From NCBI GenBank assembly GCA_037444665.1, contig JBBILZ010000027.1, positions 1 to 32,306 on the forward strand: 32,306 nt of DNA. Direction: 5' to 3'. Numbering within the stretch: position 1 is the stretch's first letter; every line of letters starts with the position of its first letter. Made by a program: the position numbers and the translations under genes. Below the pieces are notes generated by a model. It was not told the DNA's origin, ran no database searches, and worked only from the letters and a program-made list of their open reading frames with translations. Source of the stretch: a candidate division WOR-3 bacterium. Lineage in GTDB: Bacteria; Hydrothermota; Tepidihabitantia; SM23-42; JAOAFX01. Positions 1 through 32,306 of this stretch are shown piece by piece.

Positions 1-100
1 TAATTAATCCAGCATAAATCATTAGTAAAACGTAAATATTTGTGTTTCCCAAATTACTTTTTATTAAAATTGCATATTATAAAACTGGGGGATGGCAAGA

Positions 101-129
101 CAAAAAAGGGGCTTTTAGCCCCTTTTTTG
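101..129. terminator. Bidirectional intrinsic terminator
   Basis: caaaaaaggggc-tttta-gccccttttttg is a perfect inverted repeat with A/T tails, 14 nt past the stop of the minus-strand gene at 144. Confidence 0.85.
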
Positions 130-143
130 AAGTATAAAAATAA

Positions 144-1073
144 TTATTCTGGCTCTTCATCACCAGGCATTGTGTCATTGGGATTCTTTATGATATAGGG
201 TAATCCCCAGGCACGGGAATAATAAGTCGCAGTAGAATCACCAAATAGTGTTTCCCAGCCAATGACATCCACTGCACTATGCCGAACCGCAGGCGTAACT
301 ATCACAGAATCATCAGCAATAATCCAGGTGCGGGTAAATGTGGTTATATTTTCACGATAGAATGGCTGGCGCCAGTGCCTTTTTAGACCTATGCCCGGTC
401 TATGGCCAGCACCATGGTGGAGGAATGCCCAGGTTGAATCACCTTCAGCCCTGCAGGTAACAGTAACCTCAACTGTATCTTCGGGATAGAAGATTGGCAA
501 TTCATCCTTAGTAAAGTACTTGTTTGGGTCATTTACTACAAATTCATAATTTCTGCTCGGAACGCGCGCACGCACCTCAGTGATTGTTACTGGATGTGTT
601 GTGCCAACAGTATAAATATCAGCAACGGTGATACTCACTAAATGCCAGCCTGCATCATCACGAAAACACTTTGCTTTGCGAATAATACTATCTGTGATTG
701 CACGGTTATATATTAACAATGGATTTGTCGTATCATTTCTTACAAAGAAACCATAATCAGGCGGTGTGCCCTGTAAATATGCAGTCATTGTCACAAATGC
801 ACTATCACCAACCACATCAATATCATAATGCCTGTCCACTGGCCGTTCAATAAACCTTACCCATTTAACAAAAAATGGAAAGGTATCAGTAGCGAGATCC
901 GGTCCGTTTATCAAGGCAGGTGTTTTTGTGCTATCATCAGATGTCTGAACTTCACCACCCAAAAACCAGCACTTATCAAGAAAAGCCTGTACTTCTGCCT
1001 CGTCATTCTTTGCACAATTTATCAACATTACCATCACCAGTGGCACTAAGAATAGAACCCTGAGATATTGCAT
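144..1073 (-). CDS. Hypothetical lipoprotein
   Basis: 309-aa ORF with a hydrophobic signal ending in a lipobox-like LINC and an upstream AAAGGGGG SD; no recognisable family. Confidence 0.7.
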   Translation of the reverse strand: MQYLRVLFLVPLVMVMLINCAKNDEAEVQAFLDKCWFLGGEVQTSDDSTKTPALINGPDLATDTFPFFVKWVRFIERPVDRHYDIDVVGDSAFVTMTAYLQGTPPDYGFFVRNDTTNPLLIYNRAITDSIIRKAKCFRDDAGWHLVSITVADIYTVGTTHPVTITEVRARVPSRNYEFVVNDPNKYFTKDELPIFYPEDTVEVTVTCRAEGDSTWAFLHHGAGHRPGIGLKRHWRQPFYRENITTFTRTWIIADDSVIVTPAVRHSAVDVIGWETLFGDSTATYYSRAWGLPYIIKNPNDTMPGDEEPE

Positions 1074-1095
1074 TTTAACCCCCTTTCTGTTTATT

Positions 1096-1123
1096 TTGAC
1101 GAAAAAAAGGTGAATAAGGTTTA
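1096..1123 (-). promoter_or_regulatory. Putative ECF-sigma promoter for the lipoprotein gene
   Basis: Minus strand TAAACC-N16-CGTCAA resembles the SigW/SigX/RpoE-type AAAC...CGTC consensus. Confidence 0.45.
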
Positions 1124-1260
1124 AAAAAGTCTGTTTTAATCATTCTCAGCATTACAAAAGAAATTTTGGCATTTAAATTTTTAATTGTTATAACAGGACT
1201 CGTCTCTGTCCGAAAAATCTGTATTTTTTTTATTTATCTGAACAGAAAAATTTAATCTAT

Positions 1261-1345
1261 GCCCGATAAATCGGGCGACTACAATTGGGCTCGGTTAAAA
1301 AGATCCATTTTCAACTGGACATTGTAGTTGCCTCATTTATGAGGC
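1261..1345. repeat. Pair of GTAG-family REP palindromes
   Basis: 1261-1282 (minus strand GTAGTCGCCCGATTTATCGGGC) and 1324-1345 (GTAGTTGCCTCATTTATGAGGC): GTAG foot plus short hairpin with covarying stems. Confidence 0.75.
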
Positions 1346-1412
1346 ATTCTATTTTGGCAAAAGTCAGACGATAAATCAGAAAATAAGGAGAAGATTCAAT
1401 TTTTTTTGTTTA

Positions 1413-1440
1413 TTGACAATTTTTATTATTTATATAAAAT
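1413..1440 (+). promoter_or_regulatory. Sigma70-type promoter
   Basis: TTGACA-N16-TAAAAT. Confidence 0.7.
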
Positions 1441-1459
1441 TATCCATAAGGGGGTAGAT

Positions 1460-1888
1460 ATGCTTTTAATTATATTGTTTGGAATGAGTGCTATAATAAA
1501 TACTAATGTTGAACAGGTCCTCCAAACTACACAATCAGTCCTAACTGAAATGGAGATATCCATTGCAAAATCCACGGACGGAAAGATTGAATCTGCTCTT
1601 ATTGACATTCCAGTATGCGAACTCAATCATTACATAACTGAAAACTTTCCGGATGAAAATCCTGGCTGGAAAAATGCTCGTTTTCATTTGGTAATTGAAA
1701 TCAAAAAAATTGATACCGAAAAAAGTGAATTATTTATAAACGCAGTTTTTGAGCGCTATGGTGTTCCTAATGCCTTTCTTCTAATTCCGGACGAATGGGT
1801 TATCGTCCCTTCAAATGGTTCAATGGAAAAACAAATAATAGATGCGATTACTCAAAAAATCTTAAGCCAAACCGGGGGTGAGAAATGA
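1460..1888 (+). CDS. Hypothetical exported protein, possibly BamC/DUF3568-like helix-grip fold
   Basis: ATG at 1460 follows an AAGGGGG SD; short hydrophobic N-terminus; C-terminal SNGSMEKQII helix; overlaps the next gene (ATGA). Confidence 0.65.
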   Translation: MLLIILFGMSAIINTNVEQVLQTTQSVLTEMEISIAKSTDGKIESALIDIPVCELNHYITENFPDENPGWKNARFHLVIEIKKIDTEKSELFINAVFERYGVPNAFLLIPDEWVIVPSNGSMEKQIIDAITQKILSQTGGEK

Positions 1889-3318
1889 AAAAAATTATAA
1901 TAATCTTTATTGCTATGTTCCTCTTTGCTGACCCACCTTGGTCAACAAATATTAAGGTAAGCCAGGACCCTGGCACTGGCAATCAGAATGAAACCACCAT
2001 TGGTATTTTTGGGGGCAACCTCGTCTGTGGAGGGTGGAATGATAGCAGACAAACAACTTATCATGTGGGATTTGTGCGCTCAACAAATGGTGGCTCATCA
2101 TTCTTCCTTGATACATTAATGATTGAACCTACATATCCTGGAGATTGTGACCCATGTATTGCCATCAGTGACTCAGGACATATCTACTATTTCTGGCTCT
2201 CCTACAATTCTTCCAATTATACTGGTGATATTTATTTTGCCAAATCAACCAACTGGGGACAATCATGGGGACCAATGAATTGTGTTACACCAGGAACTCC
2301 CAATACACTGGATGACAAACCCTGGGCAATCATTGATAATAATAATATCTTTTTATCATGGTATGATTATGGCGGAACAGGCGCTCTCCGTTTCAAAAGG
2401 TCCACTAATCTCGGACAGAGCTGGATGTCACCTGTAACGATCGGAAGCGGTGGAAACGGGACAATGTGCATTCGTGGCACAGATTCAATGCTCTATGTAG
2501 GTTGGGGCTATCAAGACCTGCGTTTTAATCGTTCAACCAATATGGGTGCCACCTGGGTGGGACAGACAACCATTATCACCTGTCCGTGGAGCCCACCTTC
2601 AACACCCTATCGGCTCAATAACATCCCGTGTTTCAAATCAAATAATGCAAGGAATGTTTTGTATGTGGTCTTCGCTGATTCCCGTTTTGGTAGTGGCCAG
2701 GTGGATGTGTCTTTTTCAAAATCAACTAATCAGGGTGTCACATGGTCAACACCAGTAAAAATCAATGATACACCAAGTGGTGATACAACCCTGCAATTCT
2801 ATCCATTTATGGCAATAGACCCGAACGATAACATTCATGTAGTATGGTATGATACCCGCGGTGGTAGCAGATATTATGTTGCACTATACTACTCTTATTC
2901 TACTGACCAGGGCGTAACATGGGCACCAAATCAAAGGGTAACTGAAAATAGATATTACACCAATGCTTTTATTGGCGATTATCTTGCCTGCGCAGCTGAT
3001 GCGAATTATGTATATGCCCTGTGGTGTGATTGTAGAAATGGTTCAACTAATCCAGATGCTTACTTTTCCAGAACAGTGAATCCAGTCGGAATAAAAGAGA
3101 ATAAAACCACTACCCATCCGTATCGCCAGTTGACCCTTGAAATCCCCAATCCATTTACTAAAAATGCAAAGATAAAATATAGCCCACAGAATGCTGTGCT
3201 CAACATATATCAGATAGATGGCAGAAAAATAAAATTCCCAGATGCTCCTGGTGTTTATTTTGTTGTTCTACAAAATGGGAATGAAATGCTCTGCAAAAAA
3301 CTTATTATGATAGAATAA
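1885..3318 (+). CDS. Secreted BNR/Asp-box beta-propeller (sialidase-fold) protein with T9SS-like C-terminal domain
   Basis: Six Asp-box-like motifs (STNGGSSF, STNWGQSW, STNLGQSW, STNMGATW, STNQGVTW, STDQGVTW); signal peptide; C-terminal PNPF...IYQIDGRKI...GVYFV...KKLIM. Confidence 0.8.
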   Translation: MKKIIIIFIAMFLFADPPWSTNIKVSQDPGTGNQNETTIGIFGGNLVCGGWNDSRQTTYHVGFVRSTNGGSSFFLDTLMIEPTYPGDCDPCIAISDSGHIYYFWLSYNSSNYTGDIYFAKSTNWGQSWGPMNCVTPGTPNTLDDKPWAIIDNNNIFLSWYDYGGTGALRFKRSTNLGQSWMSPVTIGSGGNGTMCIRGTDSMLYVGWGYQDLRFNRSTNMGATWVGQTTIITCPWSPPSTPYRLNNIPCFKSNNARNVLYVVFADSRFGSGQVDVSFSKSTNQGVTWSTPVKINDTPSGDTTLQFYPFMAIDPNDNIHVVWYDTRGGSRYYVALYYSYSTDQGVTWAPNQRVTENRYYTNAFIGDYLACAADANYVYALWCDCRNGSTNPDAYFSRTVNPVGIKENKTTTHPYRQLTLEIPNPFTKNAKIKYSPQNAVLNIYQIDGRKIKFPDAPGVYFVVLQNGNEMLCKKLIMIE

Positions 3319-3360
3319 ATTTGTCCTGAGATCGAGCAAAAACCTTAGAATAATTACAAT

Positions 3361-3447
3361 GTAGTTGCCCAATTTCCCGAAGGGATTCTCGTCCCATCGG
3401 GACGGAGCATTGGGCTCATTTTGGTGCTTGATAAATCAAGCAACTAC
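3361..3447. repeat. Inverted pair of GTAG-family REPs; the first copy is interrupted by a 33-nt insert
   Basis: GTAGTTGCCCAATTT[33 nt]ATTGGGC (3361-3415) and, on the minus strand, GTAGTTGCTTGATTTATCAAGC (3426-3447); same family as the 1261-1345 REPs. Confidence 0.75.
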
Positions 3448-3575
3448 AATTTCAGGGTGGCTAAACTATTACTGATTCAGAGCCACATATACTCGTGGCT
3501 CCCGATACCCCTTGATATCCCCTGTTAATGACAGGGAAGATAATAAAACTAAAGAAGACTCAGGTATTACATTCC

Positions 3576-3603
3576 TTGACACAATAAATCTTTTGTGCAT
3601 AAT
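3576..3603 (+). promoter_or_regulatory. Sigma70-type promoter, probably producing a leaderless mRNA
   Basis: TTGACA-N16-CATAAT ends 7 nt before ATG 3611; no SD. Confidence 0.6.
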
Positions 3604-3610
3604 TGTAGCT

Positions 3611-5404
3611 ATGTGGTGGCATGACGAAGAAGAATTTATAACCGAAGAAGAAACAGAAAAAGGGAAGCGGGATATTGGTCTGATAAAAAAACTCCTCCCC
3701 TATTTCAAACCTTATATAAAAAGAATATTTATTGCGTTAGTATTATTATTACTTTCTACTGTCCTGGCACTTCTGGGACCAGTTTTTATCAAGCACACAA
3801 TTGATTATGAAATCCCGAATAAAAATCTCCAGGGCCTTGTTTTAATCGCATTTTTATATTTTGTTCTTCAGGTTCTTATTATCATTATCAGGTATTTTCA
3901 GCAGATTGAGATTGCAATGATTGGTGAACGGGCAATCGCTGATTTGAAATTGGATTTATTCAAACATACAATCGCCCTACCCCTTGCATTCTTTGACAAG
4001 AATCCTGTAGGAAGATTAATCACACGGGTAGAAGGTGATGCAGAAACACTTAAAAATCTATTTTCTTCAACCGCCGTGGTTCTTGCCCAGGATTTTGCCC
4101 TGCTGATAGGAATGTCGGTCGTAATGCTTAGTGTCAACTATAAATTATATTTGTTGATTTTGACCATGCTACCAATTTTTTTATACGCATTCTGGTGGTT
4201 TGGAAGAAATGTGCGGCCAATATACATAGAACTTCGGCGAAAAATTGCTGAAATAAATAGTTTCATTATGGAAACATTAAGGGGATTACCTGTGATTCAG
4301 GTCTTCTTACAGGAAAAAAACTTCCTTGGCAAAATTGACCAGATGGGAAAGATTAAATTTAATCTGGAAATGAAATCTATGTTATACTGGTATCGCATCT
4401 GGTTTTTAGTGGATTTTGGTGAAATCATCGGCATTATTTTGATTCTTGGTATTGGTGGCATCTGGGCATTGAAAGGTATTATCACTATTGGCACGCTCTT
4501 TTTATTTATCAGTTATATTACAAGATTCTTTGGACCTTTGCGTGGCTTATCTGACCAAGTCAATCTTTTAGAACGTTCCTTTGCCGCAGCAGAGAGAATC
4601 TTCAATATTTTATCATATCCACCTGAGTATGAAAAGACTGAATCAATAGAATATAGCACACTGAAACATAATATAAAATTTGAAAATATAACTTTCGCTT
4701 ATGAAAAAGATGACTGGGTTTTAGAAAATATAAATTTTGAGATTAAAAAAGGAGAAAAGATCGCCCTGGTTGGAGAGACCGGTGGTGGAAAAACTTCAAT
4801 AATTGCCCTGCTATTGAAATTTTACAAACCAAATCATGGTTCAATAAAAATTGATAATATTGATTTGAACAGTATTAATCGTTATGCACTGCGTGCAAAA
4901 ATTGGTTTTGTACCACAGGATGTTTTTTTGTTTCCAGGAAGTATTATTGATAATTTAAGACTCTTTAATACCCAAATATCTGAACAAAAAATATTTGCTA
5001 CAACTGAAAGGATTGGCTTACACCAGAGAATTTTAATGCTGCCAAAAGGTTATGATACAGATATAATTGAGCAAGGTATAAACCTATCATTTGGTGAACG
5101 ACAACTCCTTTCCTTTGCCCGGGCATTGGTCTTTGAACCAGAAATCATTATCCTTGATGAAGCAACCTCTTCTGTTGACCCGGAAAGCGAAAGACTGGTC
5201 CAGGAAGGAATAAAGGAACTCTTAAAGAACCGCACCGCGATTATAATTGCCCACAGATTGACCACAACCCGACTCGCTGACCGGATCCTCGTCATCCATC
5301 AGGGTAAATTTGTTGAACAGGGAAATCATCAGGAACTTCTCAAGAAAAAGGGACTCTACTACAAATTCTATAAATTGCAATATCTCCAGGAAAGGGTAGG
5401 TTAA
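3611..5404 (+). CDS. ABC exporter, fused TMD-NBD, heterodimer subunit
   Basis: TM region, Walker A GETGGGKT, signature LSFGERQ, Walker B IIILDEA, AHR H-loop. Start placed at ATG 3611 (MWWHDEEE) because the promoter lies inside the longer ORF call. Confidence 0.9.
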   Translation: MWWHDEEEFITEEETEKGKRDIGLIKKLLPYFKPYIKRIFIALVLLLLSTVLALLGPVFIKHTIDYEIPNKNLQGLVLIAFLYFVLQVLIIIIRYFQQIEIAMIGERAIADLKLDLFKHTIALPLAFFDKNPVGRLITRVEGDAETLKNLFSSTAVVLAQDFALLIGMSVVMLSVNYKLYLLILTMLPIFLYAFWWFGRNVRPIYIELRRKIAEINSFIMETLRGLPVIQVFLQEKNFLGKIDQMGKIKFNLEMKSMLYWYRIWFLVDFGEIIGIILILGIGGIWALKGIITIGTLFLFISYITRFFGPLRGLSDQVNLLERSFAAAERIFNILSYPPEYEKTESIEYSTLKHNIKFENITFAYEKDDWVLENINFEIKKGEKIALVGETGGGKTSIIALLLKFYKPNHGSIKIDNIDLNSINRYALRAKIGFVPQDVFLFPGSIIDNLRLFNTQISEQKIFATTERIGLHQRILMLPKGYDTDIIEQGINLSFGERQLLSFARALVFEPEIIILDEATSSVDPESERLVQEGIKELLKNRTAIIIAHRLTTTRLADRILVIHQGKFVEQGNHQELLKKKGLYYKFYKLQYLQERVG

Positions 5405-5407
5405 ATT

Positions 5408-7129
5408 ATGAAGACAATTATAACATTCTGGAAAGAACGACCAAAAAGACTGATATTCCTTGTCGCATTCACAATTGTCTACACATTTTTGGTCTTACTC
5501 TTTCCATATATTCTAAAAGATATCATTGATGGAATTAAAACCGAATTTAGTAGGCCCCAGCTATTAAAAGCGATTGCACTCCTTGGAATTATCGGTATCC
5601 TCCGTTCTACTGCAGGAATATTTCTGCCTTATACGCGGGGCAGAACAAATGAAATATTTAATCTCAAGGAAAGGAACAATATCTTCAATACCATCCTGAA
5701 GCAGGGGCACTCTTTTTTCAATAAATTTCCTGCCGGTGATGTTCTGGAAAGGATGGATATGGACCTGGGCGAACTATCCTGGTTTGCCTGTTCTGGAATC
5801 TTTAGACCCATTGAGGGACTACTCACAATATGTTTTGCAGTCTATTTTCTCTCCCGCATAGATTGGCGATTAATGCTCATTGCAGTCTTACCAATGTCTA
5901 CTGCGATATTTGTATTTACTTTTTTTGCCCCCCGTGTGTATCAATATTTTAAAAGATGGCGCGAGATAATATCACTCGTGCACAATCTCCTGCAAACAAA
6001 CTTCACTGGTATTAGACTGGTCAAGGCATACACAATGGAAAAAGAGAATACAAAAGAATTTAAAAAATTGCTAACCACCCGAATTGACGCTGCAAAAAAG
6101 GTCTATCGGATTGAATCATTACTCCAGAACATCTTTTTTTCAATAGAAGAGATAGGCATTGTGCTGGTATTATTATGCGGTGGAATCTTTACTCTTAATG
6201 GTTCATTGACCATTGGCGAATTTGTTGCATTTATGGCATACATTATGATCTTACTCCATCCCATCATTGACATTGCAAATTTCTTTGTAATAAAAAAGCG
6301 CGCAGAGGTTCAGGTAAAAAGGCTGGAAGAAATAAAAAACTACCCTGCAGATGTGAGCGATACTGGCAAAATTACAGATTTAAAAGGTGACTCTATTCTT
6401 ACCCAGGAACTATCATTTGCGTATGATAAAAATGCGCCGCCCGTATTAAATAATATCAATATAAAAATTCCACTGGGCAAAAAGATTGGCATTGCTGGAA
6501 CAGTCGGCTCAGGTAAATCTACACTTTTGAAATTGATAATGAGAACTGCTGAACCAACCTGCGGAAACATACATCTCAATGGCTTTTGCATTAAAGAGAT
6601 TAACCTTGCTGCATATCGGCAATTATTCTCTTATGTGCCACAGGAGCCATCTTTATTTTCAGATACGATTTATAACAACATCACCTTTGGCAGAGAAAGA
6701 GAAAAAGAAAGACTGGAAAAAATAGTTGAAATCTGTCAGCTCAAAGAATTTATTGATAATTGTCCAAAAGGATATGATGAGTTAATCGGTGAGCGGGGTT
6801 TAAAACTCTCTGGTGGCGAAAAACAGAGAATTGCAATTGCCCGCGCACTTTTGAAAAATGGAAGTATACTCATTCTTGATGATGCGACAAGCAACCTTGA
6901 TGCTGAAACAGAAAAACGGTTTATTGAAGAAATATCAAAGATGGATAATATGACACTGATTATTGTCTCGCATAGATTGTCCATCCTCGCAGTTTGTGAC
7001 TATGTTTATGTCCTTCATCAGGGCAGAGTCGTAGAACAAGGAACACCAGATTTTCTTATTAAAAAGCGCGGTTTATACTGGAAACTCTATCAATACCAAC
7101 TGATTCACTCCAGTTCAGTTTCATATTGA
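5408..7129 (+). CDS. ABC exporter, fused TMD-NBD, partner subunit with degenerate Walker B
   Basis: GTVGSGKS, LSGGEKQ, ILILDDA (Asp for catalytic Glu), as in heterodimeric type IV exporters. Confidence 0.9.
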   Translation: MKTIITFWKERPKRLIFLVAFTIVYTFLVLLFPYILKDIIDGIKTEFSRPQLLKAIALLGIIGILRSTAGIFLPYTRGRTNEIFNLKERNNIFNTILKQGHSFFNKFPAGDVLERMDMDLGELSWFACSGIFRPIEGLLTICFAVYFLSRIDWRLMLIAVLPMSTAIFVFTFFAPRVYQYFKRWREIISLVHNLLQTNFTGIRLVKAYTMEKENTKEFKKLLTTRIDAAKKVYRIESLLQNIFFSIEEIGIVLVLLCGGIFTLNGSLTIGEFVAFMAYIMILLHPIIDIANFFVIKKRAEVQVKRLEEIKNYPADVSDTGKITDLKGDSILTQELSFAYDKNAPPVLNNINIKIPLGKKIGIAGTVGSGKSTLLKLIMRTAEPTCGNIHLNGFCIKEINLAAYRQLFSYVPQEPSLFSDTIYNNITFGREREKERLEKIVEICQLKEFIDNCPKGYDELIGERGLKLSGGEKQRIAIARALLKNGSILILDDATSNLDAETEKRFIEEISKMDNMTLIIVSHRLSILAVCDYVYVLHQGRVVEQGTPDFLIKKRGLYWKLYQYQLIHSSSVSY

Positions 7130-7153
7130 CATTGTTGAATTTATTATTATACT
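7126..7153 (+). promoter_or_regulatory. Sigma70-type promoter for the small ORF
   Basis: TTGACA-N16-TATACT. Confidence 0.7.
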
Positions 7154-7175
7154 TAAAATTAAAAGGAGCATAACT

Positions 7176-7337
7176 ATGAAACTGATAATCATTCTTATTA
7201 TTGTGGTGATAGTTGCCTGGATTATTGTTCAGATGATACAGGCTTCTGACAAGAAAAGAAGAGAAGAAATTATCAGAAAGAAAATAGAAGAAAAAAAGAA
7301 GCAGGAAGAAAAAAATTCTAATATTCCAGGTTTTTAA
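7176..7337 (+). CDS. Small 53-aa single-pass membrane protein (absent from the ORF track)
   Basis: MKLIIILIIVVIVAWIIVQMIQASDKKRREEIIRKKIEEKKKQEEKNSNIPGF*; AAAGGAG SD and its own promoter. Confidence 0.75.
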   Translation: MKLIIILIIVVIVAWIIVQMIQASDKKRREEIIRKKIEEKKKQEEKNSNIPGF

Positions 7338-8175
7338 TTAACTTTTTAATGTCTTCGGGGATGGGTGCTGAAAATGTCACCCATCTTTTTATTTGCGGAT
7401 GAAAAAAACTGACTTTCCAGGCATGGAGCGCCTGGCGATTGAATAAAATTCGTGTTTTTTTAATATTATAGTATCGCTTATCTCCTATTATGGGATGCCC
7501 TATCTGTGCAAGTTGTAATCTCAATTGATGTGTCCTTCCTGTCTTCGGCATCAACCTTACCATCATTGCATTTTTAAAAAATTTAATGACCTGATAATGG
7601 GTCTCTGCATATTCACCACTCTTTTCAATCCGCCCCTTCAACACCCCTTTTTTATTTTTTAAAATACCCTCAACAATACCAATATAGGTTTTATTTACCT
7701 TTGCTGCCCTGAACTCCTCAACTAAAAAATCTCTTGCCATAATCGTCTTTGCAAAGATTATAACTCCGCTCGTTTCACGGTCCAATCTGTGCACAGGATA
7801 TACTTTTTTATTTTTTCGGGCAAGAATTTCAGTAACTGCAATCCCTTTTTCTGAACCTATCTTCTCGGTCAGTAAACCAACTGGCTTATTAACAATCATC
7901 ACATAATCGTCCTCCCATAAAATCTTCACTTCTGGCAAATTCTTTATTTGCAAACCTGTATCAATTATTGCGATGCGGTCACCTTTTTTTAATTTTTTTG
8001 AAGGAAATGTTACCCTGATATTATTCACAAGAACAATACCCTGTTCTACAATCTGTCGTGCCTTGTGCCTTGGTAAATCACTAAATAGGGCAATAACATA
8101 ATCCAATCGTTTCTCAGCCATTTCCGGAGTTACAATAAAAATGTTTTGTATTAGATGATACTCTTCGTACTTCAT
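7318..8175 (-). CDS. RluA-family pseudouridine synthase (RluD/RluC-like, with S4 domain)
   Basis: N-terminal RLD/S4 region, NKPVGL, catalytic VHRLDRETSG, TGRTHQLR, HPIIGD, QALHA. Confidence 0.92.
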   Translation of the reverse strand: MKYEEYHLIQNIFIVTPEMAEKRLDYVIALFSDLPRHKARQIVEQGIVLVNNIRVTFPSKKLKKGDRIAIIDTGLQIKNLPEVKILWEDDYVMIVNKPVGLLTEKIGSEKGIAVTEILARKNKKVYPVHRLDRETSGVIIFAKTIMARDFLVEEFRAAKVNKTYIGIVEGILKNKKGVLKGRIEKSGEYAETHYQVIKFFKNAMMVRLMPKTGRTHQLRLQLAQIGHPIIGDKRYYNIKKTRILFNRQALHAWKVSFFHPQIKRWVTFSAPIPEDIKKLIKNLEY

Positions 8176-8181
8176 ATTTTT

Positions 8182-8209
8182 ATTCTATCCAGTAGCGCCA
8201 TTTAGTCAA
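8182..8209 (-). promoter_or_regulatory. Sigma70-type promoter for the pseudouridine synthase (leaderless)
   Basis: Minus strand TTGACT-N16-TAGAAT, 6 nt before the ATG. Confidence 0.65.
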
Positions 8210-8233
8210 CTATTCTTTTTCAATATCATTACC

Positions 8234-8261
8234 TTGACATTGTAAATTTTATGAATAGAAT
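8234..8261 (+). promoter_or_regulatory. Sigma70-type promoter for the lolA operon
   Basis: TTGACA-N16-TAGAAT. Confidence 0.7.
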
Positions 8262-8267
8262 TAAAGA

Positions 8268-8912
8268 ATGAAAGGACAAAAAATGAAAAATAAAATAATC
8301 GCTGTTAATCTCTTAGCCGCTTTTTTATTGCTGTCAAAAACCTGTGTTGCCCAGGAACTTGATAGTGTCATCAATAAAACTATCGCTAATTACCAGAATC
8401 TGAATAGTTTCTACATTGAGTTCACTCAGCAATTTTGCGAAAAGACCTCTGGCACGTGCCAGAAATTTGAAGGGTGTATCTATTTTCTTAAACCAAACTA
8501 TTTCAGAATGGAGTTGAAAAATCCCCAGCAGTTATATGTCGGTGATAGTGTCTCTTTATGGCTCTATCTTCCTGATAAAAAAAGGGCAATTAGACAACAC
8601 TTTGGACCCCAGGTGCCGTTTGCAGTCAACCCTGATATCTTCCTTAAAAACTATCAGGAGAGGTTTAACGCAGAATTAAAAATAGATAAAAATTATGAAA
8701 TAATTTTGACGCCGATAGAGAAGACCGAAATATACCAGCGCATTGTCGTCACAATTGATAAACAAAAGTATCAAATTACAGGGATAAACATTATTGATGA
8801 GACAGAATCGGAAAATAAATTTATCTTTAAAAATATTCAGTTGAACAAAAAATTGTCAAAAAAACTCTTTGAATTCAAACCGCCAAAAGGAACTGAAATA
8901 ATTGAGCAGTAA
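8268..8912 (+). CDS. lolA: Outer-membrane lipoprotein carrier LolA
   Basis: Signal peptide; FTQ...G.IYFLKPNYFRM...QLYVGD..SLWLYLP and C-terminal FEFKPPKGTEII pattern; alternative start at 8283. Confidence 0.8.
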   Translation: MKGQKMKNKIIAVNLLAAFLLLSKTCVAQELDSVINKTIANYQNLNSFYIEFTQQFCEKTSGTCQKFEGCIYFLKPNYFRMELKNPQQLYVGDSVSLWLYLPDKKRAIRQHFGPQVPFAVNPDIFLKNYQERFNAELKIDKNYEIILTPIEKTEIYQRIVVTIDKQKYQITGINIIDETESENKFIFKNIQLNKKLSKKLFEFKPPKGTEIIEQ

Positions 8913-9300
8913 TTTTTTAATGGATAACCGCTGTTTTGCCTGTGGCAGGGATAATGCCATAGGCTTGCATTTAGATATCACCCAGACTGATGAAGGCGTA
9001 CTTGCGCCAATAAAATTGAACAAAAATTTCCAGGGCTATCAAAATGTGATCCACGGAGGGATTGTTTCAACCATCCTTGATGAAATGGCAGTATGGGCTG
9101 CTTACAAAAAGGGACACAAGGCTGTAACTGCTGAATTAAATATGCGCATAAAAAAACCAATGAATGCTGACACAGAATATATTGCTCGAGGAAAGGTTTT
9201 AAATGTTAAATACAAATTAGTATTTGCGCAGGCAGAAATAAAAGACCTAAAAAATGAGATTATCGCCTGTGCTGATGTGAAACTGATAAAAGTTGACTAA
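8902..9300 (+). CDS. PaaI-family hotdog thioesterase
   Basis: CFACGRDNAIGL and QGYQNVIHGGIVSTILDE motifs; start could be ATG 8920. Confidence 0.85.
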   Translation: MSSNFLMDNRCFACGRDNAIGLHLDITQTDEGVLAPIKLNKNFQGYQNVIHGGIVSTILDEMAVWAAYKKGHKAVTAELNMRIKKPMNADTEYIARGKVLNVKYKLVFAQAEIKDLKNEIIACADVKLIKVD

Positions 9301-10528
9301 AGTCTATTTTGTATCACTCGGTTGTCCTAAAAACCTCGTTGATTCTGAGGGTATAATGGGTATCCTTGAAAAATTTGGTATTTCAATAACCGATTCACTA
9401 AATAAGAGCGATGTGGTTATTATCAATACCTGTGGCTTTATAAAACCAGCTCTCAAAGAAACCGAAGCAGAAATAAAAAGAATTTTAAAACAAAAGAATC
9501 ATAAAAAGGTATATGTTTATGGATGTGCAGTAAATCGCGCAGGTGAATCACTTATGAGAAAATTCCCTGATGTTACTGCCTGGTTCACTCTCAAAGAAAA
9601 AGGTGCTCTAGTCAAATCCATTATCAAAAGAAATATAAAATTTAAATCACGACTCATAACCACGAGCGGATTTGCCTATCTCAAAATTGCGGATGGTTGT
9701 TCTAATCACTGTTCTTATTGCACAATCCCGCAGATAAAAGGTGAATTCAAAAGTTTCAGATACGAAGATTTAATAAATGAAGCAGAAGCACTGGCAACAC
9801 TTGGTATAAAAGAGCTCATCCTGATTGCTCAAGATACTGCAAAATACGGAATGGACATTTATGGTAGACCAATGTTAGCCCCATTATTAAAAGGTCTGTC
9901 AAAAATTAAAGGGATTGAATGGCTCAGGATTTTGTATGCGCATCCCCGTTCTATAACATCTGCGCTAATTGCAGAGATTAAAAATAACCCAAAGGTCTGC
10001 AAGTATCTTGATATGCCAGTTCAACATATAAATGACCGGATACTTGCCTTGATGAATCGCGGTGTTACAAAAAAAGACATTATTGATATTATAAAAAAAT
10101 TAAAGGGGATAACCCTGCGCACAACTATCATGGTAGGTTTTCCCACAGAGACTGAAGAAGAATTCAATGAACTTTATGATTTTCTTAAAAAGGGATACTT
10201 TGATTGGTTCGGAGCTTTCAGATACTTTCAGGAACCAAAAACTGATGCCGCTTTTTTCAAACCCCTTTCTCAAAAGATAGTGAATCAGCGATTTAAAAAG
10301 ATATTAAACCTCCAGCAATCATTAATTGATAAAAAGAATAGACTGAGACTGAACAAGTCTTATAAGATACTCATTCATCACAGAGGCAGAGATATTATTG
10401 GCCATACAGAATTTTCTGCGCCTGAGATTGATGGGCAGGTTATTATCAATTCCCGCCGCATCATACCCGGACAATTCTGCTTTTTGAGAATTAATAAAAT
10501 AAAAGGAGCAGACCTGTATGCACAATAA
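9293..10528 (+). CDS. rimO: Ribosomal protein S12 methylthiotransferase RimO
   Basis: SLGCPKNLVDSE, INTCGFI, radical SAM CSNHCSYC, LIAQD, APEIDG. Confidence 0.9.
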   Translation: MTKVYFVSLGCPKNLVDSEGIMGILEKFGISITDSLNKSDVVIINTCGFIKPALKETEAEIKRILKQKNHKKVYVYGCAVNRAGESLMRKFPDVTAWFTLKEKGALVKSIIKRNIKFKSRLITTSGFAYLKIADGCSNHCSYCTIPQIKGEFKSFRYEDLINEAEALATLGIKELILIAQDTAKYGMDIYGRPMLAPLLKGLSKIKGIEWLRILYAHPRSITSALIAEIKNNPKVCKYLDMPVQHINDRILALMNRGVTKKDIIDIIKKLKGITLRTTIMVGFPTETEEEFNELYDFLKKGYFDWFGAFRYFQEPKTDAAFFKPLSQKIVNQRFKKILNLQQSLIDKKNRLRLNKSYKILIHHRGRDIIGHTEFSAPEIDGQVIINSRRIIPGQFCFLRINKIKGADLYAQ

Positions 10529-11285
10529 ATTTTTACTGATTATTGCCCCGGTATTTGCCCTGGCATTAGAATTTCCACTGGAATTTAATGGTGGCGTATT
10601 TTTAGGTAAGTATCTTAACAGCGATACAATTAGATTCAATATGGATGCATCAGCACAATTAAGATGCACAATGATAAGACACAACAGATTTTCTTTTTAT
10701 ATGGAATATCGCGACGACCTTGATATGGCTGAGCAGAAGGGCGGTGTTTCTCTTGACCCACGCTATTCCCATTATTTTGTCATTGCTGGTTTTGAATACC
10801 ATTTGGCAAAACTATTCGGTCGGTTTTCATTTATTCATGATTGTGTGCATGATATTGATTATGAGGTTGAAGGAACTCCGGTCTTTAATCGCCTTTTATT
10901 CTTGATTGCCAATGCTGATTACCACCCAACAAAGATAATAATTTCGTCAGAAAAAATAGTCTGGGCACTCGGTTTCAAATTTTATCCCCATACTAAATAT
11001 CATGGTTGGGACATAAATGCGGGTGCTGATTATCAGTATGAATTCATACTGGATGCAAAATTTACAATCTGGGATAAAAAAAATTTTAGTGCACTCATTA
11101 ATCCTGATCTTGGCATCTGCCAAGGTGATACTACATTATACCATCAGCATGCAATAAAAGGAATGGTATTTTATAAAAACAATGGTCGCAGATTTGGATT
11201 TGAGTTGAAATACAATATTTATAATAATGACCCAATAAAAAATCCAGGAGGCTTATGGCTACTTTCAGTATTTGTGGAATTTTGA
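10518..11285 (+). CDS. Hypothetical protein, probable outer-membrane beta-barrel
   Basis: Signal peptide, amphipathic beta-strand pattern, C-terminal Phe (VFVEF). Confidence 0.6.
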   Translation: MHNKFLLIIAPVFALALEFPLEFNGGVFLGKYLNSDTIRFNMDASAQLRCTMIRHNRFSFYMEYRDDLDMAEQKGGVSLDPRYSHYFVIAGFEYHLAKLFGRFSFIHDCVHDIDYEVEGTPVFNRLLFLIANADYHPTKIIISSEKIVWALGFKFYPHTKYHGWDINAGADYQYEFILDAKFTIWDKKNFSALINPDLGICQGDTTLYHQHAIKGMVFYKNNGRRFGFELKYNIYNNDPIKNPGGLWLLSVFVEF

Positions 11286-12886
11286 TTTTCAATCTTTTTG
11301 CTGCCAACCATTCAGGCAGTTCTTATGAGTTATTCAGTATTGGTTGTCAGCTGGAGATGGAAGGCAATATCGCAGAAGCTATTGAATACTACATTGCTGC
11401 ATTAAAAAAAGATTCTACTGCTTCAGAACTTTACTATGCATTAGCAAATGCCTGCTATAGAATAAAAAAATTTGATGAAGGGATTGAATATGCAAAAAAA
11501 GGTCTAAATTTTGTAAAGGATAGCACTGAATTATACGGTATGGTTGCAGCTGGCTACATTGTCCGGGGAGACCTTAAAAATGCAATAAATTATTATTTAA
11601 AAATCAAGGAACTCAAACCAGGAGACGCAGGTATAGCCCAGACGGTATCCTTGCTTTATGAAGGATTCGGTGATCTGAATTCAGCCAGGCAAGTATTGCT
11701 GGAAATTCCTGATAGCCTCAAAAATATTGAAATTTATAATCGCCTGGGCACAATCGCCGGAAAATCAAAAAATCATAGAGAGGCAATAAATTTTTTCAAA
11801 AAGGCTTTAGCACTGGATACAACAAATTATACTGCGTTGCTCGGTGTTGGCACGGGATTTGATATTCTAAATGTGAAAGATTCAGCAATCTATTACTATG
11901 AGCGAGCTGAGCAATACGATAATTCCACTGATTTGCGGAAAAGGCTCCTGGACCTTTATGGAGACATGGAAAATTATGAAAAGATGGTTAAGATTGCACA
12001 TGAGATTTTGAATACAGATTACTATGATTTTTTTGTGCGCCGTAGTCTTGGTTTTGCATTATACAAATTGGGTATGTTTAATGATGCCTTGAATGAATTT
12101 CTGGTCAGTGCCGGGCTCAATCCACAGGATGACTATTCCCGTTTTTATATTGCTCGTATTAATCTTGAGCAGAGAAATCTTGATGAAGCACAACGGGCAA
12201 TTGAAGAGGCAATAAAAATAAATCCTGATTTTATTGAACTCTGGGTCTATGCAGGATTTATCGCCCTTGATAAAAAAGAGTATAAAAATGCAAAATATTA
12301 TTTTAGTGAAGCAGCATATCGGAATGCCGATATGTCGCAGATTTATTACCTTCTTGGTGCCACATCAGAAATAGAAAGCGATTATACCAATGCCTACTTC
12401 TTCTATAAAAAATCACTAAAACTAAATCCTTCTTCTTTGCCCGGACTCTCTGCCCTGGCAAATTTGTGCGACCGTATTGGAAAAAAAGAAGAGGCATTCA
12501 AAACATTTGAAAAAGTTATCTCATTTGATTCTACAGATGCTACTGCCCTGAACTATGTAGGTTATACCTATGCCGAAAGGGCAGAAAGCCTTGAATATGC
12601 CCTCAACCTGATTGAACGAGCTCTCAGCATTGAGCCGAACAATGGTTATTTTATTGATTCCCGGGGCTGGGTCTATTATCAGAAAGGAGACTATGAATCA
12701 GCCCTCAGTGATTTAAAAAGAGCGAGCGAACTGGTTGAAGATGCAGTCATCCTGGAACATTTGGGCGATGTCTATGTCAAACTTAATGAAATTGAAAAAG
12801 CGATTGAGGTGTATCAAAAAATTCTCAGTCTGGAGCCACAGAATAAAAACATTAAAAACAAATTGACAATTCTGAAAGGAAAATAG
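11255..12886 (+). CDS. Exported TPR-repeat protein
   Basis: Many TPR-like repeats; ALNYVGYTYAE...IDSRGWVYYQ...ILEHLGDVY C-terminal pattern. Confidence 0.85.
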   Translation: MATFSICGILIFNLFAANHSGSSYELFSIGCQLEMEGNIAEAIEYYIAALKKDSTASELYYALANACYRIKKFDEGIEYAKKGLNFVKDSTELYGMVAAGYIVRGDLKNAINYYLKIKELKPGDAGIAQTVSLLYEGFGDLNSARQVLLEIPDSLKNIEIYNRLGTIAGKSKNHREAINFFKKALALDTTNYTALLGVGTGFDILNVKDSAIYYYERAEQYDNSTDLRKRLLDLYGDMENYEKMVKIAHEILNTDYYDFFVRRSLGFALYKLGMFNDALNEFLVSAGLNPQDDYSRFYIARINLEQRNLDEAQRAIEEAIKINPDFIELWVYAGFIALDKKEYKNAKYYFSEAAYRNADMSQIYYLLGATSEIESDYTNAYFFYKKSLKLNPSSLPGLSALANLCDRIGKKEEAFKTFEKVISFDSTDATALNYVGYTYAERAESLEYALNLIERALSIEPNNGYFIDSRGWVYYQKGDYESALSDLKRASELVEDAVILEHLGDVYVKLNEIEKAIEVYQKILSLEPQNKNIKNKLTILKGK

Positions 12887-12889
12887 TGT

Positions 12890-14137
12890 ATGGAACCTTA
12901 TCGTATCAAGGTAATTGAACCAATTAGGATGACAACACGCACAATGCGCAAAAAGATACTGGCGCAGGCAGGTTATAATCTATTTCTTATCCCTGCCCAA
13001 TATGTTGATATTGATTTGATATCGGATTCAGGAACTGGCGCAATGAGTGCACGGGCATGGGCAAAGATGATTGAAGCAGAAGAAGATTTCTCCGGGCAGA
13101 AGGCGGGTGAAGATTTTTTGAGGATTGCCCGCAATATAACTGGTTTCCCTTTTATCCAGCCCGTACACCAGGGAAGGACGGCGGAAAATATCCTGTTTAA
13201 ATTACTCTTTAAAAAAGGGGATACGATAATCTCCAACACCCATTTTGAAACAACCAGAGCAAATCTTGAGGGAATCGGCGCACGGGCACTTGACTTTGCT
13301 GAATTGAAACCTATGTTCTGTGGTAATATCAATCTTGATCAGCTGGAAACCGCAGTAAAAAAGGACAAAAATCTCAGGGCTGTAATAATGACCCTCACCA
13401 ATAATATAAAAGGCGGCCAGCCGGTATCACTGGAAAATATAAAAGAAACTTACCGGATTATTAAACAGAAAGATATCCTGTTAATCTTTGATGCCAGCAG
13501 ATTTGCTGATAATGCATTTTTCATAAAAAAATATACAAATTATAAAAAATCAATTCTGAGTATCTGCCAGGAAATGTTCTGTTATTGTGATATTCTCTAT
13601 TTGAGCAGTAAAAAAGATTGTCTTGTCAATATTGGTGGATTTATCGGTTTAAGGAACAGAAAAATATATGAATGTCTGCGTGAAAAGGTTATTGAACAAG
13701 AATCCTATCCAAGTTCAGGCGGACTTGCGGCAAGGGACCTTGCGGCAATGGCAATAGGCCTGGAAGAGTCCATTGATGAAAAATTTCTTAAATCGCATAT
13801 TGATAAGGTCCATTATCTCGGCAGAATCTTAGAAACCAGCGGGGTAAATGTTTTTAAACCATTTGGTGGCCATGGTATTGTGATAATACCGAAGACCTCT
13901 CTTCCTTACTCTGCATTTGCCCTCGGGGCACAGATTTATCTGGAAAAAGGGATAAGGACTGGAGTATTCGGTAATGAGCTCAGACTGGCAATTCCCCGCA
14001 GGGTCTATACAAAGGAACATATAGAATTTGTGGGAAAATCCATTGCGCAGATATATAATAAAGCAAAACCGCTTCATTTAAAATTGAAAAATAGACCAAA
14101 ATCATTCTTCAACTTCTTTGCTCAATTTTATATATAG
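12890..14137 (+). CDS. PLP-dependent beta-eliminating lyase, tryptophanase/tyrosine phenol-lyase family (divergent)
   Basis: EPYRIKVIEP, IDLISDSGT, HQGR.AE, GGQPVS, DASRF, SSKKD (PLP Lys), LRLAIPRRVYT. Confidence 0.85.
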   Translation: MEPYRIKVIEPIRMTTRTMRKKILAQAGYNLFLIPAQYVDIDLISDSGTGAMSARAWAKMIEAEEDFSGQKAGEDFLRIARNITGFPFIQPVHQGRTAENILFKLLFKKGDTIISNTHFETTRANLEGIGARALDFAELKPMFCGNINLDQLETAVKKDKNLRAVIMTLTNNIKGGQPVSLENIKETYRIIKQKDILLIFDASRFADNAFFIKKYTNYKKSILSICQEMFCYCDILYLSSKKDCLVNIGGFIGLRNRKIYECLREKVIEQESYPSSGGLAARDLAAMAIGLEESIDEKFLKSHIDKVHYLGRILETSGVNVFKPFGGHGIVIIPKTSLPYSAFALGAQIYLEKGIRTGVFGNELRLAIPRRVYTKEHIEFVGKSIAQIYNKAKPLHLKLKNRPKSFFNFFAQFYI

Positions 14138-14156
14138 AATTACAATTAATTCAATA

Positions 14157-14184
14157 TAAACTTTCTCTGCGGGAATTTGTCTAA
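14157..14184 (+). promoter_or_regulatory. Putative ECF (RpoE-like) promoter upstream of clpC-bamA-skp
   Basis: (T)AAACTT-N16-TCTAA. Confidence 0.4.
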
Positions 14185-14187
14185 CTC

Positions 14188-14215
14188 TTGACAGGATATT
14201 ATTTTTAAGTAAAAT
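14188..14215 (+). promoter_or_regulatory. Sigma70-type promoter for the clpC operon
   Basis: TTGACA-N16-TAAAAT. Confidence 0.7.
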
Positions 14216-14299
14216 GGTAATATATGAAATTAGACATAATTGTTAATAGGGAAAAAACGAAAATAATCTTAAATTTTAGGAACTTTCAAGGAGGTTTCT

Positions 14300-16702
14300 T
14301 TGCAGGAACGATTTACTGAAAGAGTTAGAAAAATTTTACACATTGCTCGCGAAGAGGCGATAAGGTTCAGACACAATTTTATTGGAACCGAGCATCTGCT
14401 TCTTGCCATGATAAAAGAAGGGGAAGGTGTTGGAGCAATGGTTTTGATAAATTTAGGTGTTGAACTGAATGAATTACTCAAGGCAATTGAAAATTCTATC
14501 ACCATTGGGTCAGGTGGTAAGATTGATGTTACATTGGGTAATGAAGCAAGGGTCTGCCTCAATTATGCAATGGAAGAGGCAAAAAATCTTGGCCATACAT
14601 ATATTGGAACTGAACATCTCCTCTTAGGAATTATCAGAACCGAAGGCAGTATCGGTGCTCAGATCCTTGTATCAATGGGCATTGATTATGACATTGCAAA
14701 AAATGAAATTATCCAGTTATTAAAACCAGAAGGCGTTGCTGCTGGAAAATCAAAAGGTAAGCCACGGGGTTCAGCATTAGAATTATTTTCTCGTGACCTA
14801 ACCCAGTTTGCACGCGAAGGCAAACTTGACCCTATTATCGGTCGTGAAAATGAAATTGAACGGGTCATTCAAATCCTTTCAAGACGAAAAAAGAACAATC
14901 CGGTCTTGATTGGCGAAGCAGGCGTTGGAAAGACTGCGATTGTAGAAGGTCTTGCTCAGGATATTGTTGCGGGAAATGTTCCAGATTCATTAAAGAACAA
15001 AAGGGTCCTTGCACTGGACATGGCATCAATTGTGGCAGGCACAAAATATCGGGGACAGTTTGAAGAAAGATTAAAAGCCGTAATCAATGAAGTCACTAAT
15101 AATAAGGATATTGTATTGTTCATTGATGAATTGCATACTATTGTTGGTGCCGGTGCTGCAGAAGGCGCCATAGATGCATCAAATATGCTCAAACCCGCAC
15201 TCGCCCGTGGCGAACTTCAATGTATTGGCGCAACCACACTTGAAGATTATCGTAGATATATTGAAAAAAATGGTGCACTGGAAAGAAGGTTCCAGCCTAT
15301 TATTGTCAATCCACCTTCAGTGCAGGAAACAATCGGAATATTAAAGGGGCTAAAAGAAAATTATGAAAAACACCATCAAATAATATATTCTGATGAATCG
15401 CTGGAAGCTGCTGCCTATCTTTCTGAACGATACATTACTGATAGATTTTTGCCGGACAAAGCAATTGATGTGATTGATGAAGCCGGTGCAAAGGTAAAAT
15501 TGTCAAAAATTGCCAAAGACCCAAAAATAATTGAACTGGAAAACAAACTACTTGAAATAAAAAAGGAAAAGGATAAGATGGTCGCAGACCAAAAATATGA
15601 AGAGGCTGCAGAATTACACAAAGAAGAGATAAAAATCCAGGAACAGATAAAAAAACGCAAGGATTCATATTCGGAAACCTCAAAACCCGTGGTCTGCGAA
15701 GAGGATATTGCTTTTGTAGTATCGCGCTGGACTGGTATACCGGTTTCACGGATTGAAGAGAAGGAATCAAAGCGTTTATTGAAGATGGAAGAAGAATTAC
15801 ATAAAAAGATTGTTGGACAAGACGAAGCAATAAAAGTTGTTTCCCGTGCAATCAGGCGTAGTCGGGCTGGCGTAAAAGACCCGCGGAGGCCCATTGGTTC
15901 TTTCATATTTCTTGGTCCCACCGGTGTTGGTAAGACCGAGCTTGCGCGACGGCTCGCTGAATTTCTTTTCAATGACATAAATTCATTGATTACCCTTGAT
16001 ATGTCTGAGTATATGGAGAAATTTAATGTTTCAAGATTGATTGGTGCACCACCGGGTTATGTAGGTTATGAAGAGGGTGGTCAATTAACCGAAAAAGTCA
16101 GACGCAAGCCGTATTCAGTGGTTCTTCTTGATGAAATTGAAAAGGCACATCCGGATGTCTTTAATATCTTATTGCAAATTCTTGAAGATGGCCAGCTCAC
16201 TGATTCATTTGGCAGAAAAGTTGATTTTAAAAATACCGTAATAATAATGACCTCAAATATTGGCACCGCTGATATAAGAAGGAGCGATGGCATTGGGTTT
16301 GCAAAAGTAGATTCATCTGTGTCTTACGAAAAGATGAAAGAACGATTATTAGAAGAAGTAAAAAAATTATTTAATCCCGAATTTCTCAATCGGATTGATG
16401 AAATTGTAGTATTCCGTTCATTAACAAAAGAAGATATGAAAAAGATTGTGGATATCCTGATTGGTGAACTTGAAGAAAGGCTTGATGACAAAAAGATGGT
16501 GCTGGAAATAGATGAGTCAGGCAAGGATTTACTTGTGGAAGAAGGCTTTGACCCACAATTTGGAGCAAGGCCTATCAAGCGGACAATAAGAAGGCTTATT
16601 GAAGACCCACTATCAGAAGAGATTCTCAAAGGTAATATCAAAGAGGGCAAACACATAAAACTCGTGCGTTCTGGAGACCGGCTGGAATTCAAAACCAAAT
16701 GA
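14300..16702 (+). CDS. clpC: ATP-dependent Clp protease ATP-binding subunit ClpC
   Basis: Two Clp-N repeats (IGTEHLLL), two AAA+ modules ([16 protein letters not shown]), short UVR-like middle domain; TTG start after AGGAGG. Confidence 0.93.
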
Positions 16703-18891
16703 TAATTTTTATTCTCTTTACCTACACCATTGCCAATATCACTGTTGATGCAAAGTATACAGATAAAGAATTAATCATTCAGACAAGCGGGATGAAAATT
16801 GGCGAGCAATTCAAGGAATCAGCAATTAAGCAGGCAATCAATAACCTTTATCGGTTACGCCTGTTTAACAACATTGCCATTGATACATCAATCGTCGCAG
16901 ATGGAATATTTATTAATATCTCAGTAGATGAAGCACCGTTTTTAAGTGGGAAACCACAATTCATTGCTAATAAAAAAATCAGGCAGGGTGATTTGCTAAA
17001 AAAAATTGACCTGAAAGATGGACAGGTCTTAACAAAAAAGGCAATCTTTGATGCTCGGGTAAAAATAATTGACCATTATAATGAAAAGAATTACTACAAT
17101 ACGACAGTTAGTGATAGTATCGTTCCAGACACACTGAACCGTGTAAAACTATATTTTATTATTAATGAAGGTTCACCCCTACGCATCAGCAGAATCAATA
17201 TTGAAGGCAATTACGCACTCACTGATGGTGCAATAAAACGAAAAATGCAAAACCGCGAAAAAGGATTCTTACGAAGTGGGAAACTTGACCGGGTAAAACT
17301 CAAGGAAGATGTTGAACGTATAAAAAATTTCTACCGGGAAAATGGATTTCTTGATGTGATTGTGCAAGAACCTGAAATTAATGTCTCAGATGGAAAATTG
17401 ACCGTAACAATTAATATTACTGAAAATCAGCGTTATTATACCGGCAACATTAAGTTTTCTGGCAATAATCTTTTTAGTAGTGACCAGTTAGAGAAGAATT
17501 TAAAGTTGCAAACAAATGAGATATTTGATCTGACAAAAGCGCAGAATAGTTTGCAGAAATTTTACGAGATTTATGCAGATGAAGGTTATATATATTGTGC
17601 TATTGTTCCGATTGAGACAATTAGGGATAGTTTCATTGATATTGAATATCAGATCACAGAATCGCGGCCTGCCAATATTAACCGAATAAATATTGCGGGC
17701 AATTATCGCACCCGGGAAAAGGTTATCCGTCGTGAAATTGTTACCCTTCCCGGCACAAGATTCAGACGGTCACAGGTTATTCGTAGCATGCGTGAGATAT
17801 TTAATCTTGGCTTTTTTGAAGATATCACTCCTGAAACCGGAACACCTGATGATAGCGGAAATATAGATTTAACCTATCGGGTTAAAGAAAAAGAAGGTGT
17901 TGGTTCAATTGGTGCAGGTATGGCATATTCAGCCCAGGATAAATTAACCGGCTATATTGAATTGAGCCATCCCAATATTTTTGGACGGGGACAAAGAGTT
18001 TATACAAAATTTGAAATTGGTGGAAGACTGACCAATGTTCAATTCGGTTTTACCGAACCCTGGCTTTTTGATACAAGAACCACTGCCGGTTTTGATATCT
18101 ATTATACTAATCGGCGCTGGGACTTTTATACAAAAAGGGATATTGGTGGTGCTACAAATTTTTCATTTCCATTCTTTCTTGATTATACAAGATTTAACTA
18201 CACATTCAGGGTGGAAAGAACGCAGATTCTGGATATTGCAAAAGAATATCAACCAACTACGGGCTATGACCTGAGAAATGATACAATCCCCAAGTGGACT
18301 TTAGCAAATAACTATGGAATAATCCGCGATACAAGGGATTTTATCTTTAATCCATCAAGTGGTTCATACATATCACTGCAGAGCGAGATTGCCAAACCAT
18401 GGATATTTGCCAATATTGATTATAACAGATTTACTTTTGAAACAAGGTCATATTTTCCTGTTTACTGGAAATTTGTGCTTATGACAAGGTTCCGTGCCGG
18501 TATTGTCACGAGTTCAAGTGAAGTTCCATACTACAAAAGATTTTATGCTGGTGGCACTGGTGAAGATGGTGTGCGTGGTTATTCAGACCGTTCTCTCACC
18601 CCTTTTGAAAATGGGAAGGCAGTTGGTGGAAATGCCTTATTCATTAATAATCTGGAACTTAAATTAAAATTGTCACAGAGTTTTGCATTCCTTGTATTTT
18701 ATGATATGGGTAATGCCTTTGCTTCATATAAAGATATCAATCTTTATGACCTGAAACGGGGTGCGGGAATTGGCATCAGGGTAGAAATTCCAATGATGGG
18801 AGTACTCGGTTTTGACCTTGGCTATGGATTTGACCGGGCACAACCTGGTTTTGAACCACACTTCCAGATAAATCCATTTGGAATGTTTTAA
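16699..18891 (+). CDS. bamA: Outer-membrane protein assembly factor BamA
   Basis: POTRA repeats ([13 protein letters not shown]), [13 protein letters not shown]...VRGY motif, C-terminal Phe. Confidence 0.92.
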
Positions 18892-18927
18892 TAATGTCCT
18901 TGCCCAGGAAAACAGGAGGTATAAAGA

Positions 18928-19881
18928 ATGAAAATCCATAAAATAATCCTTTTAAGTTTATTAATACCGTTACTGGTTATTGCCAAAGAACAAAAGATAG
19001 GGTTTGTAGAATCATCCCAAATTTTTGCACAGTATCAGGCGACTGCGACTGCCAATGAACAATTTAATGAATTTGTAAACACCTGCCGGGATTCAGCAGC
19101 AAAATTACAATTGAATATACAAACCCTAAAGAATGAACTTGATGCGCAGAAATTGATGTTGAGTGAAGAGGCACGCCTTAAAAAACTTGATGAGATTGAA
19201 ACCAACACACAGATTTACAATCAATACCTCCAGGATGTTTTTGGTCCCGGGGGAAAGATTGAACAGAAGAATGATGAATTGATGGCACCGCTTTTGAAAA
19301 AAATAAATGAAGCAATTGCCAAGATTGCCCAGCAAGAAGGATTCTCAATGGTACTTGACCTTTCCGAAGATATTTTCTATGCCTCATCCGAACTTAACCT
19401 TACTGAACTTGTGATAAATGAATTGAATCGCGAGTATGGTGTCGCAACAATCGTTCCCACAGAAACAAAAAAATATATTGGCATTATACCTTTCCGCGAA
19501 GAAAACAACGAAGCATTAAATGAAAACCTCGGTGAAAAATGTCAGGATGAGATGTATAAGGCATTGAGTCAGTATACTACTGCCTTTAAAATCACCAGCA
19601 AAGCCGAGATAATGACGAAGCTAAAAGAACAGCAATGGGATTACAAAAAACTTGACGAAAATCAGGCAATTAGAACTGGTAAAGCTGCACTCTGCGATTA
19701 TATCTTTATTGGTAAAGTGAGCAAAACCAGCAATAAAATTGATTACACAATGAAATTGATGGATGTAAAAACAGGGACAGAATTAGGTTCGCGCACAAGT
19801 AATGTAACCGATGATATAAAATTTACTGAATCACTTACCAATGACCTGAGAACCCTGCTTGAAATATTGCAGAAAAAATAA
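18928..19881 (+). CDS. skp: OmpH/Skp chaperone fused to a C-terminal CsgG/LpoB/FlgO-like domain
   Basis: KIGFVES, coiled coil, IAQQEGFSMVLD...LTELVINELN, then ~145 extra aa (IGIIPF...GKAALCDYIFIGKV...MKLMDVKTG); lies downstream of bamA. Confidence 0.75.
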   Translation: MKIHKIILLSLLIPLLVIAKEQKIGFVESSQIFAQYQATATANEQFNEFVNTCRDSAAKLQLNIQTLKNELDAQKLMLSEEARLKKLDEIETNTQIYNQYLQDVFGPGGKIEQKNDELMAPLLKKINEAIAKIAQQEGFSMVLDLSEDIFYASSELNLTELVINELNREYGVATIVPTETKKYIGIIPFREENNEALNENLGEKCQDEMYKALSQYTTAFKITSKAEIMTKLKEQQWDYKKLDENQAIRTGKAALCDYIFIGKVSKTSNKIDYTMKLMDVKTGTELGSRTSNVTDDIKFTESLTNDLRTLLEILQKK

Positions 19882-19937
19882 AAAAATATACTGCCTAAAT
19901 TTTTGTCAAATATAAATATTTAATAACTATCACTTTC

Positions 19938-19965
19938 TTGACATAACCCACTCTGTATATATAAT
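19938..19965 (+). promoter_or_regulatory. Sigma70-type promoter
   Basis: TTGACA-N16-TATAAT. Confidence 0.75.
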
Positions 19966-19976
19966 TTTCAAAACAG

Positions 19977-21974
19977 ATGGCGAAGCTATTATCTTCAAAT
20001 AAAATAAATATATACATTGGTATTGTTGTTATCATTACAATAACTTTTTTCAGCCTTTCACCTTGTATAGACAATGATTTCACAAACTGGGATGATGATG
20101 TATATGTTATAAACAATATCAATATCCGTTCATTAGTGCCCAATAATATATTTACAATTTTCAGTTCATTTTATTATGGTGGTTATATTCCATTGACCAT
20201 TATCTCTTTTGCGATAAATTACCATTTTTCACAAAACAATGCCAGTGCTTATCATTTAACCAACCTCATTATTCATATAATCAACAGTCTTTTGGTCTTC
20301 TGGTTTATATTTTTATTAACAAAAAATATTCCGATAGCAATGATTACGGGCTTATTCTTTGGAATTCATCCATTACATGTTGAATCTGTCGCATGGATTA
20401 CAGAGCGTAAGGATATGTTATACGCACTATTTTTTCTGACATCAACTATTTTCTATATTTATTATCTCCACAAGAAAACAAGTAAATTTTATTTTCTAAG
20501 TCTGCTCTCCTTTATCCTTTCGCTCCTTTCAAAACCTTCAGTAATTTCTCTGCCTTTTATATTATTGTTGATTGATTATTTTTATACAAAAAGAATAGAT
20601 AAAAATATGGTCCTAAAAAAAATTCCCTTTTTTATATTATCTCTGGTCTTCGCAATCCTTGCATTTATTGGGCAACGCTCAGTCAGTGCAGTACCTGCAA
20701 ATTTTTTACGCTCTCTACCGACCAATATAATAATTGCCCTGCGCATCATTATTTTTTACCTTTATAAAACCATTTTACCCATTAAACTTTCCTGTTTTTA
20801 TCCTGCTCCCGCAACAATTGACCAATGGCAATCAAAAATTTTTCTCTTTGCACCATTAATATTTCTGGGGCTGGTAATATTGATTATTATATCCAAAAAG
20901 ACTACACACAAAGTCATCTTTGCCAGTCTATTTTTTGCGTTTGCCATATTACCTGTGATACAATTAATTCCAATCGGACAATCAATAGCAGACCGTTATA
21001 CATATATTCCATTAATTGGTATATTCTATATTTTTGCTGAAGCCTGGACAAACCTGTATATAAAATCGCAAAAAATATTAAAAATATTTTTTATTGTAAT
21101 TATGGTCTTTATCATCTGCTGCTTTTCGTTCCTTTCTGCCAATAGATGCAAGGTCTGGAAGGACGGAATAACTCTCTGGAGTGATGTAATAAAACAGTAT
21201 CCTAATCTGGCAAAACCCTATAATAATCGCGGCATACTGTATGCTCAGAATAAACAATATGAGCTTGCCCTGCGCGACCTGAACCAATCCATTACTCTCA
21301 ATCCCAATCTTGCAGAAACATTTAACAATAGAGGACTCCTGTTCCTTTCAATTATGAATTATGAACAGGCAATCTCTGACTTCAATCAGGCATGCAAACT
21401 CAAACCCGATTATGCAGATCCATACCTGAATCGCGGACGCTGTTATCTCTCTCAAAATAGATTAGAACTGGCGCTCAATGACCTCCTTAGGGCAATCAGG
21501 CTCAATCCATTTTTAATAGATGCATACACCATTCGTGCCAGTATTTATACCCATTTAAAAAAATATCCGGAGGCAATTGCGGATTTTTCAAAAGCAATAA
21601 AGCTCAATCCATACAATGCTGAATCATATAATAGTCGTGGAATACTCTATTGTTATGAAAATAAATATGACCTGGCAATTGCCGACTTTAACCAGGCAAT
21701 AGCATTGAAACCAGAAGAGCCAAAAGCCTATAATAATCGTGGTAATGCCTATGCCACAATTGGCAGAATGGATAAAGCAATTGCCGACTTCACTAAAGTT
21801 CTCAGTATTGATTCTACTTATGTTGATACATACTACAATCGTGCGCTTGCCTACTTCTTGAATAAAAATTATGACCTGGCTTTGCAAGACCTGTTAAAAT
21901 ATAAAGAACTCGGTTATCAAGTCCCTCAAGAACTTTTTCAGAGCATTTCTGATTCTTTATCATCTCACCGGTAA
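19977..21974 (+). CDS. TMTC-like GT-C membrane glycosyltransferase with C-terminal TPR repeats
   Basis: FTNWDD acidic loop, HPLHVESVAWITERKD, ADRYTYIP, many TM helices, then repeated YNNRG TPRs. Confidence 0.82.
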   Translation: MAKLLSSNKINIYIGIVVIITITFFSLSPCIDNDFTNWDDDVYVINNINIRSLVPNNIFTIFSSFYYGGYIPLTIISFAINYHFSQNNASAYHLTNLIIHIINSLLVFWFIFLLTKNIPIAMITGLFFGIHPLHVESVAWITERKDMLYALFFLTSTIFYIYYLHKKTSKFYFLSLLSFILSLLSKPSVISLPFILLLIDYFYTKRIDKNMVLKKIPFFILSLVFAILAFIGQRSVSAVPANFLRSLPTNIIIALRIIIFYLYKTILPIKLSCFYPAPATIDQWQSKIFLFAPLIFLGLVILIIISKKTTHKVIFASLFFAFAILPVIQLIPIGQSIADRYTYIPLIGIFYIFAEAWTNLYIKSQKILKIFFIVIMVFIICCFSFLSANRCKVWKDGITLWSDVIKQYPNLAKPYNNRGILYAQNKQYELALRDLNQSITLNPNLAETFNNRGLLFLSIMNYEQAISDFNQACKLKPDYADPYLNRGRCYLSQNRLELALNDLLRAIRLNPFLIDAYTIRASIYTHLKKYPEAIADFSKAIKLNPYNAESYNSRGILYCYENKYDLAIADFNQAIALKPEEPKAYNNRGNAYATIGRMDKAIADFTKVLSIDSTYVDTYYNRALAYFLNKNYDLALQDLLKYKELGYQVPQELFQSISDSLSSHR

Positions 21975-22029
21975 AACATTTCATAGCACTTCAACCTACT
22001 TCTTTCCGTTAAAACAAAAAATAATTTTA

Positions 22030-22057
22030 TTGACAATTTGTGCTAAAGGGTTATAAT
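22030..22057 (+). promoter_or_regulatory. Sigma70-type promoter
   Basis: TTGACA-N16-TATAAT. Confidence 0.75.
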
Positions 22058-22071
22058 TATTATAAATTGTT

Positions 22072-23448
22072 ATGGATGAAGAATATCATACACCGGGCTT
22101 AGATATTGAAAAAATCCTTGAGAATGCGGTGCACGCTGCTGAAATATTCCGAACCTATGACCAGATAAAAATTGACCAAATCACTGAAGCAGTTTATAGA
22201 GCCGGTTTTGATAATCGCCACCACCTGGCAAAACTCGCATTTAAAGAAACCAGATTGGGAAGATGGGAGGATAAAGTTATCAAAAATGCAATTGCAACAA
22301 AAATTGTATATGAAGATATTAAAGATACAAAGACAGTCGGAATAATAAATGAAGATAAAGCACAGGGGATAGTTGAAATTGCAGAACCAGTTGGCCCAAT
22401 ATTTGCAATGACGCCAATTACCAATCCTACCTCTACCGCTCTGTTTAAGATTATAATTGCTGTCAAAACACGGAATCCCATCATCATTCGTCCACACGGT
22501 TCAGCAAAAAAGTGCACTACTGAAGCATGCCGAATTCTTTATGAAGCCGCAGTCAATACTGGTGCACCAGAACACTGTGTTCAGTGGTTAAAGACATCTA
22601 CAAAAGAAGAGGTTTTAACTTTGATGTCCCATAAAAAAATTTCTCTTAATCTTATTACTGGTTCTCTTGAACTTGTGCGGGCTGCTTACCGTTCCGGCAA
22701 TCCAACAATTGGTGTTGGTCCAGGAAATGTCCCGGTCTTTATCAGTAAAAGTGCGGATATCCCATTTGCTGTGGAACAAATTCTTATATCCAAAACATTT
22801 GATAATGGAACCATCTGTGCAAGTGAACAGGCAGTGGTTGTTGAACAAGATATTGCCGAAAAAGTAATTGAAGAATTTAAAAAACAAAAGGCATATTTTT
22901 TGTCTGAAGCAGAAATCAAACTTTTGGAGCCAGTAGCCTTTGATTGTAGCAAAAATGTAATGAAAGTTGAAGTTATCGGACAGCCAGCATCATTAATTGC
23001 TGAAATGGCAGGTTTCAAAGTGCCCGGCGACACCTCAATTCTAATTGCTCCACTCAAAGAAATTGGACCCCATTGCCCTTTATCAATGGAGATTCTTGCT
23101 CCTATATTGGCATTTTACATTGTAGATAACTTTAATGATGCATTGGAACTCTGTTACCGGGTCAATCAGCATGGTGGGCTCGGACATACTGCAAGCATCT
23201 TTACTACCCAGGAATCTGAAATTGAGCAATTCGCTTCAAGAATTAAGGCGGGAAGAATTCTCGTAAACACACCTGCCTCACATGGTGCACTGGGTGGAAC
23301 ATACAACAAACTCAAGCCTTCGTTTGTGCTTGCCTGCGGCACAATAGGTAAAAATATAACTGCTGATAACATAACAGTTAGACATCTTCTTAATATCCAC
23401 CGTATAGCGATAAGAAAAGAATGTCCTGATATGAAAAATTTTTTATGA
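22072..23448 (+). CDS. CoA-acylating aldehyde dehydrogenase (stand-alone AdhE-N/EutE-like)
   Basis: EDKVIKN, PITNPTST, GVGPGN, SKTFDNGTICASEQ (catalytic Cys), GHTASI, RILVNTP; no ADH domain. Confidence 0.88.
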   Translation: MDEEYHTPGLDIEKILENAVHAAEIFRTYDQIKIDQITEAVYRAGFDNRHHLAKLAFKETRLGRWEDKVIKNAIATKIVYEDIKDTKTVGIINEDKAQGIVEIAEPVGPIFAMTPITNPTSTALFKIIIAVKTRNPIIIRPHGSAKKCTTEACRILYEAAVNTGAPEHCVQWLKTSTKEEVLTLMSHKKISLNLITGSLELVRAAYRSGNPTIGVGPGNVPVFISKSADIPFAVEQILISKTFDNGTICASEQAVVVEQDIAEKVIEEFKKQKAYFLSEAEIKLLEPVAFDCSKNVMKVEVIGQPASLIAEMAGFKVPGDTSILIAPLKEIGPHCPLSMEILAPILAFYIVDNFNDALELCYRVNQHGGLGHTASIFTTQESEIEQFASRIKAGRILVNTPASHGALGGTYNKLKPSFVLACGTIGKNITADNITVRHLLNIHRIAIRKECPDMKNFL

Positions 23449-23455
23449 AGAGTCA

Positions 23456-23483
23456 TTGACAATTATTCCAAAATTGCTATAAT
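23456..23483 (+). promoter_or_regulatory. Sigma70-type promoter for tRNA-Arg-tadA
   Basis: TTGACA-N16-TATAAT with an extended TG, 8 nt before the tRNA. Confidence 0.8.
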
Positions 23484-23491
23484 CAGAATAT

Positions 23492-23565
23492 GCGCCCGTA
23501 GCTCAACTGGATAGAGCGGCGGACTACGAATCCGCAGGCTACGTGTTCAAATCACGTCGGGCGCG
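23492..23565 (+). tRNA. tRNA-Arg(ACG)
   Basis: Acceptor GCGCCCG/CGGGCGC, anticodon arm GCGGA-CTACGAA-TCCGC, T arm ACGTG-TTCAAAT-CACGT; no encoded CCA. Confidence 0.95.
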
Positions 23566-23627
23566 ATATTGAAAAACAATGGAGAGGATTGATAATTGAA
23601 ATTTAAATACGAATAGCGAGGTCTATC

Positions 23628-24080
23628 TTGGATGACAAATTCTATATGCGTGAGGCACTAAAAGAAGCACAAAAGGCATTTGCTGAGGATGAGGTACCCA
23701 TCGGTGCGGTAGCGGTTTATAAAAATCAGATTATTGGTCGCGGGCATAATAGAACTGAACACCTGCAGGATTCTACAGCCCACGCAGAGATAATTGCTCT
23801 CACTGCAGCTGCAAATGCGCTTAGTACATGGCGTTTGAACGATGTGATAATCTATACTACAATAGAACCCTGTATTATGTGTGCTGGGGCACTGGTGCTG
23901 GCGCGGGTAAAAAAGATTGTTTTTGGAGCAAGGGATGAAAAGTTTGGTGGTTGTGGTTCAATTTTCAACATTGTGCAGGAAAAAAGATTAAATCACCAGA
24001 TTGAAGTCATTGAAGGTGTTCTGAAGGATGATGCATTGATATTGATAAAAAAATTTTTTGCAAAAAAGAGAAAAAAATAA
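23628..24080 (+). CDS. tadA: tRNA adenosine(34) deaminase TadA
   Basis: EVPIGAV, TAHAEI, EPCIMCAGA Zn motifs, FF near the C-terminus. Confidence 0.92.
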   Translation: MDDKFYMREALKEAQKAFAEDEVPIGAVAVYKNQIIGRGHNRTEHLQDSTAHAEIIALTAAANALSTWRLNDVIIYTTIEPCIMCAGALVLARVKKIVFGARDEKFGGCGSIFNIVQEKRLNHQIEVIEGVLKDDALILIKKFFAKKRKK

Positions 24081-24162
24081 ATGAGAAATTATTTCTGGTA
24101 GAGTAAAGATTAAGGATTAAGTGATGATGCGTGAGAACAGGTTAACGAGGGGGATTAGAAAC

Positions 24163-24289
24163 AGATGGTTGTTCGGTTGTGGGTTTGGATGCTCGTTTCG
24201 TTTAAGGGTTTGGTCGTTTGTATTTAAAGACCCTAACCCTTTGACGATTGACGAAACGAGTTTCGCAACCGCATAACAATTGACGATCT
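24163..24289 (+). other. Long imperfect hairpin (possible structured RNA) directly before tRNA-Ser
   Basis: Nested pairings: 24174-82/24263-71, 24191-202/24250-61, 24204-10/24235-41, 24212-15/24229-32, with several G-U pairs. Confidence 0.55.
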
Positions 24290-24294
24290 TTTTA

Positions 24295-24384
24295 GGAGAG
24301 ATGGCCGAGTGGACTAAGGCGCCCCGCTCGAAACGGGGTATCCCGCCAAAATCGGGATCGGGGGTTCAAATCCCTCTCTCTCCG
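24295..24384 (+). tRNA. tRNA-Ser(CGA)
   Basis: Acceptor GGAGAGA/TCTCTCC, anticodon arm CCCCG-CTCGAAA-CGGGG, long variable arm, T loop TTCAAAT; no encoded CCA. Confidence 0.95.
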
Positions 24385-24508
24385 TAAACAAGATTTAATC
24401 CCTTCAGCTCATCCTCAACCCCCACTATAATCTGAAGTTTTTAGCTCAACGGATTTGTCATAATCCTACTTTTTATAATAATTAAACCACTGTTGGATTA
24501 TGAACTTC

Positions 24509-24522
24509 TCCCTCTCTCTCCG
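24509..24522 (+). repeat. 14-bp direct repeat of the tRNA-Ser 3' end
   Basis: TCCCTCTCTCTCCG is identical to 24371-24384. Confidence 0.65.
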
Positions 24523-24550
24523 CATCCTAAACTTCCCCCCCACTACTAAT

Positions 24551-26551
24551 CTAAAATACATCTATTGGGTCAACATCAATTTCTAATTTTGTTCTGGTAA
24601 GCGAAATTTGCTTTAAAAATTTTAATTTACGATGGTCAAATTTTAATGGTGCTTTGATTAAAATATAAACACGATATCTATCTCTTATCTTATAATAGAA
24701 CGACTGATTCGGACCATAAATATTTATATTTTTCAAGTGTTTCAATGAGTCATAAATTTTCTTTGCATCTTCCCAAACATTCTTTTCTGTTTTTGCTGAA
24801 AGACGGACAAGAATCAGCCCGCGGCTGATTCTTGAACCCAATTCCTTCCGTAACTTCATCTCCTGGGCATAAAATTTCGGGTAATTCTGCAATTGACTGA
24901 AAAGTATTGAGTATTGTTCAGGATGGTATGTCTGTATTAAAACTCTTCCTGGCTTATGCCCCCTACCTGCCCTGCCTGCGACCTGTGTGAGAATCTGAAA
25001 TGTTTTTTCACTACCGCGAAAATCTGGCAAATTTAGAATTGTATCTGCATTAACAATACCCACAAATGTGACATTAGGAAAATCAAATCCTTTAGTGACA
25101 AGTTGAGTGCCAACAAGAATCTTTGCCCGCTGCTCCTCAAATTTTTTTAAAATGGCATCTGCCTGTCCCTTTTTCCGGGCAATATCACGGTCCAGTCGTA
25201 ATACAATATGTTCCGCTAACTCTTCCTTTTTTTCAGATGTTTTATTATTCGCAATTTCACTTTTAATAAGATTTTTAATCAATTCTTCAATCCGTTGTAT
25301 ACCTGCACCACGATACAAAAGAGTTGATTTACCACAATGCGGGCATATACTAAAGTAATCTGTTTTATAGTCGCAAGTATGGCAGGCAAGAATTGAACTA
25401 CCATTTTTTTCAGACTGTCTATGATAGACCAGGGGTAATTTACAGAATGGACAACGCACAAGATAACCACAATTAGGACAGATTAAACTTGGCGCAAAAC
25501 CTCTACGGTTTAAAAATAATATTGCCTGTTCATCTTTCTGCAGAACCTCTTTTATTAAATCCGCAAATTTTTTTGATACAAATCTTCCGCCCTCCTGTTT
25601 TAAATCAATTACCTCAACTGATGGTAAGGGTCGTGCATCAATCCGCTCTTTCAAAGTCAGAAGTCCATACTTTCCAATACCTGCATTGTAGTATGTTTCA
25701 ATCTGAGGGGTTGCACTACCAAGGATAACACAAATATTTTCAATCTTTGCCCTGACCACTGCAACATCCCGGGCATTATATTTTACAGATTGCTGATGTT
25801 CCTTATAAGAATGGTCATGTTCTTCATCAACAATGATTACCTTTAAATCAGGTATTGGCAGAAATATTGCACTGCGTGGGCCAATTATCACCTTATATGT
25901 ACCATTCTTAATTGCGTACCATACCTGGCGTCGCTCTTTCTCAGTCATTGCTGAGTGAATCGTTACTGTATCTCTACCAAACCGCTCAGAAAATCGCTTT
26001 AACAACAACGGAGTCATTGATATTTCGGGCACAAGCACGAGTGCCCTGCCGCCATTTTTTAGAACACTATCAACAACGCGTAAATAGACTTCGGTTTTGC
26101 CGCTCCCGGTTATCCCAAAAAGTAAAAAAACTTTGAATGTATTTTTTCTCAAAAAATAGAGAATTTGCCGAATGGCATTATTTTGATAATATGTAGGAAC
26201 TGGTTCTTTAACTCTTACAGGCATTGCCTGCACAGGTTTTATAATATCAAACTTTTTCAATATCTTCGGTGGAAATGCCTGTTTCAAAACTTCACCGTAA
26301 GTTGAAATATAATATCCCGCAATCCATTTATACATTGCCAACAGAGTGGGTGGAATAAATCTTTTTTCTACAAGTTTTTGCACATTTTTTAGATTAGGAA
26401 ATTCAGATTTGACATTTGTTGCCACAACAATACCATACTTAAACTTATTTCGCAATGGCACAAGAACCAGGTCGCCTGGCTGTAAATCAAATTCGGTCTT
26501 GTAAGTTAAATAATCAAACTTTGTATTAGGTATTGCCACATCAACCAGCAT
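24551..26551 (-). CDS. priA: Primosomal protein N' (replication restart helicase)
   Basis: GITGSGKTEVY, LVPEISMT, DEEHD, SATP, LNRRGF, four CxxC pairs, QVAGRAGR, C-terminal DVDP. Confidence 0.95.
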   Translation of the reverse strand: MLVDVAIPNTKFDYLTYKTEFDLQPGDLVLVPLRNKFKYGIVVATNVKSEFPNLKNVQKLVEKRFIPPTLLAMYKWIAGYYISTYGEVLKQAFPPKILKKFDIIKPVQAMPVRVKEPVPTYYQNNAIRQILYFLRKNTFKVFLLFGITGSGKTEVYLRVVDSVLKNGGRALVLVPEISMTPLLLKRFSERFGRDTVTIHSAMTEKERRQVWYAIKNGTYKVIIGPRSAIFLPIPDLKVIIVDEEHDHSYKEHQQSVKYNARDVAVVRAKIENICVILGSATPQIETYYNAGIGKYGLLTLKERIDARPLPSVEVIDLKQEGGRFVSKKFADLIKEVLQKDEQAILFLNRRGFAPSLICPNCGYLVRCPFCKLPLVYHRQSEKNGSSILACHTCDYKTDYFSICPHCGKSTLLYRGAGIQRIEELIKNLIKSEIANNKTSEKKEELAEHIVLRLDRDIARKKGQADAILKKFEEQRAKILVGTQLVTKGFDFPNVTFVGIVNADTILNLPDFRGSEKTFQILTQVAGRAGRGHKPGRVLIQTYHPEQYSILFSQLQNYPKFYAQEMKLRKELGSRISRGLILVRLSAKTEKNVWEDAKKIYDSLKHLKNINIYGPNQSFYYKIRDRYRVYILIKAPLKFDHRKLKFLKQISLTRTKLEIDVDPIDVF

Positions 26552-26619
26552 AATTCAAATCCTGTCTTTTGATATTACCAATCTATATAAACCAATGAAA
26601 AAATCACCGAACCATCCCC

Positions 26620-26674
26620 TTATTCATATATCGACAATGGTGCATATGTAAATATGTACAATGGTACAATGGTA
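26620..26674. repeat. 55-bp direct repeat, copy 1 (downstream of the ArsR gene, upstream of priA)
   Basis: TTATTCATATATCGACAATGGTGCATATGTAAATATGTACAATGGTACAATGGTA. Confidence 0.85.
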
Positions 26675-26679
26675 AATAA

Positions 26680-27018
26680 TCACTCGTCATATTGAACTTT
26701 AGAGTAAGTTCGATGGACAAATTCATTGAGGCTCTTAAGAATCTTCCGCATTTCATCAGGATATTTAATCCAATAGAAAGAACCGTTAATTCTTGTTTCA
26801 AAACGAACAATCTCCAAATTTTTTAATTGCCCAAGGTGGTGTGATACAGTAGATTGTGAACGCCTGATAGAGCGTGCAATTTCTGATACATATTGAGGAC
26901 CATTATCCAGAAGCAATCTGATGATTGAGTACTTAGCTGGTTCACCCAGTGCCTTTGCAACCCGTGATTCACGATAATATATCTCCCTCATTGGCTTCAA
27001 ACCGATGTTCTTTGCCAT
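26680..27018 (-). CDS. ArsR/SmtB-family winged-helix regulator (no Cys)
   Basis: KALGEPAKYSIIRLL...VSEIA...SQSTVSHHLGQLKNLEIV; AAAGGAG SD. Confidence 0.85.
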   Translation of the reverse strand: MAKNIGLKPMREIYYRESRVAKALGEPAKYSIIRLLLDNGPQYVSEIARSIRRSQSTVSHHLGQLKNLEIVRFETRINGSFYWIKYPDEMRKILKSLNEFVHRTYSKVQYDE

Positions 27019-27042
27019 AATACTCCTTTCCTTTTTGCAATA

Positions 27043-27070
27043 ATTATAACCAACCTATGGAAAATTTCAA
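27043..27070 (-). promoter_or_regulatory. Sigma70-type promoter for the ArsR gene
   Basis: Minus strand TTGAAA-N16-TATAAT. Confidence 0.65.
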
Positions 27071-27110
27071 TATTCAAAAACAAACATTACACACATCAAC
27101 TTTCAAAGGG

Positions 27111-27165
27111 TTATTCATATATCGACAATGGTGCATATGTAAATATGTGCAATGGTGCAATGGTA
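27111..27165. repeat. 55-bp direct repeat, copy 2 (upstream of the ArsR gene)
   Basis: 53/55 identical to 26620-26674. Confidence 0.85.
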
Positions 27166-27323
27166 GATATAATGTTTGGTGGCGAAGTGCGGTATTGCTG
27201 TGGATTATTATGTATGATAGCAGTTAATTTTATTGTAGAAGCTGTTGTAGTAGCGCATAGCAGCTACATTTTGAGGTAATGAACTACCATAAGTTATAGT
27301 AATAGTTATTGTAGCCAACTACC

Positions 27324-27986
27324 TCAATCGTTCTGTCCTATTTTTAATTGCTCCATTATTTTTTCGCCTGCAGATGTGCCAATGCGGTTTGCTCCCGCAT
27401 TGATAAATGCAAGGGCTGTTTCATAATCCCTGATTCCGCCAGAAGCCTTAACTCCAAATTTGGGACCAACAATTTTTCTCAACAATTTTACATCTTCAAT
27501 TTTTGCCCCTTCACGGGAAAAACCAGTTGAGGTCTTAACAAAATGCGCTCCGCTTTCTTTAATGATATTGGCTGATGATATTTTTTCCTGTTCTGTAAGA
27601 AGACAGGTTTCAATAATTACCTTCACCACCCTATTCTCAGCTGCCGTAACAATCGCCTTAATCTCCCTGCCCACATATTTGTAATCTCCGCTCTTTAACC
27701 TTCCGATATTCATAACCATATCAATTTCATCACAACCCATTTTTATCAAATCTTCAGTTGCATACACTTTTGTTTTTGTCGTTGATGCGCCAAGTGGAAA
27801 ACCAACAACACTACAAATTTTTATATCATCAGGTAATTCTTTCCGCGCCAGTTCTACCCAGCACGGATTGACACAGGCAGAAAAAAATTTATATTTTTTT
27901 ACACCGGCGATAAATTTCAGAATATCTTGCTTTGTGGCATCTGCCTTTAAAATTGTCTGGTCAATGAATTGATTTATATCCTTCAT
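27324..27986 (-). CDS. deoC: Deoxyribose-phosphate aldolase
   Basis: VGFPLGA, DEIDMVMN, KVIIET, FVKTSTGF, VKASGGIR, RIGTS. Confidence 0.95.
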   Translation of the reverse strand: MKDINQFIDQTILKADATKQDILKFIAGVKKYKFFSACVNPCWVELARKELPDDIKICSVVGFPLGASTTKTKVYATEDLIKMGCDEIDMVMNIGRLKSGDYKYVGREIKAIVTAAENRVVKVIIETCLLTEQEKISSANIIKESGAHFVKTSTGFSREGAKIEDVKLLRKIVGPKFGVKASGGIRDYETALAFINAGANRIGTSAGEKIMEQLKIGQND

Positions 27987-28008
27987 AGTTCACCCCGCAA
28001 AATTTATA

Positions 28009-29745
28009 TTATTTGCCATAATATAGTTCATTAAATCTTTCCTTGATTGTCCAGTAAATATATAAAGGCATCACATCTGCCCTGATTTTATCTTTCTTTA
28101 TCCATCTACCACCTTCTCTTATCTTTTTTACACGAAAAATGTATATACCTGCCCTTGTCTCAAAAATTTTCTTCTCACCTTTTTCTGCGTCAAATACTGC
28201 TCTGGCAAGAGGATTCATCGCATCAGGATAAATTATTTTTTTAAAATCATATTTTTTTAATTTCTTTGCGCGCATACGCACTGCACTACTATCACTATTC
28301 TCCCATTTGAGAAATGTATATTCAATCTCTTTACTCGGTGGTTCAAGCAATTTGTCATCAGGCAACAAAAGTTTTCTTCTCAGATGTTCAAAACCTGCCA
28401 CATCAGATTGTATATACTTCACAAAATCTTCTCTGTTCAAACCCATTTTTCTAAAATCCTGTTCAGGGTTTAGAGATAAAGAATAAAGAAACTTTGCAAA
28501 TTCAAGGTCTTCACCGTATTTGATATAATTCATTCCTGCATAAACCCATTCTGTTTTTGGCAATTCAAAAAATATGCTGTCCAGAGTCTTTATAGAATTA
28601 TTTGTGCTGGACATACTATCAGATAAAACCAATGAACTATTTGTCAATATATTCAAATCTGCCATTGTGTCAAGTGATGCAAAATCAAAAAAGCATATAC
28701 CCCTTCCCCCATTTTTTCGCACAAAATCAATTTCTGTATTTGCCTGCATTTCCATACCCTTCCATAAAAATCCAATACCCATTATTGAACCAGGCATATG
28801 ATACATTGAGAAATTTAAAAAATCCTTAAAAAGATAGATATCTGGAGTATATGACATAACAACAGGGTAATCTATTACACCCTTCCATTGCCACCAATCC
28901 TGAGCATATTGATATGATGCCCGTGAAGGGCTGGAAACAGCAGCACAGGAAAGGATGCGATTCTTATTACACTTTTTCATCGCCGTATATATCTCGTATA
29001 CAGTTTCCTTGATATTCCTTTGCCGTTCTTTGTTTGCAAGATAAAAATTATAGATAATGTACCGATTGAAAAGATTGAGCTGGGGATATCTTAACAATGT
29101 TAGCCAGCGCAAGTCTCTGATATTCAAACCTGCAAGTAAAGCACATAACAAAGTATCATTAACACCCCAGAAAACTCCAGGATAGCGTATAAAATCAAGA
29201 TGTATACCATCCACTGCATATTTTGCAAGGACTTCGGTGCACATTGACTTAAGATACTCTCTGACTTCGCCTATTTCCGGATCAAGAAATGTTCCTTCTA
29301 AACCAAAATCCTGACGTTCAATCGGTGAATAATCAAGCATACTCCTGCCATACACATCTTTCAGAAACCAATCAGGATGGATATAATTTATGTGTTGGGT
29401 TGAATCAGGCAGGCTATCCATTGACCATATTAAAAAAGTATTAACCCAGGCATGTATCCTCAGATTTCGCATTTTTGCTAATTTAATTAATGAATCAAGA
29501 GGGTCATATTCTAATGGCGCATACTTTGCCAGATATTCACTTCGGGGTAGAATTTCAGATTTGTAGTATGCATATCCACCAACAACCACCTGGACATAGA
29601 GGTCAGTTATTTTTAATTGCTCAACGAGATTGATTATATTAGGGATAGACTCGGGCGAAGCAATTGATATTCCCCGAACCCACATACCACGGTGTGCAAG
29701 CACACCATTGTCAATATTGAGCAGACAAAAAATTATAAGCAGCAT
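28009..29745 (-). CDS. GHL10/DUF187 (YddW-like) glycoside hydrolase-like protein with C-terminal extension
   Basis: RGMWV, YDPL...IHAWVN, HPDW, FLDP, YAVDGIHLDFIRYP, QDWWQW, VMSY; signal-like N-terminus. Confidence 0.8.
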   Translation of the reverse strand: MLLIIFCLLNIDNGVLAHRGMWVRGISIASPESIPNIINLVEQLKITDLYVQVVVGGYAYYKSEILPRSEYLAKYAPLEYDPLDSLIKLAKMRNLRIHAWVNTFLIWSMDSLPDSTQHINYIHPDWFLKDVYGRSMLDYSPIERQDFGLEGTFLDPEIGEVREYLKSMCTEVLAKYAVDGIHLDFIRYPGVFWGVNDTLLCALLAGLNIRDLRWLTLLRYPQLNLFNRYIIYNFYLANKERQRNIKETVYEIYTAMKKCNKNRILSCAAVSSPSRASYQYAQDWWQWKGVIDYPVVMSYTPDIYLFKDFLNFSMYHMPGSIMGIGFLWKGMEMQANTEIDFVRKNGGRGICFFDFASLDTMADLNILTNSSLVLSDSMSSTNNSIKTLDSIFFELPKTEWVYAGMNYIKYGEDLEFAKFLYSLSLNPEQDFRKMGLNREDFVKYIQSDVAGFEHLRRKLLLPDDKLLEPPSKEIEYTFLKWENSDSSAVRMRAKKLKKYDFKKIIYPDAMNPLARAVFDAEKGEKKIFETRAGIYIFRVKKIREGGRWIKKDKIRADVMPLYIYWTIKERFNELYYGK

Positions 29746-29766
29746 ACCAATCCTGATTTATTCAAC

Positions 29767-31407
29767 TTATCTTCCAAATCTTTTATCCAGGTCATCAAGA
29801 TTTATTTTTATAACAATGGGTCTGCCATGCGGACAAATAAATGGATTTTCACAGGCAAAAAGTTTATCAATTAAACTCTGCATTTCTGCGGACGAGAGTC
29901 TTTGACCAGCCTTTATTGCCATCCTGCAGGCAATTATCTTTGCCAGTTCCTTTTTTTCATTCATAAAATTACCCAGATCGCCAATTTCACTGAAAAATCC
30001 CTCAAGGTCTTCTCTTGTTATCTTTGAATCAGATGGCAGTGTATCAATTACCAGGGTCCTACCAGAAAACTCTTTAAATTCAACACCTATTGATTTGAGC
30101 GTTTCTTTTGTGTGTTGATATATACGATATTCATCTGGTGTCAATTCAATGGTAATAGGAAAAAGAAGATGCTGTGCTGGTCCCCTGTTATTGAGAATAG
30201 ATTCATAGATAATTCTTTCGTGTGCAACATGCTGGTCAACAATTATCATACCCGTGCTGGTTTGAGCAAAGATATATGTATTGTGTAATTGCCAGAATTC
30301 TCCTGTTTCCTGCATCGCTGAAATGGGCTGGGCAGAATCGTGTGCCTGATATGATATTAAAGAATCCTGGACAAACCGAGCGTCTGGTTTTGCATCACCA
30401 GAAACAACCGGCTCAGAAGTATATTCTTTTACAACTGCGCGATGGAAAATTTTTTCTTTAATCGCCTGAGTCAACAAATCTATCACATACCTTTCCTCTT
30501 TTATCTTAACTTCACTCTTTGCCGGATGAATATTTACATCCAGTGACTGCGGAGGAATGTTGATATTTAAAAAAAATAGTGGCGGATTCTGAGGCTGTTG
30601 ATAAACTTCATTGATTATCCGCACAATACGCGGATATCTAACAGGCCTTGAGTTTACATAGATAAAATTAAAATTTGCCTTTTCATTAAAATCAGGAGGC
30701 GATAAAAAGCCATTAAAGGATATCTCACCGACTGACAATTCAAAGGGCAGTAATTTTTTAACAAGTGAATCAGGATAAATTTGCATCAACCTCATTTTTA
30801 GCGAATCTGCACAAGGGATATTTAAAATATTTCTGTTTGTATCAGATAATATAAAATGTACCTGGGGAGAAATCAATGCATAGGTTTTAACAACGTCAAT
30901 AATCAGGCGCTTTTCATACTCATCAGATTTCAAAAACTTCATACGGGCAGGTAGATTAAAGAAAAGATTGGACACCTTTATGCGGGTGCCCCTTTCACGA
31001 AATATATCAATAACCTGTTTACTACTCCCTGCCTCTACGCTAATCCTTGTTCCTTCATTACCATCAGAGGTTTCAAGTTCCAGCGAGGAAACATGGGCAA
31101 TGCTTGCCAGTGCCTCTCCGCGAAAACCAAATGTCTTAATATTTTCTATATCCTCAATATTTTCTATCTTACTTGTGGCATACCTTTCTAATGATAATAA
31201 GGCATCCTGCCTTGACATACCACAACCATCGTCATTCACCAGACATTTCTTTTTACCACCTGCTTCAATTTCTATTTCAATCCGTTTTGCACCCGCATCA
31301 AGAGAATTTTCAATCAATTCTTTTATCACTGAACTCGGACGAATAATGACCTCACCCGCAGCAATTTTTGAGCGGACTTCAGGTGAAAGGATTTTTATCC
31401 TGGGCAT
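29767..31407 (-). CDS. mutL: DNA mismatch repair endonuclease MutL
   Basis: IAAGEVI, KELIENSLDAGA, FGFRGEALASI, DVNIHPAK, DQHVAHERIIYE, CPHGRP; start placed at MPRIKIL (31407). Confidence 0.95.
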   Translation of the reverse strand: MPRIKILSPEVRSKIAAGEVIIRPSSVIKELIENSLDAGAKRIEIEIEAGGKKKCLVNDDGCGMSRQDALLSLERYATSKIENIEDIENIKTFGFRGEALASIAHVSSLELETSDGNEGTRISVEAGSSKQVIDIFRERGTRIKVSNLFFNLPARMKFLKSDEYEKRLIIDVVKTYALISPQVHFILSDTNRNILNIPCADSLKMRLMQIYPDSLVKKLLPFELSVGEISFNGFLSPPDFNEKANFNFIYVNSRPVRYPRIVRIINEVYQQPQNPPLFFLNINIPPQSLDVNIHPAKSEVKIKEERYVIDLLTQAIKEKIFHRAVVKEYTSEPVVSGDAKPDARFVQDSLISYQAHDSAQPISAMQETGEFWQLHNTYIFAQTSTGMIIVDQHVAHERIIYESILNNRGPAQHLLFPITIELTPDEYRIYQHTKETLKSIGVEFKEFSGRTLVIDTLPSDSKITREDLEGFFSEIGDLGNFMNEKKELAKIIACRMAIKAGQRLSSAEMQSLIDKLFACENPFICPHGRPIVIKINLDDLDKRFGR

Positions 31408-31412
31408 GGTAT

Positions 31413-31440
31413 ATTTTATAAAGTGCACAGGCAAAGTCAA
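31413..31440 (-). promoter_or_regulatory. Sigma70-type promoter for mutL (leaderless)
   Basis: Minus strand TTGACT-N16-TAAAAT, 5 nt before the ATG. Confidence 0.65.
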
Positions 31441-31461
31441 GCATTGCATTAAAAAATTGTA

Positions 31462-31489
31462 TTGACTTATGCCAATATTTTTATATAAT
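31462..31489 (+). promoter_or_regulatory. Sigma70-type promoter of the tRNA-Asn/GIY-YIG locus
   Basis: TTGACT-N16-TATAAT, 8 nt before the tRNA-Asn 5' remnant. Confidence 0.75.
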
Positions 31490-31497
31490 TAACTCAA

Positions 31498-31625
31498 TCC
31501 TCGGTAGCTTCAGCCTGAGGCTGACTCTGCCAGATGGCAGAGCAATGATAGTAGGGAAAAATTAACCTCAGGTGAAGTGGAGCATCCTCCGCCTAAGGCG
31601 GACTCGCCTCTGGCGAGGGCTGTTA
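31498..31625 (+). pseudogene. tRNA-Asn 5' half, interrupted by three inserts
   Basis: TCCTCGGTAGCT[33]CAATG[29]GTGGAGCATCC[30]GGCTGTTA; removing the inserts gives the first 36 nt of the intact tRNA at 31873. Confidence 0.85.
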
Positions 31626-31636
31626 GAGAGGTAGAA

Positions 31637-31882
31637 GTGTTTACAGTTTATGTAATTGAAAGTTTGAAGAATGGAAAAAGATATGTGGGTTTTACATCCA
31701 AACCGGTTAACCAAAGATTGAATGAACATAACCGGGGATGTAACAAGTGGGCAAGAGAGAATAGACCATTTAAGTTGGTCTATCAAGAGTTCTTTGACAA
31801 CGAAAAAGATGCCCGAAAACGAGAAGTTTTTTTAAAATCGGGTCAAGGAAGAAAATTATTAAACACTAAAATTCCTCGGTAG
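31637..31882 (+). CDS. Small stand-alone GIY-YIG nuclease (UPF0213/SLX1-like), 81 aa
   Basis: VYVIES...RYVGFT...RLNEHN...REVFLKSGQGR; GTG start after GAGAGG. Confidence 0.88.
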   Translation: MFTVYVIESLKNGKRYVGFTSKPVNQRLNEHNRGCNKWARENRPFKLVYQEFFDNEKDARKREVFLKSGQGRKLLNTKIPR

Positions 31883-31944
31883 CTCAATGGTGGAGCATCC
31901 GGCTGTTAACCGGAGGGTTGCAGGTTCGAGTCCTGCCCGAGGAG
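31873..31944 (+). tRNA. tRNA-Asn(GTT), intact copy without CCA
   Basis: Acceptor TCCTCGG/CCGAGGA, anticodon arm TCCGG-CTGTTAA-CCGGA, T arm GCAGG-TTCGAGT-CCTGC. Confidence 0.95.
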
Positions 31945-31950
31945 TTATTT

Positions 31951-32220
31951 ATGACCATCATGTCATATTTTGTTTATATCCTGCGTTCAGTTTCAACCGG
32001 GAAAATATATATCGGTCATACAATGAATCTACAACATAGAATTGCACAGCATAATGATTTAAACAATAGATTGACACTTCATACCAAGAGGAATACTGGC
32101 CCCTGGGAAGTGCTCTATTATGAAGAATATAAAACAAGAGCTGAAGCAATGAGGCGTGAGCGATTTTTGAAAACAGGCCACGGACGGAATTTTATTCATA
32201 GAGTGGTGTTAAAAAAATAG
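31951..32220 (+). CDS. Small stand-alone GIY-YIG nuclease (UPF0213/SLX1-like), 89 aa
   Basis: VYILRS...IYIGHT...RIAQHN...RERFLKTGHGR; ATG 31951 (alternative start 31960). Confidence 0.88.
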   Translation: MTIMSYFVYILRSVSTGKIYIGHTMNLQHRIAQHNDLNNRLTLHTKRNTGPWEVLYYEEYKTRAEAMRRERFLKTGHGRNFIHRVVLKK

Positions 32221-32222
32221 TA

Positions 32223-32281
32223 TTAACCGGAGGGTTGTTCGCCATACAGTGTGGCGAATTCGAGTCCTGCCCGAGGAGCCA
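32223..32281 (+). pseudogene. tRNA-Asn 3' half with hairpin substitution and encoded CCA
   Basis: TTAACCGGAGGGTTG[TTCGCCATACAGTGTGGCGAA replacing CAGG]TTCGAGTCCTGCCCGAGGAGCCA. Confidence 0.85.
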
Positions 32282-32306
32282 GATTGAACGATTTTTCAAA
32301 CCTATA

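Follow-up and report, generated by a model that had tools for sequence, protein, structure and literature searches.

Islands that integrate into tRNA genes prefer two sublocations, the anticodon loop and the T loop. In the IS200/IS605 and REP/RAYT systems a small nuclease gene is accompanied by hairpins recognised in single-stranded DNA, many of which occur as copies lacking an ORF, and the Seg proteins carry a DNA-binding domain. The Ssn proteins, of 94 aa and a single domain, cut single-stranded DNA next to the hairpin repeats found around their own genes (Chenal et al. 2025, PMC11893778), an architecture which its authors liken to that of an insertion sequence and which is discussed there beside IS200/IS605 and REP/RAYT. 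SegB is a free-standing GIY-YIG homing endonuclease from the tRNA gene cluster of phage T4 (PMC2330249), with a role in the amplification of tRNA loci (PMC13096335).

The window, i.e. the whole stretch of 32,306 nt analysed here, is the entire contig JBBILZ010000027.1, and near its end two small GIY-YIG genes, GIY1 and GIY2, enclose a tRNA-Asn gene. An earlier reading made from the sequence only had taken this as a system without formal description. For the association of protein and hairpins a close precedent exists in the Ssn family (PMC11893778), while a literature text search found no published description of tRNA-nested GIY-YIG hairpin cassettes. Our main reading, to which we assign a probability of roughly 60%, is that a resident tRNA-Asn gene was colonised from both sides by two different integrase-free mini-cassettes, 'regenerate-and-displace' elements. 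That the same integrase-free design occurs at tRNA and tmRNA genes in many phyla points to a type of small mobile element that has not been described.

Locus anatomy and the two nucleases

Along the + strand the locus reads promoter, tRNA-Asn-like 5' piece, GIY1, intact tRNA-Asn, GIY2 and tRNA-Asn-like 3' piece, and every part of the order first noticed at 31462-32281 was recovered at its position by sequence inspection, ARAGORN and Pfam. The divergent neighbour, mutL (29767..31449, - strand; Pfam MutL_C, DNA_mis_repair and HATPase_c_3), served as locus marker in relatives, and its N-terminus is 98% identical to the counterpart in relative G008. The sigma-70-type promoter (TTGACT, 16 nt, TATAAT, with 11/12 matches; 31462..31489, + strand) is the sole strong + strand promoter that a promoter scan returned within 31300-32306, and is identical in the empty allele of G008. 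As noted earlier, the cassettes sit 3' of this promoter, and the 8-nt gap between its -10 box and the 5' piece equals that of tRNA-Arg. A terminator search over 31300-32306 found none. With no promoter of their own found, GIY1 and GIY2 presumably rely for expression on read-through from the tRNA promoter; RNA runs contain just 0.05-0.06 of the sampled words.

The leader of the upstream cassette (31498..31636, + strand, as the following parts; repeats D6 and D9) comprises the 5' piece (31498-31625) and the stretch between it and the ORF. It opens with an exact copy of tRNA-Asn nt 1-12 (31498-31509, repeating 31873-31884), followed by two perfect hairpins (31510-31524 and 31525-31542), CAATG, a 29-nt filler, a copy of the 3' part of the D arm (GTGGAGCATCC, 31577-31587, an 11-nt exact repeat of 31890-31900), two more perfect hairpins (31588-31602 and 31603-31617) and GGCTGTTA (31618-31625), after which comes an SD-like GAGAGG (31626-31631). 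Since four perfect hairpins and the filler lie inside its 128 nt, the 5' piece as a plain tRNA half is ruled out. GIY1 (31637..31882, 81 aa; PF01541 E 3e-15) likely starts at GTG 31637 and ends with TAG at 31880-31882, within the tRNA, its final codons (IPR and the stop) coming from tRNA nt 1-10.

The intact tRNA-Asn(GTT) (31873..31944, + strand; Rfam RF00005, 70.6 bits) lacks an encoded CCA and is the only tRNA-Asn that ARAGORN finds among the 49 tRNAs of the assembly. It is followed on the same strand by GIY2 (31951..32220, 89 aa; PF01541 E 6e-17) and by the trailer of the downstream cassette (32223..32281; repeats D1 and D2, inverted repeat I11), which ends in CCA. The trailer consists of a copy of tRNA-Asn nt 35-49 (32223-32237, a 15-nt exact repeat of 31906-31920), a 21-nt hairpin TTCGCCA-N7-TGGCGAA (32238-32258) standing where the T stem has CAGG, and 20 exact bases from the T loop to the 3' end (32259-32278, the 3' end of repeat D1) before the CCA. 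The contig stops 25 nt further on (32282..32306, + strand); this stretch resembles the E-R-F-L-K-coding part of GIY2 (repeat D4, 32285-32300 vs 32157-32172, 88%) and, judged by that similarity, may be a piece of another truncated GIY gene. One unitig of sequencing run X1 runs 327 nt past the window end. Neither ARAGORN nor Rfam calls a tRNA from the outer pieces, and no Rfam family matches the leader or trailers in the window and in relatives' loci.

The statement that integrase and intron are absent holds for the window, where no intron core is present and the cassettes carry no integrase, but not for relatives G006 and G038, in which a group I intron occupies the same anticodon loop. The intron core model RF00028 gave no match up to E 10 in 31300-32306, while it does match two relatives' loci (L008 and L011), which excludes a group I intron remnant in the window.

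Concerning the proteins, GIY1 and GIY2 score 56.7 and 62.2 bits against PF01541 (cut-off 22.6). In both, the domain covers almost the entire protein and a DNA-binding domain is absent by Pfam and AF2; in NCBIfam the N-terminus weakly matches the intron endonuclease model TIGR01453 (16.9-23 bits, cut-off 56). Their divergence, pointed out before, is borne out by 32% identity over 79 aa and by separate clades. Residues Y5, Y16, R27, H31, N32 and E63 of GIY1 are invariant in six orthologues. Its AF2 model (pLDDT 93.7) has three strands and four helices (E2-9, E15-20, H24-33, H37-42, E45-53, H56-67, H69-78), with UPF0213 and SLX1 as best Foldseek matches; the fold is closer to SLX1 (TMq about 0.7) than to I-TevI (0.58), and the closest solved sequences are likewise UPF0213 (E 1e-6) and SLX1. 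By sequence and model, both are SLX1/UPF0213-like minimal predicted nucleases that resemble the Ssn single-strand nucleases. A reading as a defence system was discarded, PADLOC giving weak partial matches only (PDC-S14 and UzuA, 15-20 bits).

GIY1 is 55-69% identical to genes of Patescibacteria, Omnitrophota and Pseudomonadota, and GIY2 72% and 65% identical to genes immediately 3' of tRNA-Asn in relatives G002 and G006, with clade support of 100/100. In the protein tree the upstream-type proteins form almost one group, and the downstream types form clades, each tied to one RNA. In 14/15 orthologue pairs GIY1 has pN 0.17-0.28 vs pS 0.66-0.91, and the close pair L011/L012 has pN/pS values of 0.021/0.055; these substitution patterns show that the ORF is under purifying selection.

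Empty and variant alleles

Empty single-tRNA alleles beside mutL, proposed earlier as a check, are present in relatives G008 and G009. In G008, which is 98% identical, the promoter leads directly into a complete single tRNA-Asn followed by the flank TTATTTA, both tRNA and flank being identical to those of the inner tRNA; hence, the inner tRNA is the resident gene. G008 shows further empty sites at tRNA-Gly, at tmRNA and at an ORF-less module next to tRNA-Pro(TGG), such hairpin modules being likewise polymorphic in presence, and a search for small GIY genes gave zero matches there, vs 4 copies in the genome of the window. The segment missing from empty alleles spans 375 nt (31510..31884, + strand) and is flanked by the 12-nt direct repeat TCCTCGGTAGCT. 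The same empty joint, 31497>31873 (375 nt skipped, 12-nt overlap), is also seen in run X2, where its depth is 5x and that of the occupied form 12.5x. In the source sample of X1, GIY2 is a minority path (5.1x vs 12.4x). Presence/absence boundaries thus described fall within tRNA-derived direct repeats, and gain and loss are indistinguishable, as deletion between short direct repeats would yield identical empty alleles.

These alleles bear on the literal model of the sequence-only reading, in which a single mobile GIY1-tRNA-GIY2 cassette, bringing its own tRNA-Asn, inserted in the anticodon loop of an ancestral tRNA-Asn whose remains are the outer pieces. TRNA-like outer pieces do exist, they meet at the anticodon loop with a TTA overlap, and the site fits the group I intron insertion site of relatives, CTGT^TAA. 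A DNA form joining 31622 to 32223 (600 nt skipped, overlap 3) is present in three runs, X1, X3 and X4, so that the claimed junction at TTA stands as joined DNA. Ancestry of the halves is not supported, as the promoter of G008 and G009 enters a complete tRNA and only nt 1-12 of the 5' piece can be inherited from it. Nor is the CCA-bearing piece the old 3' end: the ancestral downstream flank is found at 3396 of contig C1, next to a decayed remnant of a tRNA 3' part.

Unity of the cassette is not supported either. The upstream unit stands alone in L020 and the downstream unit in L007, L008 and L019, and a close strain (runs X3/X4) has GIY1 without GIY2, with the joined pseudo-tRNA piece downstream of the tRNA. 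That strain also carries compensatory pair changes in the hairpin at 31525-31542 (31528 T>C with 31539 A>G; 31529 G>A with 31538 C>T). Across orthologues with saturated synonymous divergence the leader hairpins have been kept and show covariation; they are therefore not decay products. We consider one tRNA-carrying cassette improbable; the inner tRNA is resident and the outer pieces belong to two cassettes.

Other loci inform on how the duplications were made. At tRNA-Gly the duplicated segment reaches 10 nt, and at tmRNA 27 nt, beyond the RNA into the local flank; therefore, these copies were made in situ or swapped between alleles of the same locus, not across unrelated genomes. The same extension led us to reject portable homology arms of pure tRNA sequence as a general rule. 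A staggered-cut target duplication was rejected too, since it leaves the hairpins within the duplicated copy unexplained. At tRNA-Val, comparison of G033 with G030 shows the functional and displaced T-arm strands as swapped alleles.

It should be noted that the locus could have arisen in assembly, by fusion of separate tRNA-Asn loci or strains through their shared tRNA sequence. This was checked with Logan unitigs from X1, the probable source run, and X2, an independent study. The X1 unitigs span 31300-31909, 31923-32252 and 32223-32306, and those of X2 span 31477-31902 and 31915-32278. No unitig bridges the tRNA core at about 31909-31923, which is common to many organisms and has a depth over 1000, and the GIY1-GIY2 link rests on the original assembly. 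In X1 the depth of GIY2 is 5.1x vs 17.5-18.7x in the flanks, and the contig ends shortly beyond the trailer. Against a fusion, both halves are similarly deep in X2 (12.5x and 10.3x), the inner tRNA 3' flank matches the mutL-linked tRNA of G008, the order GIY, tRNA-Asn, GIY was assembled independently in three other genomes, and this is the sole tRNA-Asn of a 99.5%-complete assembly. An artefact is thus highly improbable.

Recurrence and the proposed element

The association of GIY homologues with tRNAs and tRNA fragments, proposed earlier as a test, is strong in the genome of the window, in relatives and in other phyla. Besides UvrC, PF01541 matches four small genes in this genome, and 4/4 adjoin tRNA-Asn (two), tRNA-Gly or tmRNA, each with a hairpin-bearing partial copy of its RNA before or after it; the share of the genome within 150 nt of a tRNA, as inferred from the tRNA count, is about 0.8%. 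Among 29 relatives' loci, one per genome (L007-L035), 14 lie no more than 150 nt from a tRNA or tmRNA and 15 have no adjacent tRNA, some of them lying at contig ends. The order GIY, tRNA-Asn, GIY is seen again in L012, L013 and L017, and a leader of the same design precedes the GIY1 orthologues of these three and of L011 and L020. G002 and G006 have the trailer too, with the stem of its hairpin conserved while the loop varies. Arrays, also suspected before, are found in the same two genomes as GIY2-fragment units followed, across an N gap, by the start of a further unit, G002 ending in a truncated GIY start.

In the comparison across phyla, a tRNA on the same strand begins no more than 130 nt downstream of 24 of the 36 GIY1 homologues (Asn 14, Pro 3, Val 3, and Ile, Phe, Ala and Gly 1 each); the remaining 12/36 loci have no adjacent tRNA, some again at contig ends. 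Of these 24, 17 carry, 56-168 nt before the ORF, an exact copy of at least 12 nt (the first 12-20 nt) of the local tRNA 5' end; hairpins of type TCNNCC-N3-GGNNGA follow it in most cases. In the downstream type, at least 10 nt of the tRNA 3' end are repeated without mismatch behind the ORF at 7/13 loci, the hairpins lying within or next to the T loop. The upstream group and each of the four downstream clades inspected for this have their own target RNA and their own hairpin type. Only recurrent stem types were taken from the greedy hairpin counter, which misregistered several stems and is no statistic of RNA- vs DNA-level selection, and in MFE folds of 23 leaders neighbouring hairpins gave competing pairings. 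Among 55 candidate stretches from viral contigs there was one partial match, which gives no sign of a phage vector.

From these loci the components of a cassette are a minimal single-domain GIY-YIG gene, at least one short perfect GC-rich hairpin, and an incomplete duplicate of the neighbouring tRNA that encloses the hairpins; the intact tRNA is invariably found across the ORF from this duplicate. The upstream type (GIY1) reads tRNA(1..S) copy, hairpins, a few tRNA bases, RBS, ORF and intact tRNA. This order is mirrored in the downstream type, to which GIY2 and the tRNA-Gly, tRNA-Asp and tmRNA cassettes belong and whose hairpins lie within or next to the T loop of the displaced 3' copy. Versions made of hairpins alone behave like non-autonomous derivatives. 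By analogy with Ssn, the nuclease would recognise, in single-stranded form, both its own hairpins and the tRNA gene's hairpin-like arms, and would nick the DNA alongside them. The nick would trigger recombination or gene conversion, by which the cassette could be copied, amplified or deleted with the intact tRNA kept, and the hairpins would interrupt the homology between partial copy and real tRNA.

More broadly, these may be widespread, undescribed, integrase-free mobile elements, in which a minimal GIY-YIG gene and its cognate hairpins insert in tRNA or tmRNA loops, partial duplication regenerates the gene, hairpin-only derivatives arise, and clades have switched tRNA identities and phyla. 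The insertion points would be the D arm (after copy nt 12 or 16-17), the anticodon stem/loop and the T loop at 55/56. We hold this wider reading tentatively, at somewhat less than even odds.

Age and conservation of the ORFs, with synonymous sites saturated, also fit a function useful to the host. Nucleases and hairpins would then serve the cell, in modulation of recombination or transformation or in tRNA metabolism, and the tRNA sites would be borrowed strong promoters. Strong purifying selection and invariant catalytic residues agree with such domestication, and so do the genome-wide excess of small GC hairpins (1143 vs 261 in a shuffle), the Ssn precedent, with Neisseria SsnA/NTS proposed to modulate recombination or transformation (PMC11893778), and a GIY-YIG domain fused to a TrmH-like tRNA G18 methylase (PMC1564403). 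The distribution speaks against it: GIY1-type genes occur in 8/49 genomes of the order and 1/12 of the genus, four copies here face none in the 98%-identical G008, metagenome unitigs reveal polymorphism within the population, and there are tandem arrays and truncated copies; moreover, borrowing a promoter needs no partial tRNA copies. Domestication is, on balance, unlikely.

Alternatively, the cassettes could be islands in miniature, mobilised in trans by a tyrosine or other recombinase, with the GIY-YIG gene as cargo and the hairpins as recombinase sites. Their signature is that of integrase-borne islands (PMC4383910), and further downstream lies an island with excisionase-like HTH_17 genes and a restriction-modification system. 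Yet no integrase adjoins any of the inspected cassettes; the Pfam search of ORFs in C1:1-3395 found none, its matches being just HTH_17, an R.HinP1I-like enzyme and a methylase. The two full-length PF00589 proteins of the genome, of Xer-like size (301 and 314 aa), and a fragment are on other contigs, none nearby. In addition, hairpin type follows nuclease clade and not genome, and the design occurs in many phyla with the GIY gene always present. Movement by an outside recombinase is therefore a poor candidate, improbable to us, and colonisation by two cassettes with their own nucleases remains the preferred reading.

If this reading is true, tRNA genes are targeted by far smaller and simpler selfish elements than the integrase-borne islands known to date, and the frequent short 'GIY-YIG family' genes next to tRNAs in uncultured phyla are accounted for. 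The minimal SLX1/UPF0213/Ssn-like bacterial nucleases would acquire a role in the genome and substrates that can be tested (single strands of the hairpins and of the tRNA gene), and might bring new specificities to the Ssn-derived toolbox for cutting single-stranded DNA. Partial tRNA copies with 250-nt ORFs also cause assembly breaks and muddled tRNA annotation.

Relation to described systems

Compared by their published description, Ssn elements, with proteins of family cd10448, share with the cassettes a GIY-YIG-only protein of about 80-95 aa, flanking short GC-rich hairpins (NTS/SRM) and hairpin-only copies elsewhere in the genome, while the closest solved relatives here are UPF0213 and SLX1. 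They differ in that the present hairpins do not fit the SRM search motif, which has 3 matches genome-wide vs 2-11 in shuffles and none at GIY loci, and are embedded in partial tRNA or tmRNA copies adjoining the intact gene; the main text of PMC11893778 does not contain the word tRNA. IS200/IS605 and REP/RAYT are built on the HUH fold instead of GIY-YIG, and have no tRNA nesting or target regeneration.

With SegB the cassettes have in common a GIY-YIG gene among tRNA genes, tandem amplification and, on the proposed model, inheritance driven by tRNA-gene cleavage, but they lack a DNA-binding domain, reside in a cellular host, carry partial tRNA duplications and hairpins, and encode a fold nearer SLX1 than I-TevI. 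As in homing endonucleases, presence and absence are polymorphic at the same locus (G008 and run X2), although no DNA-binding domain is joined to the nuclease. The occupied allele retains an intact, unchanged tRNA and would therefore not be immune as a target if the enzyme acted as a classical homing endonuclease. Group I introns occupy the same gene and the same loop in relatives (Rfam Intron_gpI, 103.7 bits in G038 and 87.6 bits in G006), but here the tRNA stays intact through duplication, not splicing.

Concerning tRNA and tmRNA islands with tyrosine integrases (PMC4383910), the likeness lies in a regenerated target with the displaced fragment at the far end, in junctions in the T loop (after position 55) and the anticodon loop, and in the allele swap seen here at tRNA-Val. 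The differences are a size of 100-400 nt, the lack of an element-encoded integrase, the additional upstream version made from the 5' end, and the hairpins inside the displaced fragment. The cassettes are, in short, the 'regenerated target plus displaced fragment' logic of tRNA islands at 100-400 nt and without an integrase.

The tRNA-Asn locus and its empty alleles

The source assembly (2.54 Mb, 120 contigs, 37.7% G+C) holds the window as the entire contig C27, and reading of 31462-32306 showed every element listed in the sequence-only reading to be present. All on the + strand, these are a near-consensus promoter (31462-31489, 11/12 matches, the sole strong one on that strand), a 128-nt tRNA-Asn-like 5' piece starting 8 bases after it, an 81-aa GIY-YIG ORF (GIY1, probable start GTG at 31637, preceded by GAGAGG), an intact tRNA-Asn(GTT) called by ARAGORN and Rfam (31873-31944), an 89-aa GIY-YIG ORF (GIY2, 31951-32220) and, after it, a 59-nt tRNA-Asn-like 3' piece with CCA at its end, both pieces being recognized by sequence reading. 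The scan that gave the promoter found no terminators on the + strand of the locus. Both ORFs well exceed the PF01541 cut-off and share 32% identity, and the codons for the C-terminal end of GIY1 (...I-P-R-stop) are provided by tRNA bases 1-10. No second tRNA-Asn was found beside the inner one among the assembly's 49 tRNAs.

The outer pieces, previously read as plain halves of one gene, are indeed tRNA-Asn-like, but plain halves they are not, since hairpins and filler interrupt the tRNA blocks. In the 5' piece the match is confined to nt 1-12, CAATG, GTGGAGCATCC and GGCTGTTA; the gaps between these blocks are taken up by four perfect hairpins of 6-7 bp and a filler of 29 nt. In the 3' piece the T-stem CAGG has given way to a 21-nt hairpin. 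The contig's last bases (32285-32300) match the E-R-F-L-K-coding part of GIY2 at 88% over 16 nt, and a further truncated GIY copy past the contig end is suggested.

The empty single-tRNA allele anticipated beside mutL exists in two relatives. In G008, whose MutL N-terminus is 98% identical to that of the window, the same promoter leads straight into a complete tRNA-Asn followed by TTATTTA; G009 (80% identical) is arranged in this simple way too. Compared with G008, the window carries an extra 375 nt, comprising the hairpin leader and GIY1 and having at its ends the 12-nt repeat TCCTCGGTAGCT (tRNA nt 1-12), and a second extra segment that starts immediately 3' of TTATTTA. The G008 sequence 3' of tRNA-Asn corresponds to contig C1 of the source assembly at 3396 (97.5% identity), ahead of which lie two inverted HTH_17 genes, an R.HinP1I-like endonuclease, a methylase and a decayed tRNA-Asn 3' remnant. 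From the G008 allele and the C1 flank it follows that the inner tRNA is the resident gene and that the outer piece with CCA does not represent the ancestral end, contrary to the proposal that the outer halves are ancestral; the ancestral 3' flank is on C1, not after the CCA piece. Two independent mini-cassettes around the resident tRNA fit better than a single GIY/tRNA/GIY cassette splitting an ancestral tRNA, as had been supposed. The window-G008 pair alone does not give the direction of change; the simple state at mutL in two species of the genus speaks for insertion at tRNA-Asn. Wholly absent from G008, the C1 stretch (C1:1-3395) separates the tRNA-Asn complex from the OmpA-family gene ancestrally downstream of it; the HTH_17 genes of the stretch are excisionase-like, its methylase is of the N6/N4 type, and the tRNA remnant (~3360-3395) adjoins the ancestral flank.

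To check the assembly, Logan unitigs of four sequencing runs, X1 (the probable source run), X2 (an independent study), X3 and X4, were mapped on the locus region. In X1, a 4791-nt unitig covers 31300-31909 at 18.7x, 31923-32252 is covered at 5.1x, and 32223-32306 together with 327 nt beyond at 17.5x; X2 covers 31477-31902 at 12.5x and 31915-32278 at 10.3x. The tRNA core, whose sequence is common to many organisms, is bridged by no unitig in the runs mapped. The joint 31497>31873 (skip 375, overlap 12), found in X2 at 5x, is the empty allele, which coexists there with the occupied one. A second joint, 31622>32223 (skip 600, overlap 3), unites the outer pieces across the anticodon loop in X1 (12.4x), X3 and X4, and as 5.1x and 12.4x add up to the 17.5x of the common continuation in X1, GIY2 is a minority allele in the source population. 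In X3 and X4 a 186-nt unitig carries the joined piece, set off from the preceding tRNA by just a 16-nt spacer; a 4787-nt unitig with 22 differences contains the leader and GIY1, and GIY2 has zero cover in the unitigs. The cassettes are polymorphic in presence and absence, with tRNA-derived repeats as bounds. Hairpin 31525-31542 differs between the window and X3/X4 by two fully compensatory pairs, 31528 T>C with 31539 A>G and 31529 G>A with 31538 C>T.

Related cassettes in the genome and the order

The PF01541 search of the source assembly yielded UvrC and four small genes, two of them GIY1 and GIY2. The third (C22) lies directly downstream of tRNA-Gly(GCC) and the fourth (C25) directly downstream of tmRNA, and behind each of these two genes the T arm and 3' end of the adjoining RNA are repeated. 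Hairpins are inserted in or just past the T loop, after GGGTT in tRNA-Gly and in place of the T-stem 3' strand in tmRNA, and the duplicated stretch overruns the RNA into the local flank by 10 and 27 nt, respectively. ORF-less derivatives exist as well, namely the same two-hairpin pseudo-T-arm after tRNA-Pro(CGG) on C40 and tRNA-Pro(TGG) on C73. Three of these loci are cleanly empty in G008, namely tRNA-Gly (340 nt missing, 28-nt overlap), tmRNA (GIY gene and pseudo-copy missing) and tRNA-Pro(TGG) (105-nt indel, 24-nt overlap); G008 retains the ORF-less module at tRNA-Pro(CGG), and no small GIY genes were among its matches to GIY2.

Small perfect GC-rich hairpins are in excess throughout the source genome (1143 vs 261 in a shuffle), in the families of the leader, TCCGCC-N3-GGCGGA, CTCTGCC..GGCAGAG, TTCGCC-TCT-GGCGAA and CCGCCA-N7-TGGCGG (26 copies), and are frequently clustered intergenically in a REP-like manner (e.g. 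C25:1600-1670, C2:37130-37165). At tRNA-Leu(CAA), which has no GIY gene (C21:39781-39975, C85:1-181), a second copy of the last 19 nt plus flank comes after ~155 nt; its start point in the T loop coincides with that of the displaced T-arm copies at the other tRNAs. The 91-nt tRNA-Lys(ttt) called by ARAGORN in AT-rich sequence, with its anticodon at position 32 (C19:29470-29560), looks like a false call.

With GIY2 as query, small GIY homologues were found in 33 of 41 related genomes; of the 29 best-matching loci outside the source genome, 14 have a tRNA or tmRNA within 150 nt (12 ARAGORN calls and two intron-split tRNA-Asn seen by eye, the group I intron of both being confirmed by Rfam). The intron sits in the anticodon loop at CTGT^TAA (L008:188-490 in G006, of the same genus, RF00028 score 87.6 bits; L011:1555-1826 in G038, 103.7 bits), a site compatible with the meeting point of the window's outer pieces.

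Assemblies of three other genomes, from two other families, also show the order GIY, tRNA-Asn, GIY (L012, L013, L017), and in G002 and G006 the start of another unit is seen beyond the GIY2 unit, across an assembly gap of N. The GIY1 upstream leader is conserved in L011, L012, L013, L017 and L020; its hairpin TCAGCC-N-GAGGCTGA is kept in four of the five, L020 having a longer stem-loop instead, and a second hairpin has a covarying stem. One genome, G036, has the leader twice (L012:1700-1870), before GIY1 and, ORF-less, between GIY1 and the tRNA. A search of the order's 49 genomes for the second hairpin of the T-loop module gave nine occurrences in 7 of them, and 0 with the reversed control. 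At tRNA-Val(CAC), G033 (L114) and G030 (L115) have the functional and displaced T-arm 3' strands as swapped alleles. GIY1-type genes are patchy (8/49 genomes of the order, 1/12 of the genus).

In two further genomes (G044 and G021; L116, L117) only the 3' portion of tRNA-Val, beginning at the anticodon loop, precedes the hairpin module, and ARAGORN called no tRNA at this site. Small GIY-YIG ORFs with no tRNA nearby (L010:1196-1474 in G018, L014:1283-1540 in G033) are bracketed by 11-13-nt inverted repeats, e.g. CCCGTTAGAGATA ... TATCTCTAACGGG, which place the ORF in the loop of a long-range stem.

Nuclease clades across phyla

A scan of one genome per species with profile A1, built from six GIY1 orthologues, retrieved 36 loci with 47-69% identity in Candidatus Stahlbacteria, many Patescibacteria, Omnitrophota, Planctomycetota, Pseudomonadota, Chloroflexota and others. 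The expected association of homologues with tRNAs and tRNA fragments was borne out: a same-strand tRNA starts within 130 nt downstream at 24 of the 36 loci (Asn 14, Pro 3, Val 3, Ile 1, Phe 1, Ala 1, Gly 1), and in 17 of these 24 the first 12-20 nt of the locus's own tRNA recur without mismatch 56-168 nt upstream of the ORF, the remaining seven being one locus with an 8-nt copy and six without copy. Most copy-bearing loci continue with one to three hairpins TCCGCC-N3-GGCGGA or YCAGCC-N3-GGCTGR (different and longer in L086), then a few more tRNA bases and the ORF, the hairpins being placed after nt 12, after nt 16-17 (D loop) or within the anticodon stem. For the downstream type, an exact tRNA 3' end copy of at least 10 nt follows the ORF in 7 of 13 loci tested, the rest including one visibly degenerate copy and one locus lost at a contig end. 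The anatomy of the cassettes is thus a recurrent one.

Residues Y5, Y16, R27, H31, N32 and E63 are kept in the GIY1 orthologues (n=6). The nearest structures to the AF2 model of GIY1 (pLDDT 93.7) are UPF0213 BH0048 and SLX1 or At-HIGLE (TMq ~0.7), I-TevI being more distant (0.58), and sequence searches of solved structures agree with the UPF0213/SLX1 likeness. The ORF is under selection: pN of 0.17-0.28 against a saturated pS of 0.66-0.91 in 14 of the 15 pairs of six orthologues, and 0.021/0.055 in the near-identical pair L011/L012, indicates that this selection on GIY1 is purifying.

The tree comprises 59 small GIY proteins, after removal of three truncated or X-bearing rows, L054, L058 and L077 (duplicates of the G036, G019 and G040 loci), four cross-phylum loci (three truncated at contig ends, one partial match) and L023, L026, L030 and L035. 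Upstream-type proteins form almost one group (2 changes), in which the window's sequence and four others of the WOR-3 order make up a clade (92/92) placed amid Patescibacteria, Omnitrophota and Pseudomonadota sequences. The downstream types are split among distinct clades, each tied to its one RNA (tmRNA; Gly/Asp; Asn), GIY2 grouping with G002 and G006 in the Asn clade (100/100). As judged by eye, each of the four downstream clades inspected and the upstream group has its own hairpin type, so that nuclease clade, target RNA and hairpin type are paired.

Possible mechanism and known systems

Concerning the mechanism, the nuclease would recognize, in single-stranded form, both its own hairpins and those arms of the tRNA gene that form hairpins, and would nick there, whereupon recombination could copy, amplify or remove the unit. 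Alternatively, the nuclease may have a role useful to the host.

Full-text literature searches gave no description of small GIY-YIG genes bracketed by partial tRNA copies. Related themes are found in parts of earlier works: a 2006 superfamily survey treats prokaryotic SLX1-like proteins as the minimal stand-alone form and records a GIY-YIG domain fused to a TrmH-like tRNA G18 methylase (PMC1564403), T4 SegB is a GIY-YIG homing endonuclease within a tRNA cluster (PMC2330249) that amplifies tRNA loci (PMC13096335), and tRNA-integrating islands follow a regenerate-and-displace principle (PMC4383910). The closest work is that of Chenal et al. 2025 (PMC11893778) on single-domain 94-aa GIY-YIG proteins (cd10448, Ssn), site-specific ssDNA nucleases that bind and cut beside hairpin repeats flanking their own gene, an architecture its authors compare to an insertion sequence; the SRM motif of that work is not enriched in the source genome. 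Hairpins stand by the gene in both systems, but the word tRNA is absent from the main text of the Ssn paper, whereas the GIY cassettes are located at tRNA or tmRNA genes.
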